Of a stretch of 64,000 nt of DNA, positions 1-64,000 are shown in pieces. The stretch lies in the IMG/VR virus record IMGVR_UViG_3300042197_000370; one strand, written 5' to 3'. Each line of letters opens with the position of its first letter. The stretch's first letter is position 1. This stretch comes from a virus. The position numbers and the translations under genes were made by a program. The notes under the pieces are model-generated. The model was given only the letters and a program-made list of their open reading frames with translations. It had not been told where the DNA came from and did no database searches.

Positions 1-1705
1 ATGCTTGACTTGGTGTATAAGTGATCATAGACCATGGGCCGTATTTTACACCATATGGTGTGCTACCAGCAGTAAATCCTGCAGTGCTCATTAAACCACT
101 TGAATTACCTTTGCTACCACCTGTTTGTATAATATCATTAATGATAATTACACCACCTTCAGTGTGACTAATTTGTAACGCACCTGAATCAGTTACGCTA
201 CATGTAGTGAAGGGCACACCTGCTGCTGACCATGCGGTAACGAAATCAGTAGCATCAGTGCTATCTGCTAAATTGAAAGTATATGTACTTGACAAAGCAT
301 TGCTGCCTGGTAATGATACTTGAATTAATGCAGTGTATGGGCCATTAGTGAAGTTAGGTGCAGTATTAGTACCTGTTACTACTGTTGGACCCTCTGCAAT
401 TCTTTCCCATAAGTAAACTGGGCCTTGATTATATTCACCATTAAAATTGTACTGTGCGTATATTGTGCCTGCAGGAATCGCTTCTCCGCCTGTTGCGTCT
501 AATGATGCAATAACTGCCCAATCACTCTGTGATAACGTAATTGTCTTTGGCAACCATGCTTTTGTTAAATCATTCCAAACAGACACTACTGGTAATAAAC
601 CACCGCCAGTGCTACCAACCTTAAACCAAACTGAACCAGTTGGTCTTGGGTAAGTTTGACTTGACTGCCATAATGGCTGCTGTGCTGAAGTACCATATGC
701 GAATCCAGGCTGATAATATGTGCCTGCAGTTACGCCTAAGTCTGCTAACAATGTACCTGTACCACTGACTGTTAAGTAGTAAGGAATTGTTGGATCAATA
801 CCGCCGTCTCCTGCTGTCTGCTTACTGAAAAGATTCATTTTTCCTGATTGTACGGAAGCAGATAGATATGTCCAACCCAATGCGTTAATATCATTTACAA
901 GAACTGACAACACGTTATTTGGTGAAGGCTGAACTGTAATAGTTGCATTGTTATCACCACTCATGTTGATAGTAATTGTATCACCAGGTGTTAATGTTGG
1001 GTTAGAATTAGTTGCTTGAACTGTTGGCCATGCACCTAACCATGAACCGCTTCCAACTGGAACCCAAGTATTGCTTGGTGTTTTATAGAAGAATTCAGTT
1101 GCCGTAACGTTTGATGGTCTTGCGGCGTCATTATACACTGTGTTAACAGCATAGTCACCGATCTGACCAAGTGATGCTACTGGAACACTACCTGCAATTA
1201 ATGCTGAATCACTAATTACGATAGGAGTTTGTACTACGAATTGACCTGTTGTTGCGTTGAATTCATAGATACCCCATGTAGATGTAGTAGTATCTAACCA
1301 ATATGTTCCGTCTGTTGGATCACCTGTTGGGCGACCTGTAGAACCAACTAAACTTGCTAAGTCAATGTCTGCTCTCATTGTATATACAGTATTGGTTGCA
1401 CCCAATGCTGAATATGCGGCAAGCAAACCATACTCGTTCAATTCGTAGCCCTGAATAGGAGTACCATTTGAAGTTGTATAGAAGAAAGGATTACCATACA
1501 ATGCAACCAAATCACGCTGACTTGTAACTCTGTAGAGTTTATTAGCGTTAGCCGCAGTTGTACCTGGTGCTACTCTAGTGCTTGTAGGGTCTGCCTTATT
1601 CTGCGCTGTTGCTAACAGAATGAATGGAATTGAGTTTGTTGGCGCTGGAAGATATTGAGCTTGGTCAACGATTGTTACTTCTACGCCAGGAGATGCTAGT
1701 GCCAT
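1..1705 (-). CDS. Tail sheath protein (T4 gp18-like), N-terminal part; runs off the left window edge
   Basis: Hand-translated from ATG at 1705: MALASPGVEVTIVDQAQYLPAPTNSIPFILLATAQ...VTSQRDLVALYGNPFFY...ELNEYGLLAAYSALG. The SPGVxV start is typical of contractile sheath proteins. The frame is open at the window edge; it is absent from the ORF track because there is no stop in the window. Confidence 0.85.
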   Translation of the reverse strand, partial: MALASPGVEVTIVDQAQYLPAPTNSIPFILLATAQNKADPTSTRVAPGTTAANANKLYRVTSQRDLVALYGNPFFYTTSNGTPIQGYELNEYGLLAAYSALGATNTVYTMRADIDLASLVGSTGRPTGDPTDGTYWLDTTTSTWGIYEFNATTGQFVVQTPIVISDSALIAGSVPVASLGQIGDYAVNTVYNDAARPSNVTATEFFYKTPSNTWVPVGSGSWLGAWPTVQATNSNPTLTPGDTITINMSGDNNATITVQPSPNNVLSVLVNDINALGWTYLSASVQSGKMNLFSKQTAGDGGIDPTIPYYLTVSGTGTLLADLGVTAGTYYQPGFAYGTSAQQPLWQSSQTYPRPTGSVWFKVGSTGGGLLPVVSVWNDLTKAWLPKTITLSQSDWAVIASLDATGGEAIPAGTIYAQYNFNGEYNQGPVYLWERIAEGPTVVTGTNTAPNFTNGPYTALIQVSLPGSNALSSTYTFNLADSTDATDFVTAWSAAGVPFTTCSVTDSGALQISHTEGGVIIINDIIQTGGSKGNSSGLMSTAGFTAGSTPYGVKYGPWSMITYTPSQA

Positions 1706-1760
1706 GTTATGTTTCCTTTATTGTAAAATTATGAGGTTTACCACCTGTGTTACATATTAT

Positions 1761-1767
1761 TATTTAT
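1761..1767 (-). promoter_or_regulatory. T4-late-like promoter ATAAATA (representative of a recurrent motif)
   Basis: ATAAATA lies shortly upstream of the sheath gene. The same heptamer precedes structural or late genes at 3657-3663, 7001-7007(+), 11953-11959, 16780-16786, 19740-19746, 21166-21172, 27234-27240, 44657-44663, 48354-48360, 50676-50682, 53031-53037, 54096-54102 and 61779-61785. It resembles the T4 late consensus TATAAATA. Confidence 0.7.
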
Positions 1768-1821
1768 AAAAATAACCAAAAAACTATGGATTACCATGCC
1801 TTCGAAGGTTATAAATACTTC

Positions 1822-2175
1822 ATGTCTATTAAAAGACCTATATGCAAATCTTGTAATAAAAATCCATGTGCAATTAACTACGTCCGTGTAGGAATCACAC
1901 ATTATAGAAGTATCTGCGACCAATGCGGAAGGAAGAAAACAAAACAAAAGCCCCGCATCTTCAACTGGGAAAAGGCGGGGTATAAGAAAAAACCCACATG
2001 TGATATATGTGGGTTTAAAAGTCTATATCCAACTCAGATGACAGTTTTCCATATAGACGGAAATCTGAAAAACGTTGAATATAGTAATCTACGTAGTATC
2101 TGTTTGAACTGCGTAGAGGTAGTGAAAAAGAGAGAAGTTACTTGGAAACGCGGGGATTTACAGGTTGATTATTGA
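1822..2175 (+). CDS. HNH endonuclease-like protein with Cys zinc fingers
   Basis: CxxC pairs plus HIDGNLKNVEYSNLRSICLNC (HNH-type motif). Start at 1822 preferred over the track GTG at 1747. Confidence 0.7.
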   Translation: MSIKRPICKSCNKNPCAINYVRVGITHYRSICDQCGRKKTKQKPRIFNWEKAGYKKKPTCDICGFKSLYPTQMTVFHIDGNLKNVEYSNLRSICLNCVEVVKKREVTWKRGDLQVDY

Positions 2176-2790
2176 ATCAATCTTCCTGTGCAAATCATCA
2201 ATAGTTCCGTTATTATCAATATAATGGTCGTACTCTAATCCTACGCTACTATATTCACTAGCATGTACACTGTGCTGTTCTAAAGTTTCCATTGCACTTT
2301 TATAGCCGGGGCTGTAATATCCTTTAGAAAATTCTATGGCAGCATCGTACCATATAGGATTGCTACCCCTCAAAACTCTAATAGTGATTCCACCAGATCG
2401 TTTAATAGACTTCAATTCGTTAGGAAATCTACAGTCACTAATGACCACGTTGTTTCGTATTCCGCGCAACTGATGTTCTACACTAGCAATCCATATATCG
2501 TCATGGAACGCTCTACGACCTACTTCGGTACCCCATTGTTGCAACACCCATCGTGGTGTAAGATGTTTAATTCCCAATCGTTCTGACCACCAAGGGTCAA
2601 CTTGATCGCGCCACTCTCGGCTATACCTAGAATTACCTTCTAATAATTCACGATCCCAATTAAAGATTGACGCAACTGCATCTTTGAGCGGTCCTGCATA
2701 ACTCATTTTTTGGAACCCTTTGAATCTAATAAGATAGTCAGCAACCGTGTCCTTACCACTACCGATAAATCCTGAAATTCCTATGATCAT
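2158..2790 (-). CDS. Deoxynucleoside monophosphate kinase (T4 gp1-like)
   Basis: MIIGISGFIGSGKDT P-loop; TPRWVLQQWGTEVGR and VVISDCRFPNE motifs; sigma70-like TTGCTT-N17-TATAAT upstream. Confidence 0.9.
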   Translation of the reverse strand: MIIGISGFIGSGKDTVADYLIRFKGFQKMSYAGPLKDAVASIFNWDRELLEGNSRYSREWRDQVDPWWSERLGIKHLTPRWVLQQWGTEVGRRAFHDDIWIASVEHQLRGIRNNVVISDCRFPNELKSIKRSGGITIRVLRGSNPIWYDAAIEFSKGYYSPGYKSAMETLEQHSVHASEYSSVGLEYDHYIDNNGTIDDLHRKIDSIINL

Positions 2791-2849
2791 AATGTCTCCA
2801 GTTAATATTACTATTATACTGGAATTTTAAAATAAAAGCAAGAAGTATT

Positions 2850-3635
2850 TTACCCTTGTACCCAAGTCAATGGTTGACTGTAATCTACATAACGTTTTAA
2901 TTCGTCAATGAGTCTTTCCATATCTGCTTTAGATTCTGCTTTCATAGCGGCGCCGTTCAAACTTGTGCCGCCACTTGGACCCGCAATCGTTGCAAACTTT
3001 TCACGTGCTTCACCAATAATACCTTTTAACACTGCAAATGTGTAATCGCCAATCCAAACACCTGCACCCGGATCTTGTAATAATTGCTCAACTGGTCTTT
3101 GAACGTCTGCCCAAATAAGAATGCGCTCACCACTTCCTTTGAAGTCACGCACAACTTTTAATACTTTTGTAACAGGGTTAAACGTATAAATCAAATATCC
3201 ACCGAACATACGTGCAGCCAATTCAACATAACCTGCATAGAAGTCATATGTTGCCATGCCACCTGTATAGTTATAGTTTAGCAAGTATGTGTTAAGAATA
3301 GCACTACTGAATGGATCAAAACTAGTTGAACTTGGACCAGTTTCAAGACCTACTGTTCTACGAAATACACTACGGACATTGATAAACTCACTGGGTAATG
3401 TATAAGTGTCGATATTCTTTTCAACGGTCATTAATGTGTAGGACTCTACCGTAGCATTTTGCGCACGTTGTCTATACACACGAATAGCATAATTAAATGC
3501 GGCTTCGTAATGTTCCGGATCTAATTCAATGTCAATAATACCGTCACCTAGACGATATTTTAAATTGTCAAACAATCCTTGTTTGAGTTCAGTTAACGTT
3601 AAATTAGTGGGTGTTGATAAGATATCTGTTGGCAT
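2850..3635 (-). CDS. Neck/head-completion protein (T4 gp13-like)
   Basis: YRLGDGIIDIELDPEHY N-terminus; IGEAREKFATIAGPSGGTSLNG C-terminal motif of gp13-like proteins; late promoter upstream. Confidence 0.7.
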   Translation of the reverse strand: MPTDILSTPTNLTLTELKQGLFDNLKYRLGDGIIDIELDPEHYEAAFNYAIRVYRQRAQNATVESYTLMTVEKNIDTYTLPSEFINVRSVFRRTVGLETGPSSTSFDPFSSAILNTYLLNYNYTGGMATYDFYAGYVELAARMFGGYLIYTFNPVTKVLKVVRDFKGSGERILIWADVQRPVEQLLQDPGAGVWIGDYTFAVLKGIIGEAREKFATIAGPSGGTSLNGAAMKAESKADMERLIDELKRYVDYSQPLTWVQG

Positions 3636-3662
3636 AATATTTCCCGATATTATGCTTATTTA

Positions 3663-4112
3663 TCAGAGGTCTCCGGCTTTACGATTCTCACTATAGAATG
3701 CATCAAACTCTCCGCCCGGATATCGTGATTTAAGTTTGTTAACATTTTCAGCAATAACATCGTTTGGGTCTAACTGCAATGCACGACAAGCATTGATCCA
3801 GTACCACATAATGTCGCCTAATTCACGTTTCATGTGGAATACGTTTTCTTCATTGAGTGGCTTGCCCTGAAAGAAAATCTTTTTAATGATTTCTTGGAAC
3901 TCGCCACCCTCACTACCCAATCCCAATCCAGCAGTTAGTAACAATGGCACATTGATGTTAGGACCATGCATGTACTCACCGTCGCTTCCATATGCCTCGT
4001 AATTTCCATCTAATCTGTCTAGTCTATTCATAAAACTAGTAAGGTCATTACTTTCCTTACTAGTGACGGCTTCTACGAATTCCTGATACTTGTGTAAATC
4101 TATCTGTTTCAT
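3663..4112 (-). CDS. MazG-like NTP pyrophosphohydrolase
   Basis: GLGSEGGEFQEIIKK...KRELGDIMWY...NVNKLKSRYP all-alpha NTP-PPase motif. Confidence 0.88.
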   Translation of the reverse strand: MKQIDLHKYQEFVEAVTSKESNDLTSFMNRLDRLDGNYEAYGSDGEYMHGPNINVPLLLTAGLGLGSEGGEFQEIIKKIFFQGKPLNEENVFHMKRELGDIMWYWINACRALQLDPNDVIAENVNKLKSRYPGGEFDAFYSENRKAGDL

Positions 4113-4864
4113 TGTGTCTCCATTATGTAATTGTAAAGTTCTTCAGCATAAAGTCTATGCGGTTCAACACCATGATGACCGTATATAGCCTTAGGATTTC
4201 TGTATGAGTTGTATTCAGAATCCTTATACTTTGTGTAAAAAGATTCTTTATTATTAAATACCTTATAATAATGTTTCTTATCTATAATATTAAAATAAGA
4301 TTTCAAATATTTTTCGTTAGATTCTGAAAACATGTGCATTGTGTTTATCATTAGGTATTTCACACCCAAATGTTTTAAGAAAAATTGCATTTGTAATACA
4401 AGATTAACACTGTACAATTCAAAAAATTCTGTTCTCTTAATTATAAAGGATTGATAATCCTCTTGTATATCTTTTTCTCGCTCAGTGTAACCCTTAAATG
4501 AAAGATTAATGTGCAGAAAATTAGACATAGATGGTGATATCCAATCTGCAAATTTTCCAACAACCTTATTATACCACGTGGGGTATTGAAATGGTGCATC
4601 TACTCTAGTAGATTCAGTCCATCCTATCAGTACAAACACTTCTTTATCTGTTATGTCATGATTTTGAAACCAATCGAGGACACTCCGAGCGATTGCGCCA
4701 TTTGTGCTTCCACCAATTGCTAAGTTGATAGGTCTATATCCTAACTTTTTTGCTAAGACATTTCCATAACTTAAACTACGATTCATCGCACTATCTAATT
4801 CACCATCAATTTCACTGCCGGCTGTATGACTACAGCCAGCAATTATCATTATTTTTTCTGACAT
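4109..4864 (-). CDS. SGNH/GDSL-hydrolase-like protein (GCS variant)
   Basis: IIAGCSHTAG (block I), NLAIGGSTNGAI (block II), HHGVEPH (block V-like). Confidence 0.6.
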   Translation of the reverse strand: MSEKIMIIAGCSHTAGSEIDGELDSAMNRSLSYGNVLAKKLGYRPINLAIGGSTNGAIARSVLDWFQNHDITDKEVFVLIGWTESTRVDAPFQYPTWYNKVVGKFADWISPSMSNFLHINLSFKGYTEREKDIQEDYQSFIIKRTEFFELYSVNLVLQMQFFLKHLGVKYLMINTMHMFSESNEKYLKSYFNIIDKKHYYKVFNNKESFYTKYKDSEYNSYRNPKAIYGHHGVEPHRLYAEELYNYIMETQ

Positions 4865-4893
4865 TAAAACGCCTTAAGAATAATCAGAATCCG

Positions 4894-5049
4894 TCATTTA
4901 TATTTCACTCCTAATGTGTCACATATCGCCATATATAGTATGAGACATGTGCCAAAAACAATATATGTTACTAAAGCAGGTAATACCCATATAGGCCAAG
5001 TGACCACAATAATACCTGCTAAGATTTTCTTTTTAGTATTATAATTCAT
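4894..5049 (-). CDS. Small membrane protein (51 aa), not in ORF track
   Basis: Hand-translated MNYNTKKKILAGIIVVTWPIWVLPALVTYIVFGTCLILYMAICDTLGVKYK; ATG overlaps the upstream TAA (TAATG). Confidence 0.65.
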   Translation of the reverse strand: MNYNTKKKILAGIIVVTWPIWVLPALVTYIVFGTCLILYMAICDTLGVKYK

Positions 5050-6242
5050 TAGAATGCCTTTAAAATAATCATACCTGCATTGAACCTACCATTAGGTGTA
5101 GTGCTTACAGCCTTGATATCCTTGAAGTACTTACGTGCCACAGGCTTACTTCCCATCAATTGCTTGATTTGTTCATTGGGCTTGCGTAGAGTTTTAACTT
5201 CACTTTGCTTTTGATCAAAGCCAAGCAATGTGTTACCCTTGACACCGAAAGACTTAGCGTATTCATCGGCAATGTAGTGATGCATCTTACGTTTGGCAGT
5301 ATCATAAACCCATGCTTCACTAGCACCATATAACTTAGTTGCAGGAAGTCCAACAAGATCCAACTTAGTTGCTTCATCCTTAAATACTTTGAGATACTTA
5401 AGTTTGCTAACCTGCTTCTCTACACTAACAGGCTTCTTAGCACGTGGAGTTTTTGCAGACTTCTTGACACTTACGTAACCATTTAAGTCAGCAATGACCT
5501 TATCAATAAACAACAGAATATTTTTGACTTGTGTTTTACTGAAACGTGCATATGCTTCGTTCAATTGTGCATCTTTACCTTTTTGCAATTCAAGGTATTC
5601 TTCTTGTCGTTTCTTCCAAGGCTCAATTAAAATATTGATATGCTGTGGTAAAACACTTTTCTTACTGAGTTCTTCCATAACACGGACGTTGAATTCTTTC
5701 TTTGCACCATCAAGGATATAGTCATCATAGATGCCTTCTAGTTCACCGCCTGCCTCACGTGCCCGATCTTTCATAATCTCTTGCACATTGGGTCGATTAC
5801 TAACAACTGCTTCTTTCTTTGAGCCAGTCATACTATTTTTTGGATATAGTTCATTGGCTTTATTAATAAGACGTTGTGCCTCAGATAAAATCTGACTTTG
5901 CTCTTTTTCATTAAGAATAAGACCCCGCAATGCCATACGTGCTACCCAACCATATGACATAACATATTCACTATCTGGAATCTTACCAATCTTTTTAACT
6001 AGATCACTTTTACCCGATTGTTCCAAATAGTTAATCATAAACTCTTTGGCTTCTTTCTTACCATAGAATCGATTATACCAAGTCAATCCTGCCATTAATG
6101 CAATCTTGTGATTTTCGGGCTGTTCTAGGAATTTGGGTTCAAATCCAAAATACTTAGTATCTGGATCCCTAGGATTCAAGTCTTTGGGCATAACAAAAGT
6201 TGGCTCAGTAGCAACAGTTTGGGCTTTCTTTACACGGGGCAT
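5049..6242 (-). CDS. Conserved phage hypothetical protein
   Basis: Long ORF; ATG at 6242 follows a GGAG RBS; TTGACT(6296-6301)-N17-TATAAT(6273-6278) promoter. Confidence 0.75.
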   Translation of the reverse strand: MPRVKKAQTVATEPTFVMPKDLNPRDPDTKYFGFEPKFLEQPENHKIALMAGLTWYNRFYGKKEAKEFMINYLEQSGKSDLVKKIGKIPDSEYVMSYGWVARMALRGLILNEKEQSQILSEAQRLINKANELYPKNSMTGSKKEAVVSNRPNVQEIMKDRAREAGGELEGIYDDYILDGAKKEFNVRVMEELSKKSVLPQHINILIEPWKKRQEEYLELQKGKDAQLNEAYARFSKTQVKNILLFIDKVIADLNGYVSVKKSAKTPRAKKPVSVEKQVSKLKYLKVFKDEATKLDLVGLPATKLYGASEAWVYDTAKRKMHHYIADEYAKSFGVKGNTLLGFDQKQSEVKTLRKPNEQIKQLMGSKPVARKYFKDIKAVSTTPNGRFNAGMIILKAF

Positions 6243-6297
6243 GGAATTCTCCAATAATCAATCATATTCAGTATTATATAGTGTTTGGGCTTAAAAG

Positions 6298-6987
6298 TCA
6301 ATAGATATGGGCAAGAATTTTAGAGTACCAAATTTGGTGTAATAAGCGCCCATTACTCGGTATTACTACATCATAGTTCATTTGGAAAAAATTTTGGGCA
6401 TATTCAAATCCATTAGGGGTTATGAATTTTTCGGTATCAAATTGGATAACTTTACGCAAGTTTTCATGCCTGTGTTTATAGCAGTTAAATCCTTTACTAG
6501 AAATAATAACATCGGGGTCATAAAAGGTTTTGTATTTTGACATTGGAATATCAGCAGAGTTACCATTGTCTATTGATTCCCCGTACCTATAAGGATAAAA
6601 TCTTTTATAAGCGATTGAATTTTCATCGGGAAAGGTGAAAACAACTATGTCCCTAAAACTCCAATTAGTGAATATGTCATATGGTGAATCAAATTGAATG
6701 AAATTATAGTATTCTATTACATGTGAGCAGATAATTGGTATGCCGGGTTGGCTTTTGAGTTCCTCTAGAGAATTTGGATAAACAAAAGTCCTTAAATTTT
6801 CTAATGAACCAACATGATGATTGAACGTTGCATAAGCATACTTTTCAAGTAAACCTTTCATATAATCATCTGCTTGTATTCTTTTTTGAAATCGATTATC
6901 TAACGATAACAAGTTAGCCAAATGGTTTCCTCCGCATCCCGGGGGAAATAAAAGGATCAATATACTATCAGAGTTATTCGGAATCAT
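6298..6987 (-). CDS. Hypothetical protein, GGNH paralog 1 (possible sulfotransferase/P-loop-like fold)
   Basis: FPPGCGGNHLANLLSL N-terminal motif and LHQIWY C-terminal motif shared with 48357-49028 and 50679-51350. Confidence 0.6.
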   Translation of the reverse strand: MIPNNSDSILILLFPPGCGGNHLANLLSLDNRFQKRIQADDYMKGLLEKYAYATFNHHVGSLENLRTFVYPNSLEELKSQPGIPIICSHVIEYYNFIQFDSPYDIFTNWSFRDIVVFTFPDENSIAYKRFYPYRYGESIDNGNSADIPMSKYKTFYDPDVIISSKGFNCYKHRHENLRKVIQFDTEKFITPNGFEYAQNFFQMNYDVVIPSNGRLLHQIWYSKILAHIY

Positions 6988-7012
6988 AGATATATTTACG
7001 ATAAATACATGT

Positions 7013-8728
7013 ATGCCAAGATTATCCCTATACCGCCCAAATAAGACGAATGACTACAATTATCTAGACAAAACAGTGTCAGAAATGCTTACGGCTGGCG
7101 GCACGGATTTGTATATTCACAAGTATCTAGGACCTAATGCAAAGACTCCTAGTGTGGATTACACTCAACCTCAATATGATAAACTTGAGCCTACAAATAT
7201 ACAGGATTTGCTATTTTTAGAAAATAGAGATAGAGTATATGACCCAAACATATATCGTTTACGTGGGCATTACAATGTACAAAATTTAGACTTTGATTTA
7301 AGTCAGTTTGGACTTTTCCTACAAAATGACATTATATTCATCACTGTTCATTACAACGATATGATTGATATCGTAGGACGTAAATTAATGGTAGGTGATG
7401 TTATTGAACTACCTCACTTGCTAGATTACAATCCACTAAAGGAAACAATACCTGTTGCATTGAAACGTTTTATGCAGGTTACAGATGCGAACTATGCAAG
7501 TGAAGGTTTCAGTCAAACATGGTTCCCACATCTATGGCGTATCAAATGCGAACCATTAGTAGACAGTCAAGAATTTAGTCAAATACTTACTGAGCCAATC
7601 AATAAAGATAATTATCTTGGTATATGGGATAAAGATAAAACATATCCCCCGGGTTATGTTATTTCGTTTGGTGATAAAAACTACGAATCAATAAAAGAAG
7701 TTCCTGCAGGAATAAGTCCACCAAATGCAGAATACTGGAAACTTGATACTAATCAAGACCTTAAAGATATACTTGGTACATACAATAAGAATCTACAAAT
7801 CAATGATGCTAACCTTAAAGAAGCAAAACGCATTGTTCCAAAATCAGGTTACAGTCAAAACGATTTGTATATTGTACCTACATATGGTGCATATGAATCT
7901 GACGGTGTGTTGTCTAAGAAAGACGGACAGCCTGCGCCACCTTATAATATTGTAACTAGTTCTAAGGGCGCCCCAAGCACTACAACTGGTGCAGTTGTAA
8001 TGATGCGCAATCCTAAATACAAGAACCCTAGTTCAGGTATTAGAATTAGTAAACAAGCACTTAAGAGTATTTGGGATTTGACTGCGGATAGTGATCTATC
8101 TGAAAAGATTGATAAGTTTGTACAAGCGCAACTAGAAACAGTAGAGTTGCCACCAGAAAGAACCGATACTGGTTCAGGTCCTGTTAGTGGAACCAAAGCA
8201 CTTCTAGTGCAATCGTTAGGTGTAATCACTGGTCCATATGGTACTGCTGACAACACATATGCAACCGCAGACCAAGACCCAACTCAACCCGGATTCACTG
8301 GAACAATCAGTACTGAAATGGACTTTAGAGCAGACTGTGATCCAAGATTCCAATACATAACAAGATACACCCCGCAAACGTTTGGTTACATTGCTGGATA
8401 TTTAACAGGCGATGGTCAAGCACCTAATGGATTACCAACTGGTGCTGGTATTAGTTTCCCACAGAATCCTCAAGTAGGAGACTACTTCTTACGTATTGAT
8501 TACTTCCCGCAAATATTATTCCGTTGGGACGGACAAATTTGGGTTAGAATTAGCGAAAACGTTAGAACAGACACTGGCTTCACAGTAGATGACAGATCAT
8601 TGGTATCAGGATTTGTTAATAACGAAAATCAAATCTATCTAAATAACACTAGTGAGTTTGTTCCTGAAGCACAACCGTTATCTAGTGTGTTACAACCTGC
8701 TCCCGATATCATACCACCTGAACTATAA
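7013..8728 (+). CDS. Neck/head-completion protein (T4 gp14-like), extended
   Basis: LDFDLSQFGLFLQNDIIFIT and LMVGDVIELPH motifs; lies directly before the gp15-like gene; late promoter at 7001-7007. Confidence 0.6.
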   Translation: MPRLSLYRPNKTNDYNYLDKTVSEMLTAGGTDLYIHKYLGPNAKTPSVDYTQPQYDKLEPTNIQDLLFLENRDRVYDPNIYRLRGHYNVQNLDFDLSQFGLFLQNDIIFITVHYNDMIDIVGRKLMVGDVIELPHLLDYNPLKETIPVALKRFMQVTDANYASEGFSQTWFPHLWRIKCEPLVDSQEFSQILTEPINKDNYLGIWDKDKTYPPGYVISFGDKNYESIKEVPAGISPPNAEYWKLDTNQDLKDILGTYNKNLQINDANLKEAKRIVPKSGYSQNDLYIVPTYGAYESDGVLSKKDGQPAPPYNIVTSSKGAPSTTTGAVVMMRNPKYKNPSSGIRISKQALKSIWDLTADSDLSEKIDKFVQAQLETVELPPERTDTGSGPVSGTKALLVQSLGVITGPYGTADNTYATADQDPTQPGFTGTISTEMDFRADCDPRFQYITRYTPQTFGYIAGYLTGDGQAPNGLPTGAGISFPQNPQVGDYFLRIDYFPQILFRWDGQIWVRISENVRTDTGFTVDDRSLVSGFVNNENQIYLNNTSEFVPEAQPLSSVLQPAPDIIPPEL

Positions 8729-8730
8729 AT

Positions 8731-10107
8731 ATGGCACAATTTTTTTACGACAATCAGATACGCAGATTTTTAATTCAATTTGCAAAAATATTCAGCAATT
8801 GGTATGTAACTAAGGGCAAAGACCCTAACGGCAATGATATATTAATTCGTGTTCCAGTAATGTATGGTGATAGCAGTAGACAAGCATCAACCATCATTGC
8901 TAATAATAGTGCAAGTAATTTACCAAGTGCGCCATTGATTACGTATTACATAACAGCACTAGAATACGACCAAAGACGTTTGCAGGATCCTACATTCGTA
9001 GAAAAACTACAAGTACGCCAACGTCAATATGACCCTGACACAGGAACATATGACACTACACAAAGTCAAGCATTTACGATTGAACGCTTGATGCCTGCAC
9101 CGTATACGTTAAGAGTTACTGTAGACTTTTGGACTACGAACTATAATCAAAAATTAGAAATTATCGAACAGTTGGGTGCTATATTCAACCCAGCACTTGA
9201 AATACAAAGCACAGATAACTTTATTGACTGGACTTCACTAAGTGTAGTATTCCAAGATGGACTGACATTTACTAGCAGAACTATCCCACAAGGTACAGGT
9301 AACCCAATCGATGTTATGACATGGAAGTTCTATATGCCTATATGGATTAGTACTTCAGTCAAACTTAAGAAAATGGGCGTTATTCATAAAGTTATCGCTA
9401 GCATATTCAAAGGTAAAGCATACCAAGATATACAAGATGATGATTTATTATTAGGTACACGACAAAAGATTACTCCATTTGGATACAAAGTATTGTTGAT
9501 AGGTAACACATTACAGTTATTACCACAGAATGAAGCATTCTATCCACCTAATACTAATTTAGATAATCCTCCCCCACCCAACACAGATTTGTATTGGAGT
9601 AGTTTATTAAACACGTATGGTAAAGTAAAGCCGGGAGTAAGTCAAATATGGTTGCAAAATCCATATATGGAAGATGATATCGTTGGTACTATAGTTCCTG
9701 ATCCATTAGATGACAGACTATTAATTTATAACATTGACCCTGATACACTTCCTCAAAACACTCTTTCGCCAGTTAACAGTGTTATAAACCCATTACTAAC
9801 TGGACCTAATGCAGGTTTGCCGGGCCCAAATAACGGGGTAAGATATTTGTTAGTTGACAGAATAGGAACTGATGGTACTAATACAATTGCATGGGGTAAC
9901 TTAGTTGCTAATGCAAACGACATTGTAGAATACAATGGCAGCACTGGTCAGTGGGAAGTTTCTTTTGATAGTCAAGCATCTACAACTGTAGAATATGTCA
10001 CGAATTTAACTACCGGTATTCAATATCGCTATGTTAACACAGAAGGACAGTGGATGAAATCATACGAAGGTTGGTATGATCAGGGAGATTATTCTATAGT
10101 GATTTAA
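8731..10107 (+). CDS. Tail completion/sheath terminator protein (T4 gp15-like)
   Basis: MAQFFYDNQIRRFLIQFAKIFSN, IRVPVMYG, MPAPYTL and QKLEIIEQLGAIFNP motifs. Confidence 0.75.
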   Translation: MAQFFYDNQIRRFLIQFAKIFSNWYVTKGKDPNGNDILIRVPVMYGDSSRQASTIIANNSASNLPSAPLITYYITALEYDQRRLQDPTFVEKLQVRQRQYDPDTGTYDTTQSQAFTIERLMPAPYTLRVTVDFWTTNYNQKLEIIEQLGAIFNPALEIQSTDNFIDWTSLSVVFQDGLTFTSRTIPQGTGNPIDVMTWKFYMPIWISTSVKLKKMGVIHKVIASIFKGKAYQDIQDDDLLLGTRQKITPFGYKVLLIGNTLQLLPQNEAFYPPNTNLDNPPPPNTDLYWSSLLNTYGKVKPGVSQIWLQNPYMEDDIVGTIVPDPLDDRLLIYNIDPDTLPQNTLSPVNSVINPLLTGPNAGLPGPNNGVRYLLVDRIGTDGTNTIAWGNLVANANDIVEYNGSTGQWEVSFDSQASTTVEYVTNLTTGIQYRYVNTEGQWMKSYEGWYDQGDYSIVI

Positions 10108-10125
10108 TTTAAGATAAATCATTAT

Positions 10126-10533
10126 ATGAATGTCGCCGCTGGTATTTTCTTTTATTGCAATACAACATGTAGATATTTGTATCTGTTACGTTCAGATAAA
10201 AATCCTACTTGGAGTATACCTGGCGGAAAACTAGAAAAAGATGAAACACTATTAGAAGGTCTTGAGCGTGAGTGCTTAGAAGAAATTTCACAGTGGGACA
10301 AAAATTGGAAATTAATACCTATACAAAAATTCGTAAATGGTAATTTCACATATCATACATTTTTCTGTAGCGTCCATAAAGAATTCACACCCATACTAAA
10401 TGATGAGCATTGCGGCTATGCGTGGGTAGCAGACGAACATTATCCTAAACCATTACATCCAGGATTATTTAGTACAATTAATTTTGATGTTGTTAGAGAA
10501 AAGATGAAGTCACTAGTAGAAAAGCGGTCCTAA
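10126..10533 (+). CDS. Nudix hydrolase
   Basis: Nudix box GGKLEKDETLLEGLERECLEE. Confidence 0.9.
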   Translation: MNVAAGIFFYCNTTCRYLYLLRSDKNPTWSIPGGKLEKDETLLEGLERECLEEISQWDKNWKLIPIQKFVNGNFTYHTFFCSVHKEFTPILNDEHCGYAWVADEHYPKPLHPGLFSTINFDVVREKMKSLVEKRS

Positions 10534-10545
10534 GACCGCTTTTCT
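10518..10545. terminator. Bidirectional rho-independent terminator
   Basis: Perfect hairpin AGAAAAGCGGTC-CTAA-GACCGCTTTTCT between convergent genes, with A/T tracts on both sides. Confidence 0.85.
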
Positions 10546-10548
10546 GTT

Positions 10549-10857
10549 TTAGTTCATACCTAACATTTTGCCTATAGTTGGATAACCTAGTGCGCCAATA
10601 ACTATACCAGCGCCCATAAGCATCCATCGCCACTTCTCTAATGCAGAGATTTTATTTGCCATCTTATTATGTGCTTCAACGTTTGAATTTTGAAACTCTC
10701 TAATAAGTGAATGTGTGGCATCATTGTTTCTAGCCATGTCATCACGAATATCTTTTAATTCGGCCTTAACCTCATCAACCTTTTCGTCCAAATTCTTAAA
10801 TTGAACTTGGAGTACGGCTACTTCAGTTTCGGTTTGTTTTAATGATACTTGTGCCAT
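10549..10857 (-). CDS. Coiled-coil protein with C-terminal transmembrane segment
   Basis: Heptad-rich N-terminus, then LEKWRWMLMGAGIVIGALG (XhlA/holin-like architecture). Confidence 0.6.
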   Translation of the reverse strand: MAQVSLKQTETEVAVLQVQFKNLDEKVDEVKAELKDIRDDMARNNDATHSLIREFQNSNVEAHNKMANKISALEKWRWMLMGAGIVIGALGYPTIGKMLGMN

Positions 10858-10863
10858 GATCTA

Positions 10864-11871
10864 TTAAGCCTTATTGATAGTTACGATTGGGTATGGTTGA
10901 CCACCGTATGTATTGGCAGCATAAGCAGTATTGAACGTGCTGAATGCTGGTGAACTGTTATTGATATTATCAGTTAATGTTGCTGTTGTGCCAGATGTTG
11001 CTGTAAACAATTCTGCGGTATGGTCACTTAGTGACTGTACAAGAACTGTGGCAGCGTTAGCATATGTTCCAATAATACTCATTGTGCCAGGATACAAGTT
11101 TGCATTTGCTAAGTTTGCTGTGAAGCACGGTCCAACTAAACCAGTAGTTGTTCCTTTTACCAAATACTTCTGTTTACCTTTTTGACGTACAATGTAACCT
11201 GCTTCGCTTTCTGCGAACACAAATCCTGATGCAGTTGCATTGGCTGCTGAATTTGCATCAAATGTAGCGAATGTAGCATTTGCGTTTGCAATGTCAGTGA
11301 CATAACCTAAGAATACACCATCGATAGTTGAAACTGCCATACCGTCTGCTAATGTATTAGCAAAGTCGGTACCAACACCATCGATGTTCGGTGAACCAGT
11401 ACCTACAGTAATTGTACCTGTACCAGTTTGTGAAATTGCAACTTGGCAAAGAACTTGATTACCATAGATTGCTGTATTACCACCAACAACTGAGTATGTT
11501 GCTGTGTTGGTTGCAGGATAGCCTGCACCACTTAGTGGATTGTTGAAATATGCATCAACTGGCGCAACTGTTGCTGCGGTAGTTAATGGGCCTGCAGTAG
11601 TTAAGTTAACCTTTGCATACGTTGGGTTAGCATTCAATGGAGTTGCTGAAACAGTAAATGTACTGTTATTGCCTGCATTGAGTACTTCAAGAATCCAATA
11701 CATTGTACCTGCAGTTAAACCACCTGCGGTAGTTGCTGGTACAAAAGGCATACCTGCAATGATACCTAAGTTGGTAAAGTTTGCGTTTGTTGTGACTACT
11801 TCTGTTGTGCCGTTAGTTGCAGTAATTGTAACTACTGCTTGGGCTTTTGCGATTTTTAATGGGCGTCCCAT
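10864..11871 (-). CDS. Putative virion structural protein
   Basis: T/A/N-rich beta-type composition; strong AGGAG RBS; late promoter upstream. Confidence 0.65.
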   Translation of the reverse strand: MGRPLKIAKAQAVVTITATNGTTEVVTTNANFTNLGIIAGMPFVPATTAGGLTAGTMYWILEVLNAGNNSTFTVSATPLNANPTYAKVNLTTAGPLTTAATVAPVDAYFNNPLSGAGYPATNTATYSVVGGNTAIYGNQVLCQVAISQTGTGTITVGTGSPNIDGVGTDFANTLADGMAVSTIDGVFLGYVTDIANANATFATFDANSAANATASGFVFAESEAGYIVRQKGKQKYLVKGTTTGLVGPCFTANLANANLYPGTMSIIGTYANAATVLVQSLSDHTAELFTATSGTTATLTDNINNSSPAFSTFNTAYAANTYGGQPYPIVTINKA

Positions 11872-11884
11872 TTGTTTCTCCTAT

Positions 11885-11950
11885 GTTATGTGGGTTCTAA
11901 TCCACTACGCGGCGGGGACCGCATAAGACTCTCCCCATGAGAGTGCATAA
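11885..11950 (-). ncRNA. Candidate structured cis-regulatory leader RNA
   Basis: Three adjacent GC-rich hairpins between the late promoter and the RBS of the 10864-11871 gene; see findings. Confidence 0.4.
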
Positions 11951-11985
11951 TATATTTATCGTTTTTGCAAAAAATAAATACCTAT

Positions 11986-12939
11986 ATGAAAGTCGAATTT
12001 TACGGGTCATTTTATACTGCTGAACCGCACATTATAGGCGAATCTGAGCAGAAATTTATAGAAAAACTGAAGCAAGAAATTCTTGCTACTAGCATGTATG
12101 AGTCCAATCTTATAATAAATCTTACTTGGCTAGAACCAAACGATCCTAATTTAATACCTTGGCTTAATAGAAATGCTACACCTAAGTCTACTAAGTTATA
12201 CGTAGTAGGATTAGTTGACGGCATGCATTGGTTTACTCAAACTAAAACATTTCACGATTTACAAGAAATGAAATCTATAATAGAATTTATAGGATTTTCT
12301 CCAAACAATTGGAGAAGTTTTATACCTAGTTTAATGAATCAGTATTCTGTCGAAGAATTAGCATTAGATAACGATCCAACATACACGTATTTGGCCTACA
12401 ACAGAAAGTCTAGACCACATAGATATACAATAACAAAACTGCTTATTGACAATAATCTTATTGATAGAGGATATATAACATTTCAAAAAGGTAATTTTGA
12501 TATAATTGATCAGCGCACAGGAGAAACAGATCAACACTTACATACATCAGATTTGAGATATTCAAGACCTGAAGATTTGTTCACCTTAGGTAATATGAAT
12601 ATTTGGAAGAAAACATATTCTGTTTTAGTTTCTGAAACTGAAGTGACCGATCCATGGCAACTTAGTGAAAAGACTTGGAAGCCAATATTAGGATTGCGTC
12701 CGTACGTTCATAATGGTAATGAGCAACTATATAAAATATTACATAAATTAAATCTATATACTCCTGCAGATTTATTTAAAAATTCACAATTAAACAAGGC
12801 TGATCCATTAACTCTTATTGATCATTTTAAATGGCTAAATGAAAAAACACCACAAGAGTTATATGACTTGTGGTGTTCGCAGTACTTTATGTTAACGCAC
12901 AATAGAAATAGATTTTTAGAATTAAGCGGGCATTCCTAA
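11986..12939 (+). CDS. Glycosyltransferase-like protein (GT-B type, tentative)
   Basis: AYNRKSRPHR and VSETE...LSEKTWKPI motifs; ATG at 11986 follows ATAAATA. Confidence 0.5.
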   Translation: MKVEFYGSFYTAEPHIIGESEQKFIEKLKQEILATSMYESNLIINLTWLEPNDPNLIPWLNRNATPKSTKLYVVGLVDGMHWFTQTKTFHDLQEMKSIIEFIGFSPNNWRSFIPSLMNQYSVEELALDNDPTYTYLAYNRKSRPHRYTITKLLIDNNLIDRGYITFQKGNFDIIDQRTGETDQHLHTSDLRYSRPEDLFTLGNMNIWKKTYSVLVSETEVTDPWQLSEKTWKPILGLRPYVHNGNEQLYKILHKLNLYTPADLFKNSQLNKADPLTLIDHFKWLNEKTPQELYDLWCSQYFMLTHNRNRFLELSGHS

Positions 12940-13188
12940 ATCAGTTATTGAAAAGATACCGGTTCCGCTTACTGCAATATAAGCAATGTAATTACCTTCT
13001 CCTACAATAAAACTATTGTTTACTGTATTTGCTGGAATAATTTCACATGCTGTCAAATTTGCAGTTACGCTAGCGTTACCAACTGCAACAGCGATAGCAC
13101 TGCTGGTCGTTGATATACGAACTTTATCTGTTGTTGCTACCGCTGTTAATTGACTTGATCCACTGGGTGTATAAATTGCTGCTGCCAT
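12922..13188 (-). CDS. Small putative virion protein
   Basis: A/T/V-rich 88-aa ORF directly downstream of the fibre-like gene. Confidence 0.6.
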   Translation of the reverse strand: MAAAIYTPSGSSQLTAVATTDKVRISTTSSAIAVAVGNASVTANLTACEIIPANTVNNSFIVGEGNYIAYIAVSGTGIFSITDLGMPA

Positions 13189-13200
13189 GTTTTTATCCTA

Positions 13201-16200
13201 TTATAATCTTCCTACGGCTACTTCAATTACGCCGTCTATACCATCAAAATCTTGTAGTGCTTTTCCTATCACAGTACCAATATGAGGCGTTGTTGTAGGT
13301 CTAGCGTATCCACCGCCGCCACTTATTAGCATATCACCTTTTCTAATCTTGCCGCGAACCTTACATGGTACACGACCCTGTAGTGCTATCGCTACTGGGA
13401 ATTCACCAGGACATTTTGCATTCATAGCATATGCAGGATCGGTTGAAACAACTCCTGCTACACGATTTGTAGCATCAGTTGCTAATGTTACTTCTTCACG
13501 ACCGCCAAATTCTAGTACAGTGCCCGGACTATAATTCTCGTCAGCACTATAGTATTCTGCCAAGTCAGCATATGTTGCTTGCATTCTTGAACCACTAGTC
13601 AATGTCCAATTACCAGTTAAATAACCTAAAGTTGTATTTGCGCCAGTTGTTATATTTGTAACTGTGAATGCACTATTACCTGTTACAGAAGTTGCACCAC
13701 TAACTGTTAAACCAGTTAATGTTCCAACTGAAGTAATATTAGGTTGTGCCGCAGTTGTTACAGTGCCAGCAGTTGTTGCTGTTCCTGCTGTAGTTGCTGA
13801 AGGTACAGTACCTGTTACATTGGCTCCTGTCAATGCAGTCAATCCACTACCATTACCGGTAAATACGCCTGTGTTTGCTGTGATGTTTACACCAGTGATT
13901 GTACCATTTACACCTAAACTTGTTAGTGTGCCAACTGATGTAATGTTCGGTTGTGCTGCCGTTGTTACAGTACCGGCTGTTGTTGCACTTCCTGATACTG
14001 TGATAGTATATGTTCCGCTTAGTCTTGCGCTAGGTACAGTACCAGTTGATAAATTACTTGCATTTAAATTAGTTAAGTTTGCGCCACTGCCTGCAAACAA
14101 TGTAGAATTCAATGTACCAGTTGTTTTATCAAATGTGAATACTCCATTACCTGCTAATGTTCCTGCATCATTGAACTGAACATATGTATTAAATCCTGCA
14201 GGTGTTACATTACCTGCAACGTTTGCATAAGTGAACCCGCCACCAACTACTGCCGCCCAACCTGTTACTGCTGAACTAAATGTCAATGTTAATGCATTGG
14301 CATTTGTGTAATTGATAACTGGATAATCGTAACGACCAACAAAACTATTACCTGTATTGTCGATTGGTTCTACTGTTACATACTGATTGTTTAAATTGTG
14401 TACTACAGTCCAAACAGTGCTTCCACTAGATTGTGTATGTAAATAATAGCCGCCTGTTGGATCAGTCCAACTTAATGTGCCTGACCCATTAGTCTTTAAT
14501 ATTTGATTTGCACTACCGCCGGTAATTGTGACATTACCAATTGGTCCTAAATTACTTGTGCCAGAAACTCTTAGTGTACCAATGTTTGCATTGCCTGTAG
14601 TAATTAAATTACCGCCCGTGATTGTACCTGTTGCTGTTACTGTTGCGGCAGAGACCTCATTAGATGTTACAAGATTGCCACCAGTAACATTACCAGTTGC
14701 TACTATCAATCCAGCAGTGCCTAAGTTTCCAACGTTAGCATTACCTGTTACGCTTAATGTACCAGTCAATACACCTGATGTTGCACCAATGTTACCAACA
14801 TTAGCATTACCTGTAACACTAACGGTTCCTGTAAATACACCTGATGTTGCACCAATGTTACCAACATTAGCATTACCTGTTACGTTAGCAGTACCAGTAA
14901 TATTTGCACCCGTGTTAGTTACAACAAGTACGTTTGCAACACCGTTTGATGATATGTTTACATTTGAATTTGCAGTAACAATAACACTACTGTTACCATT
15001 TACAATCGCTGCACCGTTGGCTGCACTTGTGCCACCAACAGTAAATGAGCCACCGGATGCGTTAGTAATTACTACGCCGGCTGGACTTGATGTGATAGTT
15101 GCATTACCTAAATAAATTGTACTACCGGATAGATATAATGCATTCCATCTATTTGTTGTATTACCTAAATTGTATGTAACGTTAGCATTTGGATTTAAAT
15201 TACCTGCAACTGTTACTTGTGTACCATTACCAAAACTTGTTAAGTTCGGTTGTGCATTACTTGCAGTAGTTAATGTTCCTGTTACAAAATTTGCAGTTGC
15301 TAAGTTACCTAAGTTTGCATTTAATGATGTGATGTTTCCAGTGAACACACCTACTGTTGCACCGACGTTTCCAAAGTTAGCATTTGCAGTAACAGACAAG
15401 TTACCAGTAAGTGCTAAGTTACTTGATAGTACATTAAATGACAACGCACTGTTGACACCTAATGCTTGATTACTTGTAGAAGTGCTTGATACAAATACAG
15501 GATAGAATGTACCTGTTGTTTGCGCAGTTACTACGTTGAAATCACTCACGTTTGCATATGAAACGTTTAAGTTTGCTACACGGTCTGTACTTGATACTAC
15601 TAAAGGTGCTCCTGATCCACTAGTAATGTTTGAAAAAATTCTTGTCGCTGTTATTACACCTGTGGCGTTTAAATTACCTACGTTAGCATTGCCGTTAACT
15701 GTAAGTATCTTAGGATTTGCTCCAGTATTATTATTCCATGTAAAATCTGCGTCAGCATCTAATAAGTTGCTGTTATTGAATTGTACTGTAGAGTTTGAAC
15801 CGGCTGCGTTAGCGACACCGCTACCACCTACCGCACAAATAACTCTACCACCTGTAGCATACACATTACATGTACCACTAGCAGTAGTGAGTGTTAATTC
15901 AGTACCACCAGCAGTTAACGAAATTGTCATCTGCGTACCAGAAACAATATTCTTAACGTAGTATGTTTCACCAGCAATAATGCCACCAAACGTTGTTCCA
16001 ATAAATTTAATTGGATCGTTAGCAGTGAATGAACTAGTATCACCAACTGTTACATAATTGGTCGATGCAGTTGTATCGGTTACGCTAGTATATGCATATG
16101 CTGTGTAACCTGTACTATCTAATGCAGTTGTAAGGCTAGAGTCTGTAAATAACGCAAATGAATTAGAAGTTATAATATCAATATAGTAACTATTTCCATT

Positions 16201-16752
16201 TAATTCCGTCATACCTAAAGCATCGGTTATAGTTATTTCTGCGCCTTCTATTAAAAAGTTATTCTCGGTGGTTGTTACTACTGTTAGGTTGCCAGGCGCA
16301 CCGTTACCAATAGTAACGTTTTCAATAAATGCGATAATAGTAGATTTAGGAGTCCAACTTAGATTACCGGTTCCATCAGTCTCTAATACATAACCAATTG
16401 AGCCGCCGGTAATCTTAATATTAGATACATTACCTAATGTCAGTAAACCTCCTGCATTGCCACCACGATTGACCCAGTTATTACCATCAAAGGCAAGAAC
16501 TTGACCATTAGATCCGACCGCAGTATTTGATGTAATGCTTATGTCTAGATTTCCATAAGCACCATTAATCTGATTAAAATCGACTTCAGAATATGAAGTT
16601 AAAACTTCAATATTCTCTAACCCTTGTTCGGTTTTACCGATAAACAGGCGCTTTTCGTCAGATGCGAAACCGAATTCCGCTTCATCAAGTTGTGGAAGAT
16701 CGACTAGATTGCCTGATCGTTGTTGGATTTTTGATATCTGTACTATAGCCAT
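13201..16752 (-). CDS. Long fibre/tail-associated structural protein with internal repeats
   Basis: N-terminal LPQLDEAEFGFASDEKRLFIG (major-tropism-determinant-like head); GN/ANV repeats; C-terminal ATYADLAEYY...GVVSTDPAYAMN...GRVPCKV domain (chaperone/autocleavage-like). Confidence 0.75.
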   Translation of the reverse strand: MAIVQISKIQQRSGNLVDLPQLDEAEFGFASDEKRLFIGKTEQGLENIEVLTSYSEVDFNQINGAYGNLDISITSNTAVGSNGQVLAFDGNNWVNRGGNAGGLLTLGNVSNIKITGGSIGYVLETDGTGNLSWTPKSTIIAFIENVTIGNGAPGNLTVVTTTENNFLIEGAEITITDALGMTELNGNSYYIDIITSNSFALFTDSSLTTALDSTGYTAYAYTSVTDTTASTNYVTVGDTSSFTANDPIKFIGTTFGGIIAGETYYVKNIVSGTQMTISLTAGGTELTLTTASGTCNVYATGGRVICAVGGSGVANAAGSNSTVQFNNSNLLDADADFTWNNNTGANPKILTVNGNANVGNLNATGVITATRIFSNITSGSGAPLVVSSTDRVANLNVSYANVSDFNVVTAQTTGTFYPVFVSSTSTSNQALGVNSALSFNVLSSNLALTGNLSVTANANFGNVGATVGVFTGNITSLNANLGNLATANFVTGTLTTASNAQPNLTSFGNGTQVTVAGNLNPNANVTYNLGNTTNRWNALYLSGSTIYLGNATITSSPAGVVITNASGGSFTVGGTSAANGAAIVNGNSSVIVTANSNVNISSNGVANVLVVTNTGANITGTANVTGNANVGNIGATSGVFTGTVSVTGNANVGNIGATSGVLTGTLSVTGNANVGNLGTAGLIVATGNVTGGNLVTSNEVSAATVTATGTITGGNLITTGNANIGTLRVSGTSNLGPIGNVTITGGSANQILKTNGSGTLSWTDPTGGYYLHTQSSGSTVWTVVHNLNNQYVTVEPIDNTGNSFVGRYDYPVINYTNANALTLTFSSAVTGWAAVVGGGFTYANVAGNVTPAGFNTYVQFNDAGTLAGNGVFTFDKTTGTLNSTLFAGSGANLTNLNASNLSTGTVPSARLSGTYTITVSGSATTAGTVTTAAQPNITSVGTLTSLGVNGTITGVNITANTGVFTGNGSGLTALTGANVTGTVPSATTAGTATTAGTVTTAAQPNITSVGTLTGLTVSGATSVTGNSAFTVTNITTGANTTLGYLTGNWTLTSGSRMQATYADLAEYYSADENYSPGTVLEFGGREEVTLATDATNRVAGVVSTDPAYAMNAKCPGEFPVAIALQGRVPCKVRGKIRKGDMLISGGGGYARPTTTPHIGTVIGKALQDFDGIDGVIEVAVGRL
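14768..14880. repeat. Intragenic 66-bp-period tandem repeat with 47 identical bp
   Basis: aatacacctgatgttgcaccaatgttaccaacattagcattacctgt at 14768-14814 and 14834-14880. Confidence 0.9.
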
Positions 16753-16806
16753 AAGATGTAACTTTTAGAATATTACATCTATTTATGCTTTTTACAGATT
16801 AAAGGG

Positions 16807-17493
16807 TCATACAAATTTGCTGTAGTATTGCTCTAGTCTTTGGTACCAAACTTTGGTCCAATGATCAAATTCTGATCCTTCGACAATAAACTCTTGGTAT
16901 ACATTATCTGCGGTACACATGAAAATAACGCCCTTACGTATATCAGTTTTATACATTTCGTTATGGGCCGCTGCATATGCGGCTAATTGAATGAAATAGT
17001 CATCAATCCATTCTTTTTTCTTTAATTTGTTGCTTTGTTTATGGTCCATAATCGCAGGACTTCCGTCATGAACACCTACTAGATCAGTCGTTCCTGCATA
17101 GACCTCAGGGAAATATAGACTAACTTCTGTTCCCCAAAACTCATTACACTTACTAAGTCCCTGAGTAATGATGCTATGAGCCATTTGATGACTTTGTAGA
17201 CTGTATGGATTACTACCGGGTTCCCCCGTTGAGCCAGTCTTTACATAGTTTTCTAACCACTTGTGCATTCGTGTACCACGCCCTGCGGCTTCAGTAGTGA
17301 TTGCTTGTGCCTGTTGTTCACCTACACGCTTACGCCATTCACGCAATGCTTGTTTCTTTTCTTCTGATTTAGTTGCATCAAGTATTGTTGTTACACTTGG
17401 TACTCTGAAACCATCAGGAGTTACATATTTTCTAGAGCCGTCAATTGTTTCTTTTTTGAGTTCTAAGTAATTGAATTTATTAGGATTGTACAT
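16807..17493 (-). CDS. PD-(D/E)XK exonuclease (Cas4/RecB-like)
   Basis: PSVTTIL, RGTRMHKWLE, YAGTTDL, IMDHKQS and QLAAYA motifs; probable start MYNPNK at 17493. Confidence 0.85.
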   Translation of the reverse strand: MYNPNKFNYLELKKETIDGSRKYVTPDGFRVPSVTTILDATKSEEKKQALREWRKRVGEQQAQAITTEAAGRGTRMHKWLENYVKTGSTGEPGSNPYSLQSHQMAHSIITQGLSKCNEFWGTEVSLYFPEVYAGTTDLVGVHDGSPAIMDHKQSNKLKKKEWIDDYFIQLAAYAAAHNEMYKTDIRKGVIFMCTADNVYQEFIVEGSEFDHWTKVWYQRLEQYYSKFV

Positions 17494-18274
17494 TATTAAT
17501 TTCTTTTTGATACCATAGATTATAAGACCATACATCATGCGTAGGTGAACTGTCTATGTTTTTCACATATGTTTTTAAGTCTACATAATCACATGTTACA
17601 GGAATTATTTTTTCGAATTTCTTTAACATTGTATCGTAACAATAATTTGCTACAATTTGTTGTGCCTCTAAGCCGTCATGATTACATTCTGTTAATGGAA
17701 AACCCTTAGTCAAATGATAAAAATCTTCAATTCTGTTTTCGTCATCATGGACAGCAGAAAATAAAGTAGGATAATTATTCTTTATCATGGTTAATGATTG
17801 CTGATGATCTACCATATAACTAGTAGTGAAATAAGAAACATTATTTGCCTTAAACATATTAATGATTGATAACCAATGCATTAACTTACGGCGTTCCATA
17901 AAGTAAACACCATTAGTATCAATGTGTTCATAGATTGCACGTTCAATTGGTTCGTCACCGTAACATGCTAATGTTCTAAAATCACCTACTGTTGTACCCT
18001 TGTATTCTGCCAAATATTCTTCTCTACGTAATGCTTGAGAAAACGCTACAATAAAAAAGGGTTTTGAGTTAGTTGTTTTATTAAGATAATAATATTCAGT
18101 TGCTCGTCTGTAGATTGAATCATTACCAGAACCCATTATTCCCAAATTAACAACAGGAACGTTAAGTTTTTGTGCTAGTAATGCTGGCCAACCCTGTGTT
18201 GTTGGATCTTCTAAACCTTGACAATATGTGTAACTGCAACCTATAGTAACTAAATGTGATATTTCTAATGCCAT
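17480..18274 (-). CDS. SGNH-hydrolase-like protein (GCS variant), paralog 2
   Basis: VTIGCSYTY, NLGIMGSGNDSI and NHDG motifs; probable start at 18274. Confidence 0.6.
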   Translation of the reverse strand: MALEISHLVTIGCSYTYCQGLEDPTTQGWPALLAQKLNVPVVNLGIMGSGNDSIYRRATEYYYLNKTTNSKPFFIVAFSQALRREEYLAEYKGTTVGDFRTLACYGDEPIERAIYEHIDTNGVYFMERRKLMHWLSIINMFKANNVSYFTTSYMVDHQQSLTMIKNNYPTLFSAVHDDENRIEDFYHLTKGFPLTECNHDGLEAQQIVANYCYDTMLKKFEKIIPVTCDYVDLKTYVKNIDSSPTHDVWSYNLWYQKEINNVQS

Positions 18275-18275
18275 G

Positions 18276-18602
18276 TTATACTCTGAAACTTTCTCCGCAT
18301 CCACAACGATCTTTTTCGTTTGGATTTAAAAATTCAAAACCTTCGTTAAGGCCTTTCTTTTGATAATCCATAGTACATCCGTTTAGATATGGCAGTGATC
18401 TACCATCTATCCAAACTTTTACACCGTATGATTCATGTACGAATTGGTCACGTGTAACAGGAGCAACATCAACATATTCTAATGTGTATGCTAGACCACT
18501 GCATCCAGTAGTCTTTACTCCAACACGTATCCCTAAACCCTTACCACGTTTATCTAATTGTTGTTGTATTTTGGTTGCAGCGGTTTCTGTAAGTGATATC
18601 AT
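18276..18602 (-). CDS. iscA: IscA/HesB Fe-S cluster assembly A-type carrier
   Basis: [12 protein letters not shown] and [14 protein letters not shown] signature; start MISLTETAA at 18602. Confidence 0.93.
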
Positions 18603-18654
18603 ACAAATATTTATTTGATTGAATAGTGTAACACTATTCTTAGTGAAAGTCAAA

Positions 18655-18984
18655 TTATTGGGTAGGCATTGCAGATTGTGCCATCTGCGCTACTACCTGT
18701 TTACTTTGGTCTTGTGGCATTTCAGTTGATGACGCCTGACCTTTAAACACAACCTTGTCACCTTGAATGTTAGATATAACATTTTTTAGTGGAGGTTGCT
18801 TAATCATATTATACAAGTCTTTTGGATCAAGTATGATATCATATCTTTGAAAATAATCTAATAACTTATCCAATGACCAATTAGGTTGGATTTTACCGTT
18901 ATCCAAATCCGTTTTTAATTGGTCAGTGGCTGCAACTATTTTTGTTGCTAGTGCGTTTTGTTCGTCAAATTCAAAGAGGCGCAT
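18655..18984 (-). CDS. Hypothetical protein (possible internal head protein)
   Basis: ORF track; MRLFEFDE start. Confidence 0.6.
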
Positions 18985-18987
18985 GAA

Positions 18988-19713
18988 TTACCTCTTTGCA
19001 CGACCTACCCCGCCCATTGGTGCTGCCTCAGGTTCTTCTGCAGGGGCAGCGGCTGCACCTTCATCACCTGCCATTGGAGGTATTGCTGGTTCAACTTCAG
19101 TTGCACTTGCATCTACTGAAACTTCTTCTTCACCTGGAGCAGGCATACCGCCGGCTGCCGCACCAAATGCATCAGCAGCAGGTGCACCACCTGTCAATGT
19201 ATCTCTAGCAGCCTTCATCTGTGTGAATGCTTCTTTTAATGCGGCACTTAAAGCATCTAATTGACCAGATACTAACTCGTTATAACCTTGTGCCTCAGTA
19301 ACACCAATCTCTGATTCAATGCTATCAACAAGAGCAGGAAGTTCTTTAACTTGCATTTGACCGATATCTTCAAGCATTTTCTGTACTGTGTCTACCATGT
19401 CTTGTGCGGCAAGAACAACTTGTGACTTTTCAACTTCTTCGTTCTCTACAACAATACGTGTAGGTGTTTTCATCAACTCTTGGAAGTGTTGACGTAATGC
19501 TTGTTCCATAAACACTAACTTCATGTAAGGAGCACTACCTTGATTCTTATAAAAGTCAGGTGACTTCTGTGCTTCTTGCATTAGTGAAGAAACTCTATTA
19601 AGCATTGTTTTTGTTTTAATCTTATCTAACTTTGAGGTGTTAATACTCATCTCAAAGTTTTCTTTCAATGCTGTAGTAGCATAGTTCTTGTGTTCTAAAT
19701 CTGTTAGTCTCAT
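18988..19713 (-). CDS. Hypothetical protein with acidic, A/P-rich tail (possible head protein)
   Basis: ORF track; late promoter at 19740-19746. Confidence 0.65.
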   Translation of the reverse strand: MRLTDLEHKNYATTALKENFEMSINTSKLDKIKTKTMLNRVSSLMQEAQKSPDFYKNQGSAPYMKLVFMEQALRQHFQELMKTPTRIVVENEEVEKSQVVLAAQDMVDTVQKMLEDIGQMQVKELPALVDSIESEIGVTEAQGYNELVSGQLDALSAALKEAFTQMKAARDTLTGGAPAADAFGAAAGGMPAPGEEEVSVDASATEVEPAIPPMAGDEGAAAAPAEEPEAAPMGGVGRAKR

Positions 19714-19759
19714 AGTATGTTTTTCCAGTCCTGATATAGTATTTATCTAAATCCTATAA

Positions 19760-20233
19760 TTATTTAGGTTGTGTATTGGTGAACTTACTGCTCTGCCAAT
19801 GTCTAGATATATTTATATAGTTATTAATCTCATTAACCATTGCTGTTCTCTTACGCTTACCCTCTTGTAATTTGGCTAAAAAGATAAGTTTAGTATCATT
19901 ATCCTTTGCTTTACCAAGCAATTTTTTCTGTTGGGCTATTATTAAGTCCAAACTGCTTATAAGCAAATCAAGTTCTTCAATACGTTTAGTTTCGGTAATC
20001 TTCTTGTACTTATCGAATATGCACCATGTAAAAGCATTCTTTTTAGATGAGAATATATGCTCTTCCGTAACTGTTAATGGGATGACTTTAAAGACTCCTG
20101 AAGGATGTGGTTCAACCCGATATTTGTTAAAGAGTTCATAACTTCCGTCCTCGCAATCAACTATAAAAACTTCAGATAATTCTGAGTTTAGTTGTTTGGC
20201 TAAAAACTTCTCTATTTTCTTTTGGTCTATCAT
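19760..20233 (-). CDS. Hypothetical protein
   Basis: ORF track; coupled to the upstream gene by an ATGA overlap. Confidence 0.65.
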   Translation of the reverse strand: MIDQKKIEKFLAKQLNSELSEVFIVDCEDGSYELFNKYRVEPHPSGVFKVIPLTVTEEHIFSSKKNAFTWCIFDKYKKITETKRIEELDLLISSLDLIIAQQKKLLGKAKDNDTKLIFLAKLQEGKRKRTAMVNEINNYINISRHWQSSKFTNTQPK

Positions 20234-20679
20234 AATAGTTTAAAGTATATATTCCTTAATTCGGGTGACGTATCTAAAAATGTAGGGAGTTGACTCCATT
20301 CAGTGCCGCATTTAATCATGGGTATACCTTCACAGTCATTATATAGTGCGCCCAATTCTTCTATACCATTTTCAAATACACTAGAATGCTGAACCTCAAA
20401 CTCAAATTTCCATGTGGGGTAGGTTTCATCTTCTTGCTGTTGATATAGAAAACCAAAGTTTTCAAATTCATCAAACCTAACATCTGTCCTAATCGGGGGT
20501 GATACTATTTCAGGCTGTGATCTTAATGATATGGCCTGTAATACTGTATCGAAATTCGATTGTGTGTTTCTATTATGCAACCACTGTTTAGGATCCGCAT
20601 CTATAGGTGGTTTAGCCCTGTTAGGTACTCCAGTGTTTGTAATATCAAATAACGTATAACAGCATATTCTGTGGGGCAT
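20230..20679 (-). CDS. Hypothetical protein
   Basis: ORF track; CTAAATA late-like motif immediately upstream. Confidence 0.65.
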   Translation of the reverse strand: MPHRICCYTLFDITNTGVPNRAKPPIDADPKQWLHNRNTQSNFDTVLQAISLRSQPEIVSPPIRTDVRFDEFENFGFLYQQQEDETYPTWKFEFEVQHSSVFENGIEELGALYNDCEGIPMIKCGTEWSQLPTFLDTSPELRNIYFKLL

Positions 20680-20696
20680 GCTGTATTTAGAGAGGT

Positions 20697-20724
20697 AAAA
20701 AAACCCGAGAATAAATCTCGGGTT
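20697..20724 (-). terminator. Rho-independent terminator
   Basis: Stem AACCCGAGA-N5-TCTCGGGTT followed by a T-run on the minus strand, downstream of 20748-21119. Confidence 0.8.
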
Positions 20725-20747
20725 CTTTATATCAACTCAAACTAAAA

Positions 20748-21119
20748 TTAGTTTGTGAATGTTGCTGTTGCGGTAACTGTTGATGAACCACCTGTTGCGG
20801 CGTCAACTGCGGCTTCAAGGCTAGCTGTAGTCCAACCACCTGTTGGATATACAGCAAGTGCCAATGTGTCAGTTGTTGTGTCAGTGAATTCATAGATATG
20901 AATTGTTGCTAACTGCTCAACTGTTTGGATTACTTGTGAAGCAATAGTTGTATTTGCCGCAACGTCTGCTAACTCGATTGTGAAGAAATCAAGTTTTGGA
21001 CCTTGAGGTTGAACTGTCAATGCTGAAGAAACAGCGTTAACGCCTGAGTTTGTGTAGTCAGGCTGGTCAAGCCACATAACTGGTTTTAAGTCACCATTAA
21101 CTCTTGTAAATTGTGCCAT
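20748..21119 (-). CDS. Small putative abundant virion protein
   Basis: MAQFTRVNG start; has its own late promoter, AAGGA RBS and terminator. Confidence 0.7.
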   Translation of the reverse strand: MAQFTRVNGDLKPVMWLDQPDYTNSGVNAVSSALTVQPQGPKLDFFTIELADVAANTTIASQVIQTVEQLATIHIYEFTDTTTDTLALAVYPTGGWTTASLEAAVDAATGGSSTVTATATFTN

Positions 21120-21202
21120 TTTATTTTTCCTTTAGTTAGTTTGAACCCCGTGAGGTTCATACTATTATTTATGCCTGATCCAAAAAAATGCTGGATTAGG
21201 TA

Positions 21203-22351
21203 TTAACGGCCGGCTAAATTTTGGCGACTAAAGCCCATACGATCTACAAATTTAAGACCCTGGGCAACGAATCCTTCTTGGGTTTCAGTACCGTCTTGTA
21301 AGTAACCCTTAACAGGGCTAGACTTTGCAGCCTGATCTAACTGCTTTACAACATTCATTTTGAGATTGTAAATAGCGATCCATATAGTAAATGCCCCTAG
21401 TAACCCTTCAGCATTCTCAGCAAAGTGCTTATCTATCTTTGCTCTCATGCTATCTGTCATAGGTCTTGACGCAACATAATCTTTAAAGCCATCAAGTAAA
21501 TTGCTTAGATCACCTGACACTATACGCTTATTAATATATGTAGTGAATAGTTGATTAAACGTATTACGTGCCTGAGGGGCAGTAGTCATCAACTGCTGTA
21601 CTGCTCCTCCGTATTGGTTGATTGCTTTTTTGACTTCGTTCACTAGACCTGCATCTAGTTTAAGTTTAGGAGTTATAGGCATCTTACTAGGAACTATAGC
21701 GATATTGCTATTATTCTGTAACTTGCCTATAGTTCCGTTCAACGGAGTCGCTTGATCGGTTGAGGCAGCGTCAGCGGGTATGAATTGGTGTACTGCAATA
21801 CCAGCAGTCTTACCCTTCATTAATTTGCCAACTTCACTATTAGGATCCACTGTGTATGTTATACCGTTAGGGTTAGCCCTAAAGGTATATACACCGTCTT
21901 TTTCTTCTAATGGTTGGCTAAACAATAAGTCGCCCCAATAGAATCCTTTACCTTTATCTGCCTTCTCAAGCCCAGGCCATATTTCAGCAATCAACTGGTG
22001 TAAACCTGTACGGTCTACTCCACGTGCCTGATCGTATTGAATAAACTGTTCGGGACTAAACACTTGTCTGCCCGTACCGTCTTTCTTGTTAAACATATGT
22101 TTGTCCATGATGGAAAACTTACCGTTTACCCCACGTCCAAATATCAATGCAGGATACCCGTCCCACTTAATAGTAACTGTATCAGGTGTCTTGACAGTTT
22201 TCTGTATTGCATCTAACGCACGATTTGCACCCTGTAAGTCACCTAAGAACACCAAATCTTCAGGATGGTCTAGGTGACCCTTATCTTCAGTAACGATTTC
22301 TAGGGCACTAATCTTACGTGCTAATGCTGATAGGCTTTCTGCTAAGTTCAT
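21203..22351 (-). CDS. Conserved T4-like hypothetical protein with KxDG motif (DUF6267-like)
   Basis: HLDHPEDLVF, TIKWDGYPALIFG, YWGDLLF, EGFV and KFVDRMGFS motifs. Confidence 0.6.
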   Translation of the reverse strand: MNLAESLSALARKISALEIVTEDKGHLDHPEDLVFLGDLQGANRALDAIQKTVKTPDTVTIKWDGYPALIFGRGVNGKFSIMDKHMFNKKDGTGRQVFSPEQFIQYDQARGVDRTGLHQLIAEIWPGLEKADKGKGFYWGDLLFSQPLEEKDGVYTFRANPNGITYTVDPNSEVGKLMKGKTAGIAVHQFIPADAASTDQATPLNGTIGKLQNNSNIAIVPSKMPITPKLKLDAGLVNEVKKAINQYGGAVQQLMTTAPQARNTFNQLFTTYINKRIVSGDLSNLLDGFKDYVASRPMTDSMRAKIDKHFAENAEGLLGAFTIWIAIYNLKMNVVKQLDQAAKSSPVKGYLQDGTETQEGFVAQGLKFVDRMGFSRQNLAGR

Positions 22352-23745
22352 CTGAATCTACGAATTTTAGTTTTTGATTCTGCTACTTTCTTTGCAGGTT
22401 CTGCTGTAGCAGGTCTATCAACGAATCCGGGCTTTTCTGCTGGCGCCGCACTAGGTGCTTTAGCATCAAGTCCTTGTGTAGGAGTACCTGTTGTCAATTC
22501 TTTCATTGTTTCAGCATAGAGTTTAGCATCGACACCCTTAAGTCTAGTCATTGTACTCTTCACCAACTCAGCCATTTGATGACTATTCATAGCAGTTTGG
22601 GCTGGTTGGGCAGCCGCTTGTGACTGTGCAGCCTGTGCTGGTTCTGCAGCCTTTTCGGCGCCTGCTGTAGAGGCTGGATCTGCACCTTTACCTACAATAT
22701 TTGCGGCGCCTGCAGGAACATTACCCTTAGACACTGCATAACTTACTTGTGCTAATTTTTCTAATGCTGCCTGACCTCTGTCTTTACCGTAAGTTGCTTG
22801 TACTGCATCAATACCCTTATCAATAACTGCTTGATTGACAGTATAGTTGACACCCTTCATATACTGTGGGTACCATTGATTTTTTAAGTATTGTGAAATA
22901 CTAATCTTACCAGTATCACCTGCTTCTAAAATGCTTTCGAAAATGTTATTAAGTTTTACATAACGTGATTCTACTATCATGTATTTCTTGCTAGTAGACT
23001 CTAACAACACTGATAATCCTAAATCAGTCCATGTCAAACCTGCACCTTCAATCAGCATATTCAAGTAATAAATCTTCCAACCTTCCTTCAATCCTGCTGG
23101 GTTCAAGTCAAGACGTTGACCTGCACGTAGTTTCTGAATTGCGGCAGTTGCAAAATTAGGATCAGCATTTTTCTTTAATACATATTCCGCAGTCTTTAAT
23201 GCGTTACCCCACTCAGGGTAATCTTTACGGTCTGCCATAAAGTTGACTAGTTCTTTAGTCAAAGCAATCTTTTGCGCCTTATCAGTTACCTGACTTAATT
23301 GCTGTGACACACCCTTAACATAGTTGTTTAAATTCTGTGTAGACTGTTGCTGTTGCTTATACTTTCCAGTAGCCATGTTTGTGCCTGTTTTAGGCAATCC
23401 GCCGGCTGCAGGAGTAGTTGTTGCAGTAGGAGTAGTTGGTGCTGTAGGTGCTGTTGCACCGGGTACAGTTGGTTCGGGCTTTACCCCTGCTGGGTTAACT
23501 GGAGTAGCAGTTTTAGGTTTAGCATTTCTTAATTTGGGGTCTACTAAACCACCCTCAATAGATGTTTCTAGTGAAGATATCGCATCACCTACGAAATCCT
23601 TAATGAACATATCCTGAGCCATTTGCTGTTGTACTGTTTTACCACCTGCTTGGCCGGTCATTTTCTTAAGAGCAGCGGAACCGTAGTCTCCGATTAAACT
23701 GCTTAGTCTAAGTTCTTCTAGTTTTTTAAATTCATCTAGTTTCAT
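22348..23745 (-). CDS. Hypothetical protein (possible internal head protein)
   Basis: ORF track; MKLDEFKKLEE start; low-complexity P/T/A linkers. Confidence 0.65.
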   Translation of the reverse strand: MKLDEFKKLEELRLSSLIGDYGSAALKKMTGQAGGKTVQQQMAQDMFIKDFVGDAISSLETSIEGGLVDPKLRNAKPKTATPVNPAGVKPEPTVPGATAPTAPTTPTATTTPAAGGLPKTGTNMATGKYKQQQQSTQNLNNYVKGVSQQLSQVTDKAQKIALTKELVNFMADRKDYPEWGNALKTAEYVLKKNADPNFATAAIQKLRAGQRLDLNPAGLKEGWKIYYLNMLIEGAGLTWTDLGLSVLLESTSKKYMIVESRYVKLNNIFESILEAGDTGKISISQYLKNQWYPQYMKGVNYTVNQAVIDKGIDAVQATYGKDRGQAALEKLAQVSYAVSKGNVPAGAANIVGKGADPASTAGAEKAAEPAQAAQSQAAAQPAQTAMNSHQMAELVKSTMTRLKGVDAKLYAETMKELTTGTPTQGLDAKAPSAAPAEKPGFVDRPATAEPAKKVAESKTKIRRFR

Positions 23746-23748
23746 GTG

Positions 23749-23982
23749 TTATTTCCTTAAGGATTTCGAAAATCTTTTTTGATCTTTACTTTTTATAGCA
23801 CTAAGGAGTTTCTTTTCCAGCAGTTCCGCCTTTTCGGGGTCATATTTCCTATTGATTAATTCAATAAGATTAATGGCGCTGGTTATCACATTTAGAGCCC
23901 TGGATTCAATTACGTGATTGAAATCTCGGTTAGCCCCAATGGATTCTAATTCTTCCAATAGGCTTCTTGTTTTCTTTTGCAT
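23749..23982 (-). CDS. Hypothetical protein
   Basis: 77-aa ORF in the track, in operon context. Confidence 0.6.
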   Translation of the reverse strand: MQKKTRSLLEELESIGANRDFNHVIESRALNVITSAINLIELINRKYDPEKAELLEKKLLSAIKSKDQKRFSKSLRK

Positions 23983-24025
23983 ATGTTTAAGATCCTATTA
24001 GTATTTAGTCAAAACGACAGCAATT

Positions 24026-25432
24026 CTATTTCTTTAGAGAATTTAATAATGACTTAAGTTTAGTACTTTGAATGTCGGCCACAACACGTTTTTCTTCTGG
24101 TTCTACGGTATTTTGAATAGTATCATTAACTGTACTTGTAGCCTTAATTTTATTCATTATATCGTTGGCCGACGGCTGTGCGTGCCGTTGTCTTTCATGA
24201 CCCTCAGGATCGGGGTCTGTAATACGTAGTGTTTCAGTGTTGAATTCCAATTCTATCTTCTGACCTACACCTGAACTACTACGTGTTTTCATTAATTGTA
24301 ATTGATACTGGCCACGCTCACGCATGCTACGGCTAGTAAAAATACCAAAAACATTGTCCGCAGTATTAATCTTACTAATACCACCTGAGATATGACTGTG
24401 ATCAAATTCGATTTCTTCAACTGCTGATCTGTTAAGTTGACTTGCTGTGACGAATAAGACATTTAATTCCTTTGCTAGATTTCTAAGTTCTTCAGATACA
24501 TACTTATCCTTTACGAACAAGTCGCTTGGACTTACTTTTGCGCTGACTGGCATGATCAAATCAAGATAATCGATACATAAGAAATCAATTTTCATTCCTG
24601 TTTGTATCTGCAATTCTTTACAGTATGCTCTAATATCATTAACTGTGCTTTGCGCAGGGAGATACTTAATACGTAACTTACCTGCTTTCTTAGCAACCAT
24701 TTTAACTTTCATTTCAACATTATCAATGTCTTTGAAAATTTCACGGCTACTAGTCTCAGTCATCATACTGTCAATACGCATACTACATAGACCTTCACTA
24801 AGTTCTAATGTGATGTATACACCACTTAGTCCTGCTTGTGCCCAATTGACTGCTAGATTCTGCATAAACAAACTTTTGCCTGATCCACTACCACCTGCAA
24901 AAATTTGTAGTTCTCCTCGATTGAAACCACCATATAGTTTTTGATCCATACTAGGCCAACCTGTACTGTTCTGTCCATTATTACTTTTTAGTGCCATAAG
25001 TCTTGCTCGTGGATCAGCAAAGTAATCAGTACCCATATCACGCTGTAGTGAAATCTGAACTGCGTCCTTAACCAGTTTCTCTACAGGGTCATACTCGCCC
25101 TTCTCAAGCAAATCGGCTGCTTTAAGAATAGCCCTCTCAAGTTCTTGTCGTTTAGTGAATGCTTCAAATTCTTCTAAGAACCATTCATAATGTCCATCAT
25201 CTAATTCTGCTATAGTTTCTATTTCAATACCTGTAGTAGCCTTAATCTGTACAGGCTCAGGCATCACATTATATTTCTTACTATGCTCTGCTATAAATTC
25301 TGCAACTGGACGCAATTTTCTATCAAAGTTCTGCGAGTTCATAATATTCATGACCCGAGTATATAATTCTGCGTTAGTTACCATCATGCGCAAAAACAAT
25401 GTTTGCACATCTACATTAAACTCTTTTATCAA
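24026..25432 (-). CDS. Replicative DNA helicase (T4 gp41/DnaB-like)
   Basis: Walker A FAGGSGSGKS, CIDYLDL, VTASQLNRS and QLMKTRSS motifs. Confidence 0.93.
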   Translation of the reverse strand: MIKEFNVDVQTLFLRMMVTNAELYTRVMNIMNSQNFDRKLRPVAEFIAEHSKKYNVMPEPVQIKATTGIEIETIAELDDGHYEWFLEEFEAFTKRQELERAILKAADLLEKGEYDPVEKLVKDAVQISLQRDMGTDYFADPRARLMALKSNNGQNSTGWPSMDQKLYGGFNRGELQIFAGGSGSGKSLFMQNLAVNWAQAGLSGVYITLELSEGLCSMRIDSMMTETSSREIFKDIDNVEMKVKMVAKKAGKLRIKYLPAQSTVNDIRAYCKELQIQTGMKIDFLCIDYLDLIMPVSAKVSPSDLFVKDKYVSEELRNLAKELNVLFVTASQLNRSAVEEIEFDHSHISGGISKINTADNVFGIFTSRSMRERGQYQLQLMKTRSSSGVGQKIELEFNTETLRITDPDPEGHERQRHAQPSANDIMNKIKATSTVNDTIQNTVEPEEKRVVADIQSTKLKSLLNSLKK

Positions 25433-26387
25433 GTTTCCTCCGTTGCATTTCTACTTTAATCTTACTATTTGTTGCGTTTTGTAATATACTTAGTAACGTA
25501 GGCAGTCGCCCGTATTTAACCACTGCATCGTTAACGTCTTTGCAATTATCCCAATTGGGTATACTAACATGAAAGCCCAATTCTAATGCTCTATCACATA
25601 CTGTTAATCCTGTTTTATCTTGGTCAGGTACAAATATAATTTTACGATTTAATTTTTGTAACACCTCAACCTGATCATCATTTATTGTATTGTGTGTTAA
25701 TGCGCAACAATTTAAACTTAGTGCGTCAAATATGCCTTCTACTAAGATACACACTTCCCACTCAGGTCTTTGTAAATCATAACCAAATATATAACCGGGC
25801 TGTTGCTCGTTAATGAATTTAGGCTTACGATCATCTAAGTATCTGCTAGTATGTCCTACAATTTTATTTTCAAATGTGAAGGGTATGATAATTCTATTTG
25901 CTTGACGACCTTCAGCATCAGGTGTTACTAAGAAAGGATATTCGTTGTGCTTGATACCTCTCTTATTCAAATACTCTACAAATACATTGTGAACAGGATT
26001 AAATGGATCGATGATTTCACCCTCAGGCAAATGCATCTCTTTAAATTTAACCTTAGACTTTTCTTTTTTAACTTTTACAAAGTCAAGCAAATCTTTATGT
26101 TGTAAACTTTCTAAGTTCCAACGATTAATTTGTTGCTCATCAATACCGCACCATTGTAAAAACTGTTTTGTGTTTCGTGTTATACTCTTGCCTAACATGA
26201 AGCCACATTTGAATCCACAGTTGAAACAATGAAAAGACCAATTTTCACCATCTTGCTTGATACCACCTCGTTGTCTTTTATCGGGTTTATGCCCACGATT
26301 GTGACAGCACGGCGCATTGAAACTATACCAACCACTTTGTGTATGTTTCTTTCTACCGGGGATAACTGTAAGGATATCAAGCATCAT
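25416..26387 (-). CDS. DNA primase (T4 gp61-like)
   Basis: Zn-binding CC-H...HCFNCG; TOPRIM LVEGIFDAL and PDQDKTG; TTGATT-N16-TATAAT upstream. Confidence 0.9.
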   Translation of the reverse strand: MMLDILTVIPGRKKHTQSGWYSFNAPCCHNRGHKPDKRQRGGIKQDGENWSFHCFNCGFKCGFMLGKSITRNTKQFLQWCGIDEQQINRWNLESLQHKDLLDFVKVKKEKSKVKFKEMHLPEGEIIDPFNPVHNVFVEYLNKRGIKHNEYPFLVTPDAEGRQANRIIIPFTFENKIVGHTSRYLDDRKPKFINEQQPGYIFGYDLQRPEWEVCILVEGIFDALSLNCCALTHNTINDDQVEVLQKLNRKIIFVPDQDKTGLTVCDRALELGFHVSIPNWDNCKDVNDAVVKYGRLPTLLSILQNATNSKIKVEMQRRKLDKRV

Positions 26388-26432
26388 GTAATTATAACAT
26401 GATCCTGCGTAAAATCAACGTATGTTGGATAC

Positions 26433-27215
26433 TTATCTTGCCAAAATGTTAGTGACTGCGCCCGTGTTACTGGTGAACACCATACGCACAAATGGATGAT
26501 ACCCTCTAATAGTATATCCAAATGTATCAGTAACATTACTGTATGCAGTGGTAGTGATAGGATACCACTCACCACCTTGGTTATCTACGGATCCTTCAAT
26601 AGTTACGTCACCATTGAACTCTGTATAATGAGCCTGTAATGTTAATATTGGATTATCTGTGGTATTAATTATGCTACTATAATAGGTGTTAGCGTTTGGC
26701 AATACATTGCTAATACTATTGTTGGCATCCAAATTAGGGAAAGGTTGGCCAGTAGGAATAGTAACTGATTCGGATGGTACGAATGCAGGAAGAACACTAT
26801 TAACGATATTCATCTCACCACGTGCTCCTGCGTTTTGATCTACAAATACAGGATAGTCAAACTGCCCTACTGGAATCTCTAATGAATAATAGCATTTCTG
26901 TGCATCAATGTCCTCTAGGTCTGCGGCGTTCAATTGTAATACTGCTAGTCCATTAACAGGAAGGGTCAACGTAAGTGCTTTTCTTAGTAATACTTGAGTA
27001 CCATTATAACTAATGATTCTACAGGTAATCTCTTTTCCTGTAATATCTACGGGTTTCTGCTCTTGGTTCAAAAACTGAAACTGGAGTTGGTTATCAACTC
27101 CCTTATGTAAGGTTAGGGGTTTGGCATAGACTGGCATATATTTCCTCGGCGAGTTACCTGAAAGTAGTACAACGATGTTACGTTGAAAATAATAGAATAC
27201 TGATGTAGAGTACAC
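26433..27215 (-). CDS. Putative virion/baseplate Ig-like protein
   Basis: LHKGVDNQLQFQFLNQEQKPVDITG beta-rich start; late promoter at 27234-27240. Confidence 0.5.
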   Translation of the reverse strand: MYSTSVFYYFQRNIVVLLSGNSPRKYMPVYAKPLTLHKGVDNQLQFQFLNQEQKPVDITGKEITCRIISYNGTQVLLRKALTLTLPVNGLAVLQLNAADLEDIDAQKCYYSLEIPVGQFDYPVFVDQNAGARGEMNIVNSVLPAFVPSESVTIPTGQPFPNLDANNSISNVLPNANTYYSSIINTTDNPILTLQAHYTEFNGDVTIEGSVDNQGGEWYPITTTAYSNVTDTFGYTIRGYHPFVRMVFTSNTGAVTNILAR

Positions 27216-27307
27216 AAGTTGGCTCCTTACACATATTTATTCTATATTTTATTAAAATATTTGTTTCGGATAAGGGTGATTAAATAACAGCAGTAATTAA
27301 GAAAAAG

Positions 27308-27688
27308 ATGATTTCACACGATTTTTTCAAAAAGTTAAGCGAGAACCACCCCTTTATAACAGTCTGTTCCTATGCCAGTCAAGATTATGTAGGTATTATA
27401 CAGAATAGGGACGATACTTGTACATCATTATACGACTATGGCGCAATCGTTGATAATGACTTAAAGACTAGATTCCTAGAACTAGGCGATACTTGGTGGT
27501 GGGAAAGCAATAGACTAGTACCCATAAATTTATTCCTTAAGGAAGAATGGATGGTTTTTAAACCCTACCTAAGAACCTTCAATAATAAGAGTTTAGAGAT
27601 AATACATGGACCTGTGTGTAGTATGATGGAACTACATAAACGCAGGTCTAAACGTAGAAGCATAACGTTAGTAAAACGTATGCCTTAA
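27308..27688 (+). CDS. Conserved hypothetical protein
   Basis: ORF track; FLELGDTWWWESNRLVPINLFL motif. Confidence 0.7.
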   Translation: MISHDFFKKLSENHPFITVCSYASQDYVGIIQNRDDTCTSLYDYGAIVDNDLKTRFLELGDTWWWESNRLVPINLFLKEEWMVFKPYLRTFNNKSLEIIHGPVCSMMELHKRRSKRRSITLVKRMP

Positions 27689-28167
27689 CCCTTACGCTTG
27701 CGTCTTTCTTTCGCTAGTTGTAGTCCTAGTTTAGCAACTTTAGTATCAAAGCATATACCATTTAAATGGTCAAACTCATGTTGAAATACCCTCGAGGGTA
27801 AATCTCCTAATTCTTGTTCGACTACATTCCCTGACAATTGCTGATACTTGACCTTAACTGTCTCTGGTCTTTTAACTGTTAACCAAAGTTTAGGGAAACT
27901 CAAACAACCCTCTTGGGCACGATTCTCCCCACTTGATTCTAGTATCTCTGGATTGATACAGACAATTAATTTCTCTTGGTTGCCCATAAGAAATATACGT
28001 TTCTTTACTCCACATTGCGGTGCTGCCAATCCTATGCCACCGCTCTCAAACATTATCTTAGTCATAGCCTTGACTAACTCAGTGGGGTCTCCGTCTGTTT
28101 CAAAGTTCCATGGTTCTGAAACTTCTCTTAACTGCGGATCATCTTCTTTAAGTAATTTGATTTCCAT
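27685..28167 (-). CDS. def: Peptide deformylase
   Basis: GIGLAAPQ, EGCLS and QHEFDHLNG signature motifs. Confidence 0.95.
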   Translation of the reverse strand: MEIKLLKEDDPQLREVSEPWNFETDGDPTELVKAMTKIMFESGGIGLAAPQCGVKKRIFLMGNQEKLIVCINPEILESSGENRAQEGCLSFPKLWLTVKRPETVKVKYQQLSGNVVEQELGDLPSRVFQHEFDHLNGICFDTKVAKLGLQLAKERRKRKG

Positions 28168-28738
28168 GTTCCCTCAACAAATTCATATGTACTACAACTA
28201 ACTGTGCATAAGCAACAGCATGACTACGCTTAAAACTATAACCAGTGTGATCTTTGTCCCACACAGTTTGATTTATATCTTTATATGTTCTACCAATTAA
28301 ATGTCTCTTTGCAGGTCTAATGACTGCAAGAAACATTGCCAATCTAGGTATACTATTAATAGACTCAGGCATCTTTAACAATGTATCATATTGATTACCT
28401 AAGTGTATCAACTGTTCTACAATATTTCTATGATTCAACATAGTCCAGTCGGGTTCACGCATCAGTTCTATCAAATGCTCTTCACTACGAACCTGATTAT
28501 AAATGTGAACGTTTAGTAAGTCTAATTTAAAATATCCACGATCCTCAGCAACTTCATAATGTAGTGCTGACATATTATTAATAGGATCATATGGAATTTC
28601 TGTAACATAGATACCAGTGGGATGTTTGCGTATAGGGGTAATATTACGCATACTGGCAGGAATATGTTTTATCAATGATAAAACTTTATCTCTATCACCT
28701 ACGTCAATATCAATATCACTTTGAAATTTCATAACCAC
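28148..28738 (-). CDS. Miniature DNA polymerase III alpha (DnaE)-like protein
   Basis: SDIDID, KHPTGIYV, GYFKLDLLNV, LAVIRPA and GYSFKRSHAVAYA, collinear with DnaE palm/finger motifs. Confidence 0.75.
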   Translation of the reverse strand: MVMKFQSDIDIDVGDRDKVLSLIKHIPASMRNITPIRKHPTGIYVTEIPYDPINNMSALHYEVAEDRGYFKLDLLNVHIYNQVRSEEHLIELMREPDWTMLNHRNIVEQLIHLGNQYDTLLKMPESINSIPRLAMFLAVIRPAKRHLIGRTYKDINQTVWDKDHTGYSFKRSHAVAYAQLVVVHMNLLREHGNQIT

Positions 28739-28953
28739 GATAAACTAAACAATATTGCATCCTGTTCATTTTTAAATTCAAATCTATACTTGCCGGATAT
28801 TGTTCTACCGCCCCAAAAACAACACCATATACCTTCTCTGTTATCTATAGCACTCCAGCGTTCACCAAATTTTTCTTCACACCATTTTATCTGCTGATAA
28901 TGACCTGTGGTAGGTTTTGACGGACTTAATATAGTATACCAACCTTTCATCAA
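28729..28953 (-). CDS. Small Trp-motif paralog
   Basis: WCEEKFG...FKNEQDAILFSLSW. Confidence 0.7.
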   Translation of the reverse strand: MMKGWYTILSPSKPTTGHYQQIKWCEEKFGERWSAIDNREGIWCCFWGGRTISGKYRFEFKNEQDAILFSLSWL

Positions 28954-29495
28954 ACCAATCCAAGTTTTTTATATGCTTGTTGTACTACGATTGCTTGCCT
29001 TTCCGCATCTTCGACGGCTTTGTGACTTGTGACATGTCCTCCGTCTTTGAGTTTAACTCCCGCAACTTCGTATAAAGTCCTAGTATCTCTAATAGTGTAA
29101 AAAGGCCAAGGAATAGGATTAGGCTTATCATTGAGTACCTGTCTAAAGGCTGTCTCAGCAACAACCACATCAAATGAAGCACCATTGCTCCAAACAGCAC
29201 GGCGGTTCCAACAAAACTTATAAAGGGTCTCCATGCACTCTCTAAATGATGTGCGTCCCCTGTCTCCCAATGCTTCTTCCAGTGCCTCAGGGCTCTGCTC
29301 AGACCACCAGCGTAAAGTATCATCGTTAATCACCCTATTGTATGTTTCAGTTTGCTCTTCAATGGTAGGACGCAATTCTAACTTCTGTATTACTCCAGTA
29401 CCTTTAGGATCAAATCTTACTGCGCCTATAGTTAATATAACACAATACGGAGACGTATCTAATGTCTCCATGTCAATCATTATGTCATTCGCCAT
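28950..29495 (-). CDS. DEDD 3'-5' exonuclease (DnaQ-like fold)
   Basis: IMIDMETL, WSNGASFD, IRDTRT and HKAVEDA motifs. Confidence 0.85.
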   Translation of the reverse strand: MANDIMIDMETLDTSPYCVILTIGAVRFDPKGTGVIQKLELRPTIEEQTETYNRVINDDTLRWWSEQSPEALEEALGDRGRTSFRECMETLYKFCWNRRAVWSNGASFDVVVAETAFRQVLNDKPNPIPWPFYTIRDTRTLYEVAGVKLKDGGHVTSHKAVEDAERQAIVVQQAYKKLGLV

Positions 29496-29496
29496 A

Positions 29497-29751
29497 TCAG
29501 TTTTGCCACATTTCCCACATTGTAATTAATCTACTAGACCACAGTGTTATTTGAACGTGCTTTCTACCGCCCATAAAGTCCCATCCATCACCGCGATCAC
29601 CAAAGTTTCTACGACACCAACTAATAACTTCTTTAGGATCACCCTTTACAGTAAATGTTACACCGTTTGTATCACGTGGGTTTTTACGTATAACATCTAC
29701 ATATTCAATTACGGGATGAAAGTTACCTAAACTAGGAAAATTATTTGCCAT
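29497..29751 (-). CDS. Small Trp-motif paralog (divergent)
   Basis: WCRRNFG...WEMW; probable start at 29751. Confidence 0.65.
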   Translation of the reverse strand: MANNFPSLGNFHPVIEYVDVIRKNPRDTNGVTFTVKGDPKEVISWCRRNFGDRGDGWDFMGGRKHVQITLWSSRLITMWEMWQN

Positions 29752-31789
29752 TACTTGTCCATACATTATCTATTTTAGTTACTTCTTCAATTATACTTGA
29801 ATCTAAATAATTTAGCAAGAGTGCTGGGCGTGGCCGATCTAGTGGATTGGGCATACTGCTATGTAATAGCCTGCAATTATACATTAATACGCATCCTTTG
29901 GGTAAAGTAGGCTGTAACATATTCTTTAAGAACCATTCATTATAATGCCCACGGTAACACAAGTTGATATCATGGTCTATCTTTTGACTGTGTGGTGCAA
30001 TACCTGTGCTAGCACTATTTCTATCCATATCATGTAATGCTACAATAACTTGTACACCTAATAAGTTTCTATCGTAATTCCACTTTCTAAAACGATGCGG
30101 GGTGTCTACATGTGGGCTAAACCAAGTCGAGTGCGAATCTATTGTTACAATATCACTTGCATAAAATTTAGCAGTCGGCAAATATTGTCTAACATATGCA
30201 CCTAAAATTTTATCAACCTCTTGCACTTCAGGCCAATCCATAACTGTTTGACTCCACCAAACACTTATGTTAGGTAGATTTTTTATATCATTACGCTCTG
30301 CATACTTTTTATCTCTACTACTAGCACGTACAGGATAGCATGTAGATAATTTAGATACTACTTTGTCAATAAGATCATTAGGTATAATATTATCTGTAAT
30401 GACATAACCCGGACCGTCTACTAAATCATTGATTACATTTTCTTGTAATGAGCCCGGAACGTAATAGTCCCCCGGAATAATACCCGCCTCCCAAATCTTT
30501 TCTAGTTCATTATGTAACTCAGGAATATAATCCTTAATGTGTCTGTTTCTAAATTTATCTGAATTAGTTATAAAATGTTTCCCCTGTGATAGATATGTTG
30601 AATCAATCAATTGTGGTTCTTCTAACCAACGCATAACAATTTTAATAGATTCTATCAATCCATGATTGATAGTCTCATTAGGATGTTCAGACAAATAGTT
30701 GTCGATAAAGTTCAATAACTCTTGTCCCTTAACTAAGCCTTGTTTTCTATATTCGGGAGTTAACAAACTTACTAAGGCATACAAGGGATGTGACACACGA
30801 TTTACAAAACATCCATTGTCATGCGCTAATGTTCCATCTATTTTTTTATACTCTAATCCTAAGTGCAACCAAAATTCAAATAAATCCATACACTGTATTG
30901 CGTTAAACAAACTAACTGTACAACTTAATCCTATACTGAATGTAGTTTTACTTGGGTCGTCCATACTTTCTTTCACCATAGAAAGAAAAGTTCTTAGATT
31001 GGATTCAATTTTTGACCACTTAAAAGGATATCTAATATACTCATTAGTTTTTTGGTACCCATCGATAGATACTGAAACATGGACTCTACCAAATTGTTTC
31101 CACAACTCAACTAACTCATCAGTGATCCCAGTTAGATTAGTTACATAACTAAGTCTAATTTTTTTACTACGGCCCTTTTCTATTAAAAGTTTTAGAAACT
31201 CAATATGCTCTTCTGATATAGTAGGTTCACCGCCTATTAAACTAATAGCAGTTACATTAGGAAAATCTTCTACTAATTTTTTAGCAGTAGTATCATCGAT
31301 GCAAATACGATTAAATTTAAATTGTTGCTCGGGCTTAATAGCCCATATTTTATTCCACTCTTCAGTCCAAAAGTCACTTAAGTCTGAACTACATGTCATG
31401 CACTTACTATTGCATTTCGTACCAAATGTTAAATCTAAGTAACGTATATCCTTTGCGTCAACATGATCGACTACCGGAATAACATGCTCTTGCAATCCTT
31501 TATTCCATATGGTACGCATTGATCCAATACCATTTTCCTCTGCTTCCTTACAGTTACCGCATGCTTCAGGCCATTCACCGTTAATTAATTCTTGACGTAA
31601 TTCTTTTAAATTAGATGCATTAATTCTTATATGAGGGTCTGCACCTAATACACCGTGATCATAATGACCGTCTTTATACATCTTCCAATGATTGGTTCTA
31701 ATACCACAACAAGGTATATACTCACCGTATGAGTTAATAGATGCTGATCCAAATGCTAAGGAACAGTATATAGGTTTTTTTACTTCCAT
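29741..31789 (-). CDS. Radical SAM (Twitch/SPASM-associated) protein fused to a PhyH-like 2OG-Fe(II) dioxygenase
   Basis: N-terminal C...PCC...CGNC cluster; CNSKCMTC; GGEP and YVTN; C-terminal PHVD...LHSS facial-triad motif. Confidence 0.8.
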   Translation of the reverse strand: MEVKKPIYCSLAFGSASINSYGEYIPCCGIRTNHWKMYKDGHYDHGVLGADPHIRINASNLKELRQELINGEWPEACGNCKEAEENGIGSMRTIWNKGLQEHVIPVVDHVDAKDIRYLDLTFGTKCNSKCMTCSSDLSDFWTEEWNKIWAIKPEQQFKFNRICIDDTTAKKLVEDFPNVTAISLIGGEPTISEEHIEFLKLLIEKGRSKKIRLSYVTNLTGITDELVELWKQFGRVHVSVSIDGYQKTNEYIRYPFKWSKIESNLRTFLSMVKESMDDPSKTTFSIGLSCTVSLFNAIQCMDLFEFWLHLGLEYKKIDGTLAHDNGCFVNRVSHPLYALVSLLTPEYRKQGLVKGQELLNFIDNYLSEHPNETINHGLIESIKIVMRWLEEPQLIDSTYLSQGKHFITNSDKFRNRHIKDYIPELHNELEKIWEAGIIPGDYYVPGSLQENVINDLVDGPGYVITDNIIPNDLIDKVVSKLSTCYPVRASSRDKKYAERNDIKNLPNISVWWSQTVMDWPEVQEVDKILGAYVRQYLPTAKFYASDIVTIDSHSTWFSPHVDTPHRFRKWNYDRNLLGVQVIVALHDMDRNSASTGIAPHSQKIDHDINLCYRGHYNEWFLKNMLQPTLPKGCVLMYNCRLLHSSMPNPLDRPRPALLLNYLDSSIIEEVTKIDNVWTSNGK

Positions 31790-32163
31790 CTTAATTCAGT
31801 CCACATTTTTTCTGCTTCATCACGCAAGTATATATTCATCTTGTGATCTTCTGTATGCCAGCACCAAGCAGGATTTAACTTTATACCTTCTGGATCCATA
31901 TCTTCCATGTACAGATATTGCTCACGCTCTACACTCATTCCCCAAGTCTCTATACACCAATCACGTATTTCGTTGAATGCTTTAATTTTTGGCGCTTTGT
32001 GCAGTGATATGACTTCAACCATATACTTGAAACTAGGGTAGCCAGTATAACGTGCATCCATCTTTACAAATTTAAATCTAACAGGACTATCTATCCTTAA
32101 AGGTTTAGACATTATTCTTGACGCTGATAATATTCGTTTTTTCATCACTGTGTTTATTCCCAT
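31780..32163 (-). CDS. Small Trp-motif paralog
   Basis: WCIETWG...YLRDEAEKMWTELRW. Confidence 0.7.
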   Translation of the reverse strand: MGINTVMKKRILSASRIMSKPLRIDSPVRFKFVKMDARYTGYPSFKYMVEVISLHKAPKIKAFNEIRDWCIETWGMSVEREQYLYMEDMDPEGIKLNPAWCWHTEDHKMNIYLRDEAEKMWTELRWK

Positions 32164-32375
32164 TTTAATTTAAGCCATATAGCATATTTTTCATCTACAA
32201 AGTTAAGTCGCACTTGTTTAGCAGTTAGCAAATTGTATTGATCATCATAAGTAGGTTGTTCATATGCAAATGTGTAGTCCGCATTTTTTACTAACTTCCA
32301 CTCATCAATAATCTTGAGTATATCATACATCTCATTGATATGTGATATCTCTATTACACATTCAGTCATTGCCAT
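32154..32375 (-). CDS. Small Trp-motif paralog
   Basis: FVDEKYAIWLKLKW C-terminus. Confidence 0.65.
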   Translation of the reverse strand: MAMTECVIEISHINEMYDILKIIDEWKLVKNADYTFAYEQPTYDDQYNLLTAKQVRLNFVDEKYAIWLKLKWE

Positions 32376-32599
32376 CTTAACTTAAACATGATACAATCAC
32401 GTTCATATCTGAATTTTACTTCAGCATACGATTCATACCAACGCCAACGTGCATGGCGATAAGGCATGTCAACGTTGTCACGTAGCCAGTCAAGAATATC
32501 AAAATATTTCTCATGGTCATCATTTATCAAATCTACAACTACTAGATGCCAACTTGAATTATCCCAATACTCAAAATTTAATCTTTCAGTATGCTCCAT
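32366..32599 (-). CDS. Small Trp-motif paralog
   Basis: WLRDNV...FRYERDCIMFKLRW. Confidence 0.7.
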   Translation of the reverse strand: MEHTERLNFEYWDNSSWHLVVVDLINDDHEKYFDILDWLRDNVDMPYRHARWRWYESYAEVKFRYERDCIMFKLRWQ

Positions 32600-32928
32600 A
32601 CTAATTGTTTATCCAAACACTCTGCTATTTTATCTGCTTCTTCTTTTGTTCTAGCGATCACACCTAATACAACATGACGCTTTTGTATTGCATCGGCTAA
32701 ATAACCTTGATAGTTCTGATAAAAATTAAGACTATCGATATACAATACATCCCAACCATCAAGACGTTGTATCATTAATCTAGCAATGTCTACATCACAT
32801 TTTTCAAACAGAAATCGTATTAACTTATCAAATCCATCACGTGTATGTATAGGTGTAAACTTATCAGTTGGCCATGTTACTGTCCAACCTTTAGGTGTTT
32901 CTTGTATGATGAATGGACTTACTGACAT
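32578..32928 (-). CDS. Hypothetical protein
   Basis: ORF track; overlaps both neighbours. Confidence 0.55.
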   Translation of the reverse strand: MSVSPFIIQETPKGWTVTWPTDKFTPIHTRDGFDKLIRFLFEKCDVDIARLMIQRLDGWDVLYIDSLNFYQNYQGYLADAIQKRHVVLGVIARTKEEADKIAECLDKQLVWSILKD

Positions 32929-33128
32929 GCTAAACTAAAGAATATCGCATCACGTTCTTCTTTAAAGATAAACTCCATGTAATCTTCATTAGGATGCGTA
33001 ATAAACTTGTCTCCCGGTAAACCAAATGTTTCTAGTGCATAGGCACATTTCTCGTCCCATCTGCTAATGGTATCACCATTCTTCCAATCTATTCTTACCG
33101 TATGTTTAAATTCAGTATCCCGTTTCAC
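32919..33128 (-). CDS. Small Trp-motif paralog
   Basis: ALETFG...FKEERDAIFFSL. Confidence 0.7.
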   Translation of the reverse strand: MKRDTEFKHTVRIDWKNGDTISRWDEKCAYALETFGLPGDKFITHPNEDYMEFIFKEERDAIFFSLACQ

Positions 33129-33840
33129 GTAATACTTCCTTAACTTGTTTTACAACTTCTGGGTTACGTTTGAATTTGACTGCCCACAATTCAGGATTAA
33201 TATAATCAACTATCATTTTCACCTGTGTCTCGTCTAGTTCATCTAAAAACTGTTTACCACTTTCACTCTGATATAGCATCCATGGACTAATTTTACCTGT
33301 AGTAATAGCATAACAAATTCTATTACGATTACCATATCTTAAAATATCTTTAGTAGAAATTTTTTCAGTAGGTGACATATTTATTAGTGTTTCTAAACTA
33401 CGTGCAATAGCATCCATTGCATCTTCTTCACGTAGATAACTTACTAGGAACTTTGTATAGTTTGTATCACTATTCCAGTTATCAATCTTTATTTTATTGT
33501 TAAGCAACCAATCAATATACCTGCTCACATTAACAACATTAACATCGGCACAATACGTACCAAATTTAACAAAGGCTATGTAATACGAACTTTTAATGAA
33601 GTCCGTATAATCACGTTTCTTTTTTGTAGCAGTGTTCTTTGTATAGAACTGTAGCCATGATTGGAATCCTATACGATTGCCTTGCTTATCTTTATCCTGC
33701 CATCTACGTTTAGATTCACAGATATGATTAAAGACCGTGGACTCACGCAAGAATGTGCGTCCACAAAACTCGCAACCAAACTCTTTAGTTGCCGCTATCT
33801 TTTTCGTATTGTTCGATTTCACTATTGCTAACGATGCCAT
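33112..33840 (-). CDS. Hypothetical protein with N-terminal zinc-finger-like motif
   Basis: CEFCGRTFLRESTVFNHIC. Confidence 0.7.
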   Translation of the reverse strand: MASLAIVKSNNTKKIAATKEFGCEFCGRTFLRESTVFNHICESKRRWQDKDKQGNRIGFQSWLQFYTKNTATKKKRDYTDFIKSSYYIAFVKFGTYCADVNVVNVSRYIDWLLNNKIKIDNWNSDTNYTKFLVSYLREEDAMDAIARSLETLINMSPTEKISTKDILRYGNRNRICYAITTGKISPWMLYQSESGKQFLDELDETQVKMIVDYINPELWAVKFKRNPEVVKQVKEVLRETGY

Positions 33841-34375
33841 TCAATATCTCAATCTCATCAAATTTTAAATTGGGGAATTTCTGTGCAAGATATACCTTGC
33901 GTGATTGTTCTTCGACAAAAGCCTGTGCTAACTCTTTGTGCGTATCCTCAGACTCTTTAGGATATATCTTACTGTAATATTCTTTAACGTCTTTAACTGT
34001 TGCCTTGTCTTTGAGTTTACTTACACGTTCTTTAATCTGAGGTATCCAAGGATGAAATTGTTTACCTTGTCCTAACCCAGCCGCACATAGCATCATCCAT
34101 TGCAATTTAGGATGATTGCCTACATTCTCATTGAACATATGCTTATTAGCAAACTCTTGGGTACTCAATAAATGAAACTGCTGTAACGCTGAACTTGATT
34201 TGACTGTGCTAGCATAGTGCAGTAACATCCATGGCACAAACTTCTTTTGTTGTTCGGGGGTAAGTCTATCATAGTACCCATAATCTTTATTATCGATTGC
34301 ATTGATCGCCTCAAAGAGTGGAAAGTCTACATTCTGAAATTTTTCGTCTGCTGGAGTCGAAGTTTTCTTTGCCAT
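33785..34375 (-). CDS. Clamp-loader small subunit-like protein (T4 gp62-like)
   Basis: LFEAINAID...FVPWML...ANKHMF...HPKLQW...VKEYY pattern resembles gp62. Confidence 0.55.
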   Translation of the reverse strand: MAKKTSTPADEKFQNVDFPLFEAINAIDNKDYGYYDRLTPEQQKKFVPWMLLHYASTVKSSSALQQFHLLSTQEFANKHMFNENVGNHPKLQWMMLCAAGLGQGKQFHPWIPQIKERVSKLKDKATVKDVKEYYSKIYPKESEDTHKELAQAFVEEQSRKVYLAQKFPNLKFDEIEILNGIVSNSEIEQYEKDSGN

Positions 34376-34875
34376 TAAAACACCTGACTATAATCTACGA
34401 TTTCACAATTTCTACTAATCTCTTTTACAAAGTAAACACATCTGGGTTTAGGACCATCATCAATGGGTACTGCTAGAAATTGTCCGTTACGTAGTCGGGG
34501 CGCATACCAAGTAACGTCATGATAGATATCCATAATCTCAATAGGTAAGAAACTAGGATTAAAACTGCTTAACGGATTAAACTCAAATACACTAAAGCCT
34601 CTGTCGTTCAAACTAGATAGTGGTAATGTTTCTAGGTCGCCGTGATCCTTTTCACCAATCAATACTTGCCAATCTACGGGCATCTTAATTGAACGATTAC
34701 CTATTCTTAATACTAGTGCAGGGCTACTGAAACTCTCTAAAAAGATTAATGGAATATAATGATAATCTACATTCTGCGGATTACTGTTATCCATTATAGC
34801 GAAACGAAGGTCGTCAATTTCTTCTGGCAACGTTTCTAAATTATAGTGTATGTTTTCTAAGGTTAATATTCTCAT
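34375..34875 (-). CDS. Conserved hypothetical protein
   Basis: ORF track; TTGACT-N17-TAGAAT promoter overlaps the end of uvsW. Confidence 0.7.
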   Translation of the reverse strand: MRILTLENIHYNLETLPEEIDDLRFAIMDNSNPQNVDYHYIPLIFLESFSSPALVLRIGNRSIKMPVDWQVLIGEKDHGDLETLPLSSLNDRGFSVFEFNPLSSFNPSFLPIEIMDIYHDVTWYAPRLRNGQFLAVPIDDGPKPRCVYFVKEISRNCEIVDYSQVF

Positions 34876-34899
34876 TTGATTATTCTATCATGTTTATTC

Positions 34900-36354
34900 T
34901 TAGTAGTCAAGTTTTTCCAAACTAAATGGATAGTTTGCTTCCTTGTAATATGCTTTTCTTTGTGTTAAGTGTCGTTTGGCAAACTTGCAGTCACTAGTTA
35001 TATCCCAAATCTCTACATGGTCCTTATCTTCAGCCTTTCTAATGCCTCGTCCAATACTTTGTATAACGCGGACAAAGCTCTTTCCGGGCTCAATAAGAAC
35101 CAAATTAAAAATCCTAGGGATATTAATACCCACACTGGCCACACCATAAGTCGCCACAATAATCTTGTTAGCACTAGTCTTAACTTCATCATATTCCTCT
35201 TTGCGTTCTGTCAATTTTGTTTCACCTGATATGAATACACTATCAGGTAGTCTATCAATTAGTTCTTTACCTGCGTTTACACGGTCTACTAGTACTAATG
35301 TATTACCACTATCTTTAATCTTGTCAATCAACTGTGCAATTTTATCTAATCGTTTTTCATCTTCAAGCAAATGCTTAAGTTCACTTTGATAATTACTGAA
35401 CTCTGCGCCGTCTTTTAACTGTACAATGTTCACGTGACATTGCGCCAATACACCCTTATCCTGTAACTCACTTGCACTTAACTTATTAATAACAGGACCT
35501 AAACTTACAAGTAGTGCAGTCTTTTCAAACTCTGCCTTAGGTATCGTTCCAGTAAGTCCCCATCGAATAGGTACATGACTGAATACCCCTGTCAACAATG
35601 TCTTAAGTGCATCAGCCTTAGCCATATGGACCTCGTCAACAATCAAGCAAACTACGTTCTCAATAAATTCACCAATGGATACATCAGCATCACCTGACTT
35701 TGTATTCTTTAGCAAATTGTTAAGACTTTGCCATGTGCATATAGTGTGTGTCTTTCCAAATTCTTTGCGATCACCAAAGTACACACCTACATCTAAACCC
35801 ATATTGATATAGTCTGCTTCTGTTTGTGTTACTAAACTTTTATTAGGCACAATGACAATACTACGCCCATAATACTCAATGCTTTTTGATAGTGCCGCAG
35901 TCATAATAGTCTTACCTGCGCCTGTAGCAACTTCTTGTAACGATTGTGGATTGGCTAAAAAGTTGTTAACAATCTCTACTTGATAGTCACGTAACATGAT
36001 TGGCTTACCTGCCATTACATGATCCTTAGGCCAAGTTTTATCTGCAAATGAATCCTCGGACACCTGAGCGAAATTGAATGTTGTTTGGTACTCTCGCATA
36101 TCATGCAATGATATGTCATAATCGTATTGCTCTAATATGGGTACGATATCAGTAAGTAAATTAATATAACTGCTACCACCTAAACTAAAGAAACTTACCT
36201 TGCCGTTCCAACGACCTAACTTGACGCTAGGTAAATATCTTGCACCGGGCACATCATATTCAAATTTCTTCATGCATGCTCTACGTGCATCAAGTTCTAG
36301 ACCCTCAATTTTTACATTGACTTCATCTTTAATTATTATTTTTGCTTCTCTCAT
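34900..36354 (-). CDS. uvsW: SF2 DNA helicase (T4 UvsW-like)
   Basis: LRDYQ, ATGAGKT, VDEVH, GLTGT, GINIPR and QSIGRGIR motifs. Confidence 0.9.
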   Translation of the reverse strand: MREAKIIIKDEVNVKIEGLELDARRACMKKFEYDVPGARYLPSVKLGRWNGKVSFFSLGGSSYINLLTDIVPILEQYDYDISLHDMREYQTTFNFAQVSEDSFADKTWPKDHVMAGKPIMLRDYQVEIVNNFLANPQSLQEVATGAGKTIMTAALSKSIEYYGRSIVIVPNKSLVTQTEADYINMGLDVGVYFGDRKEFGKTHTICTWQSLNNLLKNTKSGDADVSIGEFIENVVCLIVDEVHMAKADALKTLLTGVFSHVPIRWGLTGTIPKAEFEKTALLVSLGPVINKLSASELQDKGVLAQCHVNIVQLKDGAEFSNYQSELKHLLEDEKRLDKIAQLIDKIKDSGNTLVLVDRVNAGKELIDRLPDSVFISGETKLTERKEEYDEVKTSANKIIVATYGVASVGINIPRIFNLVLIEPGKSFVRVIQSIGRGIRKAEDKDHVEIWDITSDCKFAKRHLTQRKAYYKEANYPFSLEKLDY

Positions 36355-37364
36355 TTTACGTTTACCGGCCTTGAAATTTGTAATTTAATATATTTGGATA
36401 GTCGTTTACCTTTGTGGTGAGGTAGGTAATCTGTGGTATCTGTTAATTTTAGCATCACGGGATTTATTGCATCATCGTCAGTGTAAAATTTAGGATTAGT
36501 ACTGACTGATATATTTAGCGACTCAATCATGCTTGTTATCTCTCTTCGGGTATTTGCACCGCTAAGTCCACGCCCAAAATATACCATGTCTACATCAAGT
36601 TCCTTTAACCATACTAGAACTGTGGATAGGTTATCCAAATCAATAACAGTATTGAATTCAGATGCAAATATCTTTTTAGGATCATCACATGTTATAGACT
36701 TATCAATCGTAATACCATATTGCGATAAGTTAAATAATGTTTTAGGATTGTCATCAAAGTTTAAATCCTTTATATGATCGTATAGATATTGATTGATGGC
36801 TCCAACATAATAATTACCATTGGATTTTAAATATGTGGGCTTCCACACATCTGCCTCATAAGGTACTACTTGATTTAGTAACTCTATTACCTCAATACTG
36901 TAAGTTGTTGATTTAAAATATTTAGGCAATATAGTATTAGCAATCTTTAATGCATATGTGCTAAGTGGTGCTATATATTTTTTGTCATTCCTATTCCATT
37001 CGAATGAATTGTTTTCCATACTACGGAAATCAGAAATGAAATGTTTATTGAATGGAACCTTAAGCACTAAATTATTGCCCAATAAGAACACTTGTGCTCC
37101 TGTAAATTCGGGTGTGCTTTCTACGACAGGAGTGGTCCATGGAAGAGATTTTAACTCTTCTTTATCGAACCCCACTTTGCTAAACTGTTTGGAATACTTA
37201 CTGATTAATTTTTCAAACAATGCTTTTTGGTTTGTTGTTATTCTATGAAACTTAGCAATCAAGTATTCCAAATTGTGTAGGAACTTTTGATCATAGGTGC
37301 TTAGTTTAATTTCATGGTTCAAAAAATAATGTAGTAGATGTTCTTTGGACGCTAATTTCAACAT
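36351..37364 (-). CDS. Hypothetical protein
   Basis: Probable start MLKLASKE at 37364, below a TTGCTT-N17-TATTAT promoter; the track start lies inside the terminator. Confidence 0.7.
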   Translation of the reverse strand: MLKLASKEHLLHYFLNHEIKLSTYDQKFLHNLEYLIAKFHRITTNQKALFEKLISKYSKQFSKVGFDKEELKSLPWTTPVVESTPEFTGAQVFLLGNNLVLKVPFNKHFISDFRSMENNSFEWNRNDKKYIAPLSTYALKIANTILPKYFKSTTYSIEVIELLNQVVPYEADVWKPTYLKSNGNYYVGAINQYLYDHIKDLNFDDNPKTLFNLSQYGITIDKSITCDDPKKIFASEFNTVIDLDNLSTVLVWLKELDVDMVYFGRGLSGANTRREITSMIESLNISVSTNPKFYTDDDAINPVMLKLTDTTDYLPHHKGKRLSKYIKLQISRPVNVK

Positions 37365-37410
37365 CCTATAATAATAACAATTATCAGTAAGAAAAGCAAG
37401 TATAAAGGCA

Positions 37411-37437
37411 AAAAAAGGGGACCGAAGTCCCCTTTTT
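37411..37437 (-). terminator. Rho-independent terminator with cUUCGg tetraloop
   Basis: Minus strand AAAAAGGGGAC-TTCG-GTCCCCTTTTTT. Confidence 0.9.
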
Positions 37438-37454
37438 GTTGATTGAATCAACTG

Positions 37455-38492
37455 TTAGCGTTGACGCATAACAGTATTCTCAGCAAGCATCTTCCAGTTA
37501 GATTCGGACACTTTGACAAGGTCCGCAATCTTGAGGGCCATACGCAATGACAACTCACGCAACTTTGCCTTCTTGTCCCACATGAAGTTCAATACATCAT
37601 TAGCCTGCTCTTCAGTGAAATCATAGTCCTTGAACAGACCACCTGTATCAGTACTGTCACGATGGACCTGCTTGATACGCAACATCTTGTCACGCTCACT
37701 ATCAACAGTAAGGTCCAAAAAGTGACAACGTGACTGCAACGCCTCAAGATGGTCTTGCATCTTCTTAGACTTGACGTTCTCAAACTTCAAGTTAGTAATA
37801 AAGATAGCACTACCCTTGAATTCGAAACTGTCAGGGATGCCTTCACGGCGAAGCAAACTAGAATCACTATTCCAGCAAATCTTGCGGCGCTTGCCACTGT
37901 CAAGTGCGGCCTTGAGAATGTTCAATGATAACTCATCACCAAAAACGCTGTCGCAGTCATCGAACACTAGCACGTTCTTAGCATCACTATACTTGTACAA
38001 TTGAGCATAGAGGCCCAGTGCAGTCATAGCACCCTTGACAATTTCATAGCGAATACGCTTGCCAGCAATCTTGTCAAACATCACTGCCTTTTCTAATTGC
38101 TGTTCGACACCAAATGACTTGCCGACACCCGGGGGACCTGACACAATCATTGCGCGGATATCACCGTTGATACATGCGCGGCTCATTTCATCAAGAATCG
38201 CAAAACGTGTGCCAATGCGATCCATAGCCTGCTCATCAGTTTCCTGTACTGCCGGCGCTTTCTTAAATTCTACTGTCTGTGACAAAACGGGTTCCCCTTC
38301 TTTAAATTCAATATCGTTAATACTATCCACCTTGACCTTCACCACATCAATAGCGATGGGAAATTGGCCCTCGTTTTTAACTGTAACATAGTTACCTTTT
38401 TTACCTGTCTGAAAACCCTTAACAAGAGTGAAAGACTGGTTCACAACTGGCTTGTTGCGATACTCACCAAATTTAACAAGAATCGTTGACAT
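37455..38492 (-). CDS. AAA+ ATPase of unknown function
   Basis: Walker A SGPPGVGKS, Walker B VLVFDDCD, FITN sensor and ALQSRC arginine finger; probable start MSTILV at 38492. Confidence 0.85.
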   Translation of the reverse strand: MSTILVKFGEYRNKPVVNQSFTLVKGFQTGKKGNYVTVKNEGQFPIAIDVVKVKVDSINDIEFKEGEPVLSQTVEFKKAPAVQETDEQAMDRIGTRFAILDEMSRACINGDIRAMIVSGPPGVGKSFGVEQQLEKAVMFDKIAGKRIRYEIVKGAMTALGLYAQLYKYSDAKNVLVFDDCDSVFGDELSLNILKAALDSGKRRKICWNSDSSLLRREGIPDSFEFKGSAIFITNLKFENVKSKKMQDHLEALQSRCHFLDLTVDSERDKMLRIKQVHRDSTDTGGLFKDYDFTEEQANDVLNFMWDKKAKLRELSLRMALKIADLVKVSESNWKMLAENTVMRQR

Positions 38493-38504
38493 GTAATTAG
38501 TCCT

Positions 38505-38559
38505 GTGTTTCAGTTTCAATACTACGTATTATATAGCCAATCCGATTTATTGTCAAGCC
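38505..38559 (-). promoter_or_regulatory. Early promoter cassette F
   Basis: TTGACA (38551-38556), 17-bp spacer ATAAATCGGATTGGCTA, TATAAT (38528-38533). Confidence 0.85.
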
Positions 38560-38726
38560 GGGGCAAACATTTTTGCGCCCTCGGCCATAATGACACGGTA
38601 CGCTTCCATAGTTTTTATGGGCTGAGCCAATGGGTTCTTTTGAATGAATTGCATGGTTTCCAAGAAACCCAAACCCAAAAATTCTGCTTCTTTTCCAATC
38701 ACTTTAATCGCTGTTTCGATCTTCAT
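38553..38726 (-). CDS. Small hypothetical protein (57 aa), not in ORF track
   Basis: MKIETAIKVIGKEAEFLGLGFLETMQFIQKNPLAQPIKTMEAYRVIMAEGRKMFAPA; GGAG RBS; its TGA is the TGA of the next -35 box. Confidence 0.75.
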   Translation of the reverse strand: MKIETAIKVIGKEAEFLGLGFLETMQFIQKNPLAQPIKTMEAYRVIMAEGAKMFAPA

Positions 38727-38728
38727 TT

Positions 38729-38830
38729 TTTGCTCCGTTTCTCAACTGTCAATACATGTATTATACGCCCAAATCGATTTATTGTCAAGCCTTTTTCCAT
38801 AGAAAAAAGCCTATATAAATCAACGACTTA
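38729..38830 (-). repeat. Early promoter cassette A (motif + stem-loop + promoter + RBS)
   Basis: TAAGTCGTTGATTT, then a 9-bp hairpin (38789-38810), TTGACA (38783-38788)-N17-TATAAT (38760-38765) and AACGGAGC. Confidence 0.85.
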
Positions 38831-39029
38831 GCGCGGCGAACACTTGGTCCTTGAGAGCAGAGGCCTCGTCATGGGGTACATAAAAATCCGTAGTAGGATC
38901 ATAGTACTTACCCTCTTTCACATCGTAGTAGAGGACCCTACCGCTGGGGTAGAAAAAGGGACCTTCCAATCCCTTCCGAGGTTGCCATTTACGTTCCAAC
39001 TCTGAGAGAACCCTGTAGCCCATAATCAA
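38820..39029 (-). CDS. Small hypothetical protein
   Basis: ORF track; YYD-rich (VLYYDVKEGKYYDPTTDFY). Confidence 0.7.
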   Translation of the reverse strand: MIMGYRVLSELERKWQPRKGLEGPFFYPSGRVLYYDVKEGKYYDPTTDFYVPHDEASALKDQVFAALSR

Positions 39030-39493
39030 GCCGCCTTATTCAGATAAGTTTCCACATCCTTACTATCAACAACGTCACCGTTGCGCATAGTATAGGTCAC
39101 AACATAATTCTCACGGTCACCGCCCATGAGCATGTCATACCCTTCGGTCTTGCTAGCAACCTCGGCCCGCATGAAACTATACTCATCGTTAACTACAGTA
39201 CGGCGTGCGACCCAACGACCTTGTTCCCAGTACAGGTTGAACGGGGTCTCCCAAGGTTCAGCCACGACAACATCATCATCGAGGAACGCCCAATTCTGAA
39301 CATACTCCTCGAACATAGGGCTAAACGATTCGATGAGGGCTGTGAGGGTGGGGATACCCGTGTCCTTGATTTTGAGGACTTGCTCGACCGTCAAGTTAGG
39401 GACGATATAAGTCTCACCGCCCTTAAACTTCCAGTAGGGGTTAGTAGCATCACCGTAGTTTTCGCGGATTTGAGTGTTGATAACGATTTTCAT
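39026..39493 (-). CDS. Hypothetical early protein
   Basis: ORF track; GGAG RBS within cassette D. Confidence 0.75.
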   Translation of the reverse strand: MKIVINTQIRENYGDATNPYWKFKGGETYIVPNLTVEQVLKIKDTGIPTLTALIESFSPMFEEYVQNWAFLDDDVVVAEPWETPFNLYWEQGRWVARRTVVNDEYSFMRAEVASKTEGYDMLMGGDRENYVVTYTMRNGDVVDSKDVETYLNKAA

Positions 39494-39494
39494 A

Positions 39495-39556
39495 TCTGCT
39501 CCGTTGTTTGACTGTCTAAGCCTCTATTATATGCCCAAATCGATTATTTGTCAACC
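39495..39556 (-). repeat. Early promoter cassette D
   Basis: TTGACA (39549-39554)-N17-TATAAT (39526-39531); 32 bp identical to cassette C (tgactgtctaagcctctattatatgcccaaat). Confidence 0.85.
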
Positions 39557-39790
39557 GATCACTATTACACGGGGTTCGGTTTCACGATCCATGAAATGAT
39601 TGCCCTGCAGGGGAGCGGTGAAGAAATCTACGGGCTTTGAACGGCGATCATTCTCACCGCACCAAACCCGCTTGATAAACTCTGCACGGAACGTGCCGTC
39701 CATCTTGCTGATGCTCACGACCTTACCGACCATATAGCAATCATTAATACCGACAAAATCAAGACTCTTAACAATGTCGCCAACTTGCAC
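39551..39790 (-). CDS. Small hypothetical protein
   Basis: Probable GTG start at 39790 after the GGAG RBS (VQVGDIVKSLDF...); stop lies inside the -35 box of cassette D. Confidence 0.7.
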   Translation of the reverse strand: MQVGDIVKSLDFVGINDCYMVGKVVSISKMDGTFRAEFIKRVWCGENDRRSKPVDFFTAPLQGNHFMDRETEPRVIVIG

Positions 39791-39794
39791 TTTG

Positions 39795-39892
39795 TTGCTC
39801 CGTTCGTTCATCATGTATAGTATTATGCACCCAAACCGATTTATTGTCAAGCCTTTTTACATAGAAAAAAGGCGTTTAAAATCAACAACTTA
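39795..39892 (-). repeat. Early promoter cassette B (motif + stem-loop + promoter + RBS)
   Basis: TAAGTTGTTGATTTT; perfect hairpin GCCTTTTT-N7-AAAAAGGC (39851-39873); TTGACA (39845-39850)-N17-CATAAT; AACGGAGC. Confidence 0.85.
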
Positions 39893-40465
39893 CAGAATCT
39901 TACTGGAATAGACTTCTACGGACTTGTCTAATTGACGGATAAAATCGACTTCCTGCTGGTCTTTTGGGTCCATTACTGTATGGTCTGCAATGATAATACC
40001 CAACTCAGTAGGGACTGTGGCATGTATACCATCACCACCTGAGGTGCTATGTGCTTGTAATGTAGGCTTGTCAAAAAGCACAGCACCTCGGTCACTTACA
40101 AACATAAGATAATCGGCATAGTGGGCAGGCAATTGGGCATGAGTATTTGTGCCCATACTGTTTGTCAATTTAATGCTACAGTTTTTTCGCAGTTCGTTTT
40201 TCTTACTGGTATAAATTGCACCTTCAGTATATTTCATTTCCAATTTGATATTGTTCAATCCTGTAATAAGAAAGTCAACACCATCTTGTGCAACATACTT
40301 TAGTGTTTTATTGCTATATTGTTCTACTGACTTTTCCAGTATGCGAGCCTTAAGAAAACGTAACTGCTCAGTATTCAGTTGGTGTCCCAATGCTTTAACT
40401 AGTTTACTGAACCTATGCCAGTCAACATTGGTTCGTAGAAAATCAGCAACTTGTTGTGCGGTCAT
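39890..40465 (-). CDS. Putative PD-(D/E)XK restriction-endonuclease-like protein
   Basis: ILEKSVE...DGVDF...KLEMKY catalytic-type spacing. Confidence 0.45.
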   Translation of the reverse strand: MTAQQVADFLRTNVDWHRFSKLVKALGHQLNTEQLRFLKARILEKSVEQYSNKTLKYVAQDGVDFLITGLNNIKLEMKYTEGAIYTSKKNELRKNCSIKLTNSMGTNTHAQLPAHYADYLMFVSDRGAVLFDKPTLQAHSTSGGDGIHATVPTELGIIIADHTVMDPKDQQEVDFIRQLDKSVEVYSSKIL

Positions 40466-40737
40466 GAATTATGTGCCATTCCAAAAATTGAATCAATTGT
40501 ATCACGTGCTTGTTTTAAATCAACACTGATATTTTTTGGGTGATTGTTTACCTTAAACACAATGAAGTTAGGGTTATACACCTTAACTTCTATCTTGTTG
40601 CTATTATAGTCTATTATGATATATCTGTAAACCATATTGTTACCCTCTTTTAAATAGGAATTTAGTGTAAAGGGTAACAGTTTACGGTGTTGTTGTATAT
40701 ATTGGATCAATAAGTCTGTGACTATATCCGAATCCAT
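40462..40737 (-). CDS. Hypothetical protein
   Basis: ORF track; operon context. Confidence 0.5.
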   Translation of the reverse strand: MDSDIVTDLLIQYIQQHRKLLPFTLNSYLKEGNNMVYRYIIIDYNSNKIEVKVYNPNFIVFKVNNHPKNISVDLKQARDTIDSIFGMAHNS

Positions 40738-40739
40738 AG

Positions 40740-41471
40740 TTACAACACTAGTTTGAATTTGTTATCAGGTGTAAGAAATGAAATGTTATCCTTCTTACGT
40801 TCAGAAAATTTAGCCTTAATAGTGATTGACTGACTCTTAACGTGCTGTTCAAACAAGTTAATAAGAACGTTTTGTGATTCAACTGGTAACATTACCTTGT
40901 TTTGATTTTGATCCGTAAACCAGTATTCAATAATATTGTTATACTTTTTATAAGGTGTAGTAGTCTTAATAAATTCTAAAGTCAATTCACCCTTAACTTG
41001 AGTTTCGCCGTTGATAGCGACAAACTCACCACCAAACATATTAATGATTTCTAAGTCATAGAAATAAAAGTAAGGTAACTTGTAAGCAAGACCTAAATAA
41101 CTGTCTGGATAGATATACCCCTGCTCAACATTTTGTCCATCAGTATTGTTAATGAAATTCATTAAGTCTTGACGGTACGTAGTCAATGGAATATTTTTCA
41201 GTTTTAATACCAACATCTTTTGTTGAAAATGTTTGGTAATTTTTTCTGCAAGAATTCTATCCTCTGGTATGATTAGGTTAGATAATCGTGACTCTTTAAG
41301 ACTAAGCATTTTATTCACTTTGTCTTGTTTACACAAACGGTAAATCACACAACTTAATACTAATAGATTGTCATCTACCTTAACAGTAACAGTGCCACTC
41401 TTACGTGATGCTACTCTATCACCCAAAAGGTCACTAATACTAAAAACGTTTTTTGCAGTTGAACTAGTCAT
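40740..41471 (-). CDS. Hypothetical protein
   Basis: ORF track. Confidence 0.7.
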   Translation of the reverse strand: MTSSTAKNVFSISDLLGDRVASRKSGTVTVKVDDNLLVLSCVIYRLCKQDKVNKMLSLKESRLSNLIIPEDRILAEKITKHFQQKMLVLKLKNIPLTTYRQDLMNFINNTDGQNVEQGYIYPDSYLGLAYKLPYFYFYDLEIINMFGGEFVAINGETQVKGELTLEFIKTTTPYKKYNNIIEYWFTDQNQNKVMLPVESQNVLINLFEQHVKSQSITIKAKFSERKKDNISFLTPDNKFKLVL

Positions 41472-41483
41472 ATTGTCTCTTAA

Positions 41484-41942
41484 TTAAATGGTTATATCTT
41501 CCATGCCCGCTGTACGTAATCGCACAATGTGCCCCAATTGCCATTGCTTACTATCTAAGCCCTTCATAATGCCTAACCATTTATTTCTTAGTAAGGCTAC
41601 TTCATTAATCAATACTTCAAAGTCAATGACTTCTTCCTCACCGTCTACATACTTTTCAGCATCACGGCTAGTCAATGCTCTATTATACGCTTCTAAATAT
41701 TTTTGAAAATGTTTTCGGCGAATTTTCCTTAATTGAACATTGAGGTAATTTAATACTGCTTCAATTTCTTGCAGTTGATTGAACCGAAATTCGGTAACGC
41801 CGGGTAAGTTGGCAATGTTCTTTTCAACTTTGCCAGTTACCCTAACGTCATTTTTTGCAGATAGTAACTCATTTTCATAATGAGTTATAAAATCAGGTAT
41901 TACGCTTAGATCCTGTGTGATTCTTGTGTACCAATTCATCAA
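41484..41942 (-). CDS. uvsY: Recombination mediator (T4 UvsY-like)
   Basis: YLEAYNRALTSRDAEKYVDGE...NEVALLRNKWLGIMKGLDSKQWQLGHIVRLRTAGMED. Confidence 0.85.
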   Translation of the reverse strand: MMNWYTRITQDLSVIPDFITHYENELLSAKNDVRVTGKVEKNIANLPGVTEFRFNQLQEIEAVLNYLNVQLRKIRRKHFQKYLEAYNRALTSRDAEKYVDGEEEVIDFEVLINEVALLRNKWLGIMKGLDSKQWQLGHIVRLRTAGMEDITI

Positions 41943-42199
41943 TAATCTTCGTCATCGTAATATTGATCTTCCTCATACTCTTCTTCCTCTTCCTCATATT
42001 CAGTTTCATCCTCTTGTGAGAAAAATTTAAGAGCATCCATTACTGCTTGATCACGCCGAAACATTTCTTTAATTTCGGCAGTGTCAAAATCATTATCAAT
42101 TAATAAATTAATCAATGTCTCTGCCGCTTCATTGTGGTCTGCACGTTGAATAATTGGCTTAAGCCCATCCCATAATTCTTTAACTAATTCTATAGTCAT
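41939..42199 (-). CDS. Small acidic hypothetical protein
   Basis: ORF track; lies between uvsX and uvsY; acidic tail. Confidence 0.7.
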   Translation of the reverse strand: MTIELVKELWDGLKPIIQRADHNEAAETLINLLIDNDFDTAEIKEMFRRDQAVMDALKFFSQEDETEYEEEEEEYEEDQYYDDEDY

Positions 42200-43263
42200 T
42201 CAGCAATTTCCTCCTCAGGTGATACATTACTTATCTTACCCTGAGATTTTTTCTGATACTCTGACATGACTTTATCTAAGCATCCATCTTCATTTGATTC
42301 CCAACCTTTACGGAAAAATTTAATAATCTCTCCATCTTCGGTTGTGTAACTCAGTCGATTACCTTCTTTGGTCAACATGCCTGCCTTTTCAAACAAATCA
42401 AGCAAGCCACTATAAGGATTCATACCAGTCTCATATGGAATCTTGACTTGAACACTTTCAAAAGGCTTTGCGTAACGGGTTTTCATAACCTTACAGGCAC
42501 TACGAATGCCACGTACTTCACTGACTTTGTTGCCGTCATCATCTTCTTTAAGTTTTAGTTTCTTCATTGCAACAACAATACTACTTGCGTAGATGAAGCC
42601 TTGACCACCGCTGATCTTATCGTCTGGATCAAACATATCTTGGCTAGCATATGTGTGATTAGTTGCGACAAGTCCAACATTGTGACTACCAAACATATTC
42701 ACGCAGTTACGAACAAGTGAAGTTAATGCCTTAGGCTTGCGACCCATGTCACCTTTCATATCACCTGATTCAAACTGATTAACGTCGGTTGGAGTCAACA
42801 ACATACCAAGGCTGTCAATAATGAAAAGAACTTTAGGACGATCCTCTGCAGGCATCGTCTTATAACTTTTCATAAACTCACTTATTGTTTTGGCAACATC
42901 ATCAATCATTGCCATGTTAAGTTTTAACAACTTGCTTTCATCAGTATCAACACCGAGTGCTTTCAACCAATCTTCGTCAAGTGCGTTTTCACTATCAACA
43001 AGAACAACAAAGATACCTTGTTGTTGTGCGTGACGTACTAGGTTCCCCGAACAGATGTAACTCTTTCCTGATCCTGATTCTCCGGCAAAGACAGTAACTT
43101 TACCAAGAGGTACGCCTTTATTAAAATCACCACTAATGAGATAATTGAGTGCGTGATTTCCTGTACTGATCCAATCAGTAGGATCATTAAAACCAATACT
43201 AAGTCCTTCAATGGATTTGGTAATATCTTTTCTAAATTTACTAATATCAAATGGCTTACCCAC
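42196..43263 (-). CDS. uvsX: RecA/UvsX recombinase
   Basis: FAGESGSGKS, LVDSENALD, IIDSLG and TNHTY...SGG motifs. Confidence 0.93.
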   Translation of the reverse strand: MGKPFDISKFRKDITKSIEGLSIGFNDPTDWISTGNHALNYLISGDFNKGVPLGKVTVFAGESGSGKSYICSGNLVRHAQQQGIFVVLVDSENALDEDWLKALGVDTDESKLLKLNMAMIDDVAKTISEFMKSYKTMPAEDRPKVLFIIDSLGMLLTPTDVNQFESGDMKGDMGRKPKALTSLVRNCVNMFGSHNVGLVATNHTYASQDMFDPDDKISGGQGFIYASSIVVAMKKLKLKEDDDGNKVSEVRGIRSACKVMKTRYAKPFESVQVKIPYETGMNPYSGLLDLFEKAGMLTKEGNRLSYTTEDGEIIKFFRKGWESNEDGCLDKVMSEYQKKSQGKISNVSPEEEIAE

Positions 43264-43275
43264 ACGGGCCTCCTA

Positions 43276-43509
43276 TCATCGTTGTATGTTCATTCTTATT
43301 CTATCAGAATAACTAATTTTGTCAAGGTAATCTGGACAATGATCCGCAATGCGTTCCAATTCATAGTCACTAGGGTAGTGCCTTAATGCACCTCTAGCCC
43401 TATCTCTAATTATACTTGGTACACGCGGAGTCTTTCCCGGATCACATAGTTCTTCTAATAACTTCCTACCTTGCATTAATGCACGGTATCTTTCGTCTGG
43501 TAGTGTCAT
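43276..43509 (-). CDS. Small conserved protein (BPSL0761-family-like)
   Basis: MTLPDERYRAL...RDRARGALRHYP. Confidence 0.65.
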   Translation of the reverse strand: MTLPDERYRALMQGRKLLEELCDPGKTPRVPSIIRDRARGALRHYPSDYELERIADHCPDYLDKISYSDRIRMNIQR

Positions 43510-43520
43510 GGAATTCTCCT

Positions 43521-43543
43521 AAGAAAGGGGAGGAATCCTCCCC
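43521..43543 (-). terminator. Terminator of the SSB gene
   Basis: GGGGAGG-ATT-CCTCCCC followed by TTTCTT on the minus strand. Confidence 0.75.
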
Positions 43544-43552
43544 GATACCATA

Positions 43553-44545
43553 TTAGGCTGACTTATTCTGCCTTGAGCGAATCATTGCAAGAATATCCTG
43601 CGCTTTATCGCTTGAAGGCTTGTCAGATGCTTTTGGCATAACTACTGGGCTTGATGCTGAGGGAGCATCATCCTCATCGTCTTTTGAGGCAGAAACTGCG
43701 GGTGTGCTGGTTTCAGCAGTCACGGGTCGTTCGTTCGCAGTTCCATTAGGTGCTTCAAGACCATATGGACGATAGTAACTTCCCCAACGTTCGTTGTCAT
43801 AAGGTTGACCATCAACTGATGCTTCAAACATTTCCTTGATGATACGCAACTCTGCCTCGTTAGGCTTCTTGGGTAAGAATTCTGCGAGATTAAAGAGTCC
43901 ATGTGCATCAATAGCAGCCTGTTCTGCTTCAGTTAATGCTGTTTCCTTACGTGCCCAAGTTGATGTGCTATAATCAGCATAACCACCTTTGCTGGTCTTC
44001 TTAACGTTAAAGTCAAGACCACGCATATAGTCAGTTGGCAATTCTTCCATTTCAGGATCCATCAGACTTGACTTGATGATAGTAAAGATTTGTGGGCTGA
44101 TGATGAATCTGCGAATAGGGTTCGCAGGAGTCTTGTCATCGCCAAGTGGGTTCTGACGAACAAAGCCTTGGAAAATATAACTACGTTTCTTCCAATACTT
44201 ATTTGCAAGTTCCTTAAGTGTTTCATCCTTATACCAAGGACGAACTTCTGCAAGAACAGGGCAACTATCACCATACATTTCTACGCAAGGTACTTGAACA
44301 ACTACCTGCTTCATGTTGGGATCACCCTTGACACCATTAAATGGCAACTTGATGATTTGACGTTCTACCCAAAAGAATGTATTCTTTGAATCTGCGTCTG
44401 GCAAGAAACGAACGGTAGCAGTTGTACCTTCGCTCATGTTCCAGTGTGGGTAGATTGCGTTGTCAGATTGGGTTCCAGAACCCTTGTTTTGTGACTTGTT
44501 TTCTTGTGCCGCAATACGGGCACGAATGTCTGCTAGTGAGGCCAT
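43553..44545 (-). CDS. Single-stranded DNA-binding protein (T4 gp32-like)
   Basis: ATVRFLPD, CVEMYGDSCPV, GLDFNVKKTSKGGYADYSTSTW and an acidic tail. Confidence 0.88.
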   Translation of the reverse strand: MASLADIRARIAAQENKSQNKGSGTQSDNAIYPHWNMSEGTTATVRFLPDADSKNTFFWVERQIIKLPFNGVKGDPNMKQVVVQVPCVEMYGDSCPVLAEVRPWYKDETLKELANKYWKKRSYIFQGFVRQNPLGDDKTPANPIRRFIISPQIFTIIKSSLMDPEMEELPTDYMRGLDFNVKKTSKGGYADYSTSTWARKETALTEAEQAAIDAHGLFNLAEFLPKKPNEAELRIIKEMFEASVDGQPYDNERWGSYYRPYGLEAPNGTANERPVTAETSTPAVSASKDDEDDAPSASSPVVMPKASDKPSSDKAQDILAMIRSRQNKSA

Positions 44546-44624
44546 AATATTTCTCCTTAAGTTGGTCTTGATTGAGCCTTAAAATAATTCGCTGATTCCC
44601 TATGAATCAACTAACATAAGCATT

Positions 44625-44663
44625 ATTGTATTACTACACGGTGCCTATGTCAATAGTATTTAT
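44625..44663 (-). promoter_or_regulatory. Dual promoter of the SSB gene
   Basis: TTGACA (44648-44653)-N17-TACAAT (44625-44630), plus late ATAAATA (44657-44663). Confidence 0.75.
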
Positions 44664-44675
44664 GCCGGATGTGGG

Positions 44676-44702
44676 AAACCGCAGAAAAATCTGCGGTTTT
44701 TT
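44676..44702. terminator. Hairpin terminator
   Basis: AAACCGCAGA-AAAA-TCTGCGGTTT inverted repeat just downstream of the 44709-46781 gene. Confidence 0.75.
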
Positions 44703-44708
44703 GTTATG

Positions 44709-46781
44709 TTATTTACCCAATAACCTTAATATAGCGTTGAGGTCTTCCTGTCCCTCTTTCACTTCTTTCTTATGTGCCTTATCCATTGATTTGTTCAAAA
44801 CCTTTTCAGCATCTTTGGCAGCATCTTTGGCTTTGACTGGTGTAGCCTTACCACCTTTAGCATATGGGTTACCTGAACTCTCACCGCCTCTATCACTTGA
44901 TGGTTGTGACTTATCCATTTCATTTAACTCCAATGATTCATTAGCACCTACTAATTTACCGATGTTATTGTTTTTAACTTTTTCAGTTGGGCCTAATTGA
45001 CCTACACGCTTTTGGTCAGCATCAAGACCTTCTTCCATTTCTACTTCATCTAACTTGTCATACTTAGCACGAATGTTTGCCATCTTTTCTTTGCTAGCAC
45101 CATCACGACCTGCTTTGCGCAATGCGTCCATACCTTCTTTACCATACTTCTTATTACCTAAGTATGCTTGCAGCCCACTTTCTTCAACATCTTCAGTTCC
45201 AACTGCGGTGTGATAAAATTCTTTTACCCAATCTTCATCACCGTACTTGTCACAAAATTGTTCTAGTGACATTTTTTCAGCGTCATCCATCATAGCATGT
45301 TTGGTCATACCTTCCTCAAGACCAGTTACATCATGCACTAAATCACCTGCAGTTTTCTTTTCAACTTTGCGAACTCTATCTTGTGCCTGTTTAGCAATTT
45401 GGCCTTGTTTAGTATCATCACTATACGAGGTACCTGCGTCACTGCCGTCTTTCTTTTTACCCAATCTATCAGTGTACATTTGTAATTTAAATTTTAAATC
45501 CTTTTTCTGTGCGTCTGATATGTTTGGATCTTTTAATTGACTTTGTATATGGCCAATGTTTGCTTTTAGTTTGCGTGATAACTTTGTCTCTTCACTATCT
45601 TCTTCTAAATCAAAAGCCTTTAAATTACCTTTTTCTGTATTCTGATTATGTGCTAATGTCTCTGCACCGGGTGCTTCCATTAAATCATCTTCGGGTGCAT
45701 CTTCTCCACCACCTTCACCTGCATCACCGGCAGTATCACCATCTACTTCTTCGCTGGCTTCTGGACCATCACCACCTTCAACTAAACTCTTTGCCCACTC
45801 ATCTAATTCAACTACTTCTTTCATTTCTGTAACGTTCTTTTGTAGTCTTGAAAGAATTGGCATTACGCTTTCAATGCGTGGGTCTAATGTTTCTTGCACA
45901 AATAATTCAGTAAGATTAGTTTCATCACCTTCAGTTTCCATTAATGTTGGTGTGTAACTTTCAAAATACTTGTGATAACCACGATGACCACGCATTCTAC
46001 CTAATGTCTCACGTAGGTTATGATAATGATTAATACCTTCGTTTACTAACTGTTGCGCTGATTCGTTAAATTGATTGCCTCTAGTGGCACGAACGAACCC
46101 TGCCATTTTGGTATACTCTTCACAAAGACCCTTGATGTGGTTCCAACGTTCATCGTTTGGAACACCACCTTCGGCCAAATGTCTGGCATAAACTTGGGCA
46201 ACTCCCGGGCGGGTAGTAGGGGCAAGAATTCTTTCTCCAAGTTGATTCTCCAAAAATATTCTAGCAATGTTGCGATAACGTTGCTCGCCTTCTTGTATTT
46301 GGCGTGTGTGTTGTAGTATGATTTTAACTGTAGGCACAGCATCACTATAACTTGATTGCTTACCCATTGGGTAATACCCTTCGGATATATTTTCTTTCTT
46401 CTTTGTGTATTCTCTTTGTGCCATATCATCACCTAATTTGTTTTTGTCTCGTAACTCAAATCCTAGTTGCTTGCCCATTGCCCAACGCTTTAAATGTTGA
46501 ATGAATGCAGACCAACTGTCATCATATTCTGATCCGTCGCTACGACCGCCGGTATCCATAATATCGTCGTCGTAATATAGTATAACGTCTTGGGCATCGT
46601 CAATTGTTACCCAAGCATCACCCATTTCTTCTCCACCTTTAGTAAAAGTAAAATTGAAAACGTCAGCATCTTGTGGGCTTTCGGTTCTTTGATTTTTACT
46701 ATCCTTAGGTATAGGACGATAACCCCTAGTTTTTAGTAGGTCATAAAGTTTTTTGTTAAATGATTCCTGATCAATAGCCAT
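44709..46781 (-). CDS. Large acidic putative prohead core/internal head protein
   Basis: Many [ILV]xE motifs separating short modules; follows the terminase gene. Confidence 0.6.
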   Translation of the reverse strand: MAIDQESFNKKLYDLLKTRGYRPIPKDSKNQRTESPQDADVFNFTFTKGGEEMGDAWVTIDDAQDVILYYDDDIMDTGGRSDGSEYDDSWSAFIQHLKRWAMGKQLGFELRDKNKLGDDMAQREYTKKKENISEGYYPMGKQSSYSDAVPTVKIILQHTRQIQEGEQRYRNIARIFLENQLGERILAPTTRPGVAQVYARHLAEGGVPNDERWNHIKGLCEEYTKMAGFVRATRGNQFNESAQQLVNEGINHYHNLRETLGRMRGHRGYHKYFESYTPTLMETEGDETNLTELFVQETLDPRIESVMPILSRLQKNVTEMKEVVELDEWAKSLVEGGDGPEASEEVDGDTAGDAGEGGGEDAPEDDLMEAPGAETLAHNQNTEKGNLKAFDLEEDSEETKLSRKLKANIGHIQSQLKDPNISDAQKKDLKFKLQMYTDRLGKKKDGSDAGTSYSDDTKQGQIAKQAQDRVRKVEKKTAGDLVHDVTGLEEGMTKHAMMDDAEKMSLEQFCDKYGDEDWVKEFYHTAVGTEDVEESGLQAYLGNKKYGKEGMDALRKAGRDGASKEKMANIRAKYDKLDEVEMEEGLDADQKRVGQLGPTEKVKNNNIGKLVGANESLELNEMDKSQPSSDRGGESSGNPYAKGGKATPVKAKDAAKDAEKVLNKSMDKAHKKEVKEGQEDLNAILRLLGK

Positions 46782-46803
46782 AATGATATTTAGTCCTAAA
46801 CGG

Positions 46804-48348
46804 TTAACCTAGCACAGCATAGAAGGGTAATGGGGCTATGATTTCATCGTGGTCACGTATTTGTGTCTCTAAATCATAGTGGAAATCGCTTAGTTGCTGT
46901 AGCATTCTAACGATTAATAACGATGCCATAACCAAATCGTCTGTTTCCCCAACTTTGGCTTTATAACTACCCTCAAGTGCTACAAACGTCTTTAGTTCTC
47001 CTATAAGACTACGACTATATAAAGTCATTTTCTTACTTTCTAATAACGTTTTAAATTTAGCACATGCTGTTAATTTGACTTTGTGTGTAGTGTTAAAGCC
47101 CTTACGCTTCTTACCCGGCTCACTTAAGAATATACCCGGGATATTGCTTTCGCCATATTCTGCTAGTGACACCAATGCCGCTTCACCTATACTGTTATTT
47201 TCAATAGAATAATAAAGGTTATTCGGCTCACCGGTGCACTCTACAATGTGTTTGTTTATTTGTGCTAATAGTTTAACTTGATTTGGAATATCCGTCTTAT
47301 TATGCTTCCACTCACCTATTTGTGTAGTAGTGTTAGCCTCGTAAATTTGAATAGCAGCAGGATCACTTCCTGTTCCTAAACTGGGATCAAGACCAACTGC
47401 ATAAATATTGCCCTTTGTTGGTTTCTTATACCAACGTACCTGACCCATACGGCTAACAGGTTCTATACCTTCTAGGTCAATTAATGTAGTAGGAGCAATC
47501 AATGTCTCATCAGCAATAATGAACTCGCAACCAATTTCACGACGGAAACGATCCTCGCCTAATTGTGCTTTAATTTGTTCAGCCCAGGCTTCATCACGAC
47601 CGGGCTGTTCACTCCAGTGCGCTCTATAGGCTCTGAAACCGTTAGTACCTAACTCTGTAGTATTGCCGAAATCATCTTCAGTTTTATTAGCACCCTTCCA
47701 AATCAATGCGAATTGGTCTTCGTCACTGTTTGGAGTGCTAGTGATAATTGCTTTACCACCAGTGGATAAGGTAGGCGTGATAGAGGTCCAAAACAATTCA
47801 GCAATGGAAGGTCTAACGAATGCGAACTCGTCTAAGTATAGCAATGAAATAGACATACCACGACCCGTATTTTCCGTCGTGGTTGCTGAAACAATTCTTG
47901 ATCCATTTTCAAAATCAAGTGACCCCTTGTTATAGGTTGTCACGCCTGCCTTAATATGCATGGGACAGTTTTCGTATGCATAACGAATACGTTGCATAAT
48001 TTCCTGTGCGCCTGTGTACTTGTGTGCGGCGATAAGAATAGTACTATCAGGTACGAACATAGCATACCATAATAGATATCCGGCTGCACTAGTTGACTTA
48101 CCACTCTGTCGTGGCATCAAACTAATACTATAACGATAGTTGTGATATGTTTCTATTAATCTTCTTTGATATGGCCATGGATGATACACCATGCTACCAC
48201 GGGTAGGGTGCTGTATCATAAAAAAGTTATCCATAAAATGTAGGTAACCTGTTTTGGGGTCACAACACTTAACAAAATCGTCTAACTCTTGTTGTGTTTT
48301 AAAAACAGTTTTTACATATGGATCTTTAATTAACGTCTGAGTACTCAT
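46804..48348 (-). CDS. terL: Terminase large subunit (T4 gp17-like)
   Basis: MPRQSGKST, LLYLDEFAF, IITSTPNS, RFRREIGCEF, VGLDPS and ETDDLVMA motifs. Confidence 0.95.
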   Translation of the reverse strand: MSTQTLIKDPYVKTVFKTQQELDDFVKCCDPKTGYLHFMDNFFMIQHPTRGSMVYHPWPYQRRLIETYHNYRYSISLMPRQSGKSTSAAGYLLWYAMFVPDSTILIAAHKYTGAQEIMQRIRYAYENCPMHIKAGVTTYNKGSLDFENGSRIVSATTTENTGRGMSISLLYLDEFAFVRPSIAELFWTSITPTLSTGGKAIITSTPNSDEDQFALIWKGANKTEDDFGNTTELGTNGFRAYRAHWSEQPGRDEAWAEQIKAQLGEDRFRREIGCEFIIADETLIAPTTLIDLEGIEPVSRMGQVRWYKKPTKGNIYAVGLDPSLGTGSDPAAIQIYEANTTTQIGEWKHNKTDIPNQVKLLAQINKHIVECTGEPNNLYYSIENNSIGEAALVSLAEYGESNIPGIFLSEPGKKRKGFNTTHKVKLTACAKFKTLLESKKMTLYSRSLIGELKTFVALEGSYKAKVGETDDLVMASLLIVRMLQQLSDFHYDLETQIRDHDEIIAPLPFYAVLG

Positions 48349-48356
48349 ACTGATAT

Positions 48357-49028
48357 TTATTTTGGAAATGCATCGTACAAAACTAATACTTCTTTTATTT
48401 TATTATACCACATTGAATGTAGTGTGTCTGCTATAGGTGGTAATTCAATATCTAGTGGTTTGAGTGATTCACGTATATACTGCGAACCGTACTCTGTAAA
48501 AATCAGTTCGCTTTCTAGTATTAAGCCGTTGTTATGATTGACTTCTATACTGTTCCAAGAAGGATAAAATGGAAACATATATCTTTCTTTATTTGGAGTA
48601 AAACCATATAAGTTAATGCGATTATAAGGGACCGTGTTTTCTTTTGGATAACTAATCATTATCCAAAAGGCATCGGGTATTCTAGAAAGATTTTTATAAT
48701 CAATATCTATTTCTGCGTAACAATGTTCGTGACCGTTAAAGATATTGATAGTGTCGTTTTCTAAAAGTATTTTTACTTGTTCTTCGTCTTTTAATTGATC
48801 TAAGTTATTATATTCTGCAAAATGAAATAGTAACCCCTTTATGCTATCCAAATGATTCGTTTTTGGTCCGTAATATATTTCATCCACTTTTGATTTATAA
48901 TCTGCATACAAATCTTCCAAATAATTATCACTTTTGAATCTTGGTGTAAATTTTGAATTAGTGCTAATTAAATTTGCTAAATGATTACCACCGCAACCAC
49001 CGGGATATAGTATAAACAGATTCTTCAT
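48357..49028 (-). CDS. Hypothetical protein, GGNH paralog 2
   Basis: LYPGGCGGNHLANLIS...LHSMWY. Confidence 0.65.
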   Translation of the reverse strand: MKNLFILYPGGCGGNHLANLISTNSKFTPRFKSDNYLEDLYADYKSKVDEIYYGPKTNHLDSIKGLLFHFAEYNNLDQLKDEEQVKILLENDTINIFNGHEHCYAEIDIDYKNLSRIPDAFWIMISYPKENTVPYNRINLYGFTPNKERYMFPFYPSWNSIEVNHNNGLILESELIFTEYGSQYIRESLKPLDIELPPIADTLHSMWYNKIKEVLVLYDAFPK

Positions 49029-49031
49029 GCA

Positions 49032-50654
49032 TTAAGTTATCTCTTGCCACTCTAAACTTGCATATACATCCATATTAGTGCCTGTAGTAGCCATCATGAT
49101 GACATACTCGTATGCTACTCCTGTGAATGGTTCACGCTCAAGTTGATATTCAAATCCAAATGCTTCTTGTGTAGGTGCGCTACTGCTTTGATTACTTGAG
49201 TTAATGAATGACTGCTCTGCGATATCTCCACTGACCAATGCTGTTGGAGCAAGATTATATTGAACGGCACTGTCTGCCGCGCTATCTACCCATGTACCAC
49301 CACTTGTTATGGCTCGTTTATAAACACGGAATTGGAATATACTCTGTGATACAGGTACTAAACTATAGTTGATAGGTACGACTACTGCATCAAGCATAGT
49401 GCTTTTCAATCTTATAGCGATAACAGGTAAGAAACTATTATCGTTTGGTAATCTTACAGGACTACCTAAAATGTGTGAGGCTGCTTTTGGATTGCCTGAT
49501 CCTGTTAGTTGGAATCCACCTTCACTAATCACGCTTGAGCAAACTTGACGTAACATACTTGCTGACGCTGTTGCACCAGTGTTTGTTATCTCATAACGCA
49601 ATGGCAGTGTAGCAGTTGTCATGTATGTTGTAGTATTATCAGCAGTGGCAGTGCTTGGTGTGTTGGCGTGATTGAATGTATGACAAGTAATGAATATGCC
49701 ATCGATCACGAATCCTACTCTAACGCTACCTACACCTAACCATTCAATATCACAGAACCATATCTGATCTAATGCTGGATTCAATGTGATACCACTAGGA
49801 TTATTGGCACCTCCGGCACCGTTCAACCTGTCACCGTTCCAATTTGCCTGCGCTATCCTATCTTCTACTATCGCTCCTGAACTACTGCTACGAATGACCA
49901 TATTCAATGTAGTACCATTGACTTCAAAGAATACACCATTGTCTTGACTAAAATAACCTGCTCGTTGACGCAAATTTGCTTTTGGTGTATTCATACAGAA
50001 TGTATGAAATATCAATAAACTCTTACCAGGCTGATATGGAAATGTTTTAGTTGTCTCTCTTTGTACGCTATCACCATTACCAGTAGAAACATTCAATTCA
50101 AATGTACTTGAGTTACTATTATAGACCACGTTTGCTGTTCCGGCAATATTTGAACTAAACTGTTCGTGGTCATAATATCTTGCCTGTGTATCAAATATTG
50201 TATATGGATTGCTGACACGCAAGCGACCAAACGCATCGGTTGCCTCATCAGCAAATGCTACACTTGCTGTGCCTGTGATTCCTACATTGCCTGATACGAT
50301 CCATGGATCAGTGCCCTGTGTGACTTCTACGCTATTGTCAATGTTGACATTACCAGTGACATTGGCTTCAACATTGCCCTCAACTATCCAGGGGCTAGTG
50401 CCTTGTAATACTGTGACATTACCAGCATCGATATTGATATTGCCGCTGACGGGCATTGTATTGCCACTTACATCGATGTTTCCTATAGCATCCACTGTAA
50501 TGTTACTTACGATAACATTGCCTGCTATCGTGACATTTCCGCCTACTATGCTGGAACGCACATGGACTTGACCTGTTACACTATCAAGTTCAAGGGCCTG
50601 CGTGATGTTGCGCAGGTACCAAGGGGAAACTTCGGCGGGTTCTGGATATGCCAT
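49032..50654 (-). CDS. Putative virion structural protein
   Basis: N-terminal GNV repeats (QGTSPWIVEGNV / QGTDPWIVSGNV); DAFGRLRVS and EWLGVGSVRVGF motifs; late promoter. Confidence 0.65.
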   Translation of the reverse strand: MAYPEPAEVSPWYLRNITQALELDSVTGQVHVRSSIVGGNVTIAGNVIVSNITVDAIGNIDVSGNTMPVSGNINIDAGNVTVLQGTSPWIVEGNVEANVTGNVNIDNSVEVTQGTDPWIVSGNVGITGTASVAFADEATDAFGRLRVSNPYTIFDTQARYYDHEQFSSNIAGTANVVYNSNSSTFELNVSTGNGDSVQRETTKTFPYQPGKSLLIFHTFCMNTPKANLRQRAGYFSQDNGVFFEVNGTTLNMVIRSSSSGAIVEDRIAQANWNGDRLNGAGGANNPSGITLNPALDQIWFCDIEWLGVGSVRVGFVIDGIFITCHTFNHANTPSTATADNTTTYMTTATLPLRYEITNTGATASASMLRQVCSSVISEGGFQLTGSGNPKAASHILGSPVRLPNDNSFLPVIAIRLKSTMLDAVVVPINYSLVPVSQSIFQFRVYKRAITSGGTWVDSAADSAVQYNLAPTALVSGDIAEQSFINSSNQSSSAPTQEAFGFEYQLEREPFTGVAYEYVIMMATTGTNMDVYASLEWQEIT

Positions 50655-50678
50655 AATATACTCTCTAAGTTAGAGTAT

Positions 50679-51350
50679 TTATGCTCTCACTGTAACAAGT
50701 TCGTACCAAAACTTATGCAGTATGGCATGTTTGGTATCTATACTAAATCTCAAATTTTCTAGTAGTTTTTGATTTAGTAACTTAAATCCATCATCAGTAA
50801 ATAAATCTACAGAATTAATTAGAAATCCATTATCTTCTGTAATGAAATCTACTTCTTTAAAATCAGTCATGTTAGAAGGTGGAAATCTACTGGGTAAATT
50901 ATAGTTCTTATAGGGATTAGTTTCGTTAAAATTATTGTTTTGATTCCTTATATAAGGTATAGAATCTAACTTAGGTTCAGTTAGTATAATTCCATAATAT
51001 GGTGCAAATTTATCTAACAATCCGTTACTGAATAAATTATGAAAATTTGTATAGTGCCCAGTAAACACATTCTTTTTATCATTTGATAACATCTGATTTA
51101 ACCAAATATCATCTTTATCGTAGTCGTTGATATGCTTTTGATTTACGTCAAAATGTACGTTTAGTGAATTAGCAGAATGATCCCTACGTTGAGCATGAAT
51201 ACTCACATAGTTGAAATACATAGTCTCTTCGTACTCATCTTCCCAAACATATTTAGGATTAAATGTTGGATGCAAACTGATTAAGTTTGCTATATGGTTA
51301 CCCCCGCATGCGGGGGGATAGATTACAAATAGATTTTTAAAATCTATCAT
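50679..51350 (-). CDS. Hypothetical protein, GGNH paralog 3
   Basis: IYPPACGGNHIANLISL...LHKFWY. Confidence 0.65.
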   Translation of the reverse strand: MIDFKNLFVIYPPACGGNHIANLISLHPTFNPKYVWEDEYEETMYFNYVSIHAQRRDHSANSLNVHFDVNQKHINDYDKDDIWLNQMLSNDKKNVFTGHYTNFHNLFSNGLLDKFAPYYGIILTEPKLDSIPYIRNQNNNFNETNPYKNYNLPSRFPPSNMTDFKEVDFITEDNGFLINSVDLFTDDGFKLLNQKLLENLRFSIDTKHAILHKFWYELVTVRA

Positions 51351-52045
51351 TTAATATCTAGAGGTCTTTGCTTTACTGCTAGTATGCAATAATATTTTTC
51401 TCTAACGTTTTTAGGGTTACCGTCTCTGTCAGGCACACTCAAATCAAACTCTAGATTATTAAACTTCTCAATATTGAATCCTGTGCGTGTCAATAATGCA
51501 GCCAACTGATTTTGTCCTAAAATGCTATAGTGATTTAAATTAAACTCATGCATTCTATCGCAATCAGGAGCGGGTACTTCAATATAAATTCGTCCACCCT
51601 GCTTAAGGATACGATTATATTCCATTAAACTAAAGATTGGATATGGACTATGTTCTAGTGCATGACGTAAGAAAATGAAGTCTACACTTTCATCATAGTA
51701 TCCATCTTTTTGTGGTATAAAACTTAAGTCATAGCGTTTGATGGTGTGACCCTTATCTTCACACAATTTAACATCACCGGGACTTAGTGTAACTCCTGTT
51801 ACATCAGTATATCCGCGTTGTTTCATCTCATCTAGGAAGTAGCCTGGGCCGCAACCTAAATCTAATATCTTAGAATTTTTTGAGAGATTTAATGGGTCAA
51901 TATATGACGTTACAACTTCAGCGGTTAATTGCTTATGAAAGGGGCTATCACCCTCATCGTAGATATGGGCTGTATAAAGCCACTCGTTATAAAACTTAAG
52001 TTTTACTAAATCAAGTGTGTTATTGATATCAATTAAATTTTGCAT
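51347..52045 (-). CDS. Class I SAM-dependent methyltransferase
   Basis: ILDLGCGPG motif I; FLRHALEH; LKQGGRIYIEVP. Confidence 0.88.
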   Translation of the reverse strand: MQNLIDINNTLDLVKLKFYNEWLYTAHIYDEGDSPFHKQLTAEVVTSYIDPLNLSKNSKILDLGCGPGYFLDEMKQRGYTDVTGVTLSPGDVKLCEDKGHTIKRYDLSFIPQKDGYYDESVDFIFLRHALEHSPYPIFSLMEYNRILKQGGRIYIEVPAPDCDRMHEFNLNHYSILGQNQLAALLTRTGFNIEKFNNLEFDLSVPDRDGNPKNVREKYYCILAVKQRPLDIK

Positions 52046-52094
52046 GAGAATCCTGTACTGTTATGTCAATACTTATTCTCTGAAACCAGCAAAT

Positions 52095-52469
52095 TTATTT
52101 TTTCTTGTATCCTTTAAAAGGCTTTATTGGACTTTGAATATTAGTACCGGGTAATTCATCACTATTCAAATCACCATGATTTAAGTCTGTAGTGTCACTA
52201 CCCACTGCCTTAAAGGCCTGCTTTAGCATTTTATGTTCTACATCAGTATATGGGTGCGCAGTATTATATCTACCACTCCATGTTTCGGCATCTAATTCTA
52301 AAGGAGTAGTACCATCTGCACAAGCAGTAGCCATCATAATACGATTTAGTTCGTATGTTCTGTCATACCCACCCGGATCACGAAACTTATGCAACCCTCT
52401 GGTAGCAAAACGTTGACGTTTCGTAGGATGACCTATAGTACGTTCTATAATAAACTCTTTTGCTCTCAT
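52095..52469 (-). CDS. Small putative internal head protein
   Basis: Probable start MRAKEFIIE at 52469, resembling the T4 capsid-targeting sequence. Confidence 0.65.
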   Translation of the reverse strand: MRAKEFIIERTIGHPTKRQRFATRGLHKFRDPGGYDRTYELNRIMMATACADGTTPLELDAETWSGRYNTAHPYTDVEHKMLKQAFKAVGSDTTDLNHGDLNSDELPGTNIQSPIKPFKGYKKK

Positions 52470-52470
52470 A

Positions 52471-53007
52471 TTAATCTTCTGTAGTAATGTTATAATCATT
52501 CTCAGTTGACATAACTTGTCCAATTGGATAGCCGTCTAATTGAATGTCTAGTCCTGGGATAGGATCACCAACATACATTATCTGTGAAGATATAAAATGA
52601 AATAGTGATGCTGTAGTATAAGGGTTAACTAAAACACGCACGTTAGAGCCAAAAACGTCCATGTCATAGTTGCATATTGAGTTACCAGTAAATGTAGTTG
52701 CATATCCTGTAAATTTAACGTCTGTACCTGATGCATTTATTTGTGCAGATAATGTTACGTTCTGAGCATCATCCGTACCTGGATCATTGGATCTAATAAT
52801 AAAGACACCATTAGTAAATCCACTTACAGGTGTTTCAAATATAACTTGGCCGGGAGTATTACCAGTACTGTATGTATTGCTTGTATTGACAAATGTGGCG
52901 AAAAGATTACTAAAATTATTATTAATCTTGCCAAAGGCAACACGTAACGGATCACCTTCGCCGTCATTAGGTAATGTACCTATATTAATTATTTGCTGTG
53001 TTGCCAT
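52471..53007 (-). CDS. Baseplate/fibre-like structural protein (gp9/gp10-type N-terminus)
   Basis: QQIINIGTLPNDGEGDPLRVAFGKINNNF. Confidence 0.7.
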   Translation of the reverse strand: MATQQIINIGTLPNDGEGDPLRVAFGKINNNFSNLFATFVNTSNTYSTGNTPGQVIFETPVSGFTNGVFIIRSNDPGTDDAQNVTLSAQINASGTDVKFTGYATTFTGNSICNYDMDVFGSNVRVLVNPYTTASLFHFISSQIMYVGDPIPGLDIQLDGYPIGQVMSTENDYNITTED

Positions 53008-53048
53008 ATCAATATTCCAAAGTTATACTGTATTTATCAGTATAAGAC

Positions 53049-53309
53049 TTAGAAACCAAACCAGTTCTTTTTAGGGGGAGTTACTTTTACTGGATCGTTT
53101 TTGCACTTTTCAGCAAGTGCAATAGCGTTGATTTTAACACTGTCGCTTGCTCCCTTTGCAATCTCGCCTATAGCACCCCAGCATGCTGATTGCGCTACTG
53201 TTAAATCTTTACTAATTGCTTTGCTAGCATCATAGTATAACTGTTCTTTATTTGCAGTTGCACAGCCGGCTAATCCCAACGCAATAACTGCTACTATTAT
53301 TGTTTTCAT
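53049..53309 (-). CDS. Small lipoprotein
   Basis: MKTIIVAVIALGLAG-C lipobox. Confidence 0.7.
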   Translation of the reverse strand: MKTIIVAVIALGLAGCATANKEQLYYDASKAISKDLTVAQSACWGAIGEIAKGASDSVKINAIALAEKCKNDPVKVTPPKKNWFGF

Positions 53310-53317
53310 GTTACGCC

Positions 53318-53596
53318 TCATTTAATGTTTTCATATATTTTCTTTTGTGTTTCATACCACTCTTGCCAACCCTCTACCTTGGTTGAACACTGATAATACA
53401 ATGAGTAGTTATACACAACGGCTCTTAATAGTTCAGTAATCAGTACTTGATCACCTTCTACTTTTCTTAATTCTTCACATTTCTTTAGTAATTCGGGTGT
53501 AGCCTCTGGGAATTTAGGAACTACAGGTACCGGCTGTCTAAACAAACTGCACCCTGACAATATAACTACTAACGATAATGCTAGGATAAATCTCAT
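53318..53596 (-). CDS. Outer-membrane spanin (Rz1-like) lipoprotein
   Basis: ILSG-C lipobox; Pro-rich PVPVVPKFP; C...NY...C pattern. Confidence 0.7.
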   Translation of the reverse strand: MRFILALSLVVILSGCSLFRQPVPVVPKFPEATPELLKKCEELRKVEGDQVLITELLRAVVYNYSLYYQCSTKVEGWQEWYETQKKIYENIK

Positions 53597-54090
53597 TTCT
53601 TATCCCCTTTATTCATTCCTGCAGCCTGATTGTGAATGTCTATAAGTTCTTTGGGGACAGGGCAAATTTCTACATATTTGATAACTTCTTCGACTCTAAC
53701 TCTTTCAGGTCCTTCTATAGTTTTTAAAACTTCTCTATCTCTATATCTATCTACATATTTTACAATCGTTTCGCCTTTTTGCTTAATTACGTCAGTTTTA
53801 TTTGTTAATGCTGCCTGCAACTCAGTATTCGCTTTTGCAGCCTCGGCCTCTGCTTTAGCAACTTGTGCTTCAACTTCTTTTATCTTAAGTTGCCATTCTT
53901 TATTGTCTGCCAATCCGCCCTCAAGATATAGGCCAAAAGCAAACACAATCAGACTGATTATTTTAATGGGCAGTAGATATCTATTAATAAAGGGTATGAA
54001 ACCCAATACAAATCCTGCGATTACTCCTAGTAATCCTACTGAAAATATAAGATGTATGACCCATTCGGGGGCGATTGTAAAGATCCACAT
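53593..54090 (-). CDS. Inner-membrane spanin (Rz-like)
   Basis: N-terminal hydrophobic segments, then coiled coil, C-terminal CPVP; directly upstream of the o-spanin candidate. Confidence 0.65.
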   Translation of the reverse strand: MWIFTIAPEWVIHLIFSVGLLGVIAGFVLGFIPFINRYLLPIKIISLIVFAFGLYLEGGLADNKEWQLKIKEVEAQVAKAEAEAAKANTELQAALTNKTDVIKQKGETIVKYVDRYRDREVLKTIEGPERVRVEEVIKYVEICPVPKELIDIHNQAAGMNKGDKK

Positions 54091-54094
54091 AAAC

Positions 54095-55171
54095 TTATTT
54101 ATCGTAGAATTGGCGCACTACGGAGGAAATGTACTCTACTTCCCCGTCGGTCAATTCTGGATAAATGGGTAGACTTAATACGCCCCTAGTTAACATAACG
54201 CTGGTGCTAACCATGTCGGGTTTTTTGAGGTGCGTTGATATTGGTAACTCACTTAGTGCGTGTGTATAATGTACTTTAGATTCTATATTATGTTTTTTCA
54301 AATGTTCGTGTAGGTCATCCCTACGGTCTGTATAAATCACAAACTTTTGATCCGCATGTACTTGAAAATCTCTGCTTAAACAATGTATGGGTAAATTCTT
54401 AAATTGTTCCAGATAATAATATCTGATTTGCTTCCTACGCCATTGCCAATTGTCAAGGTGTCTTGAACGTACTAATAAATGTGCGCAATCTAGTTCACTC
54501 ATTCTGCTATTAGTTCCTGACATTTGATGCCAATCAGGTTTACCGTTGCTACGATAGTTATACGCAAACTCATATAGTTCTCTATCATTAGTAACAATAG
54601 CACCGCCATTACCACTAGCAGGTAAATTCTTAGTAGGATCAAAACTGATAGCCATACCAATGCCCATTGTGTTCTTGTCTGCTATCAGCCAATGTTGCGC
54701 ACCGTCAACAATATGATTAGAAGTAGCATCAGGTGTTCTAGCACCATAAAGCCCTACCATACATATGTATGAAAACATTTGCAACCTGTCTATGTGTTCT
54801 TGATTGATTAGTCCATTCTTGTCGGTATCGACTAGTTCAATATCCCAATCAGCATTTATAAATGCATTTAATGTAGCAGGGTAAGTTATGTTAGGGATAT
54901 AGACGCTAGGTTTTAGTTCTGAACGCATTGTGATGAACCACTGTGATCTTACAAACAATGCTATGATTTCTAATGCCTGTGTGCCACTATGTACGGTTAC
55001 TGCAAAATCCGTACCCGTCTTTAATGCTAACCAAGTTTCAAACTTATTGGTAAAAGGGCCGCTCATAAGGCAGCCCTCTTTCAATGCTTGATTGGTTGCG
55101 TCTAGTAATTCTTCTTTAAGATTGCGATACTGTCTTGCTAAGCCAAAATGGGCTATTGCTGAGCCATTCAT
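54095..55171 (-). CDS. DegT/DnrJ/EryC1/StrS-family sugar aminotransferase
   Basis: SGTQALE, VDGAQ, SFDPTKNLPASGNGG and NSRMSE motifs. Confidence 0.9.
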   Translation of the reverse strand: MNGSAIAHFGLARQYRNLKEELLDATNQALKEGCLMSGPFTNKFETWLALKTGTDFAVTVHSGTQALEIIALFVRSQWFITMRSELKPSVYIPNITYPATLNAFINADWDIELVDTDKNGLINQEHIDRLQMFSYICMVGLYGARTPDATSNHIVDGAQHWLIADKNTMGIGMAISFDPTKNLPASGNGGAIVTNDRELYEFAYNYRSNGKPDWHQMSGTNSRMSELDCAHLLVRSRHLDNWQWRRKQIRYYYLEQFKNLPIHCLSRDFQVHADQKFVIYTDRRDDLHEHLKKHNIESKVHYTHALSELPISTHLKKPDMVSTSVMLTRGVLSLPIYPELTDGEVEYISSVVRQFYDK

Positions 55172-56096
55172 AATATTTTTGAAAACCTTCTTCTACATCA
55201 ACCTGTGGATCATAACCAAAGTCACGTTTGGCTGCGTCAATGTTCAATGCACCGCGACTAGGGAAATCTAAGTCACGATCTTTAACATCAATAGTGCCCT
55301 TGCCTACAATCTTAACCGCTAGTTGGGCAGCATATAATAAACTTCTACTATGGCTTTTTGTCATATTGTAGGTTTTATTGTCTGTGTTAGAACTGAGTGA
55401 GGCACTGACAATTCCTTTGGCTGCATCGTCAACATATGTGAAGTCGAGGGTTTCTCCTGCTCCATTAACCTTGAGCATTCCATCTCGCATTGCAGTGAGC
55501 ATAAACTTTGCAATAACTCTATCTTCCACATCAAGAGGCCCGTATACTGCGCTAGGACGAATAATAACATGACTAAAATGACCTCGGCGTGTGTAATCTT
55601 TAACAAGGTGTTCTCCTGCAAGTTTTAAAATTCCATATTGACCTTGAGGCTTGCAATTATAATCCTCGGTCACATCATCGGGAAATGTCCCGTATACCAT
55701 ACTACTACTTATGTAAACAAATTTCTTTACATTGTATTTTTTGCTTAACTCACATAAATTGAGTAATCCTTCACTCATCACACGACTACCAATTATTGGA
55801 TTAGCGTTGACAACTTTCTGTCTTGGGAAACTTGCCATGTGTATGACGATATCAAACTTGTTTGCGGCAAATAACCAATCTAAATTTTTTTGGTCACAAA
55901 TATCAAATTTGTAAATCAATGCTTTTTTGATTTTCTTCCTACGTTCTTTCATTAAGTAATCAATCTCATCTTGAGGAATGATTCCATAATTAGTTTGCGT
56001 ATCTGTAATGATTACGTCATGATCTAAATTTTCTAATAGTTGAACTACATGGTGGCCTATAAGACCTAATCCACCTGTTACTAATATCTTACTCAT
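55116..56096 (-). CDS. NAD-dependent nucleotide-sugar epimerase/dehydratase
   Basis: TGGLGLIG, YISSSMVYG, YGILK, RPSAVYGP and DFTYVDD motifs. Confidence 0.9.
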   Translation of the reverse strand: MSKILVTGGLGLIGHHVVQLLENLDHDVIITDTQTNYGIIPQDEIDYLMKERRKKIKKALIYKFDICDQKNLDWLFAANKFDIVIHMASFPRQKVVNANPIIGSRVMSEGLLNLCELSKKYNVKKFVYISSSMVYGTFPDDVTEDYNCKPQGQYGILKLAGEHLVKDYTRRGHFSHVIIRPSAVYGPLDVEDRVIAKFMLTAMRDGMLKVNGAGETLDFTYVDDAAKGIVSASLSSNTDNKTYNMTKSHSRSLLYAAQLAVKIVGKGTIDVKDRDLDFPSRGALNIDAAKRDFGYDPQVDVEEGFQKYYEWLSNSPFWLSKTVSQS

Positions 56097-56328
56097 ATTT
56101 TAATTTCCAATAAGTTAATGACTTATCCTCTAGATAAGCAACTATATCATAGCGATATCCATACGTAGTAGGATCAGCACTCCTATGCCATTCTGGTTGT
56201 TGAACGCTGTTCTCCATAATGTACTTACCTGCTTCTGTTTGTTGCCACTGCCATATAGGTTCGGCGACAAATAGATCCGGATCTTCTACATCACCCATTT
56301 TAATACTATGGACTACAAGTTTTTTCAT
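56089..56328 (-). CDS. Small Trp-motif paralog (divergent)
   Basis: YLEDKSLTYWKLKY C-terminus. Confidence 0.65.
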   Translation of the reverse strand: MKKLVVHSIKMGDVEDPDLFVAEPIWQWQQTEAGKYIMENSVQQPEWHRSADPTTYGYRYDIVAYLEDKSLTYWKLKYE

Positions 56329-56918
56329 ACGGTATTATTGACCTTAATTAATTTATTATCTTTTGTTTTCATGATAATTGCTTGGTACCCTGTTAAATCA
56401 TACGGCTCGCAAAGTAATGTTGTTTTTAAAAACAAATCGACTCCTAATTTAGGAGTATTCTTTGCATTCTTTTCACTATTTCTGTTCCAACGATAATCAT
56501 CTACAATAATGAATCCACCTTTTTTTAATAATCTCTCTGCGACTAATAGTGTATAAAGATTATCACAACTATATTTGCTACCGTCAATAAAGATAAAATG
56601 ATATGCTTCTTTTTTATCCGTCAGTTTAGCCAATATATCAAATGAGTCTCCAAATAAAAATTCAAAATTTTTACTCTTAGGATGTTGTTGTAAATTTTTA
56701 TACAACGTTTTCATTTTGACACCTAAATCTATCAACGTTAGTTTACCATCCCCCATAATGTTGTCTGCTATGTATATGGCGGACCTACCTTCCCATGAAC
56801 CAATTTCAATGCAATCTAAGTTAGGACCAAACGTCTTTGTCATTTGTTCTCGCACATCATACCAACGTTTAGCACTAACGTTTAGCATATTCTCGCCATC
56901 AAAATTATATTCAATCAT
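56325..56918 (-). CDS. Class I SAM-dependent methyltransferase (Methyltransf_24-like)
   Basis: IEIGSWEGRS, FIFIDGS and LKKGGFIIVDDY motifs. Confidence 0.85.
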   Translation of the reverse strand: MIEYNFDGENMLNVSAKRWYDVREQMTKTFGPNLDCIEIGSWEGRSAIYIADNIMGDGKLTLIDLGVKMKTLYKNLQQHPKSKNFEFLFGDSFDILAKLTDKKEAYHFIFIDGSKYSCDNLYTLLVAERLLKKGGFIIVDDYRWNRNSEKNAKNTPKLGVDLFLKTTLLCEPYDLTGYQAIIMKTKDNKLIKVNNTV

Positions 56919-57814
56919 ACAGCCATGTTTGCTTTAATTTGACCATGTGAAGTGTAATTCAATAAATTGATATCCTTCATTGTAAACTTAGTAATGTCTT
57001 TAATTTCAGGATTCAATGCTAATGCAGGAGCGGCTAGTATATCTCTAGTTAGTTGTTCTTTGACTTGTTCAATATGATCATTATAGATATGTGTATCACC
57101 CGTACTAATAATTAATTCACCTACACGCAAGTCACATACTTGTGCAATCAAATGAGTGAGTAACGCATAACTAGCAATGTTAAAAGGTAAACCAAGGAAC
57201 ACATCCACACTGCGCTGGTACATATGACAAGATAGTTTTTTATCTTTGTTGACATAAAATTGGCTCATTACATGACACGGAGGTAGTGCCATTTGATCCA
57301 GTTCAGCAACGTTCCACGCACTAAGAATATGCCTACGCCCATTTGGATCTTTTTTGAGACCTTCAATTAGATTCATTAGTTGGTCCACTTCTATTCGGTC
57401 AACTGCTAAACGATTGCCACCTTTATGTGCAGGACCGTAATCCATTTCTTCTACATATTTGTTCCAATGACGCCACTGTACACCATATACACGGCCTAGA
57501 TCACCATCAAACTTTGCTTTTCGTTTCCAATAAGGTGCTAACGCATTCGGCGTCCAGATTGTGACTGTGCCTTCTTTCGTGCCATGCGTGATTTCCGCCA
57601 GTCTACGTTCATCGTTACTACCTTCAATAAACCAAAGTAACTCGCCCACACAAGCCTTCCAAGCCAACTTCTTTGTAGTGATTGCTGGAAAACCGGTATT
57701 AAGGTCAAAACGAAGATGACGACCAAACACACTAATAGTGCCCACGCCAGTTCTATCATCCTTAACCTCTCCGTTCTTTAATATATCTTCTAACAGATCA
57801 TGGTATTGCTTCAT
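56915..57814 (-). CDS. thyA: Thymidylate synthase
   Basis: DRTGVGT, LGRVYGVQWR, ALPPCH and YQRSVDVFLGLPFNIASY motifs; start MKQYHDLL at 57814. Confidence 0.96.
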   Translation of the reverse strand: MKQYHDLLEDILKNGEVKDDRTGVGTISVFGRHLRFDLNTGFPAITTKKLAWKACVGELLWFIEGSNDERRLAEITHGTKEGTVTIWTPNALAPYWKRKAKFDGDLGRVYGVQWRHWNKYVEEMDYGPAHKGGNRLAVDRIEVDQLMNLIEGLKKDPNGRRHILSAWNVAELDQMALPPCHVMSQFYVNKDKKLSCHMYQRSVDVFLGLPFNIASYALLTHLIAQVCDLRVGELIISTGDTHIYNDHIEQVKEQLTRDILAAPALALNPEIKDITKFTMKDINLLNYTSHGQIKANMAV

Positions 57815-58263
57815 TTTCGTTTCCAAATTTGATATTCATGGTCAGGAAATACTTCATTGTAAGTCTGAACAAAATTATTCTCTAAGTATAACAAATCAAT
57901 AAATGTATCGCAAGTGTATTCGGTATACACCCTGGTTAAATGTACTTCGTGTATTTTGTGCCAACTACTATTGACTAATTGGGCACCACCAATCATCCAT
58001 GCATCATCAGTAATATCATCAATTGTCATTGTAGTGAATGCATCATATGGAAGTTTGGTCATCACTTGCGATGTAATGATAAGATTGGTCCTGTTTGGTA
58101 AAGGTTTAACTGGGAGACTTTCCCAAGTCTTACGCCCCATGACAATAATACAGTCATCAGTAAGACGTTTGAATCTTGGCAAATCGCCTTGGATTTTATT
58201 CCAAGGCAATTTGTTTTTATATCCGATCCCACCTTTAGGATCACAGGCCAATATGAGTTTCAT
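57811..58263 (-). CDS. folA: Dihydrofolate reductase
   Basis: GIGYKNKLPW, GDLPRFK, VMGRKTWESL, LPNR and IGGAQL motifs. Confidence 0.93.
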   Translation of the reverse strand: MKLILACDPKGGIGYKNKLPWNKIQGDLPRFKRLTDDCIIVMGRKTWESLPVKPLPNRTNLIITSQVMTKLPYDAFTTMTIDDITDDAWMIGGAQLVNSSWHKIHEVHLTRVYTEYTCDTFIDLLYLENNFVQTYNEVFPDHEYQIWKRK

Positions 58264-58556
58264 AGTTTATTCAGTAGACGGTCCGTTTCTGGTTGAACGG
58301 TTTCCGCAATACTTTGAACATTTAAGACAAATTCTACACTTACAACTTGATCGTCTAATTCAAATAACTTGCGACTTACTGCTTCTTCTATTTGCTCGGG
58401 TTCTAAACCCTGCTCCAACATTCTTGAGATGTTGATAGTTTGTTGCTTTTTTCCCTGTAACTTGATTATTAACTTTTTAATAAACTGTATAGGGATTTTC
58501 TGCTTCTCAACATCTTCAAGAATGTGTTCCCACTTTGCGACAAATTCAGGTGACAT
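58260..58556 (-). CDS. Hypothetical protein
   Basis: ORF track; operon context. Confidence 0.65.
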   Translation of the reverse strand: MSPEFVAKWEHILEDVEKQKIPIQFIKKLIIKLQGKKQQTINISRMLEQGLEPEQIEEAVSRKLFELDDQVVSVEFVLNVQSIAETVQPETDRLLNKL

Positions 58557-59268
58557 TTACTTTCTTGGCCCTAGTTGACTTTACTTTTTTAGTGTCTAAG
58601 GTTACGGAAGTTTTCTCCTTTACTGGTTTTACCGGATCCATAGCAGCCGCTTCCTTCAATAAACGATCTGCTTCAGCCATCAAGCCTTTTGCTTCACGGC
58701 TCATTCTTTCTGCTTGTTGACGCAAGTTATTTGCTAACTGTGAGTCACCTAGCGCATCAACTGCTCCTGCTGTTTGTACAGGTGCTCGTTGTGGTGCTTT
58801 ATTTTCTTTTAACTGTTCAGGTAGTTTGTCACCACGCATACGTCTTGCAACTTGTGCGGCATCCTGCATACCTAAACTTGCATCCATCTCAGCAAGTTTA
58901 CGTGTTGCCTCTTCACCCATTTTCATTTCATCAAGAATCTTGTTAAGTTCATTCAACTTAATTTTGACGTTAGGGGCAGGGGTCATAACGATTAATTCAG
59001 TATTGACTTTCTTCAACATTCCTTCTGAGTGTAACTTTTGAAGAATGATGTGACCATCCTTTGTATGTGTGCGATTTAGTGCATCTGCTAAATTTTCGCT
59101 ATTCTGACCAATGTCACTTTCTATGCATTTGATGAGCGGATCATGAATGTGTTGGTTAAGAATTTCTGTATACGCAACCAAACACATATGAGGTTCACCT
59201 GGCACTTCACGGAAGATAACCGCTACTTTACGGTCACCGTGTTTACCTACGTGTCTTAAAAAACTCAT
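58546..59268 (-). CDS. Conserved hypothetical protein with C-terminal coiled coil
   Basis: ORF track; GGAG RBS. Confidence 0.75.
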   Translation of the reverse strand: MSFLRHVGKHGDRKVAVIFREVPGEPHMCLVAYTEILNQHIHDPLIKCIESDIGQNSENLADALNRTHTKDGHIILQKLHSEGMLKKVNTELIVMTPAPNVKIKLNELNKILDEMKMGEEATRKLAEMDASLGMQDAAQVARRMRGDKLPEQLKENKAPQRAPVQTAGAVDALGDSQLANNLRQQAERMSREAKGLMAEADRLLKEAAAMDPVKPVKEKTSVTLDTKKVKSTRAKKVNVT

Positions 59269-59325
59269 ATTGTTTTCTCCTGTTTATGTTATTATTTAAC
59301 AGGATAGATAGGTACTAAAAAATAT

Positions 59326-59580
59326 TTAGGACCACTTCAATTCATAGAACGTTGCTTCTTGCGGATCTTCAAATGCAGGTATTTCAGTAGGAAACCCTAA
59401 CATCATTTTATCTTCAATTTCTATTGAACTGACTATGCAGAATCTACCCTGTAATGTTTCTAAAATCCATTGTTTGGATTCTTGTGTAATGGGCGTTTTG
59501 GTTACCACAAAATGGCGAGGGAAGTTTTTAACTTCCCGTTCCATGTGCCATGTGTATATGTTTACTTGGTAATCGGACAC
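59326..59580 (-). CDS. Small Trp-motif paralog
   Basis: WILETLQGRF...FEDPQEATFYELKW. Confidence 0.7.
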   Translation of the reverse strand: MSDYQVNIYTWHMEREVKNFPRHFVVTKTPITQESKQWILETLQGRFCIVSSIEIEDKMMLGFPTEIPAFEDPQEATFYELKWS

Positions 59581-59586
59581 TTCGCC

Positions 59587-59958
59587 TCACACAATAAATT
59601 TCTTTTCTTGCTTAACGTAATCACTATAAATCTTATTACCGTTCTCACGTATCCATTCTACAATGGGTTGTGGTGTGACAGCAAATACCTCACGAACCTG
59701 ATTCATAGTCATGTCAGTGCTAAAGGTATAAATTTCATAACTACGTTGAGTATTGTATCTAGCCCGCATTATCAACATTTGAAGTGGGATAGGATTTGGG
59801 GCCTTCCCTACAGGCTCATTCTTTAGTATTTTCCAAGTCTTGTCTTTTTCATAACTCTCTACTTCATTTAGTGCATCATCAACACTAAAAATGCTTTCAA
59901 GACCTAGCATGTCCCAAACAACCAAAAAGTTATTTAACTTCTTTTTTCTTGAGGGCAT
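59587..59958 (-). CDS. Hypothetical protein
   Basis: ORF track. Confidence 0.65.
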   Translation of the reverse strand: MPSRKKKLNNFLVVWDMLGLESIFSVDDALNEVESYEKDKTWKILKNEPVGKAPNPIPLQMLIMRARYNTQRSYEIYTFSTDMTMNQVREVFAVTPQPIVEWIRENGNKIYSDYVKQEKKFIV

Positions 59959-60187
59959 ATACCATCTCCAGTTTCTCTAATGCGTCATTGATAGTTGGGT
60001 CATCATCAGCCATAAACACGGCTTCTTTGAGATTAGCCCAACGCCTATTTAACTCTTGCTCTTTTTTATATACTGGATCAATATGATGTAATGTACGTAC
60101 GGTCTCTCCCATTTTACGGGAGTAGACCGTTTTACCTCCATCAGGAGATTCGTATATTACAATCTCTTCAACCCCGTTTATGATCAT
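59930..60187 (-). CDS. Small hypothetical protein
   Basis: YESPDGGKTVYSR motif; probable start near 60187; the track start is upstream, inside the VWA gene. Confidence 0.6.
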   Translation of the reverse strand: MIINGVEEIVIYESPDGGKTVYSRKMGETVRTLHHIDPVYKKEQELNRRWANLKEAVFMADDDPTINDALEKLEMVYALKKKEVK

Positions 60188-61481
60188 TGTAAATTGCAAA
60201 AGTACCGAATGGGGGATTCGGATCGGGGTCACCATGAATGATCCACGTAGTGTCGCAATAGTTTGCGTCACCCCATGAACCGCAAGGATAACCGTCAGTG
60301 AAAACAATCAATCGCTTAGGCTCAATTGCTTCACGCTTGAGATATTCAAAGATAGCATCGAAGTCAGTACCACCGCCACCGACTGGTTCGTAACTATCAA
60401 TAGTATCCATATTCTCACTAGTAAAGTTAGCAGGATTATAGATATCAGTATCAAAGCAGAACACATGGACCTTGTATCCATCGAATGCCGCCATCATACC
60501 TGCAATCTCACCCAAGAATGCCTGAGCCTGATCATTACCAATACTACCTGACATATCGATAGCAATAGTAACATCAATTTCTTCACCGGGCGTCATGCCG
60601 GGCATAATAGCATCCATGTGCCAACTACGGCGTGAAGGGCGCATCCAACTAAAGTCAGTGCGAATAGCACTAGTCAAATTAGTCTGAATCAGTTCACGCC
60701 AGGGCATGACTGGATTAGTATGTTGCTTGATCAGGCGTTCAACACCTTTAGGCAGACTGCCTGCTTCGGCTGATTGTGCGGCATTGAGAATAGCCTGCTT
60801 GACTTCCTGACGTACACGCTCACGCTCCTCGTCACTCATCTTAGGGCGCTTGCCTTTGCCCTTTTTGTCACCGTCTCCCTCATCACCGTCACCTTCGCCT
60901 TCACCGTCACCATCCATATGATCATCAATCATTTGGTCGATGAGGTCATCAATGCTAATCTTCTGAGCATTCTTCATGAGGTCATCATAGATTTCTTCGG
61001 CAGGCTTGCCATCATACTTTGATTCATACAAGCAAGGCACTGTAGTGATAAACTCACCCACCTTGTGGCGCTTCAAGTCAGCATTAACAGCATAGTCATC
61101 AGCGATGTTCCAAATCTGAGGATCACGATCACCTCGACGGCCCATGTGATCATAGACAACGTGCAACACCTCATGACCTACAAGAAATTCAACCTCTTTA
61201 GGCTTGAGCATCATAATGAAACGTGAATTGTAATAGAATTTGAGGCCGTCAGTTGCGGCAGTGCTACACCAGTCATCAGCATTTACTAGTTGCAGTCGGG
61301 TAGCGAGATTACCAAAAAACGAATGACGCAACAGTAGACCGATACGTGCGGTCACAAGACGTTCACGTGCGGCGTGATCTACCTTGGGGTCAGTAGGACC
61401 TACAAGATTTTCAAATTTCTTACTACGCTTTTTCTTAGTCTTAGTGCCGGGAAGAACATCAGACATTTTGAGAATACTCAT
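60168..61481 (-). CDS. HExxH metallopeptidase-like + VWA-domain protein (DUF2201-like)
   Basis: TAATDG, GHEVLH, acidic G/D/E linker, MIDAS DMSGS, GGGGTDF and VFTDG motifs. Confidence 0.88.
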   Translation of the reverse strand: MSILKMSDVLPGTKTKKKRSKKFENLVGPTDPKVDHAARERLVTARIGLLLRHSFFGNLATRLQLVNADDWCSTAATDGLKFYYNSRFIMMLKPKEVEFLVGHEVLHVVYDHMGRRGDRDPQIWNIADDYAVNADLKRHKVGEFITTVPCLYESKYDGKPAEEIYDDLMKNAQKISIDDLIDQMIDDHMDGDGEGEGDGDEGDGDKKGKGKRPKMSDEERERVRQEVKQAILNAAQSAEAGSLPKGVERLIKQHTNPVMPWRELIQTNLTSAIRTDFSWMRPSRRSWHMDAIMPGMTPGEEIDVTIAIDMSGSIGNDQAQAFLGEIAGMMAAFDGYKVHVFCFDTDIYNPANFTSENMDTIDSYEPVGGGGTDFDAIFEYLKREAIEPKRLIVFTDGYPCGSWGDANYCDTTWIIHGDPDPNPPFGTFAIYNDHKRG

Positions 61482-61507
61482 ATAGGCTCCTTCACTTGAA
61501 TAATGCT

Positions 61508-61536
61508 ATTATAGCATTTTGTGGTTTTAATGTCAA
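61508..61536 (-). promoter_or_regulatory. Sigma70-type early promoter
   Basis: TTGACA (61531-61536)-N17-TATAAT (61508-61513). Confidence 0.85.
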
Positions 61537-61539
61537 GCC

Positions 61540-61773
61540 TCAATTTAGTGTGCGATTTGGAGCCTGAATGTCGCGGATATTGATTTCAAGCCCATCTAGG
61601 AAGTCTTCCTTTTCCTCATCGGAAAGTTCATCAATTGAAACTGCTTGATCAAAAAACTCACCGCTCTCAACCAATTGATTGATTTCGGCAATCATGGCAT
61701 CCAATTCCTCTTGAGTGCCCTCAAAACTATCGAAACAGCCCGGTGCAAAAACAACTTTTGGTTTGTTAATCAT
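61540..61773 (-). CDS. Small acidic hypothetical protein
   Basis: ORF track; late-like ATAAATA at 61779-61785. Confidence 0.65.
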   Translation of the reverse strand: MINKPKVVFAPGCFDSFEGTQEELDAMIAEINQLVESGEFFDQAVSIDELSDEEKEDFLDGLEINIRDIQAPNRTLN

Positions 61774-61785
61774 ATCCGTATTTAT

Positions 61786-61812
61786 AAAAAGGGGGCGGGT
61801 TTCCCACGCCCC
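61786..61812 (-). terminator. Terminator of the MoxR-like ATPase gene
   Basis: GGGGCG-T-GG-GAAA-CC-CGCCCC hairpin followed by CTTTTT. Confidence 0.8.
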
Positions 61813-61821
61813 AGGAGCAAC

Positions 61822-62919
61822 TTAGTTACCTGCCTCAACAATGTACTTGCCGTACTTCTTGTGGAAGTCATCGAAGTTCTTCAACTGACTGGGTTCGATT
61901 GGCAACTTGTAAGTCTTAAGCGCAATCTTAGCACCCATAACAACCAATTCAGTCTCAAAGTTTGCCATGATGTAACTGAAAAAGTTATCAGCCATTGCAT
62001 GGAATTCTTTGTTGTTGACCTTCTTGTTATCAAGTGCATCCTTCAATTCGTAGCACATAGAAATAGTCAGTGAGTACATAGCACTGATTTCTTTGACTTG
62101 AAGGTCCTTAACCTTGCCTGACAAGATATCGCTGGGTTCGGGCATACGACCTGCAACTTTGCGGTGTGCCATAAACTTAACAGCAAGACCCTCACCAACT
62201 GCACCTGATACAAGATTGTACAATGTATCGGTATCAGAATCTTCATCATTGAGCAAATCGCTCACAAAGACCCAACTACGCGGAGTAGCAAAAGCACGTG
62301 ATGCCGACTTGTTATCGAAATCGTACAGGTCCTGCTTTGCAAAAGACAAGTAACCAACAACGTCCTTGTGAATACCTTTGTTCACAGCCCAGTTCTGCCA
62401 TGAAGTAAAATCGGCTCGCATTTCAAGGTGAACGAAACGATTAGCAAGGGGCATCGGCATACGATAAGTAACACCCTTGTCACTATCACGGTTACCTGCC
62501 GCAACAATCACAACGTTATCGGGTAGTACATACTTACCAACACGACGGTTAAGTACCAACTGATAACCTGCAGCCTGTACAGCAGGGGGTGCTGAGTTCA
62601 TTTCATCAAGGAAAAGAACAATGATGGGATATTGTGATGCCAGTTCAGCATCGGGAAGTTCGACTGGGGGAGCCCAATCCATCTTGCCTGTATCTTTGTT
62701 GTAATAAGGGATACCGCGCAAATCAGTCGGCTCCATTTGTGCCATACGCAAGTCAATCATATAGCCACCAAGTTCATCAGTGATTTCACTGACAACCTCA
62801 GACTTGCCGATACCGGGAGGGCCCCACAAGAAAATGGGACGCTTAGACTTGAATGCCTTCAATACTGCCTTACGGGCTTGAACGCTAGTAATAGTTAGAT
62901 TGTCTGAAACTTTGCTCAC
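61822..62919 (-). CDS. MoxR-like AAA+ ATPase
   Basis: WGPPGIGKS, LFLDEMN, AAGNR and LANRFVHL motifs; adjacent to a VWA partner. Confidence 0.9.
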   Translation of the reverse strand: MSKVSDNLTITSVQARKAVLKAFKSKRPIFLWGPPGIGKSEVVSEITDELGGYMIDLRMAQMEPTDLRGIPYYNKDTGKMDWAPPVELPDAELASQYPIIVLFLDEMNSAPPAVQAAGYQLVLNRRVGKYVLPDNVVIVAAGNRDSDKGVTYRMPMPLANRFVHLEMRADFTSWQNWAVNKGIHKDVVGYLSFAKQDLYDFDNKSASRAFATPRSWVFVSDLLNDEDSDTDTLYNLVSGAVGEGLAVKFMAHRKVAGRMPEPSDILSGKVKDLQVKEISAMYSLTISMCYELKDALDNKKVNNKEFHAMADNFFSYIMANFETELVVMGAKIALKTYKLPIEPSQLKNFDDFHKKYGKYIVEAGN

Positions 62920-62951
62920 AATTTGCTCCTAAAAAATTTTGTGATGTTTGA

Positions 62952-62980
62952 AGTATATATGACCTTGTATTAATTGTCAA
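62952..62980 (-). promoter_or_regulatory. Sigma70-type early promoter
   Basis: TTGACA (62975-62980)-N17-TATACT (62952-62957). Confidence 0.8.
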
Positions 62981-63003
62981 CCGTGTAGTTAACAATTGGG
63001 CAA

Positions 63004-63291
63004 TTACATTGACCAGTAAGATTCACTAGCAGGGTTGCAACACCAAGGGGTGTCCGAAGCAATTTCAACATTTTTACCGGTCATAAGGTTCTTGACGATC
63101 ATGGTAGCAGGCTGAACATCGAAGCGCCAACCATCCTTCTTAGGATAGAGGACTTGGGCTAGACCATTCAGTTCACGTGAAACCGTGTCACGATCCATAC
63201 CCGAAAACGGGTACTTAGCGATAAAACGCTCACCAGACTTGCAACGCTTGTCTGCCTTAAACACACTGACTATCCAATCTTGCTTAGCCAT
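63004..63291 (-). CDS. Small conserved phage protein
   Basis: VKNLMTGKNVEIASDTPWCCNPASESYWSM C-terminus. Confidence 0.75.
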   Translation of the reverse strand: MAKQDWIVSVFKADKRCKSGERFIAKYPFSGMDRDTVSRELNGLAQVLYPKKDGWRFDVQPATMIVKNLMTGKNVEIASDTPWCCNPASESYWSM

Positions 63292-63295
63292 TTCT

Positions 63296-63354
63296 TGCTC
63301 CGTTAGTTAACTGTCAATACAAGTATTATATACCCAAACCGATTTATTGTCAAA
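63296..63354 (-). repeat. Early promoter cassette E
   Basis: TTGACA (63348-63353)-N17-TATAAT (63325-63330); leader nearly identical to cassette A; AACGGAGC RBS. Confidence 0.85.
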
Positions 63355-63607
63355 TTTGGGTATTCAGACGCTGCCGAGCAGCACCAGCAAATTGGCTGAT
63401 GTTTCCGCACTTATCTTCCCAGCGAAGCAGGCTGCGGCAAGTGTATCCAATGTCACGCTTGCTAAAGCATTTGGCTTCTTGGTTCAGAACACCGTTCGTA
63501 AAAATACGGCAGTGATAAACACCATTGATATTACGGACGGTAACTTCATGCTCAACATCACCGAGCAAAAGATGCTGTATCCGCAACACTTGCACATAGC
63601 GTTCCAT
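63350..63607 (-). CDS. Small hypothetical protein
   Basis: Probable start MERYVQ at 63607 after GGAGG; stop lies inside the -35 box of cassette E. Confidence 0.7.
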   Translation of the reverse strand: MERYVQVLRIQHLLLGDVEHEVTVRNINGVYHCRIFTNGVLNQEAKCFSKRDIGYTCRSLLRWEDKCGNISQFAGAARQRLNTQI

Positions 63608-63610
63608 GAT

Positions 63611-63701
63611 TACCTCCGTTATCTGACTGTCTAAGCCTCTATTATATGCCCAAATTGATTTATTGTCAAGCCTTAAAAAGTCGTTTAAAATCAACAACTT
63701 A
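63611..63701 (-). repeat. Early promoter cassette C
   Basis: TAAGTTGTTGATTTT motif; TTGACA (63664-63669)-N17-TATAAT (63641-63646); AACGGAGG RBS. Confidence 0.85.
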
Positions 63702-63707
63702 CAGAGC

Positions 63708-63968
63708 CTATTCTGTGAGGGCCAATACTAAAAGTAGTTTTTCGAACCTATCTATAGCATCAATTAGGTCTTGTTTTTGGGCAAGATATCTAGCATCTTT
63801 ATGTGTCTGTCTCACTAACACTTCTGCCTTACCCAATTCACGAACCATACTTTCTAGGTTTTTGTGAATTCTATGTAAGTCAGAATTATAACGGAAACGT
63901 TTCATCTCCTTGTATAACTCATCCGCTACCCTGCTGGCTTCTAATGCAGAATTGAATTCTCTTGCCAT
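63708..63968 (-). CDS. Small hypothetical protein
   Basis: ORF track. Confidence 0.65.
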   Translation of the reverse strand: MAREFNSALEASRVADELYKEMKRFRYNSDLHRIHKNLESMVRELGKAEVLVRQTHKDARYLAQKQDLIDAIDRFEKLLLVLALTE

Positions 63969-64000
63969 TTTAAAATAATGGTTTAGTGTAATCGTAAAAT

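Follow-up and report, generated by a model that had tools for sequence, protein, structure and literature searches.

The window (the entire 64,000-nucleotide stretch of viral DNA analyzed here) contains, on its minus strand at 28148–28738, an open reading frame with motifs from the bacterial replicative polymerase DnaE. An earlier note on this DNA had described this ORF and five motifs in order, and we found both as described. The ORF has 196 amino acids if counted from the GTG at 28738. However, the real product most likely has 194 amino acids and starts at the ATG at 28732, because this ATG forms an ATGA overlap with the stop codon of the upstream 74-aa gene, because the methionine it encodes is the first residue of nearly all homologs, and because gene callers arrived at 194 amino acids on identical public contigs. 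The exact 194-aa form is present on three contigs (each of 10.5 kb or less), while the 196-aa form, when looked up exactly, had no match. We will call this protein the C-unit. Residue numbers are for the 194-aa form unless stated otherwise. The C-unit and genes near it are:

24026..25432, minus strand: DnaB-like replicative helicase in a T4 gp41-like position (PF03796 DnaB_C, E = 5.8e-22, and synteny)
25416..26387, minus strand: Toprim DNA primase in a T4 gp61-like position (Pfam Toprim_2)
27308..27688, plus strand: conserved convergent neighbor of 126 aa (phrog_11637, E = 8.6e-32)
28148..28732, minus strand: C-unit of a split minimal Pol III alpha, with the putative metal-binding residues and trimmed fingers (194 aa plus stop codon)
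28950..29495, minus strand: Rv2179c-like DEDD 3'-5' exonuclease, two genes upstream of the C-unit (PF16473, E = 1.4e-31)
34900..36354, minus strand: UvsW-like helicase that bounds the conserved block on its upstream side (ResIII, Helicase_C, and UvsW_N; phrog_16)

The C-unit is part of a block whose order is common to the window and to the phages Phosso, Paride, and 121Q: a helicase, several small genes, the C-unit, a small ORF on the opposite strand, a structural protein, the primase, and the DnaB-like helicase. (The first helicase is UvsW-like in 121Q and is annotated only as a DNA helicase in Paride and Phosso.) In the lineage of the window, a peptide deformylase gene has been inserted downstream of the C-unit, and the DEDD exonuclease and a small paralogue gene lie upstream of it. 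The DnaB-like helicase, the primase, and the UvsW-like helicase agree with the T4-like replisome that had been proposed for this phage.

The most common neighbor of the C-unit is the 126-aa convergent gene, which has a tblastn match in 74 of 80 related loci. In loci with no insertion between the two genes, their 3' ends overlap by 10–23 nt, and Phosso, Paride, and 121Q have an opposite-strand ORF of similar size at the equivalent place. We modeled the 126-aa protein as a candidate thumb-like or DNA-binding partner of the C-unit. The model is confident but resembles no known fold clearly, and its best match in the PDB has Z = 4.5.

We also considered that the DEDD exonuclease might be a fixed proofreading partner of the C-unit. 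We rejected this idea because the exonuclease gene is upstream of the C-unit in just 40 of the 68 loci with enough flanking sequence (all have C-units that are 62% identical or more), and because it was not found in the loci of Phosso, Paride, or 121Q or in 20 kb of a related genome (G010, below). It is a lineage-specific neighbor.

A widespread family with the fold of C-family polymerases

When compared to PHROGs, the C-unit matches phrog_11778 (“DNA polymerase”) with E = 3.8e-56, and the match covers residues 3–191 of the 196. The PHROGs for full-length DnaE give weak C-terminal matches. The ORF has no match in Pfam even at E = 10, and so no match to DNA_pol3_alpha (PF07733), and neither phmmer nor a profile of the family found anything useful among the sequences in the PDB. 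The link between the C-unit and DnaE therefore rests on the fold, on alignments of short motifs, and on the PHROG matches.

The family is large, with at least 8000 clusters of homologs at 90% identity (E ≤ 1e-5). Among the best 120 of these clusters, the homologs are 187–216 amino acids long. We looked for family members that are fused or longer (353–2000 amino acids) and found none, which is weak evidence. The C-unit is 38–49% identical to the proteins from phages 121Q, Atu_ph07, and PA5oct, and its best match in a cultured phage, at 49% identity, is from the PA5oct-like phages.

To model the structure, we gave AlphaFold an alignment of 50 non-redundant homologs from IMG/VR contigs, which were 98–53% identical to the C-unit. 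The resulting AF2 model has a pLDDT of 91 and a pTM of 0.80. We compared the model exhaustively to 48,161 PDB representatives (VIA-align), and the top seven matches were all C-family polymerases, with Z from 8.8 to 5.3; the best unrelated chain had Z = 4.4. The best match was PolC (3f2b; Z = 8.8, with 187 residues aligned at an rmsd of 3.6), followed by DnaE1 from M. tuberculosis (5lew; Z = 8.4) and the Taq enzyme (2hpi; Z = 8.2). For E. coli DnaE (5m1s; Z = 7.2), residues 1–192 of the model align to residues 398–781. Foldseek also ranked DnaE first, though weakly (E = 7e-3). Together with the match to phrog_11778, this structural comparison, which the earlier note had suggested, upholds its view that the protein is conserved and derived from DnaE.

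What the C-unit retains of DnaE

The five motifs of the ORF are, in order, SDIDID, RKHPTGIYV, GYFKLDLLNV, LAMFLAVIRPA, and GYSFKRSHAVAYA. The corresponding E. coli motifs that the earlier note lists are all in the product of dnaE from E. coli K-12 (1160 amino acids): PDFDVD at 400–405, KHAGG at 510–514, KFDFLGL at 553–559, ALFRPGP at 636–642, and GYGFNKSHS at 753–761. Furthermore, the family profile pairs GYxKLDLL with GLVKFDFL (which contains D555) and GYxFKKSH with GYGFNKSH (which contains K758). The aspartates of the first motif are D8, D10, and D12 in the 196-aa numbering, or D6, D8, and D10 in the 194-aa numbering. In register with PDFDVD, D8, D10, and D12 correspond to D401, D403, and D405, a register that comes from sequence alignment only. 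The distance from this motif to the third catalytic aspartate had been given as 61 amino acids in the ORF, as compared to 152 in E. coli DnaE. The value for E. coli is correct; the in-register distance in the ORF, from D10 to D73 in the 196-aa numbering, is 63. For all three catalytic carboxylates of DnaE (D401, D403, and D555), the motifs of the C-unit are collinear, the residues are invariant, and the fold matches.

Among 50 non-redundant homologs, reaching down to 53% identity, these ten residues are invariant in 50 of 50 sequences: D6, D8, D10, H37, K69, D71, R139, K142, K168, and H171. The median dN/dS is 0.086 (Nei-Gojobori, 88 pairs), and dN/dS between the C-unit of the window and its close relatives is 0.012–0.105. 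The C-unit is under strong purifying selection. Neutral evolution or the loss of the aspartates, either of which the earlier note had named as counting against its reading, was not seen.

The C-unit is also much more compact than the corresponding part of DnaE: its 194 residues cover a stretch of 384 residues in the E. coli protein. From DxDxD to KHxxG there are 26 amino acids instead of about 105, so the C-unit has no thumb. From the RP motif to KSH there are 29 amino acids instead of 119, and the chain terminates about 26 amino acids past KSH. In all, the C-unit has lost the thumb and roughly half of the fingers, and the PHP, clamp-binding, and OB domains are absent. The earlier note was thus right about the missing domains and about internal compaction. 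But it also held that the ORF by itself retains the catalytic motifs of the polymerase, which is not the case. Because the C-unit begins just five residues before the DxDxD strand (MKFQSDIDID), it lacks the half of the palm with the GRGS motif, which binds the triphosphate.

The GRGS half is a separate gene in related phages

In Sinorhizobium phage Phosso, PF07733 matches an ORF of 177 amino acids with E = 7.9e-13, which passes the curated cut-off. This ORF ends with ...GVGRGSSVASY...LDFDEFLN and is 224 kb from the gene for the C-unit. We will call it the N-unit. Similarly, of five long IMG/VR contigs that bear a homolog of the C-unit, three have a 168-aa ORF whose match to PF07733 also passes this cut-off. 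Counting Phosso, we identified the N-unit in six relatives (G006, G005, G003, G010, G011, and Phosso), with translated ORFs of 168–177 amino acids. Each of the six also has a homolog of the C-unit, which in G011 is seen as weak profile matches only.

More broadly, 76 complete ORFs for the N-unit have 166–177 amino acids, and nearly all N-units contain GVGRGSS. In the third of the 76 ORFs that we viewed, the last residues before the stop codon are ...EFL[KR] or differ only slightly from it (...EFFK or ...DFLR). The profile of the N-unit aligns to residues 381–454 of Taq DnaE (E = 1e-3) and to residues 323–392 of E. coli DnaE. In DnaE numbering, the N-unit thus ends at 392 and the C-unit starts at 398, and one directly follows the other. 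Among records for cultured phages, 92 have the N-unit and 96 have the C-unit, with an identical distribution of hosts. The distance between the two genes is 31–44 kb in 121Q and PA5oct and 182–224 kb in Atu_ph07 and Phosso.

These two small proteins seem to be the only pieces of DnaE in these phages. G010 is a genome of 360,683 bp with terminal repeats and is 100% complete according to CheckV. In G010 and G011, a profile for full-length DnaE (phrog_405) finds only the two mini-units, with no PHP domain or C-terminal domains. Across the relatives that are 92–100% complete, the only positions of phrog_405 that are found are 325–429, 580–623, and 776–809.

Within the window, a regular expression for the motif and tblastn with the N-unit of Phosso gave chance-level matches only, and [GPA][RK]GS does not occur in any open frame among the six frames. 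The relatives suggest where the gene lies. G006 is collinear with the window (position 116 of the window corresponds to 34429 and position 28154 to 61367), and its N-unit, at 14135–14377, is about 20 kb beyond the equivalent of the window's left edge. In G010, the C-unit is at 36,994–37,563 and the N-unit is at about 352.5 kb, which is about 17 kb to the left of the equivalent of the window's start. From this synteny, we predict that the N-unit of the present phage is 17–20 kb to the left of the window. Two other records were checked. The nearest record (G001, a 12-kb fragment) contains neither unit, and the three contigs with the exact 194-aa form are too short to extend as far as the N-unit. 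G007, which comes from a sample that also yielded a 97%-identical C-unit, was a candidate for the missing left neighbor of the window, and we rejected it because it has no DNA in common with the window's left end.

The earlier note had favored compaction “rather than a simple split” and had named complementary fragments of DnaE elsewhere as the finding that would point to an ordinary split polymerase. The separate gene of about 168 codons with the GRGS motif, in collinear relatives and in 92 records for cultured phages, is just such a fragment, and the polymerase is split. It is not an ordinary split DnaE, however: the pair, with about 362 amino acids in total, is a minimal enzyme.

A proposed heterodimer and its possible activity

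We think it very likely that the gene in the window encodes the C-unit of the split minimal Pol III alpha of Rak2-, 121Q-, PA5oct-, and Atu_ph07-like jumbo phages, and that the C-unit forms a heterodimer with the N-unit. In this proposal, the C-unit would supply the carboxylates that bind metal (those of the DIDID strand and the aspartate of KLDLL, equivalent to D555 of DnaE), a lysine equivalent to K553, and the trimmed fingers with the RP and FKxSH motifs (whose lysine and histidine would be equivalent to K758 and H760). The triphosphate-binding half with GRGS would be the separate protein of about 168 amino acids, encoded roughly 47 kb away. The two chains would assemble non-covalently to form a single active site with the Pol-beta fold, in about 362 amino acids.

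The predicted structure of the complex is consistent with this proposal. For the N- and C-units of G006, each given as an alignment, the complex had a score of 0.89, as compared to 0.00 for the best of three controls. Among solved complexes, 58 of 80 reach this mark, and among mismatched pairs, 2 of 110 do. At least 96% of the contacts were the same between runs, and the partner's pLDDT was 90 or more. In the predicted interface, the GRGS loop (residues 129–142 of the N-unit) contacts the DxDxD strand (residues 3–13 of the C-unit) and the KSH helix (residues 168–181 of the C-unit). These predicted contacts are the arrangement that would be expected for a composite active site of the DnaE type. 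However, the two units are halves of one fold, and the score may reflect their likeness to single-chain structures of DnaE rather than binding.

The composite active site would most likely add deoxynucleotides (dNMPs) to the end of a primer, as directed by a template. The enzyme would probably be distributive and act over short stretches, because it lacks the thumb, the HhH/clamp-binding domain, and the OB domain. It would be an auxiliary to the family B replicase, which is full-length (904–1013 amino acids) in G002, G003, G005, G010, G011, and Phosso and is not found within the window. (Of these relatives, G010 and G011 have no pieces of DnaE other than the two units.) Candidate jobs for the pair are gap filling, primer hand-off, and repair. 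We give templated DNA synthesis by the pair about an even chance. We are somewhat more doubtful about the fullest version of the proposal, in which the pair is an active template-directed polymerase that works without a thumb or a clamp, has a dedicated job beside PolB, and is by far the smallest of the C family.

If the heterodimer does not copy a template, it might be another kind of nucleotidyltransferase with the Pol-beta fold. Its product could be, for example, a non-templated 3' tail, a modified end, or a nucleotide signal in the conflict between phage and host. This would fit with the loss of the thumb, of about half of the fingers, and of the C-terminal domains that bind DNA and the clamp, and also with the relatives already having a full PolB. 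Furthermore, the N-unit has a nearly invariant glutamate where a by-eye register of ...EFL on FERFL of E. coli DnaE places an arginine (R390). However, the equivalents of K553, K758, and H760, the RP motif, and the GRGS loop are invariant, which fits with DnaE-like binding of dNTPs. Also, both genes are in replication clusters: the C-unit is beside genes for the primase and helicase, and the N-unit has the clamp-loader gene nearby in 121Q, with an AAA-domain gene at the equivalent position in PAC2. On balance, a nucleotidyltransferase that is not a templated polymerase seems unlikely.

Could the 196-aa ORF be a self-sufficient miniature polymerase that arose by internal compaction alone? The ORF is intact and conserved, it has all three carboxylates, and the 64-kb window contains no other piece of DnaE. 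But the ORF does not have the GRGS half of the palm, and a protein that does have it co-occurs with the C-unit in cultured phages and in collinear relatives. The adjacency of the two units along DnaE and the large predicted interface, in which the GRGS loop sits in the active site, also argue for a pair. A polymerase of one chain is very improbable.

Finally, we give almost no credence to the idea that the two pieces are decaying remnants of DnaE, or that a split intein ligates them post-translationally: although the phage halves are encoded far apart and a split-intein DnaE does exist in cyanobacteria, decay is at odds with the low dN/dS, the invariant catalytic residues, and a split point that does not vary within the family; intein halves would have no place to fit, because the N-unit stops right after ...EFL[KR] and the C-unit has just five residues before DxDxD; and, as weak evidence, no fused or longer forms were found.

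If the heterodimer is active, then it would mark the smallest catalytic core in the family of bacterial replicative polymerases. It would be a minimal model for the catalytic core of Pol III and might be close to the ancestral form. One would then also have to ask why T4-like giant phages retain a tiny second polymerase beside PolB. The family is very widespread and is under strong purifying selection.

Comparison with known systems

The split minimal DNA polymerase III alpha of the group 2.2 jumbo phages was described from sequence by Iyer et al. 2021 (Viruses 13:63; PMC7824862), who noted that it accompanies a family B polymerase. The gene in the window is the C-terminal unit of this polymerase, which is its Mg2+- and template-binding unit, so the family was already known, and the finding is not new. 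The window's gene agrees with their description in its family, its size, its start just before DxDxD, the distant gene for an N-terminal partner (in relatives), and the presence of a family B polymerase (also in relatives) and a T4-like replisome. The neighborhood of the C-unit also matches those in 121Q, in the PA5oct-like phage Paride, and in Phosso. Nothing essential is different; the window's copy is from a lineage of uncultured phages. Several phage records in GenBank label the family as “DNA polymerase III alpha.” Our search of the literature found no bench test of this family and surfaced only the 2021 paper, and a 2026 review of jumbo phages does not mention it. Because relatives have PolB, the split Pol III alpha is not the main replicase.

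Like the bacterial DnaE and PolC proteins of known structure (2hnh, 5m1s, 2hpi, 3f2b, and 5lew), the phage enzyme has a palm of the Pol-beta type with three carboxylates, and the C-unit has collinear equivalents of K553, K758, and H760 and of the RP motif. However, the C-unit is about one sixth of the size of DnaE, and two polypeptides each carry part of the palm. The C-unit lacks the PHP domain, the thumb, the distal fingers, the clamp-binding domain, and the OB domain, and GRGS is not on the same chain. Correspondingly, PF07733 matches the separate N-unit only and not the C-unit.

In cyanobacteria, DnaE is also encoded by two distant genes. Their products, DnaE-n and DnaE-c, are full-sized halves with fragments of a split intein and are ligated to form a normal DnaE. 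The phage system is similar in that a C-family polymerase is formed from two distant genes, but the phage units are miniaturized and have no intein fragments. Also, the cyanobacterial DnaE is split at another site, while the phage split point is inside the palm, between FERFL and DxD.

Gene neighborhood of the C-terminal polymerase unit

Features around the C-unit (the C-terminal unit of the split minimal Pol III alpha), by window position
21203-22351, minus strand: DUF6267 protein, 382 aa (E = 3.8e-36)
22348-23745, minus strand: 465-aa ORF
27308-27688, plus strand: 126-aa ORF (phrog_11637), convergent with the C-unit
27685-28167, minus strand: peptide deformylase gene (PF01327, E = 7.5e-41)
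28729-28953, 29497-29766, 32366-32599 and 32919-33128, all minus strand: small paralogous ORFs, 69-89 aa
28950-29495, minus strand: Rv2179c-like DEDD 3'-5' exonuclease, two genes upstream of the C-unit
29741-31789, minus strand: 682-aa ORF with radical SAM and PhyH-type regions

In many relatives, the DEDD exonuclease gene directly adjoins the C-unit, with a gap of 3-30 nt. The exonuclease lies next to the C-unit in 40 of the 68 loci with sufficient flanking sequence, and the C-units of these 40 all have at least 62% identity. We did not find the exonuclease in more distant loci, in the region that we fetched from the related genome G010 (20 kb of the complete 360,683 bp), or at the C-unit loci of the cultured phages Phosso, Paride, and 121Q.

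The small paralogous ORFs are interspersed among the genes for the C-unit, the DEDD exonuclease, and the radical SAM protein. Their pairwise similarity is weak (E = 1e-4 to 1e-2), and they have in common a W..xFG center and an F.L.W-type C-terminus. The 682-aa ORF unites two regions: the N-terminal one is a radical SAM domain (PF04055), and the C-terminal one matches the PhyH-type Fe(II)/2-oxoglutarate dioxygenases (PF05721; the score is slightly under the Pfam cut-off). Immediately downstream of the DnaB-like helicase gene are the DUF6267 gene and the 465-aa ORF, which had no match in Pfam or PHROG.

The 3' end of the C-unit and its convergent neighbor

The extreme C-terminus of the C-unit is variable, and is probably dispensable, because in its closest relatives (loci L007-L010, 95-98% identical) the stop codon lies three codons earlier: they end in ...HGN*, while the window (28148-28160, minus strand) encodes ...HGNQIT.

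The peptide deformylase gene overlaps the 3' end of the C-unit by 20 nt and separates it from its conserved convergent neighbor. As just 24 of the 80 related loci have the deformylase, it seems to be an auxiliary metabolic gene whose insertion is lineage-specific. The neighbor itself, phrog_11637, is present in 74 of the 80. AlphaFold2 confidently predicts that it forms a small beta-barrel with helices (pLDDT 86); comparing this model to PDB structures gave no match above Z = 4.5. At loci with no insertion between them, the 3' ends of the 126-aa ORF and the C-unit overlap by 10-23 nt. Phosso (from Sinorhizobium), Paride (PA5oct-like), and 121Q each have a similarly sized ORF on the opposite strand at the equivalent position.
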